DNA from: a virus
Reading direction: 5' to 3' (one strand)
Virus record (IMG/VR): IMGVR_UViG_3300048615_000030
Location: 1-44,828 of that record
DNA length: 44,828 nucleotides
Shown here: positions 1 through 44,828 of the stretch, piece after piece
Numbering within the stretch: position 1 is the first letter of the stretch
Layout of the letters: each line of letters opens with the position of its first letter
The notes under the pieces: generated by a model
What the model was told of the DNA's origin: nothing
Seen by the model: only the letters and a program-made list of their open reading frames with translations
Databases searched by the model: none
Position numbers and translations under genes: made by a program

Positions 1-127
1 AAACGACGGGGAGGCGCCTCCCAATCCTCCGAAAGCTCCGCCTCCAAATCCCGGTGCTGCACCCACGCATACCACCGGTACACCGTCGTCACATCCACGT
101 TGAACGCCCGAGCACAATCCTTCACAG
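1..127. repeat. Terminal direct repeat copy 1, identical to 44702..44828. Read as a circular-assembly overlap.
   Basis: Base-by-base reading shows 1..127 equals 44702..44828. The repeat lies inside the terminase reading frame. Confidence 0.95.
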
Positions 128-398
128 GCTTAAACGGACGGGCATCCCACCCCTCACGGAAAAACCCGACACTCGGCTTCCGACGCTGCCGAGCCGACAC
201 CTTCCGCAACTCCGCCTCAACAAGACCAGCCTTCAACGCCGCACGATGATCCCGACCAGGAACATGCACCGAACAAAACTCCGACCCAAACGCCAGAATC
301 CGAGACGCACACCGCGACCCCGCCCTCACATGACCCTCCGGAAACACGTGAGCACACGGAGTATCCTGCGACCTAGCAAACCCCGAACCAGCAGACAT
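1..398 (-). CDS. terL: Terminase large subunit, N-terminal segment. The gene wraps the circular junction, and 1..127 duplicates 44702..44828.
   Basis: Hand translation of the minus strand in the frame of ORF 43060..44826 stays open from 125 up to ATG 398..396, with the G-rich string GGGGGGTGGGC just upstream. An in-frame stop lies at 452..450. The segment encodes an HTH-like stretch, PVKDCARAFNVDVTTVYRWYAWVQ. Confidence 0.75.
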   Translation of the reverse strand, partial: MSAGSGFARSQDTPCAHVFPEGHVRAGSRCASRILAFGSEFCSVHVPGRDHRAALKAGLVEAELRKVSARQRRKPSVGFFREGWDARPFKPVKDCARAFNVDVTTVYRWYAWVQHRDLEAELSEDWEAPPRR

Positions 399-663
399 GC
401 CCACCCCCCAACAATCCAGCGCTACCACTACCGCAACCAACAGCGCCATCTACATCCCTATATAGGCCCCGGTCGTATTGGGATCGGCCTATTGGCATAC
501 GCTCGTGAGGAGTGTGTGCGTGCATACGCTTTCATTCCTGGCACATTCTGGGATGCGAGGAAACATCAGGTAGTAGTTGACATTTCCTTCACGTGCCTGC
601 GCCCATAACCTATGTTATGTCAGCCTAGACACACCCCGTCCTCCACCATTCAACAGTCAGTTG
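399..663. other. Non-coding region upstream of terminase. Candidate packaging (cos/pac) and/or promoter region.
   Basis: No convincing ORF and visibly less GC-rich. Contains a 10-bp palindrome CCTATATAGG (457..466), a 9-bp direct repeat GCATACGCT (495..503 and 522..530), and an inverted repeat CATAAC-ctat-GTTATG (604..619). Confidence 0.35.
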
Positions 664-1092
664 CTAATCGAAACTGCCTAACCGTACAAGGTAAGACGGA
701 GGTTTCGGTTGGTGGGTTTCGATGTAGTCGGCCATGCTGCGGAGTAGGTCAGGGTCTTCTTGTGCGCTTCCTATGGCTGTGTTGCATCCGGTGCAGAGGA
801 GAGCTCGGACCTGTCCGGTGTTGTGGTCGTGGTCTACGTGGAGGGCTTTCTGTCCGGGAGGCTGGTGGCAGATAGCGCAGACGCCTTGCTGGTCGGCTAG
901 GAGCGTTTCGTATTCGTCCCAGGTGATGTTGATGCCTTGACGTTTCCATGCGTCGGTACGGACTCGACGTTTCGCTGATTCATGGTTGGCTCGATAATAC
1001 TGCCGGCGGTATTCGTTTCGGCATGGACGGCAGTACCCGTTGGAAGTCTCTATGGCCCTGGTCTGACATCGAGGGCAGAGTGCTGGTGACAC
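664..1092 (-). CDS. Recombination endonuclease VII family protein with an N-terminal CxxC...CxxC finger.
   Basis: Motif CAICHQPP...LHVDHDHNTGQVRALLCTGCNTAIG. Start placed at GTG 1092, which has AGAGGAGG 6 nt upstream and lies downstream of the protease stop. Confidence 0.75.
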   Translation of the reverse strand: MSPALCPRCQTRAIETSNGYCRPCRNEYRRQYYRANHESAKRRVRTDAWKRQGINITWDEYETLLADQQGVCAICHQPPGQKALHVDHDHNTGQVRALLCTGCNTAIGSAQEDPDLLRSMADYIETHQPKPPSYLVRLGSFD

Positions 1093-1109
1093 CACAATCC
1101 TCCTCTGCC

Positions 1110-2006
1110 CTATTGGACTGGTGTGATGTTGAGGAGAACTTGGACGTGTTCCCACCGGTTAGCGATAGTGATACCGTTGCCGCCGGCGAACAGGAGACCT
1201 GCGAGAGATCCTTGAGAGTGGATAGCAGACCCTGAATCGCCTGGGGCTGAAAACTCTCCTTGCCCGCGGATGATGACCTGGTCTTCGAACTGTGCTGTCT
1301 GAGATCCGTATTGGACGGTGATCGACGCGTTCACACCTTCGACTACGCCGGTCGTGTGTTCTGTAGTACGACCGGACTTCTCCACCAGATCACCAAGTGC
1401 GAGGCTTCGAGTGGTGGTCGGGTTTCCTGTCAGATCCACGAAGTCGGGAGTGTCGGGCTGGCAGACGGCAGCGTCGACCAGGTTCACCGCCTGCTGCACG
1501 ACGACAAGCCGGAAAGTGCATCCGACCGCTCGAGCTCCAAGATTCGCTATACCCTTCCACAATCTCCACCAGAGTCCTGCGAGCTTCTTCTTGTCCTGGA
1601 AGACGACCGGAACGAAATCGTCGAGGACCCCGAACTGTTGGAGAGACGGATCGTCGGCACGGCCCGGCTGGACTATCAGATCACCCTTCTGTCCTGCGTT
1701 CGAGTTGGCTAGAACATGATTGTTCGACAAGGCGAGAACCTGGCCGTCGCGTTCCACCCACGCTCCCAGTGTTCCCGCCGTCACGTCGACATGGCCAATC
1801 GAAAAGCCGGGAGGGCACGGCCTTCTGAACCCGGTCAGCTCGTAGGCTGTGAACACTGCTTCCACGACATCGACATGAGCGGGGAGTAGTTCCCCTTCCG
1901 GCACTTCACCTGGAGGGAGTTTCGCGTCGACAGCGACGACCTCCGTCACCTGACCAGTATTCTGCCCAGCCGTATACCGGAAGCCTGTCCAACGTCCCGT
2001 AATCAT
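1110..2006 (-). CDS. Chymotrypsin/trypsin-fold serine protease.
   Basis: His, Asp and Ser candidates appear in the expected order: SNNHVLA, NLVDAAV, GDSGSA. GAAGGGGG lies upstream of ATG 2006. This is the first gene after the promoter-like element at 2116..2149. Confidence 0.7.
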   Translation of the reverse strand: MITGRWTGFRYTAGQNTGQVTEVVAVDAKLPPGEVPEGELLPAHVDVVEAVFTAYELTGFRRPCPPGFSIGHVDVTAGTLGAWVERDGQVLALSNNHVLANSNAGQKGDLIVQPGRADDPSLQQFGVLDDFVPVVFQDKKKLAGLWWRLWKGIANLGARAVGCTFRLVVVQQAVNLVDAAVCQPDTPDFVDLTGNPTTTRSLALGDLVEKSGRTTEHTTGVVEGVNASITVQYGSQTAQFEDQVIIRGQGEFSAPGDSGSAIHSQGSLAGLLFAGGNGITIANRWEHVQVLLNITPVQ

Positions 2007-2115
2007 CAGCAGCCCCCTTCAAAAAGGTTGGGGTCACGTCGAACAGGACGAAACAAACGGTCAGGAAAGGAGAGGACGTGGAGTGCTGCTCGAGGCGCAA
2101 GACCACGTGAAACCC

Positions 2116-2149
2116 ACTATAATTCCATTACCCGGGAAAGTGAGTAAAC
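2116..2149 (-). promoter_or_regulatory. Promoter-like element, copy 1: conserved 23-mer plus a TATAGT -10-like hexamer.
   Basis: On the minus strand, GTTTACTCACTTTCCCGGGTAAT (2149..2127) is followed by 5 nt and then TATAGT (2121..2116). An identical 23-mer with the same spacing to TAGTAT occurs at 29352..29319. Confidence 0.5.
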
Positions 2150-2189
2150 GTCTACTGACTTGGCCTGTTCCCAGGATTTGCCAGGATGG

Positions 2190-2423
2190 TCAGGTGGTGT
2201 CTGCCTTCTCCTGTGTCACCAGGGGCTCCCTGTCGACCAGTACCCCAGACTCATCCCATACACCAATGGCCGGGTTCTCATAGAAGCCAGGAGGTGGCGT
2301 CCACTCAACCATATCCGTGTTGCGGTATCGGCGAACACTGAATAGACGGCGTCTCATCTTGACCGGCACGCGAGGTCCGACCTGATTGTCTCCGTCCATA
2401 AACGACGCCCACAAGATTCGCAT
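2190..2423 (-). CDS. Hypothetical protein; last gene of the early operon.
   Basis: 77-aa ORF with ordinary amino-acid composition, lying in the minus-strand gene chain. Confidence 0.45.
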   Translation of the reverse strand: MRILWASFMDGDNQVGPRVPVKMRRRLFSVRRYRNTDMVEWTPPPGFYENPAIGVWDESGVLVDREPLVTQEKADTT

Positions 2424-2450
2424 GGTCCTACTCTACCTTCTCCTGTATGC

Positions 2451-2717
2451 TCAACGTGTTGAAAGCAGCAGTAAGAGCAGCACGGAGGACGGCCTTTGTG
2501 AATCCCGTGGCAGCCCACTCCACACGACTTCAACCATCTCTTCGGTTGGTACGGACAAGACTTGGCGAGCTACACCTGTTGACGAACACCGAGAACACTG
2601 GTCTTCCATCAGGCCCTCCAAATACTCGCGCTCCGATGCGCCCGGCATGGTCACGGTCCCACGGCCGCCACATTCTGGGCAAGGGCTTTCGACCAGTTCC
2701 AGTCTTGCTTCGCTCAT
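2451..2717 (-). CDS. Small zinc-finger protein with a DnaJ-type CxxCxGxG motif.
   Basis: Contains CPECGGRG and CSRC. ATGA overlap with the upstream gene. Confidence 0.5.
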   Translation of the reverse strand: MSEARLELVESPCPECGGRGTVTMPGASEREYLEGLMEDQCSRCSSTGVARQVLSVPTEEMVEVVWSGLPRDSQRPSSVLLLLLLSTR

Positions 2718-2926
2718 GGTTGGTTCTCCTGTATGCGGAGAGCAGCGATGAGCGCAGGGATCTCGGTGCCAGGGTTGTTGTAGTATGGGTCATCGAAGGC
2801 TTGCCGTCGCCATTCCGTCCCGTGAGATTCCAGGTAGTCGAGCACCGTGTCGAGCGCCACAACAGGGTTGCAGTCTGCTTCCAACTCCTCGGCAAGAACA
2901 GCGATCAGGTCTTCTCGTAGGCTCAC
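2714..2926 (-). CDS. Hypothetical acidic protein.
   Basis: GTG 2926 is preceded by AAGGAG at 5 nt and forms a GTGA overlap with the upstream stop at 2923. Confidence 0.5.
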   Translation of the reverse strand: MSLREDLIAVLAEELEADCNPVVALDTVLDYLESHGTEWRRQAFDDPYYNNPGTEIPALIAALRIQENQP

Positions 2927-3180
2927 TGTTGCTCCTTGTCCGATATCCGGTTGCGGTTGAGAGTGACATACGACACCGGGTAGAACTCCAATTCGGGCAC
3001 GTCCCATTCGATGCCCTTCTCGTCACCGATCTCAGCGAAACACGCCAGACAGAGAATGTCATGCTCCCACCGAGGCCCAGCGACCAGACGCCACAGTTCC
3101 TTCGGAGCGAGAAACCCGATCCGATCCACCGAATTGCAACGATGACAGAATTGCCGGGTGTTAGTACGTGGTGCGCTCAT
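2923..3180 (-). CDS. Small zinc-ribbon protein.
   Basis: Contains CHRC...CLAC. ATG 3180 forms an ATGA overlap with the upstream stop. Confidence 0.5.
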   Translation of the reverse strand: MSAPRTNTRQFCHRCNSVDRIGFLAPKELWRLVAGPRWEHDILCLACFAEIGDEKGIEWDVPELEFYPVSYVTLNRNRISDKEQQ

Positions 3181-3461
3181 TCCTTGTCCGATACCACAGG
3201 CTGCCACGGACCCACGTAACGCCGATAGCCATTGTCGGGTCGGGGAAGCTCGCCAATCTGAGAGTCCGTTTCCACTTCGGCGGGTATGACCTCACTCAGA
3301 TCGACTAGGCCACGCATCACCATGCGACAGTCGCCGTCCTGGGTCGCAGCATCACACCTAGTCGGCCCGAGCATGATCGTACGAAAACCCGAGTCGTGAC
3401 GCTCGCACCACCAGATCACGTCGATGTTTTCACAGACGAACGGAGTATCAGGCAAGGTCAT
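3177..3461 (-). CDS. Hypothetical Cys-containing protein.
   Basis: 94-aa ORF. Its start overlaps the upstream stop (TGATG). Confidence 0.5.
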   Translation of the reverse strand: MTLPDTPFVCENIDVIWWCERHDSGFRTIMLGPTRCDAATQDGDCRMVMRGLVDLSEVIPAEVETDSQIGELPRPDNGYRRYVGPWQPVVSDKE

Positions 3462-3634
3462 CAGTTGGCCTTCCGTTGCTGAACCATGTGATCAATCTCA
3501 GCCCGCCGGATCAAGTAGTCAAGCTCGGCCTCCGAGACGCCACAACCAGCGCACACCATCCCGTCAGGGTGGTTACCGTTCGGACGCCACCGGTGTCTCT
3601 CGCCGTCATTGCAAATCTCAAGCGTGCCGCTCAT
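3461..3634 (-). CDS. Small zinc-ribbon ORF (57 aa, MSGTLEICNDG...).
   Basis: Hand translation; not in the ORF track because it is under 60 aa. GAGGGAG lies upstream. It shares a duplicated translation-initiation region with ORF 3651..3770. Confidence 0.4.
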   Translation of the reverse strand: MSGTLEICNDGERHRWRPNGNHPDGMVCAGCGVSEAELDYLIRRAEIDHMVQQRKAN

Positions 3635-3650
3635 TCGGTCAACTCCCTCT

Positions 3651-3770
3651 CTACCAAATCACCGGCTTGTGGCCGCCCGTTGCAGGCCAACCGTCGATAT
3701 GCCAGAAACGCCAAAGAATCCAACGGACGCGCTCCCGACACGCCTTGCACTCGATCATCGTGCCGCTCAT
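3651..3770 (-). CDS. Small Cys ORF (39 aa, MSGTMIECKAC...).
   Basis: Hand translation. Same upstream GTAGAGAGGGAGTTGA and same first 11 nt as ORF 3461..3634. ATGA overlap with the upstream gene. Confidence 0.35.
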   Translation of the reverse strand: MSGTMIECKACRERVRWILWRFWHIDGWPATGGHKPVIW

Positions 3771-3925
3771 GTCAACTCCCTCTCTACTAGTTCACCCATT
3801 CGGTCGTAGTAATCCCGCTCGGCACGTTCGTTCTCCCAAAGCGCATTACACGCCTCACAGTCGGTCGGGGATGGCCGAACGCCTCGATAATTCGGATGGG
3901 TTTCACACCAGACCAAGAGGCTCAC
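3767..3925 (-). CDS. Small Cys ORF (52 aa).
   Basis: GTG 3925 has GAAGGAG upstream and forms a GTGA overlap with the stop of 3922..4152. Contains C...CEAC. Confidence 0.35.
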   Translation of the reverse strand: MSLLVWCETHPNYRGVRPSPTDCEACNALWENERAERDYYDRMGELVERELT

Positions 3926-4152
3926 CGTTTCTCCTTCGCTTCTACTAGTTCACAGGCAGGCTCACCAGAGTTCAAGGGGTACGCGTTCGGTGGTGGCTCG
4001 AGGGTCCAAGACCGGCAACCAGAAGAGTCGCAAACACACCGGCCGTCATGGCCGTATTCGTAGCGGCAAAAGTGAGGGTGCTCGGCGCCGGGCCAGCCGT
4101 TGAGACACCACGGGCTGTCATGCCAGGATAAAGCACGTTCGATTCGACTCAC
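3922..4152 (-). CDS. Cys/His-rich small protein (76 aa).
   Basis: The 3' part of track ORF 3922..4293. Start moved to GTG 4152 (GAGGT 6 nt upstream), because the upstream portion is Arg-rich and looks non-coding. Confidence 0.45.
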   Translation of the reverse strand: MSRIERALSWHDSPWCLNGWPGAEHPHFCRYEYGHDGRCVCDSSGCRSWTLEPPPNAYPLNSGEPACELVEAKEKR

Positions 4153-4316
4153 CGTCGTACCTCGACACTGGCCGAAAAAGGCCCGAGACTGGCCTCGAGT
4201 TCGGTTTCGGACGGACCCACAGTCAGGTGAACGCCGATACCCCAAACTTGCGGGTAGAAGCCGATGAAAATGCCCCAAGCGCCCGGATGCCACTCTCCTT
4301 GCCTCGTTCTTATCAA
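4149..4316 (-). CDS. Small membrane peptide (55 aa, ...GAWGIFIGFYPQVWGIGV...).
   Basis: Hand translation in the third minus frame. TTG start in a TTGA overlap with the stop at 4313, and its own stop in a GTGA overlap with the start at 4152. Confidence 0.3.
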   Translation of the reverse strand: MIRTRQGEWHPGAWGIFIGFYPQVWGIGVHLTVGPSETELEASLGPFSASVEVRR

Positions 4317-4525
4317 CACCGGTCCACCGTTGTCCTACCGCAAGCCGCCAAGAGCACGGCTACTGCCAGTCGAGTCGAATCTCCCTCGGGGTTGTGCCTC
4401 AGCTCCTTCGCTGCGCGCTCAACAGCCGCCGGATTGAGCACTCTGCCAACCCGACACTCAGGGCAGGTGGACACAAGACCCGAAGCGTCAAACCCGCAGG
4501 AGCAGAGTTTCACTTTCTCGCTCAC
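4313..4525 (-). CDS. Small zinc-ribbon protein.
   Basis: Contains CSC...CPEC. ATGA overlap with the NinG-like gene. Confidence 0.5.
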   Translation of the reverse strand: MSEKVKLCSCGFDASGLVSTCPECRVGRVLNPAAVERAAKELRHNPEGDSTRLAVAVLLAACGRTTVDRC

Positions 4526-4923
4526 TGGTTCTCCATGACTGTCCGCAACGACTCCAATTCAGCCTTCCAATCGACCTTCCGCATGCTCGCCCGATGCGCC
4601 CTCACCAGCCCACGGAGCTCGTCCCACCGTCCAGGAAACCGGATATCAACAAAGTCATGCCACGTCGCAATCCGAGGTGTGAAAAACATGTGGTGCGCCT
4701 GGCACATGGCGATAGCGTTCAACGGGTTCACCCGGATCGACAGTTCCCCTCTTCCGATGATGTGACAGCACTGGAGGTTGCCTGAGCAGGTGACGCCCAT
4801 CGCGCCGGCGGCCATACAACCGCCGTCTCGAGCGCGGATAAACAGGGAGAACGCCTTGTCGCAGCGTTTCATCCAGTTCTGTTTGGGCTTCGGCTTCGGC
4901 CGCGTGGTTACTTTGGTGGACAC
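4522..4923 (-). CDS. NinG/Rap-like recombination nuclease.
   Basis: KRCDKAFSLFIRARDGGC...CSGNLQCCHIIGRG...NAIAMCQAHH resembles the lambda NinG family Cys/His pattern. Confidence 0.55.
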   Translation of the reverse strand: MSTKVTTRPKPKPKQNWMKRCDKAFSLFIRARDGGCMAAGAMGVTCSGNLQCCHIIGRGELSIRVNPLNAIAMCQAHHMFFTPRIATWHDFVDIRFPGRWDELRGLVRAHRASMRKVDWKAELESLRTVMENQ

Positions 4924-4991
4924 CAGAACACTTCCGGTCTTGTCAACGCTTCACGCAGTTCCGCCTCAGTCATCACCAAAACCACGATCAT
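4908..4991 (-). CDS. Micro-ORF (27 aa).
   Basis: ATGA overlap with the stop at 4988. It bridges an otherwise uncovered gap. Evidence is weak. Confidence 0.2.
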   Translation of the reverse strand: MIVVLVMTEAELREALTRPEVFWCPPK

Positions 4992-5263
4992 TCGGTGTCC
5001 TCTGCGTCGAGACGGACGATGAGGACATCCACCATGCGGCAAGGAACGGGTACGGGGCGATACTCCATCTCCCACGACCAGATCGCACAAGTCTCCTGGT
5101 CTGGATCGCGCGGGTGAGGGGAATGTCGATGCTCCTCGCACCAGACCGACGTCGGCGCCTTTGAGCAATCCAGGCAATCTTCGGGTTGGGAATCCTCACC
5201 GCCGAAATCGCCCCAGTCGAAAATACGGCCGTGTTCACACTCGGAGGGCATCATTCGGCCCAT
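4988..5263 (-). CDS. Acidic Cys/His-rich protein (91 aa).
   Basis: ATG 5263 is preceded by GAGAGGAGA. This is the C-terminal part of track ORF 4988..5413. Confidence 0.5.
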   Translation of the reverse strand: MGRMMPSECEHGRIFDWGDFGGEDSQPEDCLDCSKAPTSVWCEEHRHSPHPRDPDQETCAIWSWEMEYRPVPVPCRMVDVLIVRLDAEDTE

Positions 5264-5276
5264 CAGGGTTCTCCTC

Positions 5277-5819
5277 TCAAGATCGGTCTGCCATCTGCCT
5301 ACCGCACACTTCTTCCGACCCCACCAACGTCCCCACACAAATCCGGGACAGTTCAACCCAGCCGAGCTTCTTCGACTTGTGGAACCGCGGCAGAGACACT
5401 TGATAACGGTCACACGACGACCTGAGACACCAAACGCGGGCTAGGCTTTCGGGGTCGGGACGGTCCCGTTCGAAATCCTTCTCCTTCTCCACCGTCCAAC
5501 CATTCACCGCACCATCCACCCGCGATTTGAAACGGTTGAAAGCACGCACCGGACGCTCATCCCTCACCGGACTCCGAGACGTAGGCTTCCCCGTCGACAC
5601 CCGCTCCCCCAACGCACCACCCGACGTTGGAGCCTGCATCGCCGATTGAGCTTCCAAAATCACCGAAGCAACATCCACGAGAAGGTCTGGTGGGTCGCCG
5701 GCCAGTAGCCGAGCTTTAAACGCTAGGACTTCGGCTTCCAAACGTTCCCGTCGGGTGCGTTCGTTGGCGAGCTGTTTCGCCAGAACATCAGGAGCAACAC
5801 CCGAAATACGTTCAGACAT
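5277..5819 (-). CDS. Hypothetical protein with an N-terminal coiled-coil-like segment.
   Basis: Start taken at ATG 5819 (MSERISGV...), which overlaps the upstream stop by 8 nt. Confidence 0.5.
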   Translation of the reverse strand: MSERISGVAPDVLAKQLANERTRRERLEAEVLAFKARLLAGDPPDLLVDVASVILEAQSAMQAPTSGGALGERVSTGKPTSRSPVRDERPVRAFNRFKSRVDGAVNGWTVEKEKDFERDRPDPESLARVWCLRSSCDRYQVSLPRFHKSKKLGWVELSRICVGTLVGSEEVCGRQMADRS

Positions 5820-6210
5820 CGACGACCTCCCGCGGGACAACATCGACGAATACTGGGATGCCAAGCGAGCGCGCCGTGAACATCGCATTGGCAGTACCAG
5901 CGCTCTTGGCGTCCCAAATGGCGAGCAGCACGACAGGGCTGTCTACCCGCTCTGTCAACATCGCCTTGTTGCGGATTGGGCCGGCTCCGCGGCCGTATCG
6001 TTTCCAGTCGGCAGGCCAAACCCCCAGCCGCGTGGGATACTGCTCCATGATCCGCGTTACGACGTTGTCCACCCCGCCAGCGTCACCGACCCGCACACTC
6101 CAAGGCGTGTCGTACTCGTTGATTCCCGCTCGACCCCACAGCGACCAGAGCGCTTCTTCCACCTGGCCGTAGTGCGTGAGACTCCGAGAGCCGGACACGA
6201 CAACAATCAT
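5812..6210 (-). CDS. SLOG-fold / DUF2493-like protein.
   Basis: MIVVVSGSRS...GDAGGVD...ADWKRYGRGAGPIRNKAML...LLAIWDAKSAGTANA...GIPV. ATGA overlap at 6207..6210. Confidence 0.55.
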   Translation of the reverse strand: MIVVVSGSRSLTHYGQVEEALWSLWGRAGINEYDTPWSVRVGDAGGVDNVVTRIMEQYPTRLGVWPADWKRYGRGAGPIRNKAMLTERVDSPVVLLAIWDAKSAGTANAMFTARSLGIPVFVDVVPREVVDV

Positions 6211-6902
6211 TCGACGACCTCCGTGCAGGGGGTTTTCACGTTCCCGGCGCCCGGCGCATACGCTTCCGTATGACCCTTCCCACCACATGTCGGACAGTCC
6301 CGATGAGCCCACAACCGGGCAGACTCAGCAATGAAATCGGTTTGTGCGGCCTTCCAACTGGCTACGGCGTGGACGCTCCGGATTGACCCTCCGGCGTCTC
6401 TTTCAGATTTGGCTTCGTCTCTCGCCCGCTGGTCGTTGAAAGCGCGTAACCCGTCTGTAGATGAGATGTCCCTACGGGACGGGACGGGACGGGGTAACGC
6501 GAACGTTTCCCGAACTTCGGATTCTGTTCCGGTCTTGTTCGTTCGAACACGCCTCATGCGTTTACGGGCCTGCTCCCTCTCCGTTTCACGCTCCTCGCGG
6601 GACGGGTGATATTCGAGGAAGTCATGCACCCACCATCCGTCACCCTCCGAGTCCTCCGTCCAGAGCCCCTGTTCGACAAGGCTCGCCACTCGCCGCTTCA
6701 CTGACGGAACGCCCACCGCCAGCCGTGCGAGCTGCGTGGCTCGGACATGCCCGTCGGTCTCATAGCGAGCGCAGTAGATGACAGCTCTCATCGCGAGCAG
6801 TTCGGCCCACGGTCCTGCTGCAACCACCTTCGGATGCTCTGTGAACTGGTCATCGAATTTGGCCCAGGCCACTACTTCTTCCTCTTTTCCGGCCAGGTCC
6901 AC
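6207..6902 (-). CDS. Winged-helix DNA-binding protein with a C-terminal CxxCGGKGH finger; possible replication organiser.
   Basis: 231-aa ORF. The N-terminal WAKFDDQF...ARLAVGVPSVKRRVASLVEQGLW looks wHTH-like. An alternative GTG start at 6872 would be coupled (TAGTG) to ORF 6872..7045. Confidence 0.45.
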   Translation of the reverse strand: MDLAGKEEEVVAWAKFDDQFTEHPKVVAAGPWAELLAMRAVIYCARYETDGHVRATQLARLAVGVPSVKRRVASLVEQGLWTEDSEGDGWWVHDFLEYHPSREERETEREQARKRMRRVRTNKTGTESEVRETFALPRPVPSRRDISSTDGLRAFNDQRARDEAKSERDAGGSIRSVHAVASWKAAQTDFIAESARLWAHRDCPTCGGKGHTEAYAPGAGNVKTPCTEVVE

Positions 6903-7045
6903 CAGCCGCCAGCACGAACCCTCACCATGAAATTCGTGACAGCACGGTCCTCACCCACCCACGCTTTAGGAGCACATCCAAGATGGACGGTGAACCCGCG
7001 GATAACCTCCACCCGTCCACGCCTATCACACACTTCACAGGTCAT
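6872..7045 (-). CDS. Small Cys ORF (57 aa, MTCEVCDRRG...).
   Basis: Hand translation. ATGA overlap with ORF 7042..7197. Confidence 0.3.
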   Translation of the reverse strand: MTCEVCDRRGRVEVIRGFTVHLGCAPKAWVGEDRAVTNFMVRVRAGGWWTWPEKRKK

Positions 7046-7197
7046 CGGCATTCCGTGCAGCCGTCCACGATTCGCTTCCCCTTCGGGAGAACCTTCGGAT
7101 TCGCCGACCCCCGCGCATGACAGTTAGAACAGCGGACAGGGACAGGCTTCACCCCACTCCGCAGAGGCAGCCATCTCCCACCAATCCGCTTCCTCAC
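7042..7197 (-). CDS. Small zinc-ribbon ORF (51 aa, CSNCH...CTEC).
   Basis: Hand translation. GTG 7197 lies 5 nt after the SPFH stop. No clear SD. Confidence 0.25.
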   Translation of the reverse strand: MRKRIGGRWLPLRSGVKPVPVRCSNCHARGSANPKVLPKGKRIVDGCTECR

Positions 7198-7202
7198 CTG
7201 GA

Positions 7203-8177
7203 TCATTCGACCGGAGCACCAACATCAAAGATCAGCGAACCAGCCTCCGAACCGACGACGGTTATTTGAGACTCCAACGGTGGGACGGAATCCTCCCGAA
7301 ACTCGAGGTACTCGTTCGGAGTGAACCCGAGCGCAGCAGCCACCAGTTCGACGGACTTCTTCTCACCCTCCGCTTTCGCAATCGCCGCATCCCGATCCCC
7401 GTCTGCACGTTCACGGACAGCCTGCGCCTCAGCAACAGCCACTTGGACGAGCCGTGCCGCCTCTGCCGCCTTCTGGTCCGCAATGATCTTTGCCTCAACG
7501 CTCTGAATGAAAGCGGGTGCGAAAACTGCGTCCTTGACGTTGACCGATTCGACAACAATCCCGTATTCAGCCAGACGGACCGTCAGCGCCTTGTGGACGG
7601 CTTCTGCGAGTGCGGCACGGTTCTGAGCGAAGTCGATCGCAGCGAACTGGCCGACCTCCTGCGTGACCAGTTGCAGGACCGACGGGGCGACGACCGTAGC
7701 CTGATAGTTCAACCCGACCGACTGGTACAACTCAGCAGCCTCACCAGGCTCCACATGCGTGATAACCGCGACCGGGACGGTCACCTCCTGCAGGTCGAGA
7801 GACTGCGGGTAGACCTCAACCTCGTAGACCTGAGAGCGCACGTTGACCATTCGGGCTGACTGCGCCCACGGGATCACAAACGACAACCCCTCGCCCCGTT
7901 CGACGGGGGAGACACCACCGGACACGCTGTAAATCGCCGCCCTGTGACCTGGAGGGGTAATCACCAGTGCTGGAAGGATGACGACTGCGGCTATCACACC
8001 GGCGAGCGCACGCCGTTTCGCACCAGCAGCGAGAGTCCGTCGTCCCTTACGTGTGACCCCGTCGGTTTCCGTGGGTTCACGGTGGGAGCCTTTAAATAAG
8101 ACCACCAGCACCCCGATTAGTGCGGCGACATAGAGAGCAGGCTGAACGAGAATTTCAAAGCCGTAGGACTGGAGCAT
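7203..8177 (-). CDS. SPFH / Band 7 (prohibitin, HflK/C-like) membrane protein.
   Basis: N-terminal hydrophobic segments are followed by GHRAAIYSVSGGV...GEGLSFVIPW...DLQEVTV...IVVESVNVKDAVFAPAFIQSVEAKIIADQKAAEA... and an Ala/Glu-rich coiled coil, as in prohibitins. Confidence 0.75.
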   Translation of the reverse strand: MLQSYGFEILVQPALYVAALIGVLVVLFKGSHREPTETDGVTRKGRRTLAAGAKRRALAGVIAAVVILPALVITPPGHRAAIYSVSGGVSPVERGEGLSFVIPWAQSARMVNVRSQVYEVEVYPQSLDLQEVTVPVAVITHVEPGEAAELYQSVGLNYQATVVAPSVLQLVTQEVGQFAAIDFAQNRAALAEAVHKALTVRLAEYGIVVESVNVKDAVFAPAFIQSVEAKIIADQKAAEAARLVQVAVAEAQAVRERADGDRDAAIAKAEGEKKSVELVAAALGFTPNEYLEFREDSVPPLESQITVVGSEAGSLIFDVGAPVE

Positions 8178-8551
8178 TAGAGCGCCTCCGCTGTCGTGCG
8201 GAAGAGTTCCGCTAGTTGTTGGCCCGCCTCGAACGGATCGTCAGGAAGGCTGTCGTCGTTGTAAGCGATCAAACCGCTCCACCACCCGACATGCGACATA
8301 AGGCGATTGTCGACAGCGTTTTCGGCATCCAGATAATCGTCCTCGGTCCCACCGAGAAGGCGCGTCGCCAGCACGAGAGAACCTTGGGCGCAACGGCGAG
8401 ATGCTGCTAATAAGGCCACCTCCTCCTCGGCGGCCTCGAGAACGCGGGACAGGCCGTACCCGCTGTCGTGAAACCAACTCCCTTTGCACCACATGCCCTG
8501 TTGCACGTCCTCGGCTGCCTTGAGCAGAATGTCTTTCGATTCGACGCTCAT
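8177..8551 (-). CDS. Hypothetical cytosolic protein.
   Basis: 124-aa ORF. Its stop overlaps the SPFH start by 1 nt, and its start overlaps the upstream stop by 4 nt. Confidence 0.55.
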   Translation of the reverse strand: MSVESKDILLKAAEDVQQGMWCKGSWFHDSGYGLSRVLEAAEEEVALLAASRRCAQGSLVLATRLLGGTEDDYLDAENAVDNRLMSHVGWWSGLIAYNDDSLPDDPFEAGQQLAELFRTTAEAL

Positions 8552-9057
8552 TCCTGGTCTCCTGTCGTAGTGGGTGGTGCTTCGTCGTCTCTGTCGAATC
8601 CTTCACGAGTGCCTGTCCGGGAGTAGTCGGGAGGGGCGATAATCCCGTCTCCGACCGCCACCGGCCGCGGGTAGGCATCACTCCACGCGTAAGTGATCCC
8701 GCCGTCCTTGACCAGCCACAATTGGTCGCGGTCGAAAATGCCTACGCAGTCGTTGGTCGACCCGTCGTCCCAACCGCCCGCCACGATTCCCTGGCATCCC
8801 CACCGGACACTGTCAGCAATCGACGGTGACTCGTTGTCATATGTGCTGGACGCGATACACGCGATGACTTCGGGATCGTCGAACTCAAACCCGTTGTTGA
8901 TACCGTGAAGACCGGCGCAGTAGTTCTCGGCCTGGGTGAGCGCTAGGGGCCGCAGGTTGTCGTCGAACAGCCGCCAAAAGTTGACCGGCCAAAACACGGC
9001 TATCCCACCACCCACCACCAGGAGCACTGAGAGAGCGAAGGCTGCTAGGCGTTTCAT
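8548..9057 (-). CDS. Signal-anchored or secreted Cys-containing protein.
   Basis: N-terminal MKRLAAFALSVLLVVGGGIAVFW, then four Cys residues and an acidic C-terminus. 4-nt overlaps on both sides. Confidence 0.55.
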   Translation of the reverse strand: MKRLAAFALSVLLVVGGGIAVFWPVNFWRLFDDNLRPLALTQAENYCAGLHGINNGFEFDDPEVIACIASSTYDNESPSIADSVRWGCQGIVAGGWDDGSTNDCVGIFDRDQLWLVKDGGITYAWSDAYPRPVAVGDGIIAPPDYSRTGTREGFDRDDEAPPTTTGDQE

Positions 9058-11813
9058 GCTGCCTCCATTCCCGCGAGCAGATCGTGGATTTCGACGCCGT
9101 CGACAGTGGACTGGACGTCGAGTAGAGCTGCTACCGCTTCGATCTGGTCGACCCGGTCAGACAGGAACAGGTCGGTCTCGTCGTAGAGACGTTGGAGGAG
9201 CCGGTTGACCGCGTCCTTCTGCTCGTCGGGTAGTTGATCGAACGGCAGTTTCGACACGGACAAGTACTCGTCCATCGCGAACCGGGCGACCATCCCAGCG
9301 GCCTGTTCGGTTGCCTTCTCCAAGTCCGACGACGGACCGGTCGACAGGTCCCCTTCGAAGAAGTGCCGTTCGGCCCATACTGAGGCGAGCGCCACTCGGA
9401 TGTCCGCTTCGATCTCAGACCGAGGCCGGGTGTGTCGTTCCTCAATCGGCGCTGACGACACCACACCCAGGTTCCGGTCTCGCATGACAATCGACGCATA
9501 CTGGATTTGGCTGCGCTGCCGGAAATGGTGTGCGACGACAGCATGCGATGCTTCGTGGAGGCAGACCCGACGGTGGTCGTCCTCGACTGTCTGACGGCCC
9601 CGGTCCTCTCCCATCCGCTTCCAAATCAGAGCTTCCCGGATGTCCTTCGCTGTGACTGTCGTTCGCTCTTCCCTGATCGTGGTGAGCAGCGCCTCATTCA
9701 CAATGTCCTTGATGGAGGCGCCGGTCGCTCCAGGGTTCTCCTTCGCCAGGGTTTGAATCTCCTGGTCGGTCACGTTGTGGTCGTCGAGTTTGGCGAGATA
9801 CCCGCGGAGGGTTTCGGCGATCCCGTCAGCGTTAGGCCGACCCACTTTGATATGCCGGTCGTACCGGCCCGGCCGCAACAATGCCGGGTCGAGGTCGTCG
9901 GCCCGGTTCGTCGCTCCCACGTGGAGAATCCGATAGTGGGGCGGAGGGACTGGTTCGAATCCGATCAGGACGCGGATCTTGTTGTACAGGCCGCGGGGTT
10001 TCGCCAGGCCGGACATTTCCGACAAGACCATCTGCAGTGCACCCGACCCGACACCACCGCCGGTTATCACCATCTCGTCTGACAAGCCGACCAACCGGCC
10101 GATAGTCGACAGGACAACCCGTGCGGCCTGTTCGAGAACCCCACCACCACGGGAGCCGAGAGCGTCTATCTCGTCGAAGAAGCAGTTGTGTGTTACGAAG
10201 CCATCGGCTACGAATGTCCTGGTCGACGTTTGGATGGAAACAATCGGGCCGTAGCCGACGGGTTCAATGGCCTCCACCGTCGCCCAAGAGTTGTTGGGCA
10301 GACGAGGTGGGTTGTCACCAGAAAAGACAGCGTGATATTGCTCCAATAGCCGCTGCGGGCGCACCATGCCGAGAAGCCGAAGCGACATCGGTAGGTTCGT
10401 CAGTTCATAGGTGTGTAGGTCACTGGTCGCGAGCCCGTGGGCCCCGGCCTTCCGCAGATACAACGAATATCCGAACCCTCGCCTGTCCAGTTCCTGACCG
10501 ATGCGCTGTTCGACCGGACCAACGTTTTGACTGATGCCGACGTTGAGCCCACGACCAACACCGCGAAAGTCTCGGCCGGTGATGTGCCCCTCGCCGTCGT
10601 ACATGCCAGCAAGCCATGAGTCGCCGTCCTCCGACTCCCAGGGATCGGCAAGCCACTTGATGTGGTCGCCTGGATTGAGCAGTAATGCGGGGCGCCAGAC
10701 GAGGCCGCCGTGGCGCTTTGGCGTTCCCAGCGGGTAGTCCCTTGCGAGAAACGGGTGTTCGCCGTTGACGACGATGCTTCCGCGGTCCGTGACCAGCCGA
10801 TACCGCTGGTCGGTCCGATGCTCTACTGCTTCAACAACCCCGAGCCTGGTCCGCCGCCCTCCGTGTTCGCGTTTCCCCTTCTCGTCAACACCGAAGATGC
10901 CATCCTCCGGCTGCAATGTGTCGGCCCGTACCCAACGAAGGTCATCGGTTAGTACGAGGGTTTCCGGGGCGACACAAACAACCCCGCCATGCTTCACCGA
11001 CAGTTTCCGCAAATGCCGGTAGAGCATTTTCACTTTCATGATCGGAACGCCGACGAACATGTTCGTGAACGATTCCGGCCCGACCGACACGAACGGCTTC
11101 CCGGTCTCCCCGGCCAACGCCTCGGCTAGGAGGCTCTTGCCAGTGCCCGGAGGTCCGACGAGAAGGAGACCGCCAGGCATGTACCCGCCGCGCTTCTCGA
11201 CCACTTCAGGGTTTTCGAGGAGGAACAGGTTCTCCCTCATACGTGCGACGGCCTTGTCCTGGCCGTACACGTCCGAGAACCGAGTGCGGATCGACGCCGG
11301 GTGGATGACCTGGTAGAGGTCCATCCGGGCGAGCACCCACATCATGAGGAACAGTCCTGCGAACCCCATCGCAATGTTGAGTGCCATGAACAGGATGGTC
11401 TGGAAGTTCTGAACGACGAGCGCTGGAATGGCTGTAGCGCATCCGATCGTGCCGGTGCACTTGTCGGTGGCACCGTCGATGAGATAGCCGAGAGCGACCG
11501 TCCAGAAGGCGTAGCGGACTATCCGGCCGATCCGATAACGGGAGTAGTCCGAGAAGCGACCTTTGCGTTTCTCCCACCGGGCTCGAAGGCGGTTGGTGGT
11601 CGCGTAGAAGTGGGTTGACTGTTCTTCTCCGTAACGGACGAACTCTTTCGCCACGTACAAGACGACGAGACCCCAAGTGATCTTCCCGACAGGGGATTGG
11701 AGGAACGGTGATGGCTGGCCGCGTTCGGCGATGAACGTGTAGACGAGCAGATAGGAGATGACACGGATGCGTTCGGTCCAATGGACGGGTGGGCGCAGGC
11801 GAATCTTGCTCAT
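9054..11813 (-). CDS. FtsH-like membrane AAA+ ATPase / M41 zinc metalloprotease, interrupted by an intein.
   Basis: The N-terminus has hydrophobic helices. The Walker A motif is GPPGTGKS. The Walker B motif VV|CFFDEIDALG is split by a 264-aa insert. Further FtsH-like stretches are ATNRADDLDPALLRPGRYDRHI, HEASHAVVAHH (HExxH) and a downstream AERHFF...STGPSSDLEKAT. Confidence 0.8.
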   Translation of the reverse strand: MSKIRLRPPVHWTERIRVISYLLVYTFIAERGQPSPFLQSPVGKITWGLVVLYVAKEFVRYGEEQSTHFYATTNRLRARWEKRKGRFSDYSRYRIGRIVRYAFWTVALGYLIDGATDKCTGTIGCATAIPALVVQNFQTILFMALNIAMGFAGLFLMMWVLARMDLYQVIHPASIRTRFSDVYGQDKAVARMRENLFLLENPEVVEKRGGYMPGGLLLVGPPGTGKSLLAEALAGETGKPFVSVGPESFTNMFVGVPIMKVKMLYRHLRKLSVKHGGVVCVAPETLVLTDDLRWVRADTLQPEDGIFGVDEKGKREHGGRRTRLGVVEAVEHRTDQRYRLVTDRGSIVVNGEHPFLARDYPLGTPKRHGGLVWRPALLLNPGDHIKWLADPWESEDGDSWLAGMYDGEGHITGRDFRGVGRGLNVGISQNVGPVEQRIGQELDRRGFGYSLYLRKAGAHGLATSDLHTYELTNLPMSLRLLGMVRPQRLLEQYHAVFSGDNPPRLPNNSWATVEAIEPVGYGPIVSIQTSTRTFVADGFVTHNCFFDEIDALGSRGGGVLEQAARVVLSTIGRLVGLSDEMVITGGGVGSGALQMVLSEMSGLAKPRGLYNKIRVLIGFEPVPPPHYRILHVGATNRADDLDPALLRPGRYDRHIKVGRPNADGIAETLRGYLAKLDDHNVTDQEIQTLAKENPGATGASIKDIVNEALLTTIREERTTVTAKDIREALIWKRMGEDRGRQTVEDDHRRVCLHEASHAVVAHHFRQRSQIQYASIVMRDRNLGVVSSAPIEERHTRPRSEIEADIRVALASVWAERHFFEGDLSTGPSSDLEKATEQAAGMVARFAMDEYLSVSKLPFDQLPDEQKDAVNRLLQRLYDETDLFLSDRVDQIEAVAALLDVQSTVDGVEIHDLLAGMEAA
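10185..10976 (-). mobile_element. Intein (264 aa) inserted immediately before the Walker B motif of the FtsH-like gene.
   Basis: It begins CVAPETLVLTD (Cys1) and has an internal GEHPF (block B His). WLAGMYDGEGH is LAGLIDADG-like. It ends FVADGFVTHN and is followed by the +1 Cys of CFFDEID. Removing it restores a contiguous AAA+ module. Confidence 0.8.
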
Positions 11814-12043
11814 ACGACGCTGCCCGCTTTCGCCTTCAACGCTGTCGTATCCTCAAGCCAGAGTTGGCCGGCCCACACACCGACAGCAGACCCGCCCCGC
11901 TCCACTTCAACCCGAATCCGGTAGTCCGCGCACTGACGGGTCACGGAACACTCCGAGCAGACAGCGAGTGCTTCGGCCACCGTCGCCTTGTCGTGGAAGA
12001 TGCGAGGGTCCACGTCAAGACAGGCCGCCTGAGCTCGCCACAT
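11810..12043 (-). CDS. whiB: WhiB-family (Wbl) Fe-S transcription factor.
   Basis: Four Cys in the pattern C-x(n)-C-x2-C-x5-C (ACLDVDP...CSECSVTRQC), then GVWAG. Start taken at ATG 12043 (GGAGAG 7 nt upstream; TGATG overlap). The stop overlaps the FtsH-like start by 4 nt. Confidence 0.75.
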   Translation of the reverse strand: MWRAQAACLDVDPRIFHDKATVAEALAVCSECSVTRQCADYRIRVEVERGGSAVGVWAGQLWLEDTTALKAKAGSVV

Positions 12044-12402
12044 CAGACGGCTCTCCATTCAGTCCGGAACACTTCCCCGTCCCGTGTTGTGATGCTCGCC
12101 CACTGGGATTCCGTCGTGGTCAGAAGCACCCGACGGGACACGACCAAGCTTCGCCGTCGCAGCCGGAAGAGAGTCGTGTAGATAGTCTCTGGCGTGATGT
12201 CCGGGAGAAGCATGCCGATCCCGTCGGGCGTCAGCCAGCCGCCATCCGTGACCAACACGTCGAGTATTCGTGCGGGGCCACCATCCGTCACCAACCCCCT
12301 GTTCTTCGGATTCGGTGGATTGTCACGCCGCCACATGTAGTAGCAGGACGAACACAATCCCCGAGCTGTCGTCGGACGGTCCGAGTGAGGGCAGACCATC
12401 AT
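12043..12402 (-). CDS. Zn-knuckle + wHTH-like protein; paralogue of 12399..12770.
   Basis: CPHSDRPTTARGLCSSCYYMWRR, then ILDVLVTDGGWLTPDGI, ending EWRAV. ATGA overlap at the start. Confidence 0.55.
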   Translation of the reverse strand: MMVCPHSDRPTTARGLCSSCYYMWRRDNPPNPKNRGLVTDGGPARILDVLVTDGGWLTPDGIGMLLPDITPETIYTTLFRLRRRSLVVSRRVLLTTTESQWASITTRDGEVFRTEWRAV

Positions 12403-12770
12403 CGTTTCGCCCTCCATTCCGCCCGGACTTCAAACCCGTACGGACCCCGAGTGTTCGACGAAGCCAGACCGACAGCACGATGTTCGGTCCGATCCTCCAA
12501 CGCGTCGTACAAGGCGTTCTTCACTTGGGCCGGAGTCATCACCCCGTCCAATTGGAGAGCGATACCCTCCGCTGTCAGCCAGCCGCCATCAGCCTCAAGA
12601 ACGTCGAGGACACGGTTCGACAGTTGCGCTTTCCGACCACGCCGGACCGGCACGAAAAGAGGGTCGCCGTAAAGGTTGAACCGCTTGTAGTGGAACCGGC
12701 AGTAGCCTTTAGCCGAATACGGTTCTGTGCAAAGGTCGACAGTGCACTCCCGTTTCGGATTCCGCTTCAA
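12399..12770 (-). CDS. Zn-knuckle + wHTH-like protein; paralogue of 12043..12402.
   Basis: CTVDLCTEPYSAKGYCRFHYKRF, then VLDVLEADGGWLTAEGI, ending EWRAKR. ATGA overlap with the HNH stop. Confidence 0.55.
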   Translation of the reverse strand: MKRNPKRECTVDLCTEPYSAKGYCRFHYKRFNLYGDPLFVPVRRGRKAQLSNRVLDVLEADGGWLTAEGIALQLDGVMTPAQVKNALYDALEDRTEHRAVGLASSNTRGPYGFEVRAEWRAKR

Positions 12771-13375
12771 CTTTCAAACCTTCGAACATGACTGTTCTCC
12801 TGATACGAGTCAGGACCACGAGCCGATATCGACGCTTCCGCTCTATGTGCATTGAGAAGCTCTGGATAGGTGTCGATTACCCACAGAGCCAGGTCGGCAG
12901 CGCGTTGGCCCCTCGGCTGTGGCACCACCCACAGCTCAAGGTTCTCAGGATGGTTGTCGTGGCGGATGCCGTTCTTGTGATGAACATCCTCAAAGTCAGC
13001 GAGTGGCCGACAGAGGACCCGCTCCATGATCAACCGGTGCTCTAAGACGTGCCGACCGTTGTGATAGACCACTCGGTAGCCGAGCGTGTTGACGTGTCCC
13101 GTGCCATTGGGGGCCTTGGACCGGATGGCCTCTTCGGGATCGACACGCCCTCGCAGACGCCACCTTCGATAATGTTGCTTACACCAACTCCGAGCGCTAA
13201 CCGGTTGGTCACAGTTCTCTACACTGCAAAGGGTCCCGGGCTCGTAGCGCTCACCTATGGGCTGCTCGGCGCGGACGTCGCCGTATCGTTGCCAACGGCT
13301 GTAATGAGCCTTGCACCAGCCCCTTGACGAGGGTGGCCGGTCACAGTCATCGACTGAGCAGGTAGGCTTGGACAT
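12767..13375 (-). CDS. HNH endonuclease with two N-terminal Zn-knuckle repeats.
   Basis: CSVDDCDRPPSSRGWCKAHYSRWQRYG and CSVENCDQPVSARSWCKQHYRRWRLRG, followed by GYRVVYHNGRHVLEHRLIME...VHHKNGIRHDNHPENLEL. ATG 13375 is preceded by TAGGAGG. Confidence 0.75.
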   Translation of the reverse strand: MSKPTCSVDDCDRPPSSRGWCKAHYSRWQRYGDVRAEQPIGERYEPGTLCSVENCDQPVSARSWCKQHYRRWRLRGRVDPEEAIRSKAPNGTGHVNTLGYRVVYHNGRHVLEHRLIMERVLCRPLADFEDVHHKNGIRHDNHPENLELWVVPQPRGQRAADLALWVIDTYPELLNAHRAEASISARGPDSYQENSHVRRFES

Positions 13376-13403
13376 GATCGGCCTCCTATGTAGGTCGGTC
13401 CAT

Positions 13404-13432
13404 GCCCCCGGCCGTATCCGCGGTGCGGGGGC
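13404..13432. terminator. GC-rich hairpin in the only sizeable gap of the early operon.
   Basis: GCCCCCG (13404..13410) pairs with CGGGGGC (13426..13432). TTTCTCT follows on the plus strand. Its function and the relevant strand are uncertain. Confidence 0.3.
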
Positions 13433-13467
13433 TTTCTCTGCCCTCCAATATAGTCGAACACCTGTTC

Positions 13468-13824
13468 TCATGGTATTCGCTCCGGACCGGTCCGAGCGAA
13501 GCTGGCCTCTTCGGTGGAGGCGCGCAAAAGGGTCTGAATCGCCGAAATCTGGGTCGATCTGGCGCGGACACTCTCGAGAGCAGCTCGTCGCATGCCCTCC
13601 GCTACGTCCCGCTTATACCGCAACCCCGCGGTCTGACCGTCTACTTGAGCTTCACGGAACCCCGCAGTCCCCTCAGTGTTCTCCACCCACGCACGCGCAC
13701 GAGCCTTCCGGTACGCCTGCTCTGCGGAGGCGACATCCTCAGCGGACGTTTGAAGCATCTCCAAGCCAGCGTTCAGAAGGTGCGAAAGGCGGCGGACTTC
13801 CTCGGCGGCTTCGGAGAGAATCAT
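13468..13824 (-). CDS. Hypothetical helical protein.
   Basis: 118-aa ORF. 4-nt overlap with the upstream gene. Confidence 0.5.
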   Translation of the reverse strand: MILSEAAEEVRRLSHLLNAGLEMLQTSAEDVASAEQAYRKARARAWVENTEGTAGFREAQVDGQTAGLRYKRDVAEGMRRAALESVRARSTQISAIQTLLRASTEEASFARTGPERIP

Positions 13825-14201
13825 TCGCTCGACTCCGCGAGTCGGTTAGAAAGTCGACCGTGCAGCCAGAACCCGCCGTACAAGTGCAGTCCGATACCCG
13901 CATGCGCACACGCACGCTTGTACGCCTGGCTTTCAGCATTATCAGCCGACGAGTCCGTACCCACACCCGCATACGATTCGTCGCCGAGATCCACAGCCAC
14001 AGCCACCGTCCACTTACCGTCGCCGAACACGACATGAGTCACCCGGTATTCATGGCCTCCGTGGTCGAGCAGAAGACGTTGCGCATAGTGAGGCCATGAG
14101 ACGTAGTCGACGGAGGGCCGGGAGGCGCCGCCCGGCTTCTTCTCAATAAGCCTGTCCGGGAACGGTTCGGCATCTCTCAGAAGCTCGGGGAGGGTTCTCA
14201 C
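13821..14201 (-). CDS. Rad52/Sak-like single-strand annealing protein (DUF1071-like).
   Basis: VDYVSWPHYAQRLL...KWTVAVAV...AESQAYKRACAHAGIGLHLYG matches the C-terminal signature of Rad52-type phage annealases. Confidence 0.5.
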   Translation of the reverse strand: MRTLPELLRDAEPFPDRLIEKKPGGASRPSVDYVSWPHYAQRLLLDHGGHEYRVTHVVFGDGKWTVAVAVDLGDESYAGVGTDSSADNAESQAYKRACAHAGIGLHLYGGFWLHGRLSNRLAESSE

Positions 14202-14731
14202 TTGTCCCGCCTGACCACCGCACCGTCATCTGATGCAGCAATGAACTTCGGGGCCCTCGATGCGGGCATCTCAGACACCTTCACCGCGCCCACTTCGACG
14301 TCCATGAAATAGTCTTCGAACGCTGCGAATCCGACCTCGCCGGTCTCCCGGTTATGCCAGTGGTCGCCCAAATCTCTCAGGCCGGTAATCCGCGCCGAAT
14401 TCGGATTGAAAAGTCTCCGTGCTGCGTCTTCGGAGTTGATCCACTCCCAAAACTCACTGGCCTTCTCCTCGCGGAGTTTCCACTTCGACTCAGGAGCCGC
14501 CCGATACACCCTTTCACCGAACTTGGCGAAACCTCTCGAGCCCAACGACGGCTGCATGCCCTCCAACGACAGAGAGGCGATGAGACGGACGGCCTGGCCG
14601 ATAGGAGCGAGAAACGCACGCAGCTCGTCCAACTCCTCCACAGTGGAGGGAAGGTCTACGACCGGCTGCTCCCCGAACTCGATCGTATGTGCGGTGTCGC
14701 GGACGAGTTCCCAAACGTCAGCCCGGTTCAT
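14198..14731 (-). CDS. Hypothetical protein.
   Basis: Start taken at ATG 14731 (MNRADVWE...), which forms an ATGA overlap with ORF 14728..14874. Confidence 0.5.
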   Translation of the reverse strand: MNRADVWELVRDTAHTIEFGEQPVVDLPSTVEELDELRAFLAPIGQAVRLIASLSLEGMQPSLGSRGFAKFGERVYRAAPESKWKLREEKASEFWEWINSEDAARRLFNPNSARITGLRDLGDHWHNRETGEVGFAAFEDYFMDVEVGAVKVSEMPASRAPKFIAASDDGAVVRRDK

Positions 14732-14874
14732 TCGTCCCAACCCTTGTAAGCGCCGACTATCACCATGCCCATGCCGACCAAGAAAAGAAGAAGTCCGCCA
14801 TCATCGACAAGGCGCTGCGTCACCATGAAGTAGATGCCGAACGCGAACCAGAATCGGGCCACTGCCGGCCTCAT
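14728..14874 (-). CDS. Small membrane protein (48 aa).
   Basis: Hand translation: MRPAVARFWFAFGIYFMVTQRLVDDGGLLLFLVGMGMVIVGAYKGWDE. ATGA overlaps at both ends. Confidence 0.4.
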   Translation of the reverse strand: MRPAVARFWFAFGIYFMVTQRLVDDGGLLLFLVGMGMVIVGAYKGWDE

Positions 14875-15065
14875 ACGAGCGGCGTTTCAATGTAGGCGGC
14901 GAGCAGGTACAAGACAGCCAGAAGAAGGCCGAACAGTCGGACAGGAACATCCAATTCGTCGTCCAATTCGATGATGTGGCCGAGTTCGCAGGTGGCAAGC
15001 CAGCCGTCCTTTGCGTCAACCATCGTGAGGACGTTTCCGCAGGTGGGACAGCGGTCCTGCATCAC
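14871..15065 (-). CDS. Zinc-ribbon protein with a C-terminal hydrophobic helix.
   Basis: CPTCG...C...H, then LFGLLLAVLYLLAAYI. ATGA overlap. Confidence 0.5.
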   Translation of the reverse strand: MMQDRCPTCGNVLTMVDAKDGWLATCELGHIIELDDELDVPVRLFGLLLAVLYLLAAYIETPLV

Positions 15066-15406
15066 AGCCGCTCCCCGGCGATATTCTCAGAGACGCGTCT
15101 GACCGCCGCTGCGGTCAGAGCGGGGGTGTCTGCGATTGTTCCGATAAACAGAGACTGAGCTTGAGCGGGGGTCAGACCGAGCAGTCGAGGCGCCTCATTC
15201 CAGGCATAGGATGATTTGCCGTCCTTGACTATCTGACCGTCGTATTGGCCGAACGTCCACCCGGCGTCATAGCAAACTTTGCCAGCGACGCACATGGCTG
15301 TACCACAACCCCAGGCGCCCTGGTCCCAGACCCGGACCGACTCGGGAAGCTGCGCTTGCTCCTCAACCCATTCGACCATTTTCCTCAGAAGGGGTACGTC
15401 GATCAT
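15062..15406 (-). CDS. Hypothetical protein (114 aa, MIDVPLLRKMVEWVEE...).
   Basis: C-terminal part of track ORF 15062..15649. Start set by an ATGA overlap with ORF 15403..15612. Confidence 0.5.
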   Translation of the reverse strand: MIDVPLLRKMVEWVEEQAQLPESVRVWDQGAWGCGTAMCVAGKVCYDAGWTFGQYDGQIVKDGKSSYAWNEAPRLLGLTPAQAQSLFIGTIADTPALTAAAVRRVSENIAGERL

Positions 15407-15612
15407 TGGTTTGCCGGCCATCCGGTTTCCAACATGCGTCGGGCCGTCAGGTCGATAACCTCCGAACGCAAATCCAACTGCGAGACGTGGTATGGGTTCA
15501 AACGGTTTCCGAGGGCTGCCGTGTTGGTGTCGCCCTCTGGGAAAGGCGTCACGATGAACGGAGGAACATCGCTGTGGGGCAGCAGCCCCCGGAAAACTGA
15601 AACCAGGCTCAA
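15403..15612 (-). CDS. Hypothetical protein (69 aa) with a TTG start.
   Basis: AAGGAGG lies 4 nt upstream of TTG 15612. TTGA overlap with the stop at 15609. Confidence 0.35.
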   Translation of the reverse strand: MSLVSVFRGLLPHSDVPPFIVTPFPEGDTNTAALGNRLNPYHVSQLDLRSEVIDLTARRMLETGWPANQ

Positions 15613-15854
15613 GACTCCTCCTTGTTGAGGTACTCCTCGATTTCGGCAAGCGACCGGGCGTAGATCACGTCTTCGGGGTCGGTGCCGGCTCGGATGTGCC
15701 GATGGTGGAAGTCGATCAGCCTGCTTCCCCTCTTCGTTGCGAAGTCGGTTTCGCCGATCTGGTCGTCGTGGCCGACGTATTTGCCGTCGAAAAACCAGAG
15801 CGATCCGTCCCACTCGTCGTGGCCGTTGACATAGTCGATACGCAAAACCGTCAT
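15609..15854 (-). CDS. Hypothetical protein.
   Basis: 81-aa ORF. ATGA overlap upstream. Confidence 0.5.
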   Translation of the reverse strand: MTVLRIDYVNGHDEWDGSLWFFDGKYVGHDDQIGETDFATKRGSRLIDFHHRHIRAGTDPEDVIYARSLAEIEEYLNKEES

Positions 15855-16027
15855 GACTCCTCCTCTATGTAGAACGAGACCGTGTCCCCAAACGGGTCCC
15901 AGCCGACTTGGCCCATCACTTCGACGTGGGGGCCGAGCTCCATGCGGGCCTGCTCAGCGGCGCGTAGAGCAGCGAACGGTCCACGGTCCACAGTCACGGT
16001 CAGACCGTCGTACCAATCGGTCATCAT
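15851..16027 (-). CDS. Hypothetical acidic protein (58 aa).
   Basis: Hand translation: MMTDWYDGLTVTVDRGPF... ATGA overlaps at both ends. Confidence 0.4.
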   Translation of the reverse strand: MMTDWYDGLTVTVDRGPFAALRAAEQARMELGPHVEVMGQVGWDPFGDTVSFYIEEES

Positions 16028-16191
16028 TTGCCCTTCTTCTTCATCGAACCGGGCTTGTGGAACGCGGCGACCTTCGACGGGCTCGCTCCCTTGATGAACG
16101 CCAAGTACCAGGCGACCCGACGTTCCAGCGGAGTGTGCGACCTCCGACGGCCACCCTTCACGACCCGGCGACTCTTGTTGAACCGACTCAT
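16024..16191 (-). CDS. Small basic protein (55 aa).
   Basis: Hand translation: MSRFNKSRRVVKGGRRRSHTPLERRVAWYLAFIKGASPSKVAAFHKPGSMKKKGK. ATGA overlaps at both ends. Confidence 0.4.
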   Translation of the reverse strand: MSRFNKSRRVVKGGRRRSHTPLERRVAWYLAFIKGASPSKVAAFHKPGSMKKKGK

Positions 16192-16490
16192 GCGACCCTC
16201 GCTGCGTCTAAGGCGTCCACCAGGACCGACGGGAAATTCCCCGGCAAGGACGTAGGGAGACCCGCCGGGGAAGAACGGACCAGGGAGACGGGTTCGGCAC
16301 GGTCAGCACCATCCGTCATTTCCAAACGGACCAGCGACGGGTCCTCATCCCACCAATCGAAAAGGAAACGCATCGCCTCACGCTCAGTGGCGAAGACGAG
16401 TTCCATGTAATGGCTGTTCCGGTCGCCTGGCTGCCACGACAATGAGGGAAGCTCAGGCGTCGCACGGATACCCCAAGTACGAGTGGTCAT
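16188..16490 (-). CDS. Hypothetical protein (100 aa).
   Basis: Start at ATG 16490 (MTTRTWGI...), in an ATGA overlap with the stop at 16487. Confidence 0.5.
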   Translation of the reverse strand: MTTRTWGIRATPELPSLSWQPGDRNSHYMELVFATEREAMRFLFDWWDEDPSLVRLEMTDGADRAEPVSLVRSSPAGLPTSLPGNFPSVLVDALDAARVA

Positions 16491-16822
16491 GTCGACTCCG
16501 CCATCCACCTTTGGTGGCGTTCCACCCGACGATGCAACAGCCGATACCAGAACCACCGGCGCAGTCCGAACCATTCGCCGAGCCACCAGCGGAGAATGAA
16601 CCACCACAACTCGCGGGCGCCCTGACGGTTCGTATGCCAATACCACTTGTCCAGAGTGCCGATCCACAACTCGAACCCGTCGTTGCCGATGCGGTAGACC
16701 TGACGAAACCCGTTTGTCTCGGTGTAGTGCTTGACCTCGTTCATCGGTGGGTTCGGATTGCCGCCCCAATCAGTGCCGAGCATCACGTACAGTCGATTCT
16801 CAAGTCGACCGAAAGCATTCAT
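16487..16822 (-). CDS. Hypothetical protein with a Trp/Arg-rich C-terminal segment.
   Basis: 111-aa ORF. ATGA overlap upstream. Confidence 0.5.
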   Translation of the reverse strand: MNAFGRLENRLYVMLGTDWGGNPNPPMNEVKHYTETNGFRQVYRIGNDGFELWIGTLDKWYWHTNRQGARELWWFILRWWLGEWFGLRRWFWYRLLHRRVERHQRWMAEST

Positions 16823-17022
16823 GGCGCCACCAGTCGTCGAGCGTCCTGGTCGAAATCCATCCGCGCGAACGCTTCATGCTCCGACCGGTATTGGCCTAGA
16901 AGATGCCAGTGACGTTCAAACTCGGCTTGGATGCAGTCACACCAGAGAGCAAGATCGTATGAGTGGCCGGTACGGGTCGTCTTATACCGGGTGGTTCCCC
17001 GAGCGTGAATCCACGACCTCAC
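16819..17022 (-). CDS. Hypothetical protein (67 aa).
   Basis: GTG 17022 forms a GTGA overlap with the stop at 17019. Confidence 0.4.
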   Translation of the reverse strand: MRSWIHARGTTRYKTTRTGHSYDLALWCDCIQAEFERHWHLLGQYRSEHEAFARMDFDQDARRLVAP

Positions 17023-17195
17023 GACCGCCTCCACGCCATCCGGCCGAGTCCGCCGTTGATCAGAGACAAGACCAACAGGACCGAACCCATCATCCACCGG
17101 CCGTCGAGGAATTGGTAGGCGCTCGAAGCGAGAGCGCAGCCACTAATCCAGAAGCTGAACGGTGCCGGGTTGGTCCGTTTCGTCCAGGCGATCAC
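17019..17195 (-). CDS. Small two-helix membrane protein (58 aa).
   Basis: GTG 17195 forms a GTGA overlap with the Cro-like stop. Contains hydrophobic stretches. Confidence 0.4.
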   Translation of the reverse strand: MIAWTKRTNPAPFSFWISGCALASSAYQFLDGRWMMGSVLLVLSLINGGLGRMAWRRS

Positions 17196-17395
17196 GACGC
17201 GGCCTCGAGTGAGTCGGCCCACCGGTAGAGAGTGCGCCATGCGATCGGAATGCCAGTCGCCAGATTCAGGTCAGAGGCGATACTTCGGATGGCTTTCCCG
17301 TTGTCCTGTCCTTCGGCGATGAAGTCTGCGAGGGTGGTGCCCTGCGAGGCGAGAGCTTCGTCGACCAGGACGCGGAGGGTGCTGGGATTCCTCAT
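17192..17395 (-). CDS. Cro-like / HTH DNA-binding protein; first gene of the leftward early operon.
   Basis: 67 aa with HTH-like IRSIASDLNLATGIPIAWRTLYRW. Divergent from the repressor. ATG lies 9 nt after a TAATCT -10 hexamer, so the transcript would be near-leaderless. Confidence 0.6.
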   Translation of the reverse strand: MRNPSTLRVLVDEALASQGTTLADFIAEGQDNGKAIRSIASDLNLATGIPIAWRTLYRWADSLEAAS

Positions 17396-17542
17396 CTCAT
17401 GTGGAGATTACACACGCCGTGCCAAATGTCAAGTACCTATCTTGTGGAGATTCCCCACAACCGGTTGACAAGTGGCACAACCGGTGTGTATCTTCCCCAT
17501 ATGGCCGGAAGTTGGGCAACCATTGGGAGAAAGGGCAAGGCT
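17396..17542. promoter_or_regulatory. Genetic-switch region with divergent promoters and operator-like repeats.
   Basis: Rightward promoter candidate: TTGACA (17465..17470), 18 nt, TATCTT (17489..17494). Leftward promoter candidate: TTGACA (complement of 17427..17432), 16 nt, TAATCT (complement of 17405..17410). Repeats: TGTGGAGATT at 17400..17409 and 17443..17452, and CACAACCGGT at 17456..17465 and 17476..17485. The first CACAACCGGT copy contains the palindrome CAACCGGTTG. Confidence 0.6.
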
Positions 17543-17872
17543 ATGACAACGGAATTCGTTGCAACAAGGGCAGAAGTTCAGTCCGTGAGAGTCGGCATGG
17601 CCGCATTGGGGGCAGGACTACGCAACGCGAAGGATCTTCACCGGGCGCTCCAAGCCAACGGAGCCACGATCCACTACGAGACCATTCGACGTCTCTGGTC
17701 TGGCGAGCGGAAAGAAGAACTGCCTTTCACTCTGATCGAACAGATCAGCGAGGCGACCGGGTTCAGCAGCGACTGGCTGGTGGGCAAGCCCGAAGCGGCG
17801 CTCCCTGACAAGGTGAACCGCGCAAAGGGCGTTTCGCGCAGTTCGTTTGCACTAGTCCCCCTCGCCGCCTAG
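17543..17872 (+). CDS. CI-like HTH repressor ending in an ssrA-like ...ALVPLAA.
   Basis: HTH-like LRNAKDLHRALQANGATIHYETIRRLWSGER. The GGGAGA/AAGG SD region lies before ATG 17543. On the plus strand, upstream of int and divergent from the Cro-like gene. Confidence 0.65.
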   Translation: MTTEFVATRAEVQSVRVGMAALGAGLRNAKDLHRALQANGATIHYETIRRLWSGERKEELPFTLIEQISEATGFSSDWLVGKPEAALPDKVNRAKGVSRSSFALVPLAA

Positions 17873-17922
17873 TACCAGCGGCCCATACCCCCCAAAGCAG
17901 GCATGCCCTATGGTCACATGCC

Positions 17923-18738
17923 ATGAGAGAGTCGGAATACGCCGACTATCTCATTGGTGAGAGGCTAGGACCGCGGACCCGGCAACGGTATCTACGGTGG
18001 GTACGGGATGCGGATGAGTGGTTGACACAACAAGAAGCCACCCTCGCCGCCACTACAGCCACCCTAATCGCAGCCTGGGCCGAACAGCGAGTACCCAACT
18101 CCCACGCATGCCGCGGACAAGCCGCCGCCGCACTCAAACACTACTGGCACATGATCGACCATCCCCGACCGCCAGTCCGCGCGATCCCCGTCCCACCCGC
18201 ACCCGAAATGGTCTGCCGTGCCATCACCGACCAACAGATCGACTATGTCATCAAAGTCGCCACAGGATGGTGGCCGAAAGGCACCGTCGTCCTAGTCGGC
18301 ATGACCCTCGCCCTCAGACGTTTCGAAATCGCGAAAATGGAGTGGTCACGGTTCGACCCCGACCTGACCTGGTATCGAGTTACCGGCAAGTATTCGAAGA
18401 CAGCAACACTTCCAGTCCACCGTCATCTCATCACCGAACTCGAGGGGCGTAACATAAATGGTACGCCTTGGGTGTTCCCCGGCAGGGTCGACGGACATAT
18501 CAACCCGGCGACAGTCGGCGCGTGGACAGCCGAAGTCGGACGAGCCGCCGGCGTACCACATCTCCTACCCCACGAGCTCAGACACACGACCCTTGCCGTC
18601 GCGAATGATGAGACCGGCGACCTCCGATCCGTCATGGCATTTGCGCGTCATTCGAAGCCGTCCACGACGGTCGGATATACTCGCACCACCGCGACCAAAC
18701 TGCGGGCCGTATCGGATGCTCTAGGCTATCTCGACTGA
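17923..18738 (+). CDS. int: Tyrosine integrase/recombinase (short, XerC/D-like).
   Basis: Catalytic pattern: ALRRFEI (Arg), HELRHT (H-x-x-R), ARHSK (His), VGYTR (Tyr). Confidence 0.8.
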   Translation: MRESEYADYLIGERLGPRTRQRYLRWVRDADEWLTQQEATLAATTATLIAAWAEQRVPNSHACRGQAAAALKHYWHMIDHPRPPVRAIPVPPAPEMVCRAITDQQIDYVIKVATGWWPKGTVVLVGMTLALRRFEIAKMEWSRFDPDLTWYRVTGKYSKTATLPVHRHLITELEGRNINGTPWVFPGRVDGHINPATVGAWTAEVGRAAGVPHLLPHELRHTTLAVANDETGDLRSVMAFARHSKPSTTVGYTRTTATKLRAVSDALGYLD

Positions 18739-18896
18739 ACCACCAGAAGGAGTCGCTGCGAGAATCCTGAAAGCCGTCGGCGTGTACGTCCTGGCTCTAA
18801 TCCCGTTCGTGTTCTTCGAGTGGGGCCAGTGGGCGTGGATACCTGGACTGGCCGCCCTCGTCGTCGCTGTCGTCTATTACCGGAGGGCCAATAGAT

Positions 18897-18930
18897 GAAC
18901 GCCTCTCCACCGTGAAGCAGAGAGGCGTTC
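18897..18930. terminator. Perfect 11-bp hairpin between the convergent int and holin genes; candidate bidirectional terminator.
   Basis: GAACGCCTCTC (18897..18907), a 12-nt loop, then GAGAGGCGTTC (18920..18930). On the minus strand it is followed by ATCTATT. Confidence 0.45.
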
Positions 18931-19012
18931 AGTAGCTCGACGACAGTGCGCCCTAGGGGCGGTGTCTAACCAAGGCCCACTGTAATCCGCTTGGCTGGCA
19001 TTTGCTAGATCG

Positions 19013-19249
19013 TCACAGGTAGGTCGGAGTGCCCGCCTTGAAGCCCAGCGACAAGACAGGACCCAACCAGGCGAACCGGTCCTGCAGCCTGTTCAAGACG
19101 ATCGTGACAACGCCGACAATCGCCGAAAAGGCGAAAGCCTCCAAAGCGACCCCGTCAATGTCCAAGCCCAGGTTCGCTGTCCAGGCAATGACCGCGCCTA
19201 CTCCGGCTTGGACGGCTGTCCGCACTCCGGCAATGATCGCGTCTCTCAT
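19013..19249 (-). CDS. Holin-like small membrane protein.
   Basis: 78 aa with two hydrophobic helices. The N-terminal IIAGVRTAVQAGVGAVIAW resembles r1t-type holins. It is the last gene of the late/lysis transcript. Confidence 0.5.
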   Translation of the reverse strand: MRDAIIAGVRTAVQAGVGAVIAWTANLGLDIDGVALEAFAFSAIVGVVTIVLNRLQDRFAWLGPVLSLGFKAGTPTYL

Positions 19250-19440
19250 TCATCCTCCTTGATTGTCATGCCGTCAACGACGGCGTCTACCGGCTCCGCA
19301 TGAAGCCGGCTGATCTGGTCTGCGAACAAGAGCCACACGATTTCGGCAAGCTGATCCCGCATCAGGAACGTGGTCTGCTCGCCGCGGAACTTCAAGAAAG
19401 TTGAAGGAAGCCGCATACAACACACCGGAGCACCGTGCAC
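19246..19440 (-). CDS. Hypothetical small protein; start uncertain (alternative ATG at 19362).
   Basis: Track ORF. 4-nt overlap with the holin-like start. The N-terminal part overlaps ORF 19392..19535. Confidence 0.3.
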   Translation of the reverse strand: MHGAPVCCMRLPSTFLKFRGEQTTFLMRDQLAEIVWLLFADQISRLHAEPVDAVVDGMTIKEDE

Positions 19441-19535
19441 AAGAGAGTTCCGTCATGGTCGATCACGAAGAACGGGTCGGCCGTGTCCGAAACGCATTGA
19501 GGGCAGACGACCGCGGCGATAGGCCCATACCTCAT
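19392..19535 (-). CDS. Small zinc-ribbon ORF (47 aa).
   Basis: Hand translation: MRYGPIAAVVCPQCVSD...CTVLRCVVCG. GGGGGG lies upstream of ATG 19535. Confidence 0.35.
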   Translation of the reverse strand: MRYGPIAAVVCPQCVSDTADPFFVIDHDGTLLCTVLRCVVCGFLQLS

Positions 19536-19557
19536 TCACACACCCCCCAATACCCTT

Positions 19558-19767
19558 CTACCGCACGTCGAAGTGTTCGAGCATCCAGACGGTGACACCA
19601 GCGACCAGGAGACCCCTCACAGGCCGCGGGAGAAGCATCACTCGTGACGTGACCGTGGGAAGTCGGCCCGTGAGCAGAGCGGCCGCCTCCCACGTCGATA
19701 TGACCGCAATCACCGCAGACTCCGCAGTAACGTCCCTATGCAACAACTTGGCCGCGATTGCCTGCAT
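19558..19767 (-). CDS. Small hydrophobic (2-TM-like) protein.
   Basis: 69-aa ORF with SAVIAVISTWEAAALL and GLLVAGVTVWML segments. Confidence 0.45.
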   Translation of the reverse strand: MQAIAAKLLHRDVTAESAVIAVISTWEAAALLTGRLPTVTSRVMLLPRPVRGLLVAGVTVWMLEHFDVR

Positions 19768-19780
19768 GAGACAACTGCTC

Positions 19781-19960
19781 CTATCCGGGGTCTTCAGCGT
19801 CGCGCACTCGGCCCACGCGGATGGCCGCTGCTCTTTGTTGAGCGGCCCGACGGACGAGCAAGTCGACGACGGACTCCGTGTCGCCTCTAGCTAGTGCGTC
19901 GCGGACCGTGTTGAGGTCTGCGAGGAATTGGAGTGACGGTGTCCAGGGCATCCATGACAT
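19781..19960 (-). CDS. Hypothetical protein (59 aa).
   Basis: Hand translation: MSWMPWTPSLQFLADLNTVRDALARGD... GGGAGG lies 7 nt upstream of ATG 19960. Confidence 0.4.
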   Translation of the reverse strand: MSWMPWTPSLQFLADLNTVRDALARGDTESVVDLLVRRAAQQRAAAIRVGRVRDAEDPG

Positions 19961-20026
19961 TGCTTGCCTCCCACGTGCACCGCTCTCAAATGAAACAATC
20001 GATTCGTTTACGCAAACGTTTCTGCC

Positions 20027-20053
20027 GTTCCTCTATTGGTTCTCTAGAGGAAC
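20027..20053. other. 9-bp stem hairpin in the intergenic region.
   Basis: GTTCCTCTA (20027..20035), a 9-nt loop, then TAGAGGAAC (20045..20053). Confidence 0.35.
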
Positions 20054-20077
20054 AGCACAGCCATGGTGTTAGATGGG

Positions 20078-20116
20078 GGATGACGGGCGGCCACGAAGGG
20101 AGACCACCCGCCATCC
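20078..20116 (-). terminator. 13-bp stem hairpin that is perfect only in the minus-strand RNA.
   Basis: Minus-strand GGAUGGCGGGUGG pairs with CCGCCCGUCAUCC through 11 Watson-Crick pairs and 2 G-U pairs. On the plus strand the same two positions are A-C mismatches. It lies about 50 nt downstream of the exonuclease stop. No U-tract follows. Confidence 0.5.
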
Positions 20117-20164
20117 GAGGTCCCAGCCGGACCAGGAGCGGGAACTAATCCGGGTGGGAAGGGG

Positions 20165-20944
20165 TTAGAGTGCGACGCCCGCGGTTTTCGTAGTGCCGAT
20201 GCTCATACGACTCCGATACCGTCGGCCACACCCGCCACATCGGAAACGAGGGAACGTGTTCGCCTTCGTCCTGTAATACCCGTCACGAGTACGGTCGGGG
20301 GAGCCGCACGACGGACACACATCCTGCAAGTATTCGGCCGCGTCGACCAGGCGGGGAAGGTTCTTCGCATGCGGTTTCAACGCGTGAAACACCTGCTCGA
20401 GAATCACCACGTCGTTCCGGTTGTAAGCGACCATCTGCTCCAACGCAGGTTTGGATCCGTGGTAGCAGTCACGCCACAGTCCGAACGACGTCGAATGCTT
20501 GCCAGCGAAGCCGAGGAACTTGGCGAGATAGTCGAGCTTGTTCGACGTGAACCGGAACGTCCCCCTCGCTAGCGTCAAAGTGTCGATGCTCTGGGTTTGT
20601 CCTAGAGGTTCGAGGCCGTGGAACACTAAACGGGTGTTCAACATTTTCAAGTCGAACGCGTTCCCATTATGCGCGACAACAATGTCCGCTTTCCTAATCA
20701 GGTCGGCGAGCTGTTCGACGATCCGCTTGTCGTCCTGGCCTTTCGCCTCCTTCGAACTGACCACCCGAGAAATCACAGATGTACTGTCGGACCATTTCGC
20801 TGCCCAGCAGATCATCCACCATTCCTGTTCGACCATCTCCGGATTGATGTAATCCTGTTTCAACTGCCAGAAATATCCGAGGAGAGGAGCCGTCTCAATA
20901 TCAAAGAACAAGAGACGGAGAGGTCGGGGGAACAGGTCGTCCAC
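20165..20944 (-). CDS. DEDDy 3'-5' exonuclease (PolB-exonuclease-like) with a C-terminal zinc ribbon.
   Basis: ExoI FFDIET; ExoII VAHNGNAFDLKML; ExoIII YNRNDVVIL. The C-terminus carries CPSCG...CGGCG. Confidence 0.7.
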   Translation of the reverse strand: MDDLFPRPLRLLFFDIETAPLLGYFWQLKQDYINPEMVEQEWWMICWAAKWSDSTSVISRVVSSKEAKGQDDKRIVEQLADLIRKADIVVAHNGNAFDLKMLNTRLVFHGLEPLGQTQSIDTLTLARGTFRFTSNKLDYLAKFLGFAGKHSTSFGLWRDCYHGSKPALEQMVAYNRNDVVILEQVFHALKPHAKNLPRLVDAAEYLQDVCPSCGSPDRTRDGYYRTKANTFPRFRCGGCGRRYRSRMSIGTTKTAGVAL

Positions 20945-21180
20945 TAGGAGCGCGCCTTAATCAGACCACGCAACGTCGACCGAACCGTCGACGCGGAAGG
21001 CGACGTGTCAAAGTCGGCTTCCAACCGTTTAAGCACGGCAGCCCAAACCGGATCCTTGCCGAGTTCTACCGCCCGATCAGCGACAGCGTCCATGAACGCT
21101 CTGGTTTCGGGGGTTGTCAGGTCATACCAGGTGGCCGGACCGGACTGGTCCCGTACGAACAGGTCGTCTAACTGTGTCAT
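20944..21180 (-). CDS. Hypothetical protein.
   Basis: 78-aa ORF. GGGGAGGAAATAG lies before ATG 21180. Its stop overlaps the exonuclease start by 1 nt. Confidence 0.5.
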   Translation of the reverse strand: MTQLDDLFVRDQSGPATWYDLTTPETRAFMDAVADRAVELGKDPVWAAVLKRLEADFDTSPSASTVRSTLRGLIKARS

Positions 21181-21218
21181 CTATTTCCTCCCCGCTAAGG
21201 GTTCGATGGTTTCAGTTG

Positions 21219-21392
21219 TCAAGAAAGAAGGCCGACAGCGATGAGAATCGAGACCAGGATGGGAACCAACGCCATCCACGACGCCTTGTCAGGATGGGAG
21301 TGGCCGGCGTCGAGTTTCGTTTCGATCCGTTTCAACCGGTCCGTCACATCCTTATGGTGAAGATCTACGATCTCTCTGAGATTGTCAGTCAT
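21219..21392 (-). CDS. Tail-anchored small membrane protein (57 aa); possible lysis accessory protein.
   Basis: Hand translation: MTDNLREIVDLHHKDVTDRLKRIETKLDAGHSHPDKASWMALVPILVSILIAVGLLS. ATGA overlap upstream. Confidence 0.4.
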   Translation of the reverse strand: MTDNLREIVDLHHKDVTDRLKRIETKLDAGHSHPDKASWMALVPILVSILIAVGLLS

Positions 21393-21535
21393 CGGTCATG
21401 CTCCGGGCAGTAGAACTTGCCGGTATCTCCGAGTGGGACCATCGGATGGGGGGTCATGTTCCGACAGGTCTCATAGTTGTGGCGGGCACGACGGGTTTCA
21501 GCGTCCGTACAGTCGCAGACAGTGCAAGTCATCAT
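21389..21535 (-). CDS. Small zinc-ribbon ORF (48 aa).
   Basis: Hand translation: MMTCTVCDCTDAETRRARHNYETCRNMTPHPMVPLGDTGKFYCPEHDR. ATGA overlaps at both ends. Confidence 0.35.
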   Translation of the reverse strand: MMTCTVCDCTDAETRRARHNYETCRNMTPHPMVPLGDTGKFYCPEHDR

Positions 21536-22305
21536 CCGTCCAACCGTTTCGCCAGTTCGTCAGCCACCGCAGCAGCAACACCCGAGGAGACCGCCCCGGC
21601 GATAGTCTCGATCTGAGCCGACGTGAAACCCTTCTCTGACGCTCTCACAGACCTGACACCCAGCCCGTACGTTTGGACGAGATAGTTCGCGACCGTCCGA
21701 GAAATCGGAGTGCCCGGAGTGGTGAACGACTCGTTGAACGACCGGGACATGAGTTCGTCGACCGTCAACTTCGCTATGTCTTGTTTCTCCTGTTCGGTGA
21801 GCGGCATGTTCTCCTCCTGCAAGTTGATGGACTGGTTGAGCGTGGAAATCTGCGAGTGGAGGTTCCGACCGGGACAAGACGTCGAAGCTCCCGACGCGTC
21901 CCGGTGGCCGCCGGTGAAACCTTCCCGCCACCAGCCCTCCGAATACCCGTGGCGGGCGAGTTCGACGATCGAACGCATGGCGGCAACCGTCGGCTGATCG
22001 TTGTCGTAGTTGCCCGTCAGGCAGACCGCATGGGAGACCGTGTTATGACCCGCCGTGTGTCCACCTGCTATCCCTGCTCCGCGTCCTTCGTAGATGGTGC
22101 CCTCGTGGTTGATCAGGAACGAGTAGGCGATGTCGTTCCACCCTCGAGTGTCCATGTGGAAGGTTTGGATCGCTCGAACGCGGGCTTCGTATCCGGTGGG
22201 TGATGCCGTGTGATGGAGCCACAGTTCCGGTGTGGGAGTGGTGATCTTCCGGGGGGTTGTCTTGGGAGGGCGAGCACCCCAAGAGGCGCGGGAAACGATC
22301 TGCAT
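21532..22305 (-). CDS. Endolysin: N-acetylmuramoyl-L-alanine amidase (PGRP / Amidase_2 type) plus a C-terminal domain.
   Basis: SRASWGARPP...LHHTAS...IQTFHMDTRGWNDIAYSFLI...IYEGRG...GHRD...TSCPG. Start set at ATG 22305, with AGAGGAG 8 nt upstream. Confidence 0.8.
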   Translation of the reverse strand: MQIVSRASWGARPPKTTPRKITTPTPELWLHHTASPTGYEARVRAIQTFHMDTRGWNDIAYSFLINHEGTIYEGRGAGIAGGHTAGHNTVSHAVCLTGNYDNDQPTVAAMRSIVELARHGYSEGWWREGFTGGHRDASGASTSCPGRNLHSQISTLNQSINLQEENMPLTEQEKQDIAKLTVDELMSRSFNESFTTPGTPISRTVANYLVQTYGLGVRSVRASEKGFTSAQIETIAGAVSSGVAAAVADELAKRLDG

Positions 22306-22319
22306 GGGAAACACTCCTC

Positions 22320-22348
22320 TAGACGGATGGTGGTAGTGCCGATACGGT
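22320..22348 (+). promoter_or_regulatory. Candidate plus-strand promoter giving a leaderless mRNA for ORF 22356..22679.
   Basis: TAGACG (22320..22325), 17 nt, TACGGT (22343..22348, of TANNNT type), then 7 nt to ATG 22356. Confidence 0.35.
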
Positions 22349-22355
22349 CGGACAC

Positions 22356-22679
22356 ATGCTTCCGATCCTGCTGCTTGTCCTCGTATTGGACTGTCAGACC
22401 GTCACCGTCGACCATGAGACGGGAACACCGCAGATCGTCGAATCGGTCGGTGTGAATCCGCGGTTAGGAGTGGAAGGCCATTACCTGGTCGTCACTGACG
22501 ATTATGAGGATGACGTTTCGGACGGGTGGAGTGTCGACGTTTCCGATCCGACGATTGAAACAGTGACGGTCTGCACGGACGGGTCGGTCGCGTTCGGACG
22601 TGAGCAGCCTGTGGAGACCATTGTCTTGTCCGGTCCGTTGGAAGTGTGGCGTCCCTGGTTCGGACACAATCCCGTCTAG
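22356..22679 (+). CDS. Plus-strand ORF with a hydrophobic N-terminus ending ...LVLDC; possible lysogeny-expressed moron or exclusion protein.
   Basis: 107-aa ORF with Asp/Val/Thr/Glu-rich composition like the real genes here and G/C-rich third codon positions. All minus-strand frames across this interval are Arg-rich or broken. It converges on the fibre gene, sharing the CTAG of both stop codons. Confidence 0.5.
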   Translation: MLPILLLVLVLDCQTVTVDHETGTPQIVESVGVNPRLGVEGHYLVVTDDYEDDVSDGWSVDVSDPTIETVTVCTDGSVAFGREQPVETIVLSGPLEVWRPWFGHNPV

Positions 22680-23419
22680 GCGGCTTCGTAAGTGGCAGAG
22701 AATCCGATCGTGTCGCCGGTCCCCCAGGTGAACGGCACCGTCGCTGTGATGGCGATATGTCGGACAGTGGTGGACACGTCGAGGGCTTCCAAGTTGAACC
22801 GTTGAGTCGTGTTGGCGATGATGACCGTTCCGGCACGACGGGCAACTCCGGCCTCGAACAAGGTAGCCGATCCGACATTTGTCGTGTTGTCACCGTAGGA
22901 GGCGTGGCAGGTGACGGGAAGGCTCACCGCCGGGCTGGTGCCGACAGCCGAACCCGACGATCCGAAAGTGAACAGGAATCGAGCGATGACGGTCGACCCG
23001 ATCTGCGTGTACCGGGCGACCACCGTCCCGTTACCTAGAGTGATATTGGTGAGAGTGGGAGACCAGGCTTGCCATACCAGCGCCGATTCGAGAGCGTATT
23101 GCGTATGCGGGTCGCCCGTTGTCAGATTCAGTAGAGACGCATGAGACAATGCTCCGGCGAGCGTTCCGACCGTCGCCGACTTTTTCACATACGACGCTGC
23201 CGAATCCTCCAACAGGATCTCATCCGCCGCGACCGGCACCGTCTTCAACGTGACCGCAGTAATCTCGTCGGCGACATCATCGTGGATCGCCGTATCGTCA
23301 ATATGCGCCAGGTCGATGATCTGCCGTTTGAAAATCTTGATGAACCGGGCGATCCCGGAACTGTCCTCACCGTCATGGGCATGAGCAGGCACGCTCTCAC
23401 GGCCGTCTCGGAAGGTCAC
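22676..23419 (-). CDS. Tail fibre / receptor-binding protein.
   Basis: Last structural gene. Contains the HAHDGEDSSGI and GDPHTQY motifs common in phage fibre proteins, followed by a Thr/Ser/Gly-rich C-terminal domain. Confidence 0.55.
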   Translation of the reverse strand: MTFRDGRESVPAHAHDGEDSSGIARFIKIFKRQIIDLAHIDDTAIHDDVADEITAVTLKTVPVAADEILLEDSAASYVKKSATVGTLAGALSHASLLNLTTGDPHTQYALESALVWQAWSPTLTNITLGNGTVVARYTQIGSTVIARFLFTFGSSGSAVGTSPAVSLPVTCHASYGDNTTNVGSATLFEAGVARRAGTVIIANTTQRFNLEALDVSTTVRHIAITATVPFTWGTGDTIGFSATYEAA

Positions 23420-25329
23420 TGTCGTTGTCCTCGGATGACCACCTGGGCGTACACGGTCGTCGAACCCTTCGACGGAATCCCCTCGAGAGGAGCGGACACC
23501 TGACGGATCTGCCCTTTCACCACTTCGTCGGATCGGAGTAGAGTGGCGGTTACGCTCACGCCGACAAGATCCTGGAGAGCGTCATAGACAGCCTTGCCCA
23601 TTCCCGGCACGGTCGTCGGTTTACGGCCTGGCATTTCCAACCGGTCTGAAATGTTCACGGGAATCACATAATCATGTTCCGTGGGAAGTTGAACACCGCG
23701 GAAGGAGAAGGCGAGCACTTCCGGAGTTTCGTCGTTGTCGTCGTTGGCGGTCAGTTCGACTTTTCCGGCGATGAACCGGGATTCCACACCTGTAATCGCT
23801 GTTTCTTCGGATGCGCCGGGAGCGGCCGGAGTGGCCGTGATAATCGAAGTCCACGACGCGTGGTCGGAGTCGTCGATAGCGGCCGGATCTGTCGAATAGG
23901 ACAGTTCGACTGACGTGCCTGTTGGCAGATCTCCGGTCTGTAGTCGGGCGCCGACCCACGCTTTCTGAGCTGCATTGTAAAAGTCGGCGAGCGGAGAAAT
24001 CAGATAGCCGGTGTCCTCGTATGTGGTGTCTTCCCGGTAGAGGTCGCCAGCACTGATCTTGACGAACAGCCGGTCGTTCACCATTGCGATCCCTTCGGCC
24101 CGATACGAAATCCCGGAGCTCAAGGCCACGTCGAACAGGCGGGTGACTCCGCCGGACGTCAGGTCGTATCGCCACACATGACCAACACTGTTGGACTCTC
24201 GAACTTGGAAGAACACAGCATTGCGGGTTACCAGCATTGTTGCGATTTCCATGTTGTTGGCTGGAGCGGCCGTCCAAGTCCGGAGCAGTTGGAGTCCTCT
24301 CACCGTTCCGCCGACGACCGCACCCCGGTAGAGTCGAGCTACCCCTTTTGTACCGTCATATTCGGCTGTGGCGACCAGGAGAACTCCGCTGGCGAACGCC
24401 ATGGCGGACGGATATTCAAGTCCGGGCATGGGAGTTGAACCGACTTCGACCAGTTCTCCGTCCTCATCGGCGAAAGCCGTTATCACCCCGTTCCCCTCAA
24501 AATGTCCTGCTCCCACCAGGATAACTGACCCTGCGTCGACCACCGTCTGGATGATCGTGCCGGTATAGTTTTTCAACAGGACAGAACCGGTACTGGCGCG
24601 AGCCTCGTACAAGTCTTCGACATTGGACGCGGCGATGATCCGCTGTTTCACCGCCCACAACCGGCCGGGCAAAGTCAGGTCAGACCAGTGCGACCAGGTG
24701 CCTCCGCTGCTGCGGACGTGGATACCGTTGGTGTCCATTCCGGCATAGACTTCGTCGCCGAGAGCCACAATGTCTTTGACCTCGTCGTTGCCTTCTCCGT
24801 CATGAGGATTTTCCACCACCCAGGTCGGAGACGCAGCGGTCGGGTTAATGGTCCGGTCGACCCGTTCGTTGTCGGAGATCACGCCGAGCAGGATGCCGCC
24901 CAGGTTTACCAGAGAATGGTGGGGGGTGGCGTCAGCGTCGCCGGTACGCAGCGAAGACAGAGAGTGGAGGAGTGTGATTGGTTCGGGTTGGCTGGTTTCT
25001 GTCAGCGAAGTTTCGACTCCGGCCGAGTCGAAGAACCGACTCGCATCCTGTTCTGTCGCATCCCTCCGATGAGCCCGGCGTAGTCCTTCTCCGCCGCCGA
25101 AATCGGACCGTGAGAACGATTCGCCGGATTCGGCGCGCATGTCCTCCGGATTCTGCGCGACGTTCGGAGCCTTATCCTCCGGGTCGACCGTTTGGAATTG
25201 GAGAGTCCGACCCGGACCCACCGCCAATCTCAGATACAAGGATTCGGCGTCGGTCGCACCGTATTCGATCAGACCGCCATACCCGGCAGCAGCAGGACGA
25301 GCCACGTTCGCCTTCGTAGGAAGCGTCAT
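23416..25329 (-). CDS. Large tail protein (possible nozzle/hub; repeats suggest a beta-propeller-like fold).
   Basis: 637-aa ORF between a putative adaptor and the fibre. No specific motif recognised. Confidence 0.4.
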   Translation of the reverse strand: MTLPTKANVARPAAAGYGGLIEYGATDAESLYLRLAVGPGRTLQFQTVDPEDKAPNVAQNPEDMRAESGESFSRSDFGGGEGLRRAHRRDATEQDASRFFDSAGVETSLTETSQPEPITLLHSLSSLRTGDADATPHHSLVNLGGILLGVISDNERVDRTINPTAASPTWVVENPHDGEGNDEVKDIVALGDEVYAGMDTNGIHVRSSGGTWSHWSDLTLPGRLWAVKQRIIAASNVEDLYEARASTGSVLLKNYTGTIIQTVVDAGSVILVGAGHFEGNGVITAFADEDGELVEVGSTPMPGLEYPSAMAFASGVLLVATAEYDGTKGVARLYRGAVVGGTVRGLQLLRTWTAAPANNMEIATMLVTRNAVFFQVRESNSVGHVWRYDLTSGGVTRLFDVALSSGISYRAEGIAMVNDRLFVKISAGDLYREDTTYEDTGYLISPLADFYNAAQKAWVGARLQTGDLPTGTSVELSYSTDPAAIDDSDHASWTSIITATPAAPGASEETAITGVESRFIAGKVELTANDDNDETPEVLAFSFRGVQLPTEHDYVIPVNISDRLEMPGRKPTTVPGMGKAVYDALQDLVGVSVTATLLRSDEVVKGQIRQVSAPLEGIPSKGSTTVYAQVVIRGQRQ

Positions 25330-26235
25330 CTAGTACGCCTGGTCTATGACAACTCGGTCGTGTTGCCGGAGAGCCTGCTGTCGTTTCAACGGACGCATCT
25401 GAAAGTCGGCGAACTGCAAGAGCGCATTCCGAATGTCCGTGCCCGATCCGAGAGGCCCGCCAGCCTCCGCCGCTAGCGACTGGGTGATGAAGTCGATGGT
25501 CGCCTGGTTCAAATCCCGGTTCGCTACCAGGCCAGCAACGGCTAGTGGGACGATCACTTTCACCCATCCAACATCCACGTTCAACGCGACCAGCGTGTCT
25601 GCCTCCAATGTTGGACGGACTGTCTTCGACTTGTACACGACCTGGATAGGACTCGTGCCCGCACCCGCGACTTGGATGGCCGTACCCGTCGAGCTCAAAG
25701 GGAAGTCTTGTAGTTCCTCCCATGAGCCGATCCGTGCCCAACGGTTTCCGACGTTGACTCGCATGTCCAGGATTTCGCCGACCTGCGATGGCAGTTCGAT
25801 CGGTTCTGTTCCGCCCCATGTTTCTTCGACGGCTACCTGCCACAAGTCCGGCCAGAGCCCTTCGATAGCGTCGGCGACGGCGGTGAGAATCGAATACCGG
25901 GGAATGTAGTTTTCGCCGGCGATGAGGATTTCCGTGGCGTCGGCGTGGACGGCTGCGGTAGTCCCGTACATGGCCCGTCGGATCGTCAGGGTCAGGTCTG
26001 GTGAGGTGCCGGTCGGGTCGGCTGTCATCAACACCAGTTCCGATTCGATTTCCAAGAGGGCGCCTGCGGCGAGCAGGTCTTCTTCTTCGGGTGTGAGCTG
26101 GGAGGTTTCAGTGATGACGGTCGTGTCGGATGCTGAAATGCCGCCGGTGTCGTTGATGACGAACCGGGACGGCTGCTCTCCTGGAGGTTGAATCCAGTCA
26201 CGGTTGACGCGGTCGATGATCGCTTCGACGGTCAC
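25330..26235 (-). CDS. Virion protein (possible head-to-tail adaptor).
   Basis: 301-aa ORF with a GTG start behind GAGAGGGGGTGAG. The call rests on position only. Confidence 0.35.
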   Translation of the reverse strand: MTVEAIIDRVNRDWIQPPGEQPSRFVINDTGGISASDTTVITETSQLTPEEEDLLAAGALLEIESELVLMTADPTGTSPDLTLTIRRAMYGTTAAVHADATEILIAGENYIPRYSILTAVADAIEGLWPDLWQVAVEETWGGTEPIELPSQVGEILDMRVNVGNRWARIGSWEELQDFPLSSTGTAIQVAGAGTSPIQVVYKSKTVRPTLEADTLVALNVDVGWVKVIVPLAVAGLVANRDLNQATIDFITQSLAAEAGGPLGSGTDIRNALLQFADFQMRPLKRQQALRQHDRVVIDQAY

Positions 26236-26248
26236 GACTCACCCCCTC

Positions 26249-26326
26249 TCAGTATGCGACGCGTAATCTCCGCCGCTTTGGTGCTTTCCGCTTCTTCGGC
26301 TTCTGCGGGCGTTTCCGTTTGACCAT
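26249..26326 (-). CDS. Micro-ORF encoding a 25-aa extremely basic peptide.
   Basis: Hand translation: MVKRKRPQKPKKRKAPKRRRLRVAY. ATG overlaps the upstream stop (TGATG), and its stop lies 13 nt before the next start. Confidence 0.3.
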   Translation of the reverse strand: MVKRKRPQKPKKRKAPKRRRLRVAY

Positions 26327-26682
26327 CAGTCGACGAGAATCAGGTGGACGGTCTGCGGGCCTGACGTTTGTCCGGCGCTTGAAACCAGTTTCAGACTGTG
26401 AACGATCCCAGCGAAGTCGGCCGGGTCGAACGTCGAATACCGGGATGCCTGCACGTCGTTGAGGGTCCTAAGGACGGGCGGGTCTGCATTGTCGTAGACG
26501 CCGAGGAACGTGGCCCCACCATCAACAGAAGCAGTGAACGTGACGTTCACTGTCACCCATCCAGCACCAGTGACAATCCCGGCGAGGGTCAATCCGTTGA
26601 GCTTGCATTCGGTCGACGTGGTTCCCTCGTCGGCGATGACCACTGTTTTGACGGCACGGATCAGTCCGTGTCTGATGCTCAT
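26326..26682 (-). CDS. Hypothetical virion protein (118 aa).
   Basis: ATG 26682 is preceded by AAAGGAG. The upstream part of track ORF 26326..26799 overlaps the beta-helix gene and looks non-coding. Confidence 0.45.
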   Translation of the reverse strand: MSIRHGLIRAVKTVVIADEGTTSTECKLNGLTLAGIVTGAGWVTVNVTFTASVDGGATFLGVYDNADPPVLRTLNDVQASRYSTFDPADFAGIVHSLKLVSSAGQTSGPQTVHLILVD

Positions 26683-26731
26683 AACACTCCTTTGACAGGA
26701 GGAGAAGCCCGAAGACTCCTCCCCCTGCGAG

Positions 26732-27586
26732 TTAGGCGGGTCGGACGGTGTTGACGCCCTCTTCGGTGGTGTTACCCACGTAGAAGACATCATCATCAAT
26801 GATGATCGTGTCCGCCTCGTGCGTGGCGAAAGCGAACACGTTGTTCGCTACCAGCCCGTTAGTCCCTGAACTGTCGATGTCCAAGAACCGGGTCGGAGTC
26901 GTACCAGAGGACTCGCCGAACACGTTCCCTGTGATCCACAGGTCGTTGACGGCTCCGTTCTCCTTGATGCAGTCCGCGGTGAGCTTGGTGAACAGGCTGT
27001 TCGCGATCAACACCTGGTGCATCGCGTCGCCGCCGGAGAATTCGATGTTGACACCTATCGCCGAATTGGCGATATGGCAGTCTTCAATGCGAATGTCCAC
27101 GATCTGACCACCACCAGCCGAAGCCAGTGAGACGGCCTGATCGCCGCCATGCAGCTTGCATCCGGCGACCTGAACCCGTCGTATCTGGCCTGACATGACC
27201 AAACCCGAACCGCCGGAGCGGCCCTCGAGGTTCAGGTTGTACAGGCCGACATCGGACACACCGTCGAGCGTCATCGCTGTAGAAGTGCCCAATGCGACAC
27301 CAGTGACACGAACCGAATGGCGAGGGCCGGCACCGATCAACGTGAGTTGCCCTGTGGTAACCGTCACGTCCTCGTCGTATTCACCAGGTGCGATCAGGAT
27401 CACATCGCCCTCCACCGCAGTATCAACTGCGGTTTGGATGAGCGTGTCCGGACCGCCCGAATCGACCAGATGCAGGTTCCCGTTCGGAGGGATCATCACA
27501 CCATGCGCAGTAACGCCGAGCAGGGCTTGACGCCAGCGAGGATCCATACCGAGCAAGTCCTGGGCTTGGAGGCTTGAAAAACTCAT
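26732..27586 (-). CDS. Right-handed parallel beta-helix (pectin-lyase-fold) protein.
   Basis: GDVILIAPGEYDEDVTVTTGQLTLIGAG, followed by repeated turns of about 22 residues (e.g. ...IANSAIGVNIEFSGGD...). It lies immediately downstream of the capsid gene. Confidence 0.5.
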   Translation of the reverse strand: MSFSSLQAQDLLGMDPRWRQALLGVTAHGVMIPPNGNLHLVDSGGPDTLIQTAVDTAVEGDVILIAPGEYDEDVTVTTGQLTLIGAGPRHSVRVTGVALGTSTAMTLDGVSDVGLYNLNLEGRSGGSGLVMSGQIRRVQVAGCKLHGGDQAVSLASAGGGQIVDIRIEDCHIANSAIGVNIEFSGGDAMHQVLIANSLFTKLTADCIKENGAVNDLWITGNVFGESSGTTPTRFLDIDSSGTNGLVANNVFAFATHEADTIIIDDDVFYVGNTTEEGVNTVRPA

Positions 27587-27599
27587 TTCACTCCTCCTC

Positions 27600-28550
27600 T
27601 CAGGAAGTTGTCAGTCCGGTGATTTTCCCGTGCCACTGTTCCGGTCCGTACTGGATGCCCCATTCGCCGTAAAGCTGCGAACGGTCCGAAGCGCCAGTCT
27701 TCGCGAGAGGCTCCAAGAACAGTTCGCCCTTACCGGGAATGGGCATGACGACCGGCTTCACGAACGCCATGTCGAAAATGCCGAGCACGCCAGCAGTCAC
27801 ATGACGGTTGATCACAACGTCCAACTCGGCGAACGGAGTGATAATGGAACGAATGTTCGCTCCACCAACAGTCCTCGACCGGTCCACGAACGCGTAGATC
27901 TCGTTGACCCGTTGAATCTGCAGGGCAGTACCCATGATCGTCGGACGAATGAACTTCGACCGGGACGTGTGCATTTCCCGGAGCAGTTCGTCGATGTGAT
28001 CCTTCGACAAGTCCGAAGTACCAGCAGCGACAGTGTTCGTAGTGATCGCCGTGAGAATCCCACGGGTCCTACGGCCAGTCGCAGCATCATCCGGATTGTC
28101 GAACGTGCCAGTCAAGAAAGACACTTCCATGTCCTCCGCGCAACGGTCCAACTTCAACGCCTGTTGAAATTCGATCTCGTTGTTGACCGGCTGCTCACCC
28201 AACACGGAAATCGCCGGGGTCGAAACGGTTTCACCACCCGAACCGAGAAACCCAGTGTTCCCCTGCTTCGAATAGTTGACGTCGACGCCGTACTGGAAGA
28301 TCTGAACCACGTTCGACACTTCGGAACGGTCACGTTCCGCATACGTCGGATCCTGACCTTCAGCAATGTCCGGCTGGGCAGCAGACGCATTGTCAGTGGT
28401 CTGCCATGTGAACTGCTTACCTGCGACCTGACGGACACCGTTCATCGCTGCAAGCGTTTTGAACGGAGCGTCCCGGCCGGTCAGGTTGAAAAGCTCGCCA
28501 ACAAAGTTGACAAGATTGACTGTGGTGGCTTGACCTGAAACGGAAGCCAT
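27600..28550 (-). CDS. Major capsid protein.
   Basis: 316-aa ORF directly after the scaffold-like gene, with a strong SD. Called from size and position; no motif-level proof. Confidence 0.6.
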   Translation of the reverse strand: MASVSGQATTVNLVNFVGELFNLTGRDAPFKTLAAMNGVRQVAGKQFTWQTTDNASAAQPDIAEGQDPTYAERDRSEVSNVVQIFQYGVDVNYSKQGNTGFLGSGGETVSTPAISVLGEQPVNNEIEFQQALKLDRCAEDMEVSFLTGTFDNPDDAATGRRTRGILTAITTNTVAAGTSDLSKDHIDELLREMHTSRSKFIRPTIMGTALQIQRVNEIYAFVDRSRTVGGANIRSIITPFAELDVVINRHVTAGVLGIFDMAFVKPVVMPIPGKGELFLEPLAKTGASDRSQLYGEWGIQYGPEQWHGKITGLTTS

Positions 28551-28576
28551 TTGCTATCTCCTTTACGCGGCCACCA

Positions 28577-29023
28577 TCAGCCGTTAGCGCCAAGGAACTG
28601 CTGCAGTTTCAACCGGCCCGAAAGGCCCCAGTCTCCAACTGCCTGAGCTTCCTCGATCGCCTGGGTTTCTGTTGGCGGCTCGTCAGAAGATGTCACCGAA
28701 TTCAAATCGCGTAGACCGTCCGCACTCAATACGGCAGCCTGCTCCGTCGGAGTCAAGATCGGCCTAGACGCAGCCTCAAAGCCGAGCTCTTCGGCTAGAG
28801 ATTTCACAGCGTCCGCATCCGACCCTGGTACGGCGAGTCTTGCGAGGGCTTTCCCTGCGGGAGTGTCCGGGTCGAACCCTGCACTCCTGACCGCCTTCTC
28901 AACGGCGAGAGGTTCCAGTTCGGCAAGACGAGCTTCGAGAGCGTCCTGCTTGGCACGCATGTTCTCAAAGTTGATCTCCTTGTCGGACAGTTCCTCAGAC
29001 ACTTCGATGATTCCCTCTGACAT
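28577..29023 (-). CDS. Scaffolding protein.
   Basis: 148 aa, acidic, predicted helical (MSEGIIEVSEELSDKEINFENMRAKQDALEARLAELE...). AAAGGAGAAACA lies before ATG 29023. Directly upstream of the capsid gene. Confidence 0.55.
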   Translation of the reverse strand: MSEGIIEVSEELSDKEINFENMRAKQDALEARLAELEPLAVEKAVRSAGFDPDTPAGKALARLAVPGSDADAVKSLAEELGFEAASRPILTPTEQAAVLSADGLRDLNSVTSSDEPPTETQAIEEAQAVGDWGLSGRLKLQQFLGANG

Positions 29024-29318
29024 TGTTTCTCCTTTGGCTAACGCCCTCATGCCTACGACTGGTCGGGCGAAACAGTCGGTGGGACACGCCGAGATAAGGA
29101 GAACCACAGGCTTACGCGGTGGTGAGGTTCGCTGGACGCGTCCTGGCACAGCAAACACACAAGGGTTTCGGTCGACTTGGATGGGCTAGTTGTTATAGGC
29201 GATCGGGCGTGAGCCCAAACCCTCGACTAGCGCTCCAAGCGTATGGACAGAAGGGTCCGTGACCTGAGTGGCCTACGTCTTGGCCTAGGACGACCGCGAC
29301 GAACGGTCGAACAATCTC

Positions 29319-29352
29319 ATACTAATCGTATTACCCGGGAAAGTGAGTAAAC
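29319..29352 (-). promoter_or_regulatory. Promoter-like element, copy 2: the same 23-mer plus a TAGTAT -10-like hexamer.
   Basis: On the minus strand, GTTTACTCACTTTCCCGGGTAAT (29352..29330) is followed by 5 nt and then TAGTAT (29324..29319). It lies immediately after the stop at 29354 and about 295 nt upstream of the scaffold ATG. Confidence 0.5.
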
Positions 29353-29353
29353 A

Positions 29354-30322
29354 TCATCGGGCGGTGAGGCCGGTGAGCGCGAAGTCGTCGCGCACGTTCA
29401 CCGAACCCAGGCTCTCAGAGAACAGGGAAGCCTCTGCCCGCAGCAACCGTTGAACCCGTTTCGTCTGAACCGCATCCCCGAAAATCGTGGCGTCGGCGAA
29501 CTCCTCCAAGTCGAACGTGTCGTCAGGATCACGATGCCGCTGGGCGAGCTGATCCAAGTTGAACAGTCGCCCTTCAGCGTCAGCGAAAAACCCTCGAGCG
29601 ATGCTCTGGTCGACTCCGCCGGCGACCAGTCTTCCGGCGAACGACTCGTCCACGTCCAACCCGCGGGCGAGACCTTCCGCCCCGACTTGGGCCATTGAAA
29701 TCTTGTGGTTGAGGATCTGATCTCCGACCCCCTGCGGGTCGATAGCCCAAGCGAACAGGGCCTCGTCCGACATCAGATCAGCACCCTCATACGCTGACAG
29801 AGCAGCACGGACCTGAGGAATGTTCGTTATCACCTGCTCGTACACGCCGCCCAACCTGCCAGCGAGTTCCGAAGGGCTCACGTCGCCCTCCATGAGAGCA
29901 GTGAACTTGTCTTCGAACAGTTGACTGTTCAATCCGAACTCGCGGAACAGGCTCCCGTAGGCTTCCCGAGTGGAGAACCACTCCTGCTCCGACATTCGCA
30001 GAGTCCCGTCGGCACGTTTGATACCAGGGAAAATCGCATCGTACTCTTTCGACGATCGAACGTCGGCCAAGGCGAGGATTGCGTCTCCGGTGTCCTCCCA
30101 CGCAGTAGCGAAAATCCCGACGAGAGCATCGGGCAGCCACGGATAGTAGGCGCGAACTTTCGCCTTCCAATCGATCGGCTCTGGTTTCGGCGGGTCGGTC
30201 GCTCCCTGTCTGTTCGGATCGACCGGAATGACCGGCGCAACATAGCCCGGACCGGACGCTCCCTCCCTGGACGGACCGGTCAGAGGAGAAACCGGATCGG
30301 CTGGTCTCTGCCTGGTAGCCAT
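29354..30322 (-). CDS. Virion-internal / minor head protein (hypothetical).
   Basis: 322-aa ORF in the portal-to-scaffold block. Confidence 0.4.
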   Translation of the reverse strand: MATRQRPADPVSPLTGPSREGASGPGYVAPVIPVDPNRQGATDPPKPEPIDWKAKVRAYYPWLPDALVGIFATAWEDTGDAILALADVRSSKEYDAIFPGIKRADGTLRMSEQEWFSTREAYGSLFREFGLNSQLFEDKFTALMEGDVSPSELAGRLGGVYEQVITNIPQVRAALSAYEGADLMSDEALFAWAIDPQGVGDQILNHKISMAQVGAEGLARGLDVDESFAGRLVAGGVDQSIARGFFADAEGRLFNLDQLAQRHRDPDDTFDLEEFADATIFGDAVQTKRVQRLLRAEASLFSESLGSVNVRDDFALTGLTAR

Positions 30323-30331
30323 TACATCCCC

Positions 30332-31450
30332 CTAGACGATCGACGCGTCGGCTTTGCGGACCTGACCACCAAACGCACCATTCAAATCAGATAGAAGATT
30401 CTGCGTGACCGTCTGATTGTTCCGCTTCAACCCTTCACCACGCAACAGTTTCTCCGCGCCAGCAAGGTCGTTCATACGGACAATCTTCGCGAACAGGGCA
30501 TCCGTCTCGTCAGGAGTTTGACCCCACACTTGAGAGAACACGCCACGCCACGGAGCAGCAATATCCTCATACGTCAAATTCGGATTGTCATATTCGGGGA
30601 ACAAGGCGAGACGATGCTTCCGGAGACTGTCCTCAAGTTCGAGTTTCGCATCAGGATCGTTACGGAGTTTCCCAGCCCACGAATCAATGTTCGCCTTCGA
30701 CCATGAACTAGAATGAGCCGGGCCGAGCCATTCGCTGATCAGATCCTTGACTTGATCTTCCCCCTCGCGGGTCGTGTCACCACCTCGGAACGATTTCAGA
30801 GCATCGTCGAGAGTTCCACCCGCATACGGGTCGGCCAACAGTCGAATCTGAGTGGTCGCGTACGCTTCCGTCCACGAGCCTTGAGTCCACTTGTCAGCGA
30901 CCGTCTGAACGAGCTGTTCGGAAGCGTCGTCCACTCCCGCAGCGCGGAGCAGGTCCGCCACTCGAATCCGATTGTCAGCGATCAACGCGTTCGCCGTAGC
31001 CGGATCCGACGCGTTCAATGATATCCACTGGCGTTCCGTGTCCGAATGGGTCCGCCACCATTCCGACCCTTGCAGTTCAGCATCCGAAATCGACCGGCCC
31101 TCAAGGGCGGCCTGCATCCACAACGTCAGGATTTCACGGTCGGCGAGCCACGGTTTCACTCGGACTTCCGACTCGTAGTTCGAATAGATCGTTTCGACCG
31201 GGTCTTCCTTCGTGTTGATCAGCTCTCGCGAATTGCCGAAGTTCAACGCTCCGGTCTTGTAGAATTCGTCCCACGATCCGAACTTCCGGTCGGCCTTCTT
31301 GATACCGAGAGCGGTACGGTCTTCGCCTGTGACCTCCCAGATCATCGGAATGGGAGGAGACACCCGGTCGTTCATCCGGACCAGATACGTTTTCCCTCCG
31401 ACCTCCCACACGTCAAGATTCGGGGGCACCTGGTTGAGCTGCTGTGCCAT
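30332..31450 (-). CDS. Virion-internal / minor head protein (hypothetical).
   Basis: 372-aa ORF, abutting the stop at 31451. Confidence 0.4.
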   Translation of the reverse strand: MAQQLNQVPPNLDVWEVGGKTYLVRMNDRVSPPIPMIWEVTGEDRTALGIKKADRKFGSWDEFYKTGALNFGNSRELINTKEDPVETIYSNYESEVRVKPWLADREILTLWMQAALEGRSISDAELQGSEWWRTHSDTERQWISLNASDPATANALIADNRIRVADLLRAAGVDDASEQLVQTVADKWTQGSWTEAYATTQIRLLADPYAGGTLDDALKSFRGGDTTREGEDQVKDLISEWLGPAHSSSWSKANIDSWAGKLRNDPDAKLELEDSLRKHRLALFPEYDNPNLTYEDIAAPWRGVFSQVWGQTPDETDALFAKIVRMNDLAGAEKLLRGEGLKRNNQTVTQNLLSDLNGAFGGQVRKADASIV

Positions 31451-32221
31451 TTAGAGCACCTTCCCAGCGTCGAGCATCGCCGACGGTTTCGGCACGTCCC
31501 TGGGCGCCTCTCGTAACTGTGTGGGAGACACGGCCGGAGTCTTGCTGATCTCCGGGATCGAGCGGCCTTCAAAGTAGTTTTGGGCGATCCAGCCAGTGTC
31601 GAACGACACGTGCACATGGTCATAGTGAGATTCGGACTGCCAGCGGACAAACGACGTGAACGGCTGGACTACAAGCCAATCCCTCAAGGCGTCCAACTCT
31701 TCCTTCTCGCCGAAAAAGTCGATAGCTCCGCCGCTGTAATGGTCCGAGTTTCCCGACGGACCACCCGGAGCCTTATGAGACGCCTGCGGAGCCCGCAAAT
31801 GACCCGCCGAACCCTGCGCGGACACCCCGAACAGTTCCTCGATCTTCGGGGCTATCCCCACAGCGAAATCCTTGCGGGCCTGATACAACGGATTGTTCCG
31901 GTTCACATAGTTGTTCGGAGCTTCACCACTCCTAAACCAGTCTCGTCCCTTCCCGTCTTTTCCTGCGCCGGTGGCGGGTTGAAGGTTCGACAGGTCAACC
32001 ATCGACATGTCCTCAGTGGAGGCTTTCGCCCAGACCGTCGGATCGAACCAGTCGAACTGGGACACTTCCGGTAGGAACTCGTCGGGAATGACCCCCTCCA
32101 GTGGATTGTCCGCTTCGGGAAGAAGATCACGCGGGTCGGTTCTTAGCCCGCCTGCCATCTTCCGGGACAGATCGTCGAAGATGCCGGTGAGAGTGGAATC
32201 GAGGTCAGGTCGAGTCGTCAT
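31451..32221 (-). CDS. LAS-family (M15 / VanY-like) zinc peptidase; likely virion-associated peptidoglycan hydrolase.
   Basis: SDHYSGGAIDF fits SxHxxGxAxD, and ESHYDHVHVS supplies the second His cluster. ATGA overlap upstream. Confidence 0.6.
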   Translation of the reverse strand: MTTRPDLDSTLTGIFDDLSRKMAGGLRTDPRDLLPEADNPLEGVIPDEFLPEVSQFDWFDPTVWAKASTEDMSMVDLSNLQPATGAGKDGKGRDWFRSGEAPNNYVNRNNPLYQARKDFAVGIAPKIEELFGVSAQGSAGHLRAPQASHKAPGGPSGNSDHYSGGAIDFFGEKEELDALRDWLVVQPFTSFVRWQSESHYDHVHVSFDTGWIAQNYFEGRSIPEISKTPAVSPTQLREAPRDVPKPSAMLDAGKVL

Positions 32222-33543
32222 CCGATCAACCCTGACATGTTCCGCAGAGACGCGAATACGTTGGTCGCATTGCGAATCTGATCCTCCTGGCCTTCAATGA
32301 AATCCATTTCCGGGGCGAACCGACGGTCGAACGATTGGAGAAACCGGGCCTGCGGATCTACACCCTGGACAGATCCCGGTTGGACAACCTCGCCTGTTTC
32401 CAACCCCTGCTCCTGAGCGTTGAATTCGGCTCGCATCGCAGCGACCTCAGCCTCATATTTCGACCGGAACGCGCCGGACATGGCCCCCGTCAGTTCGCCC
32501 ATCTCCTCATCGGTCGGCTTCCTGCCCAGCTTCTGGCGCATGACCGACTTCACGTCCTGAGCTAATCCCGCATAGTCCGGTTTGATGAACGCGGGCGCTT
32601 GGAACTGTTTCGCCAGTTTCGCCGCATTCCTGGCTTCCTTCACCGATTCGGGCACGTTCGCGATCAGATCCTTCAACTGGTCTTCCCACGTTTGACCGGA
32701 AGCGTTCGCCATGCCCATCACCGCTTGCATCGCACCCGCCGTCGCCTGATCCCACACGCCCGCATAAAAATCGCCGTCCGAGAGTTGACCGGCCTGCTCC
32801 AACTGGCGTTGCAGTTCCACAATCCGCTCCGGAGGCATTCCCGCCCGCTGCCACTCATCCCCGATGAAATAGCGGGGGACAACCTCCGTCGACCGGGTAG
32901 GAGTGCCCAACCCTCGAGCCTGCCGATACTTCTCTAATCCTTCGCCGGCGGGTATCTCCTCGTCGCGTACCGCCGTGAACCCTTCCGGCACTCCGATAGC
33001 ACCCTGAGTCCAATCCGAAATCTGCTGTTCAAGAAGCTCCTCAACAGACGGAGCGTTCGGATCGGGCGGTAGTTGAACGGTCGACCCGTCGGGCATAGTG
33101 ACCGGCTGAGCGCCAGACGCAGCCTGTTGAGCTTCTTCGATGATCGACTGGACTTCTTCCGTTGAAACTCCGGCACGTTCGGCGGCCTGGTCGAGACGGT
33201 TCAACAGGTTCGCCGGAATCCGCCCGCCCGCCGACGCCAATCCTGCCGCCGTGCGCGATTGAGGGGTTCCCCCGCCACGCAATCGTCCCGGACCCAACGG
33301 ATCAGAAGTCCGGCCAGGACCGAAATCTGCCGGATCGTCTATCGACCGTGCCTGACGGACCCGGCCGGTACGATCAGCGATCTTGGATACGACTGCAGCC
33401 GCCCGTTCCAACCAGACTTCATCGCCGCCGCCCTTAGTCCCCTGGAAGACGCCTATCGCCTCGTTCAACTGGTCAGCGTCTATCTCTTCGACCGGCAGAG
33501 TTTCAGCCTTACGAATGAACGCTTTCGCCTGAGCGAGAGTCAT
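32218..33543 (-). CDS. Virion-internal protein (hypothetical).
   Basis: Start taken at ATG 33543 (MTLAQAKAF...), in an ATGA overlap with the stop of the 1475-aa gene. Confidence 0.4.
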   Translation of the reverse strand: MTLAQAKAFIRKAETLPVEEIDADQLNEAIGVFQGTKGGGDEVWLERAAAVVSKIADRTGRVRQARSIDDPADFGPGRTSDPLGPGRLRGGGTPQSRTAAGLASAGGRIPANLLNRLDQAAERAGVSTEEVQSIIEEAQQAASGAQPVTMPDGSTVQLPPDPNAPSVEELLEQQISDWTQGAIGVPEGFTAVRDEEIPAGEGLEKYRQARGLGTPTRSTEVVPRYFIGDEWQRAGMPPERIVELQRQLEQAGQLSDGDFYAGVWDQATAGAMQAVMGMANASGQTWEDQLKDLIANVPESVKEARNAAKLAKQFQAPAFIKPDYAGLAQDVKSVMRQKLGRKPTDEEMGELTGAMSGAFRSKYEAEVAAMRAEFNAQEQGLETGEVVQPGSVQGVDPQARFLQSFDRRFAPEMDFIEGQEDQIRNATNVFASLRNMSGLIG

Positions 33544-36500
33544 GTCACCACCTCGTCGTCGGCGAGTTCCCGTTCGAACACCATCATCCACGACCGTGCG
33601 AAGTCAGGGTGTTCCTCGATGATCTGCTTCGCCACGCTCCGCAACCACGCTCGGATCGGAGCAGCAGACTTCGCCTGCTGGTATCTCCGAGTGTTCCCGG
33701 GGAGTTGGACGACCATCTGATTCGCCGCGTCAATCGCCGACAGGTACTTGCGTATCCCCTGACCTGCGTCCGTCTGCGCCAGCGAGGGAGTCAGGACCGC
33801 TGAACGTAGTTCTGCTATCAGCTCGTCGGGTTTCGGCTTCTTCTCCCAGATCGAACGGGAAACCCAACCGTCGAACCCTGAATACTGGTCGGCGATCATT
33901 TGACGGACTTGAGCGAGCCACAGTGACGATTCCGGACCAGGTCGGGCAGCGGCGATCTGTTTCGCCTGTTCGAACTGGACCCGACCGAGGAAATCGTTAG
34001 CAAGATCCAACTGTTCCTCCGGGCTGACACCTTCCCTCGCGCCGGTTTCGAACGAACGCACGTACGCCGTATAGTCGAACTCGCCTACCGCTGGTTCGGG
34101 AGCTAGGAAGCCGATAGTGGAAGGGAAGTCTCGCTCCTCCTCAGCGTGAGCTCGAAGCCACGCATCCCCTTTTTCGGTGACGGGACGTTCCACAATCGCA
34201 GTCGACTTTCCGACAATCGACAGGACATTGTTCACGCCGTACCGTTTCACCCACTCGTTGAAAGCGGCCGTCCGATCCCCCCCATACTCCTCCGTCAACG
34301 CACGCATGTCGTCGGATAGGAGTTTCACCGGGACGACGTTGCCTTGGACGTCCTGCGTGTTCCACGAGAACGACGGGCCGGTCGGAACGACAGACTGAGC
34401 AGCACCACGGATCACATACAAGATTTTCGCTTTCGCAGTGGCATCGTCGAGAAGCTGCTGCTGACCCTCCGCAGAGGACGTGTCGTATTCTCCTGTCGCG
34501 GCCAGGGCGCGCATCGTGTCCGCGACCGTATTCGCGAACAACCGGTGGGTTTGCGGATCAGGATCGGAGAACACTTCTTTCATCTTGTCCAACCAGGCCG
34601 GAGTCAACGAGTCGATAAACGACTCCTGCTCACCGAACGGCAAGAGGATTTCCCGGGCGGTATCCCAGTTGGGAGTGTTCGGAATCAGATGAGAAGCGGG
34701 AAGCTGGACGATCGGACCGAACCCCGGCAGAGTCGTAGCCGATACCACGTTGAGACCTTTCGCCATGCCGACCAGTTCCACACCCGCCCCGCCAGATCCG
34801 AGACCGAGCATTTTCGACAGGATTCCACCGCCCGGATACGAGAACACTTCTTCGCCCGTGTTCGGATCAGTATGGAAGAACCCTTCACCCGTTCCGGGAG
34901 AGGTTTCCGCTTCGCCGAGAAGGGACGGTTGGCGGGCACCCTCAAGGCCCTGCTGGAACCGTCTGATAGTGCTCGGATTCTGACGGAGAATACTCCCCCA
35001 GCTAGTGATGATCTCTTTCCACGCTTCGCCGAACGGGAAGACCAGTCGCATCATGTCGAAAAACTGGGAGCGCTTCTGCAAGTCGTACAACAGTTTCTTC
35101 GTCTCCGACAGGGCAAAGCTCTTAGCGAGAACGTCGACATCGTCCAGGCTGGCAAGCCGACTCCCTTGACCTTTCGTCGCCCGGGACAGCATGCCCGTGA
35201 AATCCACGTTGGCGTCTTTCGCAGCGCGAATCATCGCATGCTGAGTCGCCTGATCCGCGGAACCGACGAGTTCTTCGACCCGCTGCCAGTACTTCTGACG
35301 GAATGTCGGCGACCGGGAAAGCCAGTTCGTCGGCTTCGACATGAGCGCGTCGAAAGCCCGTTCCGTCGCATTGTTCAACCTGGCAGTCGATTTCGCGCCG
35401 GCACCCAACCGCATGACCGATTCCGGAGTTTTCACATAGGACGGAGCGCCAGCCGCGAACCCGTCCTCGAGTTTCCGGGCGAGCTTTTGAGTGTGACCGA
35501 ACCCTTTCAACGACACATCATCCAATGCGCCCGTGCCGACAAGGTTCACAAGATCAGGATCTCCACCGGTGAATCGCTGCAACCGGTCGAAAAAGTTTTG
35601 ACGGAGATAACCGTCGGCTGCCTGACGGTCAGTGAGGAGAGAGGAACGGCCTTCCATATCGCCGAGCTGCTTCCGCCACTTCTGCCCGGTGCCCTTCCAC
35701 CACCATTCAGACACGTCGGCGAACATGTCGTCCGACGCTTCCCTTCCAATCGACCGTAGATCGCCGGGTTCGAGTCCTCCGGCGACACGACGCATGATCG
35801 GATCGTTCGCCTCATGCGCCAGTTCAGTTGCCCAACCCTGGTAGAAGCCCTGGTCGCCTTGACGGGCCATCACGAACCGTCCGGTCAGGACTTCGCCGGG
35901 TAGCCCCGCATGCCCTGCAGACCCCCGGCTCATCGCAGACGCATGCTCGGCGATATCATCCCAGACTTCCCCCGTCACCGACATGGTGCCCTTCGGGTCG
36001 ACAATCCTCTCCGCAGCGGAAGCCAGTCGGCGTCCCAATCGAGATTTCGGATCAACCGACAAGTTCCAGGCGATCGCCGAAAACGGGTGAGAGATCAGCG
36101 AATCGAGGCCGGAACCGGCCATGCGAACCTGTTCCTCACCCACCACCCTTACCGTGTAAGCCCCGCGGAGAAGTTGAAGCTTCTTCCACACGTTCGACAT
36201 GACCATATCCGCAAAGTCGACGGACCCCTTCCACAATCCCGACTCGTACAAGCCTTGCATCTGCTTGACGAGCGGAGTCGCCCGACGTATCTCCCTCGCG
36301 TCCGGAAGGGGAATGAAATCGTTGACCAATTCGGAAATCATGCCAGGAGTAGGCCGAACGTCGACGACAGCACCGTCCACGGTCACGCGGAGAGGGGCGA
36401 GCGTGTCAACATGGCGGCCCATATCGTCCACGTCGAACGTGTGCAGGTCGTCCGCCAGCCTCTCGTACATGGAAGTCAACGATCTGGCCCGGGCGGGTTT

Positions 36501-37967
36501 CAAACCCCAATCCGTGACCAGTAGACCTTCAGTGTCGTCCATGATCCGACGGGTCGTTTCGAACATGGCGACCGGGTCGTCCGGCTGGACGCCTGCCAGT
36601 TCGCCGATACGCCTCGCTCGAGTGGCTTCGGGGATTTGAGCGTTGACCATCCAACGGTCGAGTTGGAGGGCGGCGTCGTCGGGGTCGTGAATGTTGATCT
36701 TCTGGTTGGGCATGTCCTCGCGGAGTCTGCCCAGCCGTCCGAGGAAGCCGAGGCGAGTGTCATCGGCGCGGGCTGCTCTCGCTCCACCGCCGAGAAGCTG
36801 GCCGAACTCGTTACGGCCCGCCCTTTCGATCTGCGATGAGACGAAGCTTGCGGAAGGACGTTCCCGGACGGTCAGTCCGAGAATGTCGGAGAGGACTTGG
36901 AAGGTGGCCGACTCGTCTGTCGTGTCGGCGAGACGGCGAGCAATGTCGAGTCCGCCGGACGGCTGGCCGATAGCCTTCCACGCTGCGTACACGTCCCGGT
37001 TTTCAGTGAGAGCAGAAACGACTTTCCGACCGGGATTGGACGTGAGGAAATAGTCGACTGCGGTCGCAGTGTCGACGGTCTTGCGGACACCGGGGATCGC
37101 GCCGGGGATCGTCTGGAAAGCACGTTTCGCCTGTCGGGCGGCGCCTGCAACCTTGGCGGCCTTGTTCACAGGGTCGATGGCAATGTTCTGTACGAAGTCG
37201 TATGCGCCGGATAGGAGCTGGTATTGGCCGGTGCCGGGTTCAGCGACCTGCCGGGCCATGATCCGGCCGGGAGTGACAAACTGGCCGTCCAACTGCAACC
37301 GATATTTCGCCTTCTCCCGTTCCTCCCAAATCTCCCCGCCGGGAAGGAACCCCTGCCCCAAATCGACATGCTTACCCTGCAACAGATCGCCGAGAGCCAA
37401 GAGCCCTCCGGACCTTGCGGCCTTCTCCGTGTAGTTCGACCAGAAGTCAGCGAGCAGCCGGTCCGGACGTACAACCTCCCCGACAAGAGCACCGAGATTT
37501 CCGAGCGGGTCGGAAGCAAGCCCCAACTCTCCGGCTTCCGTCTCATCAAAGAGAGCTGTACCCGCCGACGACAAGAGCGCCTGAATCTCCTCGAACGGAG
37601 TAGCCAGGATCGTGAAGCCGGTCCGGACAGCAGGTTTCGCCCAGTCCGTCGCCGTCTTCCACAAGGTCTCATACCAGACGTCCGGCACGTCCTCCGCCGC
37701 CGTCTCAAACTTGCCGTCCTCCGCCGCCTGGCCTGCCGCCAACGTAGCGATCTGCTGCATGCCCGCACTATCAGCGGGAACACCCATTTGGACGAACGCC
37801 TGCATCGCAGCCGGGTCCAGCCACGGGTAAGCCTCCGCATACTGGCCTGCCAACTGGCCCATCTGCGGGGTAACGCTCATGCGGGTAGCGGCGAACCGTT
37901 GACGACGTTGAGAGACCTCAGTGAGAAGCTGCTCCTCGGTGTCGGGTGCAAGCCAATTCCTACTCAT
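33540..37967 (-). CDS. Giant (1475 aa) virion-associated protein; putative internal/ejection or MuF-like minor head protein.
   Basis: Uninterrupted 4.4-kb ORF between the portal and the scaffold. No motif recognised by eye. Confidence 0.45.
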   Translation of the reverse strand: MSRNWLAPDTEEQLLTEVSQRRQRFAATRMSVTPQMGQLAGQYAEAYPWLDPAAMQAFVQMGVPADSAGMQQIATLAAGQAAEDGKFETAAEDVPDVWYETLWKTATDWAKPAVRTGFTILATPFEEIQALLSSAGTALFDETEAGELGLASDPLGNLGALVGEVVRPDRLLADFWSNYTEKAARSGGLLALGDLLQGKHVDLGQGFLPGGEIWEEREKAKYRLQLDGQFVTPGRIMARQVAEPGTGQYQLLSGAYDFVQNIAIDPVNKAAKVAGAARQAKRAFQTIPGAIPGVRKTVDTATAVDYFLTSNPGRKVVSALTENRDVYAAWKAIGQPSGGLDIARRLADTTDESATFQVLSDILGLTVRERPSASFVSSQIERAGRNEFGQLLGGGARAARADDTRLGFLGRLGRLREDMPNQKINIHDPDDAALQLDRWMVNAQIPEATRARRIGELAGVQPDDPVAMFETTRRIMDDTEGLLVTDWGLKPARARSLTSMYERLADDLHTFDVDDMGRHVDTLAPLRVTVDGAVVDVRPTPGMISELVNDFIPLPDAREIRRATPLVKQMQGLYESGLWKGSVDFADMVMSNVWKKLQLLRGAYTVRVVGEEQVRMAGSGLDSLISHPFSAIAWNLSVDPKSRLGRRLASAAERIVDPKGTMSVTGEVWDDIAEHASAMSRGSAGHAGLPGEVLTGRFVMARQGDQGFYQGWATELAHEANDPIMRRVAGGLEPGDLRSIGREASDDMFADVSEWWWKGTGQKWRKQLGDMEGRSSLLTDRQAADGYLRQNFFDRLQRFTGGDPDLVNLVGTGALDDVSLKGFGHTQKLARKLEDGFAAGAPSYVKTPESVMRLGAGAKSTARLNNATERAFDALMSKPTNWLSRSPTFRQKYWQRVEELVGSADQATQHAMIRAAKDANVDFTGMLSRATKGQGSRLASLDDVDVLAKSFALSETKKLLYDLQKRSQFFDMMRLVFPFGEAWKEIITSWGSILRQNPSTIRRFQQGLEGARQPSLLGEAETSPGTGEGFFHTDPNTGEEVFSYPGGGILSKMLGLGSGGAGVELVGMAKGLNVVSATTLPGFGPIVQLPASHLIPNTPNWDTAREILLPFGEQESFIDSLTPAWLDKMKEVFSDPDPQTHRLFANTVADTMRALAATGEYDTSSAEGQQQLLDDATAKAKILYVIRGAAQSVVPTGPSFSWNTQDVQGNVVPVKLLSDDMRALTEEYGGDRTAAFNEWVKRYGVNNVLSIVGKSTAIVERPVTEKGDAWLRAHAEEERDFPSTIGFLAPEPAVGEFDYTAYVRSFETGAREGVSPEEQLDLANDFLGRVQFEQAKQIAAARPGPESSLWLAQVRQMIADQYSGFDGWVSRSIWEKKPKPDELIAELRSAVLTPSLAQTDAGQGIRKYLSAIDAANQMVVQLPGNTRRYQQAKSAAPIRAWLRSVAKQIIEEHPDFARSWMMVFERELADDEVVT

Positions 37968-38220
37968 CGTCGTCCTGGTTGACGAAGTATTGGAGGCTCA
38001 TCGTCTTGACGAACTCGGCCATTCCAACCGCATCGAGCATGTCTAAGTCATGGGTTACCACATAGTCGATTCGGGGTTGGCCTTGGCTGTTCATCGTCTT
38101 GTAGACGAGCATCGCCGACAGGGGCATAACCTCCCCCTTGACGGTGGTGCTCACTACGTCTGAAACGCATTTGAGCAGCAGGTCGGTGGTTTCGATGACT
38201 TCGGGGTCTAGGTCGCTCAT
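37960..38220 (-). CDS. Small acidic protein (86 aa).
   Basis: ATG 38220 forms an ATGA overlap with the stop at 38217. Product MSDLDPEVIETTDLLLKC...QDDDE. The longer track ORF upstream is Arg-rich and looks non-coding. Confidence 0.45.
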   Translation of the reverse strand: MSDLDPEVIETTDLLLKCVSDVVSTTVKGEVMPLSAMLVYKTMNSQGQPRIDYVVTHDLDMLDAVGMAEFVKTMSLQYFVNQDDDE

Positions 38221-38546
38221 CCTGCCGCCCTCTCCAGTAGCCGGCGGATAGCTCCAGTCCGGTCGAACCCGTTCGCCACCGCGGCACGCATGATTTCTAA
38301 TCCGTCTTCGGGGAGCATTCCCATCTGGCCGGGACCCGCACCCTCCGATGCGCCGGCCGTCAACGGTTCGCCGGGACGTTGAGACGGTCCGAAAATGTCC
38401 TGCGGTGGTGAGGGCGGGGACGACTGTGGGGGACTGCCGGTAGGCGCCCGATTGTCGGGTAGGGGGACGGCACGCTGAGCGTCCTCCTGAGCTTTCTTCG
38501 CGCCATACCGTTGTCCTGTCGGAGCAGTGACAGCCTGATAGGTCAT
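38217..38546 (-). CDS. Pro/Gly-rich hypothetical protein.
   Basis: 109-aa ORF. GGGGAGGAG lies 6 nt upstream of ATG 38546. Confidence 0.45.
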   Translation of the reverse strand: MTYQAVTAPTGQRYGAKKAQEDAQRAVPLPDNRAPTGSPPQSSPPSPPQDIFGPSQRPGEPLTAGASEGAGPGQMGMLPEDGLEIMRAAVANGFDRTGAIRRLLERAAG

Positions 38547-38565
38547 ATGTCACTCCTCCCCGAAC

Positions 38566-38787
38566 TCAACGTTTCCGTTTCGCCGGTCCACGCTTGTTCG
38601 TCCGCTGCCGTGACGACGACGACACTCCAACCGAACGGGCACGCAGTTTCGCGGCCGGTGTCAAACTCACCTTCCGTACCGGCGGAGGCGGCTTCGGAGT
38701 CGACGGGGGTCTCTCCCAGTCAGGGTCCATCGGATTGAACGGATTGGGTATCCCATTCTTCGTGCGTTTCATGCGCTTTTTAGCCAT
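38566..38787 (-). CDS. Small, highly basic, Pro-rich protein.
   Basis: 73 aa with Lys/Arg clusters at both termini (MAKKRMKRTK... and ...NKRGPAKRKR). GAAAGGAAAC lies upstream. Confidence 0.45.
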   Translation of the reverse strand: MAKKRMKRTKNGIPNPFNPMDPDWERPPSTPKPPPPVRKVSLTPAAKLRARSVGVSSSSRQRTNKRGPAKRKR

Positions 38788-38802
38788 GCGTTTCCTTTCG
38801 TC

Positions 38803-40551
38803 TCATACGCGGCTCACAGTTTGTAAGCCTGAACGTGCGCCGGAGCCTGTCAGTTGGGAGAGAACCGTTGTGATATCACCAGACGGAGGGGGAGCGCCCG
38901 CCCCGGCCATCTCCTCCTCCTCCGGGCTCATCTCATCACCGTCAGGGGTCAGCCACTTCTGATACAAGGCTTTTTCAGCGCCTTCGGGGAGAGAGTCGAC
39001 GGCGACCATCATCGCTTTCGGATCGTTCTGCGAAGCGGCCGCCAGGAGGCCCTGTTGGAGGACAGCACGCATCTGGTCGTGGATCTTCCGTTCGTTGATC
39101 CGGGGAATATCGTCCAGTCCTGAAATCTTCTCTTGCAGTGAGAGAGAGTCGATCAATCCCATGGTCATCGCCTGCCCACCTGCGACCAGTTTTCCCGGTT
39201 CGTCCAGGCCAGACATGAACCCGAACTCGCGCATCGTCCGGTACGCACCCTTAATGTCCTTCGACGGGGTATACGATTCGGTATGCGGGACGCCTAACCG
39301 CATCCCGGCCAACGGCTTGCGAGTGTCGGGGGAAACCCTCTCATCCCATTCGAGCCGTTTCGTGTCCAAATCTTGGAGGGCGTAGCGAATCACCTTCTGA
39401 TATTCGGTGACTTCCGCCGACATGCCCGCCTGTAACTCTTCGAGTCCGGCGCCGGTAGCGAAGTTCAATGGTGAATTGCCGTCGTCCTGGATGGGATAGC
39501 GGATGATGTTCCGAATGTCCCGTTCGATCCGGTTGAGACCTTCGAACGCCTGGTAGGGAATGTTCGACACGGGTCTTGACACGTTGGTTCCGGGAGCGAG
39601 TTTGTTGACGGCGTAACGGCCACGCTTGTACTGGCCGTCCATGTCGCCTGCAATGTCGGTCGGAGCGAACACGTTGTCCTGCATCGACGTCAGGTAGAGG
39701 ATTGACAGTTTCGCATGTGCGCCCATCGGACCGATCGCATGGTCGTACTGGCCGATCAGATTGTTAAACGCGTATCTCTTCGCGACAACAAAGGCGGGAG
39801 TGGAAATCGGATTCGGATGGAAGTCAACCCTCGCCTCAATCTTCGGGAGGAGAATATGCGTTCCGTCCTTGTCATAATATTCGACGAGCTCCAACCCACG
39901 GCCGGTCTGGTTCTCCCAACCCGAAGATGATGACAGGAGAATGCCGCCGCCGACCCGGTCCCGTCCTCGAGAGACAGTGGCGATCTGACTGGCGTATTTC
40001 GGATAGCGGCGTTCCGCTTCAACCGGTGAGATTCGACGGCAGATGGCGAGTTCTTCGGGCTGCTGTCTAACTCCCCACTCTCCCGGATACGCGTCGTACG
40101 GGTCTCGGAGTTGGGCGCACGGGTACACGTATCCGTCAGAAGACATTTGAGTGCTGATCGTCCACACGGAGAATCCGTATCCGGGCAGCCACCGACCGAC
40201 CTGAGGCAGTTGGAGTTCGAGGCGGTCGTATTCGTCGTAGGCGGTGACGATCCGCTCCCGTTTCTCCGCCCGCTTCCGAGGCGCCTCGTTGTCCGTGTCG
40301 TGCGGAGGCGAGACGCGGGCTTCTGGAACTTGGCCGAGCTTCTGAGCGAGCGCAGTAATACCAGAGTGGATGAAGTTCACCCACGGCAAATCCTGTACGC
40401 CGAGATTGCCCATCTGGTCGCCGAGCAATGCAGTGATAGCTCCGGGACCGCCGTCGAGAATGGAACGTATCCGATGGCGGGCATGAGAGGCGAAGTCCAT
40501 GTTCCCGCGGAGACTGGACGCGCGGAGTAGGGCGTCTTCCTGAGATTTCAT
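38803..40551 (-). CDS. Portal protein.
   Basis: 582-aa ORF, the first large structural gene after the terminase/HNH region. Called from size and position. Confidence 0.6.
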   Translation of the reverse strand: MKSQEDALLRASSLRGNMDFASHARHRIRSILDGGPGAITALLGDQMGNLGVQDLPWVNFIHSGITALAQKLGQVPEARVSPPHDTDNEAPRKRAEKRERIVTAYDEYDRLELQLPQVGRWLPGYGFSVWTISTQMSSDGYVYPCAQLRDPYDAYPGEWGVRQQPEELAICRRISPVEAERRYPKYASQIATVSRGRDRVGGGILLSSSSGWENQTGRGLELVEYYDKDGTHILLPKIEARVDFHPNPISTPAFVVAKRYAFNNLIGQYDHAIGPMGAHAKLSILYLTSMQDNVFAPTDIAGDMDGQYKRGRYAVNKLAPGTNVSRPVSNIPYQAFEGLNRIERDIRNIIRYPIQDDGNSPLNFATGAGLEELQAGMSAEVTEYQKVIRYALQDLDTKRLEWDERVSPDTRKPLAGMRLGVPHTESYTPSKDIKGAYRTMREFGFMSGLDEPGKLVAGGQAMTMGLIDSLSLQEKISGLDDIPRINERKIHDQMRAVLQQGLLAAASQNDPKAMMVAVDSLPEGAEKALYQKWLTPDGDEMSPEEEEMAGAGAPPPSGDITTVLSQLTGSGARSGLQTVSRV

Positions 40552-40988
40552 ACGACCCCCTTCCTGGCGAGGTAGCGGTGAACGGCTGCAAGGTTGCAGG
40601 CGCGACAGGCGCGACCCTGCCCGTCCGGACGAACGATGAGATTGCGGCCGCTGAACGGGTGGCCGTTTTTACAATGAGTTTGTCTCGCCTTCGCTCCGGG
40701 GCTTCCTGGCCCGCCACGCATAATGTTCTCGTAGTGTGTAACGGGATCGAGGTGGTCGGGATTCACGCATGCTCGATTCCGGCAGAGATGGTCGAGTTCC
40801 AACCCTTCGGGGATCGGACCGACCACTTGTTCGTACGCCCAACGATGAGACGAGACGATTTGACAGTCACCCGCATTGAAGGAGCCGTAACCGTCGGAAC
40901 TCTTCGCTGCGGTCCACTCCCAGCAGGCATCGTCACCTGCAAGAGTCACCTTCTCCCAGAATCGTTCATCTGCTGGTCGCCATCTCAT
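40548..40988 (-). CDS. HNH endonuclease.
   Basis: GYGSF...SHRWAYEQVVGPIPEGLELDHLCRNRACVNPDHLDPVTHYENI. ATGA overlap with the portal start. Confidence 0.75.
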   Translation of the reverse strand: MRWRPADERFWEKVTLAGDDACWEWTAAKSSDGYGSFNAGDCQIVSSHRWAYEQVVGPIPEGLELDHLCRNRACVNPDHLDPVTHYENIMRGGPGSPGAKARQTHCKNGHPFSGRNLIVRPDGQGRACRACNLAAVHRYLARKGVV

Positions 40989-40991
40989 GGG

Positions 40992-41315
40992 CTAAGCAAG
41001 ATCTCCGATGATTCGGACGGTGGCGAAATTGGTAGTCGGAAAGGTGCGGATCGTCCCGTCGGCGAAGGTGACTTCGACTTCCGCTTTGAAATGGCCGGCC
41101 GTGTCCGTGTCCGCGGCAGCCCAGTCGTAACGGACGGTTCCTGCGGTTCCGAGGACAATGTCGGCGGCTGCGTCGACTTTGACCGTCCCGGACGAGTCTT
41201 CCATGTGGAAGCGGATCGTTGCATTGGAAATGTCGACAGCATCACCGTCCGCGTCAGTACACGTAGCGGTGAACGGCGGGGCAGTATCGTTCCTCTTGAT
41301 CGTCATTGACGCCAA
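40992..41315 (-). CDS. Ig-like / BppU-N-like small structural protein.
   Basis: IKRNDTAPPF...DISNATIRFHM...VRYDWAAADTDTAGHFKAEVEVTFADGTIRTFPT. TTG start, 5 nt after GGAGGA. Confidence 0.45.
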   Translation of the reverse strand: MASMTIKRNDTAPPFTATCTDADGDAVDISNATIRFHMEDSSGTVKVDAAADIVLGTAGTVRYDWAAADTDTAGHFKAEVEVTFADGTIRTFPTTNFATVRIIGDLA

Positions 41316-41894
41316 TTAGTCCTCCTCTCCGATGTCTGTGAGTCGGCTGAACGGAGGGCTGGTCACGGTGAGGAGACTGTTCCCGCCGACATGCTCTTTC
41401 GGCACCCAACCGTTCGACGAGATGCTGACCGTGATTTCCGTGGTGGCGGTCGTCTTCCGACGAGCCTTCCCCGATCCCGACGTGGTGACAGTGAGGCTGG
41501 TAGTTCCTGTCGCATGTTTCCGCTTGTGAGCTGTACCCGCAGAAACAACCGTGACCCGCGAGAGCGCAGTAACAGTGTGGACGGTCTTCGGAACGTTGAT
41601 ACTGCCAGCCGCGGTCGAAGTGACCGTGATATTCGTAGTTGCTGTCGCCTTACGGCGGGCCTTCCCCGTGACCGTGGATGTGACCGTGACCGACGTGGCC
41701 GCAGTCTGTTTCGCTGTTTTCTTCGCAGTACCCGCACTAGTGACCGTTACCGTGGTGGTGGCAGTAGCTTTCCTCCGGGCCTTCCCAGACGCAGCCGTCG
41801 TGACCGTGATAGACGTTGTGGCGGTCGCCTCGTGAGTCGTCCCCGCAGCAATGTCGAAGGCCGACGAGTAGGCCGAGGAGAAAGCGCCGGCCAT
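41316..41894 (-). CDS. Thr/Ala/Lys/Arg-rich tandem-repeat protein.
   Basis: 192 aa with about eight repeats of roughly 20 residues, of the form T-A-T-T-x-I-T-V-T-S-x3-G-K-A-R-R-K-A. Confidence 0.55.
   Translation of the reverse strand: MAGAFSSAYSSAFDIAAGTTHEATATTSITVTTAASGKARRKATATTTVTVTSAGTAKKTAKQTAATSVTVTSTVTGKARRKATATTNITVTSTAAGSINVPKTVHTVTALSRVTVVSAGTAHKRKHATGTTSLTVTTSGSGKARRKTTATTEITVSISSNGWVPKEHVGGNSLLTVTSPPFSRLTDIGEED
41355..41831 (-). repeat. Coding tandem repeat with a period of about 60 nt.
   Basis: (I/V)TVT(S/T) strands recur at about residues 28, 48, 68, 88, 113, 134, 154 and 175. GKARRK recurs at about residues 37, 77 and 142. The low-complexity composition leaves long open frames on both strands. 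Confidence 0.6.
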
Positions 41895-42676
41895 CAGGTC
41901 AACAGATCGACCGGATACACCCGCAGGTAGTCAAAGGCTGCCAGGGAACTGATCCCAGCGCCACCACCGTAGGTCGACACGAACACGCCGAGCCGGGTCG
42001 GGGTCTGCGTGTCCGAAATGTCTCCCACTCCCGCCGACGTCCAATTGGACTTGTCGCCGCCGATGATCGAAAACCCGGCGCGAAAGGTGTTGGTGGTCTT
42101 CCACACCAGCCGCAAGTACATGCCTCCGGTGACGACCGGGTAGGGCGTGCCCTGGTTGATCGACGCTGTGTCCAGGAGAGTTATGGTTCCGCTGTAGCAG
42201 ATGAACAGTGGAACGGTGGCACCACCGGTGACGAGTGGGCCTGTGATGATGGTGTTGCTGGTCGTAGTCGTCCCGTCCGAGAAGCACAACCCCGCGGTGT
42301 GCTTCCCTTCCCCGTACATTCGCACACGGGTTTCTATCGTGATCGGCGGAGAGATCGCACCGAACGCCTTGGTGAACGGGACGACGTCCTGAGTGGTCTG
42401 AGCCGCAAACTTCCACGACAGGACCCCACGCTCGATCTGAGGTGTCGCCGTTCCTGACGGGGTGGTCTGCGTGTAATCCGCCGACGTGTCCGAATCGAAG
42501 AAATCGTCTAGAGCATGAGCGGTTTCGTCGGGCAGCCGATGTCCCAGATAGCGGACCCATTCAGGAGTCCACGACGAGACCAACTGGTCCCGGTGGTCCT
42601 GAGCCGAAATGTCCCCAGCGGTGTTGTCAGGCAGGAGCGCTTGCAGGGCAGCAAGCGTGCGGACCGTGTCGACCAT
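41894..42676 (-). CDS. Fibre-like protein with a jelly-roll (ConA/LamG-like) C-terminal domain.
   Basis: The N-terminal TLAALQALLPDNTAGDISAQDHRDQLVS is a motif common in actinophage minor tail/fibre proteins. The C-terminus is beta-rich. Confidence 0.45.
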   Translation of the reverse strand: MVDTVRTLAALQALLPDNTAGDISAQDHRDQLVSSWTPEWVRYLGHRLPDETAHALDDFFDSDTSADYTQTTPSGTATPQIERGVLSWKFAAQTTQDVVPFTKAFGAISPPITIETRVRMYGEGKHTAGLCFSDGTTTTSNTIITGPLVTGGATVPLFICYSGTITLLDTASINQGTPYPVVTGGMYLRLVWKTTNTFRAGFSIIGGDKSNWTSAGVGDISDTQTPTRLGVFVSTYGGGAGISSLAAFDYLRVYPVDLLT

Positions 42677-43047
42677 CAGGCGACAGTGATCGTATGGGCG
42701 GTCAAATCAAGATCGTCACCAGCCGTCAAGGAGACTGTCGAGGCGAGCGTCCCGTTGAACAAGTGGTTGCCGGCTGTTTCCGCATCCCACGCCGAAACAT
42801 GCGTTACCGATTCAGTCGTAGACACGGAAGTCCACGACACGGTCGCAGTCAGCGAGGCCACACCGCTTACAGCAGCATCATACGTGGCCTCCATCCGGGT
42901 CGTCTCCACGGCAGCATTCGCTGTACCAGTTTCGCCCGGAGCGCCAAGATGGAGTTTCAGCCAGACGTTCGTCACCGCCGACGGCGCACCATTCCCGCCG
43001 AGATAGTCGGCTATCTCCGTTTCAGCGAAATTACCTGCGTCACTCAT
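42676..43047 (-). CDS. Small fibre/decoration-like structural protein.
   Basis: 123 aa (...VWLKLHLGAPGETGTANA...HVSAWDAETAGNHLFNGTL...). Its stop overlaps the downstream start by 1 nt. Confidence 0.4.
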   Translation of the reverse strand: MSDAGNFAETEIADYLGGNGAPSAVTNVWLKLHLGAPGETGTANAAVETTRMEATYDAAVSGVASLTATVSWTSVSTTESVTHVSAWDAETAGNHLFNGTLASTVSLTAGDDLDLTAHTITVA

Positions 43048-43059
43048 TCAATGATCCTT

Positions 43060-44828
43060 TCATCCGACTTTCTCCCAGGGAGGAACATTCCAGTCCGCCC
43101 ACGGCACATCATTCCAACCGTCCGGAGCGAACGGCATCCCCGACATGTCCACACCCATATCCGCTATGAACTCCTGTTGAGCTCGGCGGATTACCTCCAT
43201 TGGGAACCAGGAAGCCATTACAAGATCGTTCTTATATCCGGTACGGTTCCGATTCTTCGGCGCGTTCGGATCGAAGTAGATGAGCTGCTTCCGGTACAGG
43301 TCGGTTTTCACGATCGACTTCGGATCGCCGTAAGGAAGGGTGATCTGCTTCTGAGCGAACAGGGGCGGCATGGCCGTAACCCCGATCCGCTTGTCGAACT
43401 TGTTCCGGTAAGTGTTCCACGCTTCCAAGCGGATGCCATGCCTGCTGGCGTACTCTCGGATCTGCTCGTCTTCGACAATGCCGCCGTGGTAAAGGTTCTC
43501 TTCGACCAGCCAGTGGCAACAATGGTACGACTCATACCATTCGCGAATTATCGCGTAGGCGTTGGGAATTCCCCCACCAGGACGGTTCTCGAGGTCGACC
43601 ATCCACATGTGCAGTTCGGGTCTGACCTGATACGCCCACAGGAACGACGCTTGGAACCCGGAGAAGGACGGGTCGAGACCGGCGACCAGGTTGACCGCTC
43701 CCACATCCGACTCGCCGTCCGACCGGATCGGCTTGGGAATACTGCCAACCACGTGCAGTTTGGACAGGCACGGGTCGACGATTTCTGCGGTGAAAGGCAT
43801 GAACCCTTCCGCCGACGGAAGGTTCTGGTAGAGCATGTCGAAGATGGCCTGTCCGCCGACCGTCTGAGACGACATTTTCTGATCCATCAGCCACCGGTAC
43901 GACCTGAGCGCCGGGAAAAGCATGCAGTCGACGTGCTCTCCGTAATGTTCGGGCTCTTCAGGGATTTTGCAGGCCGGATCGTGAGCATGCTCAACCACCT
44001 GGTCGTAAGCCGGATTCTCCAAAAGGTGGCCGCCCAGATCGTCAGGATGGGCACGAGATCCGATATAGAACAGGGCCGAATGTTCCTCTTTCCGAGAGTC
44101 CGGACCGGTAGTCCACCAGCGTCGAGTTTCCTCACGGGTCATCGGCTGGACCGTCGACTTCTCATCCTCAATGTCGTCGTTGACAATGAAATCCGTGTCC
44201 TGAGAACGGAGCCGTCCACCACGCCCGACCGCTTTCATCGTCGGCTGTTTGATCCCCGTCTGCGTCCGAGTGTCAACCGCGAATCTTTGCGACGACCATT
44301 TCCCGCCGAACTTGTCCGGTTTGAACCCAGACCCCGGAGGGCAGAAATCGCGGACCAGCTCCTCGTTGTTCTCGAGTTCGTCCATCACCTTCTCGACAGC
44401 CTGCTTCGCCAGCTCCTCGTTACCGCCCACCCAGATGATCCGGATGTTCGGAAACCGGCAGATCAGCCACACACACAAGGCGATAAGAAGCTCCGTCTTC
44501 CCATGACGAGGAGGAGACAAGATGACCAGCCGTCCGCCCGTGACCAGAGCATGAAGAATCCGCTCCAACCAGCGGAGCTGAAACGGAGGAGTCTTCCACT
44601 TCTCCCCCCGTTCAGTTCTGAAATACTCGTCCCGGAACCAGACGAAATCCTCCGTCAACGACGGAAGATCCCCAGCCGTCAGATCCCACAAGCTCACAGG
44701 GAAACGACGGGGAGGCGCCTCCCAATCCTCCGAAAGCTCCGCCTCCAAATCCCGGTGCTGCACCCACGCATACCACCGGTACACCGTCGTCACATCCACG
44801 TTGAACGCCCGAGCACAATCCTTCACAG
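43060..44828 (-). CDS. terL: Terminase large subunit, main body. Open at the window edge and continues at 128..398.
   Basis: 588-aa ORF with a P-loop-like SPPRHGKTE. Size and position upstream of the portal fit a terminase. No stop before the window end. The joined product is 679 aa. Confidence 0.8.
   Translation of the reverse strand, partial: VKDCARAFNVDVTTVYRWYAWVQHRDLEAELSEDWEAPPRRFPVSLWDLTAGDLPSLTEDFVWFRDEYFRTERGEKWKTPPFQLRWLERILHALVTGGRLVILSPPRHGKTELLIALCVWLICRFPNIRIIWVGGNEELAKQAVEKVMDELENNEELVRDFCPPGSGFKPDKFGGKWSSQRFAVDTRTQTGIKQPTMKAVGRGGRLRSQDTDFIVNDDIEDEKSTVQPMTREETRRWWTTGPDSRKEEHSALFYIGSRAHPDDLGGHLLENPAYDQVVEHAHDPACKIPEEPEHYGEHVDCMLFPALRSYRWLMDQKMSSQTVGGQAIFDMLYQNLPSAEGFMPFTAEIVDPCLSKLHVVGSIPKPIRSDGESDVGAVNLVAGLDPSFSGFQASFLWAYQVRPELHMWMVDLENRPGGGIPNAYAIIREWYESYHCCHWLVEENLYHGGIVEDEQIREYASRHGIRLEAWNTYRNKFDKRIGVTAMPPLFAQKQITLPYGDPKSIVKTDLYRKQLIYFDPNAPKNRNRTGYKNDLVMASWFPMEVIRRAQQEFIADMGVDMSGMPFAPDGWNDVPWADWNVPPWEKVG
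44702..44828. repeat. Terminal direct repeat copy 2, identical to 1..127.
   Basis: Same 127-bp string as the window start. Confidence 0.95.

Follow-up and report, generated by a model that had tools for sequence, protein, structure and literature searches.

Why is the Walker B strand of an FtsH-like ATPase encoded in two pieces, and what becomes of the 264 residues that lie between them? The gene in question is found in a window of 44,828 nucleotides, meaning the whole stretch of DNA analysed here, and its source is an uncultured, probably actinobacterial, tailed phage; when the gene was compared by megablast with 50,697 phage records, no match was returned. An earlier note had proposed that an intein splits the motif. 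This is borne out by the catalytic residues of the insert, its HINT fold, its absence from a near-identical allele, the contiguous alignment of the exteins, and the occurrence of homologues in unrelated hosts. The insert is a genuine class 1 intein, the splicing of which is itself predicted. Very probably it is also mobile, combining self-excision, through steps read from its residues, with homing through an embedded single-motif LAGLIDADG module.

An interrupted FtsH-like protease

The precursor gene (9054..11813; this and every feature below lie on the (-) strand) encodes an FtsH-like membrane AAA+ / M41 zinc protease together with the intein, as an open reading frame of 919 aa plus a stop codon, with neither frameshift nor stop codon across its 2757 nt. 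Pfam identifies AAA (1e-18) and Peptidase_M41 (1e-21) domains in the precursor, and the insert sits between the two. The best solved-structure matches of the host protein are FtsH proteins (3e-56). The TIGR01241 FtsH_fam model scores the precursor at 254 bits, below its cutoff of 600 bits, hence the protein is described as FtsH-like rather than as an equivalog; judged from its sequence, it is a member of a divergent phage/actinobacterial clade.

Alignment to intein-less homologues delimits the N-extein as aa 1-279 (10977..11813), which ends in ...KHGGVV and carries the Walker A motif GPPGTGKS at 11133-11156. The C-extein (aa 544-919; 9057..10184), defined by its sequence and by alignments to homologues and to FtsH, starts with the +1 Cys of CFFDEIDALG, and contains the C-terminal part of Walker B (10170-10184) and the HEASH zinc site (9543-9557). 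Walker A, the HEXXH site (HEASH) and the arginine-finger region are all intact. As the earlier note had anticipated, removal of the insert rebuilds Walker B: the excision in silico yields a 655-aa protein reading VVCFFDE, which aligns to the solved Aquifex FtsH without a gap across KHAPCIIFIDEIDAVG, a stretch that spans the motif.

Splicing residues and fold of the insert

The insert corresponds exactly to precursor residues 280-543 (10185..10976), the 264 aa that had been put forward. Its 792 nt are in frame and read CVAPETLVLTDDL...GPIVSIQTSTRTFVADGFVTHN, between ...KHGGVV and CFFDEIDALG, such that Cys280 of the precursor is Cys1 of the intein and the C-terminal boundary is ...FVTHN|C. The Cys1, block-B-like GEHPF, terminal HN and +1 Cys on which the original proposal had been founded are all present, and can be set against 160 full-length copies of the same family. 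Block A, CVAPETLVLTDDL (10938..10976), starts with the Cys1 nucleophile, which is found in 160/160 copies, with P4, T6, L9, D12, L13 and W15 each conserved in at least 89%. Block B, DRGSIVVNGEHPFLAR (10740..10787), includes GEHPF as intein residues 72-76, and its His74 is 100% conserved; the usual Thr/Ser is Asn71 here, a position that across the family is S in 63%, T in 28% and N in 7%. Blocks F/G, GPIVSIQTSTRTFVADGFVTHN (10185..10250), end in the penultimate His and terminal Asn (T250 99%, T254 100%, G259 100%, H263 99%, N264 100%), and the common Asp and His of block F are absent. Family-wide, HN closes 159/160 copies, and the +1 residue is always a nucleophile (S76/C48/T36).

The AlphaFold (AF2) model of the intein (pLDDT 88, pTM 0.87) has solved inteins as its top Foldseek matches, namely TliVMA (3e-8), PI-PfuI (5e-7), PI-SceI and mini-inteins. 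In all, 23 intein, Hedgehog or BIL structures were matched with E from 3e-8 to 1e-3, identifying a HINT fold. The Pfam intein and Hint models did not match the insert, and TIGR01443 intein_Cterm, at 15.1 bits, fell just short of its 15.6-bit cutoff, hence the assignment rests on fold, homologues and residues. The intein region of the NF038136 model did match (E 4e-7). Among PDB sequences, phmmer linked the insert only weakly to PI-PfuI (E 0.77), a result on which the family profile improved.

Two related types of element were considered and rejected. In class 3 inteins the N-terminal nucleophile is dispensable, and a Trp-Cys-Thr triplet operates with a block F Cys; this insert begins with Cys1, and the relevant block F position is Gln249 (Q/E/S in the family) within SIQTSTRTF, which contains no Cys. 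BIL domains are Hint domains found in the variable parts of proteins that are not conserved, and as a rule they neither ligate nor have a +1 nucleophile. The present insert interrupts Walker B in a conserved enzyme, and all copies in its family are followed by a +1 nucleophile.

Intein-less alleles and the divergent flank

The boundary check suggested in the earlier note, an alignment to homologues, gave a precise answer, far outside what chance would produce: in some 40 close homologues (640-675 aa) precisely the 264 insert residues are missing, and only 1 of about 41 carries them. The most informative comparison is with contig Ga0395804_0001683 (L002), a syntenic sister phage contig that is 88-96% nucleotide-identical over aligned blocks, and the only one returned by a related-locus search of viral contigs. 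Exactly the 792 nt are absent from it, with boundaries in frame, leaving the junction GGVV|VFFDEID and the DNA ...GGAGTTGTC|GTCTTCTTCGATGAGATC... across the insertion point. Because its +1 residue is Val, not Cys, this allele is not simply the empty site; Cys occupies that position in 36/41 close intein-less homologues. The extein codons differ from those of L002 at 65 synonymous and 7 non-synonymous positions.

These comparisons bear on whether the insert could be a lineage-specific domain, BIL or otherwise Hint, that is kept in the mature protein, or else a chimera of assembly. The window is a metagenome assembly, and the missing Pfam match would suit either reading. Yet the boundaries relative to L002 are exact and in frame, and the GC content of the intein (0.61) matches that of the exteins (0.60 and 0.62). 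Furthermore, it is a catalytic beta-strand that is split, not a variable loop, and the HINT fold is accompanied by Cys1, HN and a +1 nucleophile, a combination shared by 159-160/160 relatives in unrelated proteins. A retained domain or a chimera is therefore very improbable.

The mismatch density relative to the intein-less L002 is 7.5% within 300 nt of the insertion site, and 2.5% elsewhere (Fisher p = 1e-6). This divergent flank is read here as a probable signature of homing, though it could also have arisen through recombination unrelated to homing. A palindromic target, as would suit a dimeric nuclease, was also sought: there are 6/11 complementary pairs at the insertion point (in the top 4% of gene positions) and 7/11 at +9, values that do not reach significance once the many offsets examined are taken into account. 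A second occupant of exactly this site was not found by a pattern search of viral_contigs and metagenome_contigs. The degenerate DNA pattern for HN|CF(F/L/M)DEID matched one locus, the same contig in both sets, which was rejected as a chance match because that contig is AT-rich and has stop codons in frame.

A family of inteins in unrelated hosts

Homologues of the insert number 2298 cluster representatives at E<=1e-3, and the 160 full-length copies have a median length of 255 aa. The host types, sampled in part by Pfam analysis of 10 intein-bearing proteins, include PolA, RecA, class II RNR, NinG, HD-domain, methyltransferase-like and TerL-like proteins, and DUF2201. Judged from these sequences, a homologous element is present in unrelated host proteins, as befits a mobile one. 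In a neighbour-joining tree of intein sequences, which carries no bootstrap support, the FtsH-hosted inteins lie together and adjoin the one studied here, a grouping that is only suggestive.

Predicted splicing

The gene would be translated into a 919-aa precursor whose Walker B beta-strand (V-V|C-F-F-D-E) is broken in two, such that the AAA+ site could not form. Splicing would then follow the usual four-step course of an N-S acyl shift at Cys1, helped by His74 of block B; trans-thioesterification onto the +1 residue, Cys544; cyclisation of Asn264, helped by His263; and a final S-N shift. Two products are predicted: a free 29-kDa intein, and a 655-aa protease in which Walker B has its native form, ...GGVVCFFDEID..., and whose ligated exteins would yield the junction peptide HGGVVCFFDEIDALGSR.

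It is conceivable that the element is an intein by descent which no longer splices, with the FtsH-like gene left inactive or expressed only as precursor, and the phage tolerating the loss. The replacement of the block B Thr/Ser by Asn71, the atypical block F, and the rarity of the insert among close homologues would all fit such a history, and the related Pham3880-g intein left visible precursor in a reporter assay (PMC5050341). However, every residue recognised as essential for class 1 splicing is intact, the extein catalytic motifs are all kept, the reading frame is uninterrupted throughout the precursor gene, and synonymous changes greatly outnumber non-synonymous ones relative to the intein-less allele. 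Loss of splicing is hence improbable, and a splicing-competent intein is the preferred reading.

A single LAGLIDADG half-domain

The earlier note had seen one LAGLIDADG-like motif in the insert, and took it to suggest a decayed homing endonuclease. The first observation stands: the motif WLAGMYDGEGH is present once, at intein residues 121-131 (10584-10616). The second probably does not, as the motif belongs to what is probably an undecayed module, a complete half-domain of 111 residues (intein residues 112-222; 10311..10643) delimited by the AF2 model, Foldseek, the family profile and conservation. Its modelled secondary structure is alpha-beta-beta-alpha-beta-beta-alpha, with a further terminal alpha also listed, and its top 50 Foldseek matches are all LAGLIDADG enzymes. 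The family profile matches the C-terminal half of I-AniI (4.6e-7) and I-MsoI (1.6e-6).

Structurally characterised intein endonucleases such as PI-SceI, PI-PfuI and TliVMA have two motifs per chain. That single-chain form was not what was found here, where there is one half-domain, and one matched stretch per intein. It may be asked, then, whether the module is the remnant of a two-motif enzyme in an intein that is now immobile. Besides the missing motif, such a view could draw on the poor modelling of the LAGLIDADG helix, which has a pLDDT of 48-59 in the monomer model, and on the absence from the intein studied of any Lys clearly equivalent to I-CreI K98 or I-AniI K227. Against this, the module is a whole half-domain rather than a fragment, and a true product of decay is available for comparison in the FtsH-like protein P0159, whose intein has lost most of it. 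The single-motif layout is a stable design of the family, since the median length of 255 aa holds over 160 copies. The putative active-site residues are conserved at levels near or equal to those of the splicing residues (D127 98%, E129 96%, G130 99%, Q150 99%, R209 99%), as is the rest of the Arg206-Pro207-x-Arg209 stretch (P207 within the 96-99% range, R206 91%). Finally, the distribution of the intein is sporadic, and its neighbour is an empty allele, 96% identical, that diverges along a tract of the flank. A decayed, immobile endonuclease is hence the less likely reading, though one of appreciable probability.

The conservation of acidic, Gln and Arg residues to the same degree as the splicing residues suggests instead an I-CreI-like homodimeric LAGLIDADG enzyme. 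Under this preferred reading of an undecayed module, the endonuclease, probably dimeric in the manner of I-CreI, would cleave alleles without the intein close to their Walker B codons, and repair from the intein-bearing copy would introduce both the intein and flanking sequence. An antisense or out-of-frame endonuclease ORF has been described inside some actinophage inteins (10.1101/2025.01.02.630785); four alternative-frame or antisense ORFs in the intein region, scanned with Pfam, gave no match.

Discussion and comparison with known systems

Inteins of this type are well known, and the present one is unremarkable among them save for its host protein, for which no earlier report was found. 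It leaves the understanding of inteins unchanged, and adds FtsH-like AAA+ proteases to their hosts. The practical consequence is for annotation, which should read a 655-aa protease plus an intein, not a 919-aa protein. Homing and the co-conversion of flanks could be tested on a natural pair, the allele with the intein and its counterpart without it, which are 96% identical. Of greater interest is the single-motif endonuclease found throughout the family, which, if the dimer is active, would offer a compact intein/nuclease scaffold.

The earlier suggestion that this insertion site was uncatalogued holds for the literature searched, in which no published FtsH intein was found, and FtsH and inteins were mentioned together only for unrelated genes. 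No FtsH-like host appears in the main text of the Novikova and Kelley surveys, nor in the 2025 actinobacteriophage survey. It does not hold for metagenomic data, where at least five other FtsH-like proteins carry related inteins. Those of P0087, P0138, P0143, P0159 and P0141 are 41-47% identical to the intein studied, and its nearest relatives by identity. Four of the five interrupt the same Walker B strand two residues upstream, at GA|C-I/V-x-F/Y-I/L-DE-I/L-D, where the Cys used is the canonical one of FtsH, at -5 relative to the Asp, whereas the present site, VV|CFFDE, uses a Cys at -3; that of P0141 lies where the AAA module begins, at TF|SDYWGQ.

The endonuclease module most resembles the homodimeric enzymes I-CreI and I-MsoI, in which a chain likewise holds a single alpha-bb-alpha-bb-alpha half-domain, and the half-domains of I-AniI and I-OnuI. 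It shares with them a conserved Gln that follows the second strand and the acidic residue that closes the motif. The difference is one of context: the half-domain is embedded in an intein here, with dimerisation and cleavage as predicted properties, and is free-standing or intron-encoded in the I-CreI type. A tentative generalisation, which we consider possible but would not yet favour, is that a very large family of compact inteins (about 255 aa) relies on a single I-CreI-like half-domain that needs to homodimerise to cut, distinct from the two-motif monomers. That FtsH Walker B strands are occupied at staggered sites (Cys at -5 in some FtsH-like proteins, at -3 here) would then reflect site-shifting of one lineage along this conserved ATPase motif, wherever a Cys codon is available.

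Among named phage elements, the Pham3880-g intein of mycobacteriophage cluster C1 (terminase-like; Cali gp243, ScottMcG gp245) belongs to the same family, with 31% identity over the whole intein (E 1e-30). Both share the start CxxP(D/E)TxVLTxDLRW, the internal motifs (Y/W)LAG(F/M)xDGEGH and LGT(I/V)RPxRLL, and the end ...TxxxA(D/E)G(L/F)xTHN. Each is compact, single-LAGLIDADG and phage-borne in an actinobacterial system, although the +1 residue is Ser in Pham3880-g and Cys here. Splicing of the version from ScottMcG gp245 was demonstrated with an MBP-intein-GFP reporter (Kelley et al. 2016, PMC5050341).

The position of the insert has further parallels, as Walker B or P-loop inteins are known in mycobacteriophage TerL1-e, archaeal MCM sites d/e, cyanobacterial PolIII gamma/DnaX and archaeal LonB (Novikova et al. 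2016, PMC4760082; Kelley et al. 2016). Like the intein studied, these lie in or next to the Walker B of P-loop/AAA+ ATPases, where the active site is completed only by splicing. LonB, like the present host, is an AAA+ protease, although the host here is an FtsH-like AAA+/M41 enzyme, and the likeness drawn here is one of position. This is another intein inside a nucleotide-hydrolysis motif, and fits the known clustering of such elements in the active sites of ATPases.

A phage FtsH-like protease divided within its Walker B strand

An open reading frame on the minus strand of the window (9054-11813) encodes a 919-aa precursor, in which residues 280-543 form a 264-aa insert. This corresponds exactly to positions 10185-10976, the boundaries proposed in the earlier note, and its translation reads CVAPETLVLTDDL...FVADGFVTHN, between ...LSVKHGGVV on the N-terminal side and CFFDEIDALG on the C-terminal side, and contains the previously cited GEHPF and WLAGMYDGEGH. 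In Pfam searches the insert interrupts an AAA domain, with a Peptidase_M41 domain downstream, and itself has no Pfam match. In NCBIfam, the reading frame scored 254 bits against FtsH_fam (cutoff 600 bits), the first 79 residues of the insert matched an intein-containing radical SAM model within its intein region (E 4e-7), and its last residues scored close to the intein_Cterm threshold (15.1 bits, threshold 15.6). The extein keeps Walker A, the pore-loop region, the arginine-finger region and HEASH.

Among 5.8 billion clustered proteins, approximately 40 relatives of the protease were identified at 50-75% identity, every one 640-675 aa long, along with one that was 98% identical (P0002). All lack precisely residues 280-543, with an aligned junction of GGVV-(C/V)F(F/M/L)DEID. 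P0002 is encoded on JGI contig Ga0395804_0001683 (L002), likewise an IMG/VR viral contig; it is syntenic with the window, and their nucleotide identity is 88-96%. The alignment of the two runs to the last N-extein codon and restarts at the +1 codon, therefore the 792 nt are cleanly absent from L002. Although the +1 codon is GTC (Val) in L002, rather than the TGC (Cys) of the window, Cys is the native residue at this position, and is present in 36 of the 41 close intein-less homologues. The spliced protease aligns gaplessly to solved FtsH structures (best E 3e-56), with ...KHGGVVCFFDEIDALG opposite ...KHAPCIIFIDEIDAVG. The insert therefore falls after the first hydrophobic residue of the Walker B strand and before the second, confirming the proposed interruption of Walker B in an FtsH-like ATPase.

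A class 1 intein from a large family

The original identification of the insert as an intein is upheld by its catalytic residues, its HINT-fold model, its absence from relatives of the protease and the presence of its family in other hosts. An AlphaFold2 model from 18 aligned sequences (pLDDT 88, pTM 0.87) had inteins and other HINT proteins as its best PDB matches in Foldseek (TliVMA, PI-PfuI, PI-SceI, PhoCDC21-1, DnaX, Prp8, Hedgehog, DnaB and DnaE), after which came LAGLIDADG nucleases, matching over ~115 columns. When 1.84 billion cluster representatives were scanned in full with HMMER, 2298 relatives reached E<=1e-3, of which 1663 reached E<=1e-10, and all 264 query residues were matched at widely differing positions in proteins of 280-2494 aa. 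Among the hosts identified are DNA polymerase A, RecA, class II ribonucleotide reductase and NinG, as well as HD-domain proteins, methyltransferase-like proteins and DUF2201. P0252, P0275 and ~25 other large proteins each contain two to three matched stretches, representing separate copies of the intein family.

Conservation was counted across 160 full-length copies in the best 150 of the 2298 proteins. The first residue was Cys in all 160, and the block B His was likewise 100% conserved; the terminal His-Asn was present in 159, and the +1 residue was Ser in 76, Cys in 48 and Thr in 36. Judged by these signatures the insert is class 1, because it starts with Cys and has Gln at the position of the class 3 block F Cys, which together rule out class 3.

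Splicing is predicted from the same residues: all those essential to it are present, and the extein differs from the intein-less allele at 65 synonymous codons and only seven non-synonymous ones. The block B Thr/Ser position is Asn, as in 7% of the family, and the non-standard block F is common to the whole family, including an experimentally spliced relative.

A single-motif endonuclease module and signs of recent mobility

The single LAGLIDADG motif had been read in the earlier note as decay, but a complete half-domain, residues conserved at 91-99% and a stable family layout point in the opposite direction. In the AlphaFold2 model, intein residues 112-222 fold as a single, complete alpha-bb-alpha-bb-alpha-alpha unit. 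Modelled alone (pLDDT 80), the top 50 structural matches of this module were all LAGLIDADG enzymes, including I-Tsp061I, I-CreI, I-AniI, I-DmoI and I-OnuI, albeit with modest scores (TM-scores ~0.5, E ~5e-3). From sequence alone, a profile of 32 modules matched the C-terminal half of I-AniI (4.6e-7), I-MsoI (1.6e-6) and PI-PfuI (4e-5), with one matched stretch per intein. In the same 160 copies from the best 150 proteins, G124, D127, G128, E129, G130, Q150, P207 and R209 were 95-99% conserved, and R206 91%, near or equal to the conservation of the splicing residues; the median intein length was 255 aa, so the one-motif layout is the stable design of the family. True decay appears instead in P0159, another metagenomic FtsH-like protein: its intein, of the same lineage (residues 223-407), matches only query residues 1-158 and 234-264, most of the module being gone, and is a natural mini-intein derivative.

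To cut both strands, a single half-domain would need to dimerise, by analogy with I-CreI and I-MsoI. In both models, confident elsewhere, the LAGLIDADG helix (intein residues 119-130; 10587-10622) alone scores low (pLDDT 48-59), which would fit a helix that orders only at a dimer interface, or may simply reflect a shallow alignment. The equivalent Lys is not clearly assignable in this module, and the pseudo-palindrome at the empty site does not reach significance.

Only the window's copy, among ~41 close homologues of the protease, carries the intein. Divergence from L002 is 7.5% within 300 nt of the site (about 9880-10184 and 10977-11280), compared with 2.5% elsewhere in the gene: 45 mismatches in the 600 flanking nt and 30 in the other 1220 nt, a threefold excess (Fisher p = 1e-6) composed almost entirely of synonymous changes. 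Such a pattern is expected if the flanks were co-converted as the intein homed from a diverged donor, but other recombination could also give rise to it.

The phage and its gene neighbourhood

The window has an exact 127-nt direct repeat at its ends (1-127 and 44702-44828), and L002 aligns across the join (8642-11125 to 2485-1; 10999-11820 to 44828-44007). Hence it represents an entire phage genome of about 44.7 kb, either circular or terminally redundant. Among its products are a large terminase, a major head protein and a probable tape measure protein of 1475 aa. The gene immediately upstream of the protease, on the same minus strand, is a WhiB gene (11810-12058; Pfam 1e-10), and next come genes for two paralogous Cys-rich proteins of 123-124 aa that share VLDVL..DGGWLT...EWRA (12043-12417 and 12399-12770, both minus), and one for a 234-aa protein (12767-13471, minus) in which CxxxxC...GxCxxHY motifs recur and HNH_3 matches below threshold; this protein may be a free-standing homing endonuclease. 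Together, the WhiB gene, the actinobacterial cellular relatives of the protease in the search of clustered proteins, and the distant (25%) relatedness of the terminase to those of Streptomyces phages suggest an actinobacterial host.

After the FtsH-like gene, a same-strand run encodes a protein of 169 aa that is hydrophobic over an N-terminal stretch (8548-9057), a DUF6197 protein (8177-8551) and a Band_7/SPFH protein (7203-8177; Pfam 2.6e-27), an order identical in L002. Since HflK/HflC, the partners of FtsH in bacteria, are SPFH proteins, the phage may possess a protease-plus-SPFH module of its own.

Comparison with known inteins

Five of the best 150 of the 2298 intein relatives reside in FtsH-like hosts. 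These inteins are the closest to that of the window by identity (41-47%), and group with one another, next to it, in an unbootstrapped neighbour-joining tree. In P0087 (encoded at 1020-3554 of contig L003), P0138, P0143 and P0159, the site is ...YG(A/S)|C(I/V)x(F/Y)(I/L)DE(I/L)D, which uses the Cys canonical in FtsH, preceding the Asp by five residues (e.g. GA|CILFIDEID), and lies two residues upstream of the window's site; in P0141, the AAA module is entered at its start, at TF|SDYWGQ. Hence one intein lineage occupies three different positions within a single protein family. The degenerate DNA pattern HN|CF(F/L/M)DEID found no second occupant of the exact site in viral and metagenome contig collections. 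The value of follow-up lies in the single-motif endonuclease design, and in the staggered sites within one beta-strand.

In a phage collection, the insert matched the 'terminase' of cluster C mycobacteriophages (31% identity, E 1e-30), including Cali gp243, Rizal, Spud and others. The matched intein is Pham3880-g in Kelley et al. 2016 (PMC5050341), and its ScottMcG gp245 copy spliced in a reporter assay (PMC5050341). No report of an FtsH intein was found in the searchable literature, including the main text of a bacterial and archaeal survey, and the 2016 mycobacteriophage and 2025 actinobacteriophage surveys. Inteins are already established in phage ATPases, Walker B included (TerL1-e, MCM and PolIII gamma), and in the archaeal AAA+ protease LonB (PMC4760082, PMC5050341). 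The insert is therefore a real, correctly delimited intein of a known kind; its family is large and already known, and both its host protein and its site are new.

Follow-up and report, generated by a model that had tools for sequence, protein, structure and literature searches.

The stretch of viral DNA analysed here (44,828 nucleotides, referred to below as the window) carries a repressor gene, rep, and an integrase gene, int, that are adjacent and in the same orientation, and a cro-like gene that is divergent from them across a control region (Table 1). The cro-rep intergenic region is 147 bp and the rep-int gap 50 bp, and no terminator was predicted between rep and int. The initial annotation had described this segment as a cro-like gene on the minus strand, divergent promoters, an HTH repressor gene on the plus strand, 50 bp and an integrase gene. 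This layout was borne out, with the open reading frames (ORFs) at the positions it had given.

The rep gene is preceded by a ribosome-binding site, GGGAGAAAGGG, and its product ends in KGVSRSSFALVPLAA (SSFALVPLAA), with a tail terminating in VPLAA. The match to PHROG transcriptional repressors is weak (E = 0.006). No significant match was obtained in Pfam for the repressor and its family (homologs P0002 and P0243 to P0251) or in a sequence search of the PDB. An AlphaFold model (nine sequences; pLDDT 76.6) includes five helices, at residues 9-23, 29-38, 45-53, 62-72 and 76-80. The best Foldseek matches to this model in the PDB were all Cro/C1-type HTH repressors, with a probability of 0.99 but an E value of only about 0.1; the matched folds were those of the 434 repressor, TP901-1 CI, ImmR, SinR and lambda cI. 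In the model, the HTH domain spans approximately residues 9-80, and the tail formed by residues 94-109 is disordered, pLDDT being below 50 from residue 94. Assignment of the rep product as a Cro/C1-type HTH repressor is thus a prediction that rests on the position of the gene, weak sequence signals and this modelled fold.

The cro-like gene is regarded, from its position, as the one that opens the early lytic operon. Its product has no match in Pfam or PHROG. Positional equivalents were seen in loci L001, L003, L006, L008 and L011, of which that in L003 matches HTH_23. The candidate early lytic promoter PR falls under the threshold of the sigma-70 scan because its -10 element matches at just three of six positions. 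The PR block is the best-conserved segment of the intergenic region in a comparison of the window with L001, and a cro mRNA starting from this candidate would be nearly leaderless. The scan for sites of the Prep type found one against 0.5 expected. This candidate promoter may drive rep and int together, their cotranscription being inferred. Candidate operator copies are spaced 43 and 42 bp apart and belong to repeat family D2/D5 together with an inverted pair, I4.

The integrase matches Phage_integrase in Pfam (PF00589, E = 1.2e-11) and PHROG integrases (2e-21). Its SAM-like core-binding domain begins at residue 5, and R132, K156, H217, R220, H243 and Y252 are invariant in an alignment of 23 sequences (A3). 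It lacks a C-terminal -AA tag, which is found in just 2 of 120 homologs, most of them ending LDYL(D). When the protein was used in tblastn against 50,697 phage records, only matches of about 30% were obtained, and its identity to the integrases of the Cluster N phage Phrann and of Gordonia phages is at this level. Megablast of positions 17100..19100 and tblastn of the repressor returned nothing from the same phage records, and a search of IMG/VR with the repressor found no relative. Among 10 neighbouring ORFs, none has an Xis-like Pfam match, which is weak evidence of absence.

Table 1. Features of the cro-rep-int region of the window.
Feature	Position	Strand	Details
cro-like gene	17192..17395	-	67 aa; "Cro" label positional only
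Candidate operator repeats	17400..17499		TGTGGAGATTMCMCA; copies at 17400, 17443 and 17485; no binding data
Candidate early lytic promoter PR	17405..17432	-	-35 TTGACA 17432..17427, 16-nt spacer, -10 TAATCT 17410..17405; read from the sequence
Candidate promoter Prep	17465..17494	+	TTGACA-18-TATCTT; 10/12 match to sigma-70
Viral repressor gene rep	17543..17872	+	109 aa; ATG 17543, stop TAG 17870-17872
attP common core	17827..17834	+	GGGCGTTT; rep codons 95-98 (aaG GGC GTT Tcg); from attB in L031 versus attL in L004
Extended tRNA-like stretch	17827..17845	+	GGGCGTTTCGCGCAGTTCG; 16/19 match to tRNA-Val positions 1-19
Last 12 rep codons	17834..17869	+	SRSSFALVPLAA; split from rep by integration in silico; putative ssrA-like degron
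Armless tyrosine integrase gene int	17923..18738	+	271 aa; ends SDALGYLD
Region downstream of int	18739..19012	+	38-aa hydrophobic ORF 18782..18898; 12-bp perfect hairpin 18896..18931

Integrated relatives of the window phage were found at two loci, which are independent of each other and both from Acidimicrobiia. L004 (also L007) belongs to the Acidimicrobiia metagenome-assembled genome GCA_013812505.1, where the contig stops 2.2 kb after int. L018 is a 56-kb Logan contig (logan:SRR23287148_5414; positions 5,477-26,277 covered) with a different host neighbourhood. In both, whiB (+) and sigma70 (-) and other housekeeping genes are directly upstream of an integrase homolog, which is 56% (L004) or 52% (L018) identical to that of the window. 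Between the host DNA and int, only the tail of a repressor gene is left, GVSRNSILATVAA in L004 and GVYLSSDLLPAA in L018, each followed by a stop codon. These remnants represent the last 12-13 repressor codons (ending TVAA and LPAA) and are observed attL sites, in which the tail has been separated from rep. In L018, phage genes run on directly past int for more than 10 kb and are syntenic with the window.

The corresponding attB was observed in an empty site, L031, from a nearly identical sister host that lacks the prophage; its sigma70 gene is 98% identical to that of L004. The tRNA-Val(tac) gene of L031 and the phage-like sequence of L004 have exactly the same starting point, and L030 shows this arrangement too. 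L031 and L004 are identical through cggtaacctcttcggccgcGGGCGTTT and then differ. The identity of the empty and occupied sites hence ends after GGGCGTTT, positions 1-8 of tRNA-Val(UAC), and two different hosts share the position of the breakpoint (tRNA +1 to +8) to the base. The target gene is divergent from the whiB-sigma70 gene pair in Acidimicrobiia.

In the window, GGGCGTTT has a single match, which falls in codons K-G-V of rep, 12 codons before the stop. A search for positions 1-19 of tRNA-Val with up to three mismatches also gave one match in the 44.8 kb, compared with 0.01 expected. Because the triplet at positions 8-10 is TCG and not TAG, the rep frame stays open. The tRNA-like motif is in the same reading frame in 12 of 12 related copies, and in these positions 8-10 are always one base off TAG (TCG in five, TAC in three, TAT in two and TGG in two). 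A crossover core inside rep is therefore supported by sequence comparison. A tRNA 3' end or a tmRNA at the site was rejected, as the T-arm fits neither strand, whereas the 5' acceptor and D-arm fit. An attB at the 3' end of a protein-coding host gene was rejected because no ORF reads into the L004 junction. ARAGORN detected no tRNA gene in the window and none at attP or attL of the junction loci, and Rfam at permissive thresholds gave only chance-level matches in 17400..19100 and the L004 junction.

When the right junction was assembled in silico, the repressor was 97 aa long, ended AKGV and lacked SRSSFALVPLAA, an in-frame TAG being present at U8-A9-G10 of the tRNA. A lysogen or an attR of the window phage was not found in two pattern scans and protein-cluster look-ups. 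The attR pattern GGGCGTNTAGCTCAGTTGGTAGAGC occurred at 33 loci in IMG/VR and the pattern AAGGGCGTNTAGCTCAGTTGGTAGAGCAC at 86 loci in metagenome contigs, all of them unrelated tRNA genes. Two long open frames, in L041/L061 and L096, were discarded as attR candidates, being tRNA-Lys contexts or antisense artefacts. An exhaustive HMMER search and a cluster look-up revealed no truncated repressor forms ending KGV. Mapping the junctions of related prophages, as proposed in the initial annotation, thus gave attL in L004 and L018 but not attR, and for both attL and attB the evidence is from relatives whose integrases are 52-56% identical to that of the window.

That L004 and L018 are decayed prophages from which rep was deleted, so that neither is a true attL or informative on attP, is very improbable. 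The rest of the L004 prophage is unseen, as the contig ends shortly past int. However, the breakpoint shared by the two hosts coincides with the start of the intact tRNA in the empty site, a deletion would not keep the host flank identical to tRNA position 8, and the phage genes of L018 continue far beyond int. A conventional switch would have attP in the 274-bp segment after int or at some other place, would leave rep uncut in the lysogen and would make the tRNA-like stretch a relic; it is hardly tenable, even though no lysogen of the exact phage has been observed and the core is just 8 bp. In the related lysogens, host sequence runs straight into the rep tail before int, and phage genes follow int. 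The region downstream of int has no att-like feature and no tRNA-like or Rfam match, only the small ORF and the hairpin, and the sole tRNA-Val-like site of the window is inside rep. The initial annotation had suggested that attP may lie at approximately 17750..17920 rather than downstream of int, and the core lies in that interval. The arrangement that would have refuted this, in which the core follows int and the rep gene is whole, was looked for in the junctions of relatives and not seen.

The -AA ending was present in 13 of the 14 intact ORFs immediately upstream of integrase homologs, although the N-terminal domains of these ORFs are unrelated to each other, in seven of nine members of the repressor's own family and in two of three attL remnants. 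As background, 4 of 431 window ORFs (stop to stop, at least 60 aa) end in AA. Judged by these counts, the -AA tail of the repressor exceeds chance. The terminal Ala codons (GCC, GCT and GCG) and the stop codons (TAG, TAA and TGA) vary among relatives while AA is kept; hence the constraint likely acts on the protein rather than the DNA. The proposal in the initial annotation that the repressor carries a degron-like LAA end agrees with these findings, with the tail considered a putative ssrA-like degron whose proteolysis is inferred.

Alternatively, attP may lie in rep and integration may shorten the protein without the tail being a degron. The two forms would then not differ in stability, and the -AA ending, like the truncation, would have either no regulatory role or another one, e.g. 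in oligomerisation or Prep activation. There are no stability data, a few relatives end AVAF, AVAV or AVA instead, and the tail overlaps DNA that Int must bind, so that part of the conservation could be at the DNA level. In addition, as Int has no tag, the full BPs logic is not reproduced. On the other hand, Ala-Ala is retained while codons and stops change, which suggests selection at the protein level, and it is retained behind unrelated N-terminal domains. The model predicts a disordered tail, as expected of a degron, and experiments on BPs have examined this same feature (PMC4557955). This explanation is considered unlikely.

The window phage thus probably has an integration-dependent immunity switch (probability of about 75%). 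The initial annotation had suggested such a system, and the attL sites of relatives, the empty tRNA-Val sites and the 97-aa repressor obtained in silico lend it support, with proteolysis remaining an inference. After infection, Prep would transcribe rep and int, and the flexible VPLAA tail would send the 109-aa repressor to an ssrA-type protease such as ClpXP, as inferred for Acidimicrobiia. Since the viral repressor would be degraded, there would be no immunity, and PR is proposed to drive cro and the lytic genes. Int would then recombine GGGCGTTT in rep with the start of the host tRNA-Val(UAC) gene, whose first 8 bases are identical to it. At the right junction, predicted as GGGCGT(A/T)TAGCTCAGTTGG, rep would read into the tRNA, where U8-A9-G10 is TAG in the rep frame, and hence the prophage would make a tailless repressor of 97 aa, which is inferred to be active and stable and would turn off PR. 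At the left junction, the host tRNA promoter would be followed by the last 12 rep codons and int, and the tRNA, its sequence still complete, would come to lie downstream of rep. The consequences for transcription are likewise inferred, and two of them look awkward for a stable lysogen: a host tRNA promoter pointing into int after integration, and an RNase P cut at tRNA +1 that strips the rep stop codon from the mRNA.

Integration-dependent immunity of BPs, Brujita and Charlie was reportedly described by Broussard and colleagues in 2013. The system is found in these mycobacteriophages (Clusters G, I, N and P) and has also been predicted in Gordonia phages and Bifidobacterium prophages (PMC9262239, PMC3694055, PMC4557955, PMC9934374). 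Such systems are characterised by a long repressor form that a host protease degrades and that is inactive, a stable short form that gives immunity, and a failure of mutants with a defective integrase to lysogenise. Like the BPs-type systems, the window has a three-gene cassette of about 2 kb, in which cro and divergent promoters are followed by co-oriented rep and int, an attP core inside the 3' part of rep, a viral repressor ending in an ssrA-like -AA tag, and a small, armless integrase. The 147-bp region between cro and rep falls within the 100-300 bp expected of the control region in this type. The known systems have no recombination directionality factor, and no Xis is recognisable here either, though for the window this is only weak evidence. 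Similarly, attB overlaps a tRNA gene, and bacterial sequence supplies the stop that shortens the prophage repressor, in the window's case in silico.

The geometry is different. In the BPs-type systems attB is at the tRNA 3' end, whereas here it is the 5' end (first 8 bases). The tRNA sequence would be kept without any 3' replacement, rep would lie upstream of the tRNA and point in its direction, and the conserved U8-A9-G10 of the tRNA itself would serve as stop codon. After integration, the tRNA promoter would precede int, and Prep would precede the tRNA. In BPs the perfect core measures 35 bp and 33 residues are lost, against 8 bp and 12 residues here, and the lysogeny frequency is set by a C-terminal -AA tag that Int of the window does not have. 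The hosts are uncultured Acidimicrobiia, though the host of the window phage itself has not been identified.

The tRNA-dependent lysogeny of Fionnbharth, LeBron and Gaia (Guerrero-Bustamante and Hatfull 2024, PMC10865867) also involves a tyrosine integrase and a very short core (8-17 bp) in a tRNA gene that is missed by ordinary similarity searches. There, the short core leaves the host tRNA without reconstruction, and the phage supplies a cognate tRNA. In contrast to those phages, the window phage carries no tRNA gene and, as its core corresponds to tRNA positions 1-8, the whole tRNA sequence would survive at attR.

An attP inside a gene of the element itself is also known from intP of Myxococcus phage Mx8 and int of Sulfolobus SSV1. 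In these, integration rewrites the 3' end of an element gene or splits it, and the free and integrated proteins differ. However, the affected gene is that for the integrase and not an immunity repressor, and no degron logic is known to be involved.

With a crossover at the tRNA 5' end, promoters should be exchanged on integration. The rep tail and int might then be driven by the promoter of the host tRNA-Val gene (TTGAAT...TAACCT, 11 nt before tRNA +1), while tRNA-Val(UAC) is cotranscribed with rep from Prep, the only visible route to its expression. RNase P, cutting at tRNA +1, would take UAG off the rep mRNA, and translation would race against tRNA processing to fix the repressor level, the losers being tmRNA-tagged. 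That excision follows growth rate and RNase P sets the repressor level in this way is possible, but is put forward only tentatively. If so, excision frequency would be tied to a growth-rate-controlled host tRNA promoter, a control that could stand in for the missing degradation tag of Int, and expression of the host tRNA would depend on the prophage.

No simpler lysis-lysogeny switch is known than integration-dependent immunity. Although this kind of switch is familiar, the geometry with the tRNA 5' end is not known to have been described before; earlier studies dealt almost only with phages of Mycobacterium and close relatives, always with attB at a tRNA 3' end. The probable switch of the window phage would extend the type to phages of uncultured Acidimicrobiia and would represent a second way to build it, in which the stop is borrowed from the universally conserved U8-A9-G10 of the tRNA and the phage copy is one base off TAG. 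It also suggests a rule for locating prophage ends in metagenomes, namely an HTH gene with an -AA tail next to a small integrase gene and with an 8-mer resembling a tRNA 5' end inside it. Whether host tRNA genes and prophage genes swap promoters upon integration is a testable question that this arrangement raises.

The window is a complete JGI metagenome contig, and an exact duplicate of its repressor ORF is recorded on a contig of this size. It has a G+C content of ~60% and its structural ORFs, including tape-measure-sized sequence, lie on the minus strand from ~44.8 kb down to ~20 kb; the phage looks like a siphovirus. No tRNA genes were found in the 44,828 bp. The initial annotation placed a cro-like gene, divergent promoters, a repressor gene (rep) and an integrase gene (int) in a switch cassette, and layout and coordinates were both confirmed.

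Features of the switch cassette and of the crossover site within rep
Feature	Position	Strand	Size	Remarks
cro-like ORF	17192..17395	-	67 aa	
Control region between cro-like ORF and rep			147 bp	
Candidate promoter facing rep	control region			TTGACA-18-TATCTT, strong
Candidate promoter towards cro-like gene	control region			TTGACA-16-TAATCT, read by eye
Repressor ORF (rep)	17543..17872	+	109 aa	GGGAGAAAGGG upstream; C-terminal end ...KGVSRSSFALVPLAA
tRNA-Val-like stretch	17827..17845			GGGCGTTTCGCGCAGTTCG
Perfect core	17827..17834		8 bp	
Gap between rep and int			50 bp	
Tyrosine integrase ORF (int)	17923..18738	+	271 aa	Pfam PF00589, 1.2e-11; PHROG integrase, 2e-21

The control region includes three copies of TGTGGAGATTMCMCA spaced by 42-43 bp, and TGTGGAGATT repeats with the same spacing occur at 17400..17500, where the divergent promoters share a 28-nt design (TTGACA..TGGCAC..GTGTGTAWCT) and are inverted relative to each other. 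The mRNA of the cro-like gene is predicted to be almost leaderless. Near the cassette, no Xis-like protein was recognisable. Directly 3' of int, within 18782..18931, is a strongly hydrophobic 38-aa ORF (MYVLALIPFVFFEWGQWAWIPGLAALVVAVVYYRRANR), which may encode a prophage-expressed membrane protein, and 3' of it a perfect 12-bp inverted repeat (18896..18931). A small ORF also follows int in the related phage loci L006 (5000..5203) and L003 (9628..9915); the latter, the closest long relative, carries tRNA-Asp(gtc) among its tail genes (16442..16516).

The core-binding SAM-like domain of Int starts at residue 5, leaving no room for an arm-binding domain, and the catalytic residues R-K-H-R-H-Y do not vary among 23 aligned homologs. 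No DNA-level relatives were found among 50,697 GenBank phage records. The closest catalogued integrases (~30% identity) are those of Cluster N mycobacteriophage Phrann, prophages of M. abscessus strain T36, and Gordonia phages; Cluster N phages and the T36 prophages use integration-dependent immunity according to the open literature. More than 250 relatives of Int were found in metagenomes, and those in genome bins belong almost only to Acidimicrobiia or unclassified Actinomycetes. This affinity of the integrase family is the only indication of the host, for which no species was identified.

Sequence signals in the 109-aa repressor are weak (PHROG transcriptional repressor, E = 0.006; no Pfam match), and its relatives are few. 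A structure model built from nine family members (pLDDT 76.6) includes a five-helix domain. The PDB entries that the model matches best are Cro/C1-type repressors throughout (434, TP901-1 CI, ImmR, SinR and lambda cI), with a probability of 0.99, yet E of about 0.1. Residues 94-109 are disordered in the model. One 104-aa homolog (P0250) does not end early but continues past a G-V-Y-L motif for ~40 more residues (..QGVYLTWECAEDTDCLNY..), as if a longer tRNA-like stretch were translated.

The degron-like -LAA tail noted in the initial annotation is present, and related loci share its end. At 14 phage-type loci, the ORF that directly precedes the integrase gene ends in Ala-Ala in 13 (PLAA, PLAA, ALAA, PAAA, SAAA, PAAA, PSAA, SPAA, DLAA, PLAA, SVAA, LVAA and LVAA) and in AVAF in the remaining one, against a background of only 4 AA-ending frames among 431 open frames of the window. 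The terminal alanine codons (GCC, GCT, GCG) and the stop codons (TAG, TAA, TGA) vary, which indicates a constraint on the protein; its degradation is inferred. The N-terminal domains of these ORFs are often unrelated, and the window and L003 proteins are similar mainly in the tail.

Host genes lie directly upstream of an Int homolog in two contigs. One (L004/L007) is from the Acidimicrobiia MAG GCA_013812505.1 and has host genes for an aminotransferase, PGI, WhiB and a sigma-70 factor. The other (L018) is a 56-kb Logan contig with a different neighbourhood, yet WhiB and sigma-70 genes again adjoin int, after which come phage genes syntenic with the window. Neither L004 nor L018 has a repressor gene; only its 12-13 C-terminal codons are left, placed between host DNA and int (GVSRNSILATVAA* and GVYLSSDLLPAA*, respectively). 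In L004, the protein encoded just past int and an HNH gene (11383..12012) has a Thr/Pro-rich linker and two repeats and, judged by eye, resembles Ltp-type superinfection-exclusion lipoproteins. L019 (1..240) and L020 (1..254) probably represent a third attL junction: they lack a repressor gene and have a TAACCT box 11 nt 5' of GGGCGG, after which come a 12-codon remnant that closes with PVTA* and then int. Their flanking host gene is not in a sigma-70 context.

Unoccupied sites were sought in contigs encoding close homologs of the L004 sigma factor. In L031 and L030, whose sigma factors are 98% and 93% identical to that of L004, respectively, a tRNA-Val(tac) gene is divergent from the sigma gene. 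L031 and L004 do not differ through ...ccggtaacctcttcggccgcGGGCGTTT, beyond which L031 continues into the tRNA (AGCTCAGTTGGTAGAGC...) and L004 into the repressor tail and then int (CGCGTAACTCG...). Phage-type copies and attB have GGGCGTTT in common, a segment whose first G is position +1 of the tRNA (ARAGORN); it is preceded by AA (Lys codon) in phages and by GC or CC in the host. Hence, as judged by comparison of attL with empty sites in relatives, the very first bases of tRNA-Val(UAC), at its 5' end, form attB.

The tRNA-like stretch in rep is the sole site in the window that matches tRNA-Val positions 1-19 with up to three mismatches (0.01 expected by chance in 44.8 kb). Together with the relatives' attL and attB, this supports the proposal that attP lies inside the 3' part of the repressor gene and not in the 274-bp region downstream of int. 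G1 of the core completes the Lys95 codon (AAG), Gly96 and Val97 are read from positions 2-7, and positions 8-10 are codon 98, which is TCG in the window as against T-A-G (U8, A9, G10) in the tRNA. The motif keeps this rep frame in each of the 12 related copies, where a single substitution separates the triplet from TAG (TCG in five, TAC in three, TAT and TGG in two each). As attL junctions retain the phage-type triplet, the exchange takes place no further right than position 8, and conservative recombination should thus yield an attR with rep reading ...AAG GGC GTT TAG. The in silico attR encodes a 97-aa repressor ending in ...NRAKGV, without SRSSFALVPLAA, and the intact tRNA sequence would come next. 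Pattern scans of IMG/VR and metagenome contigs did not recover a real attR, matching only unrelated tRNAs, and no truncated forms were present in the repressor protein clusters.

In BPs, the proteolysis tag that the viral repressor carries is lost upon integration, and the short form sets immunity (PMC9262239, PMC3694055, PMC4557955, PMC9934374). The anatomy of the window cassette fits this logic, and its switch is most likely integration-dependent as well. The -VPLAA tail of the viral 109-aa form would serve as a degron in the host, integration would cut it off to leave a 97-aa active repressor, and rep and int would be cotranscribed. The degron function, the activity of the 97-aa form and the cotranscription are inferred, while the layout, tail, attB, attL, position of the core and stop in frame are shown by the sequences. 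Most defining features of integration-dependent immunity are met, but two are not. Int ends in ...LGYLD without the -AA tag, which is present in just 2 of 120 homologs, and attB is at the 5' end of the tRNA. In all described systems, according to a review, the core is about 35 bp, as compared with 8 bp here, and contains the tRNA 3' end. Here, rep comes to lie upstream of the tRNA and co-directional with it, and the tRNA itself provides its stop codon through the conserved U8-A9-G10. A similarly short core is found in tRNA-dependent lysogeny, but that system is excluded, as here the tRNA sequence is kept whole and the phage carries no tRNA gene.

Repressor N-terminal domains are largely unrelated between the window (17543..17872) and L003 (8467..8739), and between the loci L008 (9511..9876) and L011 (2389..2679), although the repressor tails of these phages are near-identical and their integrases 79% identical; two such modules were found in one MAG. 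From this sequence pattern, the attP core looks like a mosaic joint at which immunity specificity may be exchanged. In the more distant Int relatives L010 (about 425..514), L026, L027, L028 and L024, the repressor tail lacks the tRNA-Val 5' motif but nonetheless ends in -AA. The same switch logic probably operates in them at different attB sites.

Conserved promoter-like elements (TTGAAT...TAACCT) precede the host tRNA gene. After integration, they would be predicted to face the rep tail and int, and tRNA-Val, parted from them, would sit behind rep. RNase P cutting at tRNA +1 would sever the rep message 7 nt ahead of the UAG stop. These predicted consequences of the 5' geometry could be tolerated, compensated or exploited.

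What the first reader, a model, noticed from the sequence alone, without database searches (positions are those of the whole stretch)
22320..22679. Leaderless plus-strand ORF embedded antisense in the late operon, convergent on the fibre gene
A 324-nt stretch lies between the receptor-binding fibre gene and the endolysin. No minus-strand frame across it looks coding. The plus strand carries a 107-aa ORF with gene-like composition and G/C-rich third positions.

A promoter-like TAGACG-17-TACGGT ends 7 nt before its ATG, which is the geometry of actinobacterial leaderless mRNAs.

The product starts MLPILLLVLVLDCQT..., which is signal- or lipobox-like, although Asp at -1 is atypical. The rest is acidic.

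Only two other genes, the repressor and int, lie on the plus strand. This ORF is therefore a good candidate for a lysogen-expressed moron. One possibility is a surface exclusion protein that masks the receptor recognised by the adjacent fibre, by analogy with T5 Llp or TP-J34 Ltp.
Basis: partly seen in the sequence, partly recalled or inferred. Interest (0 to 1): 0.65.

Follow-up and report, generated by a model that had tools for sequence, protein, structure and literature searches.

The report
Reverse-strand exported-protein gene beside phage lysin
The 107-codon plus-strand ORF is a real gene with its own promoter, sitting in a slot between the tail-fibre and lysin genes where related phages carry other reverse-strand genes. 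It encodes a member of an unnamed family of small exported phage proteins, which makes it an ordinary kind of accessory gene (a "moron") with no known function.

Summary
ORF 22356-22679 (+) lies in a 370-nt gap between the fibre gene (22676-23419, -) and the amidase endolysin (21532-22305, -).

- **It is a real gene.** Its codon score beats all 125 non-gene ORFs of at least 90 aa. A 95%-identical copy (L051) gives dN/dS 0.27 in this frame only. Exhaustive search finds a rare, unannotated family of small phage-borne proteins. These have signal peptides, an all-beta core and two conserved Cys.
- **The slot is shared.** Relatives with homologous endolysins carry other reverse-strand cargo at the same place:
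  - an RHH (ribbon-helix-helix) gene alone;
  - an RHH gene plus a 30%-identical family member with a canonical signal peptide;
  - an unrelated 148-aa secreted protein;
  - a DUF3152 protein with a lipobox-like N-terminus;
  - no reverse gene at all.
- **The promoter is conserved.** A -35/17/TANNNT promoter-like site sits at the same offset from the lysin start in three relatives. In this window it ends 7 nt before an ATG that has no Shine-Dalgarno sequence (chance about 0.001).
- **What is not supported.** The lipobox reading fails. The product's own leader is atypical: 11 aa, no charge, no AxA cleavage site.
- **What is untested.** Expression in lysogens, export and receptor masking remain inference.

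Verdict: a new member of a known kind (phage moron for an envelope-directed protein), of moderate interest.

The parts
22320..22325 (+). -35-like hexamer TAGACG. It directly abuts the endolysin ribosome-binding site on the other strand.
   Evidence: Read. It is conserved in L051. Equivalent hexamers sit at nearly the same offset from the lysin start in L129 (TAGACA, same position 31) and L128 (TTGACT, position 28).
22343..22348 (+). -10-like hexamer TACGGT (TANNNT type), 17 nt after the -35 and 7 nt before the ATG.
   Evidence: In M. tuberculosis the TANNNT motif is centred 7-12 bp upstream of transcription start sites (PMC3898074).
22356..22679 (+). ORF107 coding sequence (107 aa), with no Shine-Dalgarno sequence. 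It is probably translated from a leaderless or 0-2-nt-leader mRNA.
22356..22391 (+). Short uncharged Leu-rich leader MLPILLLVLVLD. It occupies the position of the signal peptide in homologues.
   Evidence: P0015 has a similar 13-aa leader. Of the other twelve members tabulated, eleven have n-h-c signal peptides and P0004 has an uncharged 19-aa leader ending ALA. The L128 homologue has a canonical signal peptide.
22392..22601 (+). Conserved family core (residues 13-82). The model shows seven beta strands. Conserved Cys13 is at 22392-22394 and Cys73 at 22572-22574.
   Evidence: Alignments. AlphaFold2 model (core block means 66-90 pLDDT).
22647..22683 (.). 37-nt junction block: the last 10 codons of ORF107, the CTAG double stop, and the last two fibre codons. 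It is 36/37 identical in L128 and in L051, although its flanks in L128 are divergent or unrelated.
22676..22679 (.). CTAG, where the stop codons of the convergent ORF107 and fibre genes overlap by 4 nt. No terminator lies between the two genes.
   Evidence: The same 4-nt convergent overlap occurs in L128 and L134.
22676..23419 (-). Last tail gene, a putative fibre / receptor-binding protein (247 aa).
   Evidence: Position in the tail module. N-terminal ~30 aa shared with the L128 fibre. C-terminal domain shared with more than 100 contigs. No family hit.
21532..22305 (-). Amidase_2 endolysin (257 aa from ATG 22305). Its SD GAGGAG lies at 22319-22314, back to back with the ORF107 promoter.

Best explanation
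ORF107 is a genuine accessory ('moron') gene. It sits in a reverse-strand cargo slot that a group of temperate, probably actinobacterial, siphophages keep between the last tail-fibre gene and the endolysin.

**How it most likely works**
1. It is transcribed from its own SigA/sigma-70-type promoter (TAGACG-17-TACGGT), which lies back to back with the endolysin ribosome-binding site.
2. The mRNA has essentially no leader, so the gene is expressed independently of the late operon. Expression is probably in lysogens and perhaps early in infection.
3. The product belongs to an unnamed family of small phage-borne proteins. These are exported through an N-terminal hydrophobic leader and fold into an acidic all-beta domain of about 70 residues, with two conserved Cys that could form a disulfide.
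4. I commit to an envelope-level role. The most likely is superinfection exclusion or receptor masking, which protects the lysogen or infected cell, or keeps progeny from binding debris.

**Shown here**
- The gene is real.
- It belongs to the family.
- Cargo in the slot varies between related phages.
- The promoter geometry is conserved.

**Inferred**
- The time of expression.
- Export of this short-leader version.
- The exclusion function (about 0.3 on its own).

The confidence of 0.55 is for the whole chain. The shown part alone is about 0.8.
For: **The gene is real**
- Its codon score is above every non-gene ORF of at least 90 aa.
- L051 carries a 95.7% nt / 95% aa copy with 9 of 14 differences at codon position 3 (p = 0.017) and dN/dS 0.27. 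Getting 7 or more synonymous changes out of 14 has p = 0.037. Other frames have stops or a ratio of 0.57-1.8.

**It belongs to a family**
- Exhaustive phmmer finds small proteins of 102-208 aa aligned over residues 2-101, for example P0003 at E = 2.7e-14. A word-indexed profile search adds more.
- Cys13 and Cys73 are conserved in all but one aligned member (P0009 lacks both). Other conserved positions include Gly41, S59xD61 and Asp75-Gly76.
- Most members have canonical signal peptides.
- All contexts recovered are phage-like.

**The slot holds variable cargo.** Relatives were found through the endolysin.

| Locus | Lysin identity | Reverse-strand cargo |
|---|---|---|
| L127 | 93% | RHH gene only |
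| L128 | 85% | RHH gene plus a family member (hmmsearch 3.2e-13, hhalign 97%) with signal peptide MRRALVAAALVVALPLTAGA/ETC; convergent on a different fibre with the same 4-nt stop overlap |
| L129-132 | 71% | 148-aa secreted protein |
| L134 | 65% | DUF3152 protein with a lipobox-like N-terminus |
| L133 | 75% | none |

**The promoter is conserved**
- The L051 homology block starts at about 22316-22320, just 5' of the -35 box.
- The -35/17/TANNNT pattern has a chance of about 0.0009 of ending 6-8 nt before a given ATG, and it recurs at the same offset in L128 and L129.
- L127 has TTGACA-17-AAGAAT-6-ATG, read by eye.
- No SD is present. Only two other genes in the window, int and a 67-aa HTH gene in the immunity region, share this TANNNT-plus-ATG geometry.

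**Precedents**
- Small exclusion lipoproteins are encoded directly next to receptor-binding genes: Llp beside pb5, and lipoprotein genes downstream of gpJ (PMC9586334).
- A prophage-expressed membrane protein blocks DNA injection in actinophage Charlie (PMC6426606).
Against: - There are no transcript data, and the host is unknown.
- The actinobacterial assignment rests on weak evidence: 25-31% hits to Streptomyces phage proteins, Glutamicibacter phage hits for the L051 neighbour, and WhiB on a homologue's contig.
- ORF107's leader is only 11 residues, with no basic n-region and no AxA site. Export or cleavage may fail, or the protein may stay anchored.
- No terminator follows the gene.
- The cassette's GC content does not differ from the genome's.
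- There is no fold or family clue to function: Foldseek best E is about 0.2, and Pfam, PHROGs, PADLOC and PDB return nothing significant (best: PADLOC Cas56g, E = 0.011).
- The family is not linked to this fibre type: 0 of 110 loci carry it. Most members sit co-oriented in early or lysis operons, so 'lysogen-expressed' is not a family trait.
- The dN/dS estimate rests on only 14 substitutions, 8 of them clustered at 22597-22622.
Confidence: 0.55

Rival explanations
1. Lysis-associated accessory protein. The exported domain would act with the endolysin at the wall, for example to modulate, target or time lysis.
For: - The gene is adjacent to an endolysin gene in the window and L128. In L051 its neighbour is a different gene that sits in the lysin position.
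- P0015 directly follows a 40%-identical homologue of this window's endolysin on the same strand, with overlapping stop and start codons.
- P0003 lies 1.7 kb upstream of an Amidase_2+SLH lysin.
Against: - In this window it lies on the opposite strand with its own promoter.
- In relatives with the same lysis cassette the slot holds unrelated cargo or none, so the gene is dispensable for lysis.
- Other members follow a replication initiator or an Erf recombinase in early operons.
Confidence: 0.12
2. Lysogenic-conversion factor that benefits the host rather than excluding phages. An acidic secreted or anchored beta domain could serve adhesion, cation binding or envelope remodelling.
For: - It has an independent promoter inside a temperate phage.
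- It belongs to an exported protein family.
- It is very acidic, pI 4.05.
- Cargo in the same slot includes a DUF3152 HExxH protein, which looks like an enzyme rather than a receptor blocker.
Against: - No similarity to any adhesin, binding or enzyme family was found.
- Many family members sit in lytic-cycle operons, which fits phage-directed functions better.
Confidence: 0.2
3. Decaying remnant. A deletion removed an upstream RHH gene and the 5' part of the signal sequence, as judged against L128. This left an ORF that is no longer exported or functional.
For: - L128 has an RHH gene plus a family member with a full signal peptide in the same slot.
- The window's promoter region aligns loosely with the L128 promoter and RHH start.
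- The leader is short, uncharged and has no cleavage site.
- No terminator follows the gene.
Against: - The ORF is intact in two lineages with dN/dS 0.27 and gene-like codon usage.
- P0015, only 36% identical and in another phage, independently has a similar 13-aa Leu-rich leader. This argues that the short leader is functional.
Confidence: 0.1
4. Mainly regulatory. Plus-strand transcription from this promoter would run antisense into the fibre gene and dampen leaky late expression, with the ORF incidental.
For: The genes are convergent with overlapping stops and no terminator between them.
Against: - The protein sequence is conserved across a family at 30-50% identity.
- The substitution pattern is frame-specific.
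- Relatives place quite different coding cargo in the slot.
Confidence: 0.04

Closest known systems
T5 Llp and T1/phi80 Cor superinfection-exclusion lipoproteins
   Same: They are small exported proteins encoded immediately next to the receptor-binding tail gene. They act on the phage's own receptor (PMC9586334).
   Different: - Those are lipoproteins of Gram-negative hosts. ORF107 has no lipobox (Asp at -1).
- No hit in the PHROGs phage-family library and no fold match in PDB or BFVD. Llp and Cor were not compared directly.
- ORF107 has a different fold class prediction.
- The ORF107 family is not consistently linked to a fibre gene.
- Its function is untested.
Lambda morons bor and lom (own knowledge, not checked here)
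   Same: They are independently promoted genes embedded in or beside the late region. bor lies next to the lysis genes in the opposite orientation. They are expressed from the prophage and encode envelope proteins.
   Different: - There is no homology.
- Bor is a lipoprotein and Lom an outer-membrane beta-barrel.
- ORF107 has no terminator of its own and no compositional difference from its genome.
P22 immI / sieA region next to the tailspike gene (own knowledge, not checked here)
   Same: In P22, ribbon-helix-helix regulators (Arc, Mnt) and an exclusion gene are embedded in the late region near the tail gene. The L127 and L128 slots carry an RHH gene, and in L128 it lies upstream of, and overlaps, the ORF107 homologue.
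   Different: - The window itself has no RHH gene.
- SieA is an inner-membrane protein unrelated to this family.
Prophage-expressed defence genes of actinobacteriophages (cluster N phages, Sbash, CarolAnn, Charlie)
   Same: These are temperate actinophages whose lysogenically expressed genes, often with their own promoters, exclude other phages. Some are membrane proteins (PMC6426606).
   Different: - Those genes lie near the immunity or integration cassette, not at the tail-lysis junction.
- No family member turned up in the 50,697-phage collection.
S. thermophilus TP-J34 Ltp (own knowledge, not checked here)
   Same: It is a small exported prophage protein that blocks DNA entry.
   Different: - Ltp is a lipoprotein encoded in the lysogeny module.
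- It has helical repeat domains, not an all-beta core.

Membership tests
Unnamed ORF107-like family of small phage-borne exported proteins (defined here) | Significant sequence similarity over the ~70-aa core, with the two Cys conserved in all but one member plus Gly41, SxD and DG | tested here: met
   phmmer E = 2.7e-14 to P0003, and 5.9e-8 or weaker for seven more small proteins. Alignments. The profile re-finds the window ORF at 7e-42 and the L128 ORF at 3e-13.
Unnamed ORF107-like family of small phage-borne exported proteins (defined here) | N-terminal Sec-type signal peptide (basic n-region, h-region, AxA site 1-3 residues before the first Cys) | tested here: inconclusive
   Present in most members. 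ORF107 has only an 11-aa uncharged Leu-rich stretch with no AxA, similar to P0015. No SignalP-type predictor was available.
Bacterial lipoprotein (lipobox) | [LVI][ASTVI][GAS]C at the end of the signal peptide | tested here: not met
   The sequence is V-L-D-C, with Asp at -1. In homologues the Cys follows an SPase-I-type AxA site by 1-3 residues.
Phage moron (independent transcription unit inserted in a late region) | Own promoter | tested here: met
   In silico only. TAGACG-17-TACGGT has a chance of about 0.0009 of lying at this distance from the ATG. It is conserved in L051, and equivalent elements sit at the same offset in L128 and L129. No transcript data.
Phage moron (independent transcription unit inserted in a late region) | Presence/absence or replacement polymorphism among otherwise related phages | tested here: met
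   L127, L128, L129-132, L133 and L134 carry different cargo or none between homologous tail and lysin genes.
Phage moron (independent transcription unit inserted in a late region) | Own terminator and deviant base composition | tested here: not met
   No terminator-like hairpin was found. GC is about 0.58 against a genome value of about 0.60, with the same codon-position pattern.
Leaderless mRNA (actinobacterial type) | TANNNT -10 placed so that transcription starts at or within a few nt of the start codon, with no Shine-Dalgarno sequence | tested here: met
   The hexamer occupies -13 to -8 relative to A22356, or -11 to -6 relative to A22354. No SD is present. Reference geometry from PMC3898074.
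Leaderless mRNA (actinobacterial type) | Mapped 5' end at the start codon | not testable with these tools
   This needs 5'-RACE or TSS-seq.
Llp/Cor-type receptor-blocking exclusion proteins | Small exported protein encoded adjacent to the receptor-binding gene | tested here: met
   It is convergent on the last tail gene with a 4-nt overlap. However, the family is absent from 110 loci with the same fibre domain.
Llp/Cor-type receptor-blocking exclusion proteins | Sequence or fold relationship to Llp or Cor | tested here: not met
   No PHROG, Pfam or PDB sequence hit and no Foldseek match in PDB or BFVD. Llp and Cor were not compared directly.
Llp/Cor-type receptor-blocking exclusion proteins | Blocks adsorption or DNA entry of the cognate phage | not testable with these tools
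   This needs an experiment.

The most novel reading that the evidence does not exclude
The ORF107 family would be a previously unrecognised class of exported, non-lipoprotein receptor-masking or exclusion proteins of phages of Gram-positive or actinobacterial hosts.

In this phage group, such proteins would be swapped together with the distal fibre domain as a specificity module. The swap would occur through a conserved 37-nt junction (22647-22683) at the convergent gene ends.

ORF107's weak, order-specific resemblance to the shaft repeat of giant tail fibres would then hint at a fibre-derived decoy.
Probability: 0.15. Interest if true: 0.65.

Novelty: new member of a known kind. Interest (0 to 1): 0.4.

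Why it matters
**What it adds**
- It adds a protein family to the catalogue of phage accessory genes aimed at the cell envelope. The family is rare: about 20 sequences among 1.8 billion cluster representatives. It has no Pfam, PHROG, PADLOC or PDB counterpart.
- It defines a reverse-strand cargo slot at the tail-lysis junction of an uncultured group of temperate phages. Different exported proteins (this family, a 148-aa secreted protein, a DUF3152 protein) and an RHH regulator alternate in that slot.

**How it could be used**
- Such slots are convenient places to mine for exclusion, defence or conversion functions.
- The conserved back-to-back promoter arrangement gives a testable case of leaderless expression from inside a late operon.

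It does not open a new kind of biology unless the exclusion or specificity-module reading is demonstrated.

Tried and rejected
- **Isolated phages.** Megablast and tblastn of the region and of the ORF against 50,697 phage records gave no match.
- **Peptide-pattern scans with the ORF.**
  - Three IMG/VR loci (L052-L054) matched. They lie antisense inside a 1,050-aa gene of unrelated AT-rich phages, so they are chance matches.
  - Nothing was found in 185,579 species genomes or in JGI metagenomes.
- **Known families and folds.** Pfam, PHROGs, PADLOC and the PDB-sequence search gave nothing significant for the ORF or for family members (best: PADLOC Cas56g at E = 0.011, and Pfam HCMV_UL116 at 0.24 for one member). 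Foldseek of the AlphaFold2 model gave only insignificant Ig-like V-domain matches (E at least 0.2, TM about 0.25).
- **Fibre linkage.** 110 loci sharing the fibre C-domain hold no family member.
- **Giant tail-fibre hits** (P0002, P0006, P0007; Peptidase_S74 and BppL_N).
  - The scores come from many repeats of 10.7 bits or less each.
  - Shuffled queries give nothing.
  - The family profile does not hit P0002 or P0006 and barely touches P0007 (E = 0.66), even with filters off.
  - I kept this as a weak lead, not as homology.
- **Cassette boundary repeat.** The direct repeat TCTAG[A/G]CGG at both cassette ends is no better than the 11 other chance repeats in the same 500 nt.
- **Terminators and RNA.** The terminator scan, RNA fold and Rfam found nothing.
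- **L129 protein.** The 148-aa L129 protein matches only the leader of the family profile, so it is not a member.
- **More distant lysin relatives.** L137-L140 were too GC-rich and noisy to read the slot.
- **Junction sequence.** It is not present in IMG/VR.

Full report
**1. The observation**

The window is a ~60% GC temperate tailed-phage genome read in reverse. Late genes run on the minus strand from 44826 down to the endolysin. Early genes continue on the minus strand. Only an integrase (17923-18738, Pfam Phage_integrase), a repressor-like ORF (17399-17872) and the ORF in question lie on the plus strand.

The ORF runs from ATG 22356 to TAG 22679 (107 aa). It sits between two minus-strand genes:
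- the last tail gene (22676-23419);
- an Amidase_2 endolysin.

The endolysin most likely starts at ATG 22305, preceded by GAGGAG. Homologues of 250-257 aa support this start.

An in-frame TAG at 22320 and the lack of any alternative start codon fix the N-terminus as MLPILLLVLVLDC. TAGACG-17-TACGGT ends 7 nt before the ATG, as reported.

**2. It is a real gene**

- GC by codon position (0.66/0.39/0.68) matches the phage's genes.
- The codon log-odds (0.184 per codon) exceeds all 125 non-gene ORFs of at least 90 aa in the window.
- The other five frames have stops and low scores.
- One near-identical copy exists on a 956-bp ENA contig, L051. Over the ORF there are 14 substitutions:
  - 9 are at third codon positions (p = 0.017);
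  - dN/dS is 0.27 in the plus frame, and 0.57-1.8 in the other frames, which are interrupted by stops.

**3. It belongs to an unnamed family of exported phage proteins**

An exhaustive phmmer search of 1.84 billion cluster representatives returned 17 proteins at E of 0.001 or better. Eight of them are small proteins (102-208 aa) that align over most of ORF107. A word-indexed profile search added four more.

Shared features:
- a hydrophobic N-terminal leader;
- a Cys 1-3 residues after an AxA-type site;
- the motifs CQTVTI.HE.GTP, G(H)F, S.DVSDP and C.DG(S/T)V.

Cys13 and Cys73 are conserved in all but one member (P0009 lacks both).

AlphaFold2 with nine sequences predicts a seven-strand all-beta core for residues 13-82, with block-mean pLDDT of 66-90, and a disordered tail. 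Neither Foldseek (PDB, BFVD) nor Pfam, PHROGs, PADLOC or PDB-sequence searches find a significant relative.

Every genomic context recovered is phage-like:

| Locus | Context of the family member |
|---|---|
| L063 | after a replication initiator |
| L058/L059 | after an Erf recombinase |
| L055 | inside an 82-kb WhiB-bearing phage contig |
| L124 | 1.7 kb upstream of an Amidase_2+SLH lysin |
| L060-L062 | directly after a 40%-identical homologue of this window's endolysin, same strand, overlapping stop/start |

The family was not found in 185,579 species genomes, in IMG/VR, or in isolated phages.

**4. The slot**

I used the endolysin to find closer relatives of the window phage.

| Locus | Lysin identity | Content between last tail gene and lysin |
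|---|---|---|
| L127 | 93% | reverse-strand 44-46-aa RHH (ribbon-helix-helix) gene only |
| L128 | 85% | reverse-strand RHH gene overlapping a 118-aa family member |
| L129-L132 | 71% (lysin found on 23 contigs) | reverse-strand unrelated 148-aa protein with a canonical signal peptide |
| L134 | 65% | reverse-strand DUF3152 HExxH protein with a lipobox-like N-terminus, again with a 4-nt convergent overlap |
| L133 | 75% | no reverse gene |

Details for L128:
- The upstream tail protein is 51% identical to the window's.
- The family member scores 3e-13 by hmmsearch and 97% by hhalign, and is 30% identical to ORF107.
- It carries the canonical signal peptide MRRALVAAALVVALPLTAGA/ETC.
- It is convergent on a different fibre, with the same 4-nt stop overlap.

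In L051 the left neighbour of ORF107 is not the amidase. It is a gene whose Glutamicibacter-phage homologue sits between a tail needle gene and a holin, which is the lysin position.

The tail-lysis junction of this phage group is thus a variable slot for reverse-strand cargo. Most of that cargo encodes exported proteins.

**5. Boundaries and promoter**

Identity between the window and L051 changes in steps:
- It jumps from background to more than 95% at about 22316-22320, immediately 5' of the -35 box.
- It stays near 97% through the ORF.
- It falls to about 85% and then 60-70% inside the fibre gene. There dS is 0.92, against 0.10 in the ORF.

The promoter-like pattern is rare in the window: 27 instances in 89.6 kb. 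This gives about 0.0009 for one ending 6-8 nt before a given ATG.

Equivalent elements occur at nearly the same offset from the lysin start:
- L129: TAGACA-17-TAACGT.
- L128: TTGACT-17-TAAGCT, 7 nt before an ATG of the RHH gene.
- L127: TTGACA-17-AAGAAT-6-ATG, read by eye.

The hexamer position fits the TANNNT -10 of actinobacterial promoters (PMC3898074). There is no Shine-Dalgarno sequence. Within the window the same TANNNT-plus-ATG geometry occurs only at int and at the 67-aa HTH gene of the immunity region.

No terminator or Rfam element is present.

**6. What is and is not supported in the interpretation**

Well supported in silico:
- a moron with its own promoter;
- leaderless geometry.

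Partly supported:
- 'Signal-like' holds through homology, but ORF107's own leader is atypical. It has 11 residues, no basic n-region and no AxA site. P0015 shares this short form, which argues that the form is tolerated rather than degenerate.

Not supported:
- 'Lipobox-like'.

Untested:
- Receptor masking. The fibre domain occurs in 110 loci without this family. The family occurs away from fibres. On the other hand, fibre type and cargo type change together in the few relatives seen, and there are good precedents for exclusion genes next to receptor-binding genes (PMC9586334).
- Lysogen expression.

**7. Mechanism and rivals**

I rate these as very likely (about 0.8): the gene is real, it is independently promoted, and it is exchangeable cargo encoding an envelope-directed protein. 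An exclusion or receptor-masking role is the single most likely function (about 0.3).

| Explanation | Confidence |
|---|---|
| Host-benefit conversion factor | 0.2 |
| Lysis accessory | 0.12 |
| Decaying remnant | 0.1 |
| Antisense regulator | 0.04 |

**8. Novelty**

The kind of element is known: a phage moron or lysogenic-conversion gene for an exported protein at a module boundary. The protein family and the slot in this phage group are undescribed as far as these libraries show.

Interest is moderate (0.4). A demonstrated fibre-linked exclusion module for a Gram-positive or actinobacterial host would raise it.

Noticed in passing
window 9054-11813 (-) and 7203-8177 (-): The early arm encodes a 919-aa FtsH-like protein (AAA plus Peptidase_M41) and, two genes downstream, an SPFH/Band-7 protein. 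A phage-borne FtsH and HflK/C-like pair is unusual for a temperate phage, given the role of host FtsH-HflKC in lambda's lysis-lysogeny decision (own knowledge).
   Followed up: no
window 22647-22683; L128 4846-4882 (-); L051 635-671: A 37-nt block is 36/37 identical in L128. It covers the last 10 codons of ORF107 (WRPWFGHNPV), the CTAG double stop and the last two fibre codons. In L128 the rest of the ORF is only 30% identical at the protein level and the fibre distal part is unrelated. It looks like a recombination junction for swapping cargo and/or fibre tips.
   Followed up: partly
window 17923 (+) and 17395 (-): The integrase and the 67-aa HTH gene of the immunity region also have a TANNNT hexamer 8-9 nt upstream of an ATG with no Shine-Dalgarno sequence. 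This suggests leaderless expression of the lysogeny genes as well.
   Followed up: no
window 21532-22305 (-): The source gene call for the endolysin is 207 aa (P0022), starting at an internal Met. Homologues of 250-257 aa and a GAGGAG 8 nt upstream support ATG 22305 (257 aa).
   Followed up: partly
L129 4775-5000 (reverse strand), likewise L130-L132: The promoter-like site is at the same position (TAGACA-17-TAACGT). It is followed by a ~190-nt leader with a GC-rich inverted repeat (GGGCCCGCCG...CGGCGGGCCC) before the 148-aa secreted-protein gene. This may be a regulatory leader or a terminator for the late strand.
   Followed up: no
L127 7428-7590: In the relative that has only the RHH gene, an ORF overlapping the RHH stop begins with a Leu-rich leader, (V)IILLLLVALLGG. 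A hairpin AGGCCCC...GGGGCCT lies just 3' of the fibre stop. This may be the stump of a lost cargo gene plus a terminator.
   Followed up: no
ORF107 residues ~56-97 (window 22521-22646): ORF107 on its own gives order-specific but individually weak matches to the repeated 'E.v.V..DG.VgiG...P.E.L' shaft motif of giant tail-fibre proteins. Those proteins carry the Peptidase_S74 chaperone or BppL_N domains. The family profile does not reproduce the matches, and shuffled queries give none.
   Followed up: partly
L057 2948-3420: Family member P0021 appears frameshifted. The family's C-terminal motif (YPDTLTLYCLLPNKLVIVQ) is readable just downstream in another frame. This is either an assembly error or a pseudogene.
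   Followed up: no
L062 80-562: About 480 nt with no convincing ORF lie upstream of the endolysin that is followed by family member P0015, next to a divergently oriented gene.
   Followed up: no
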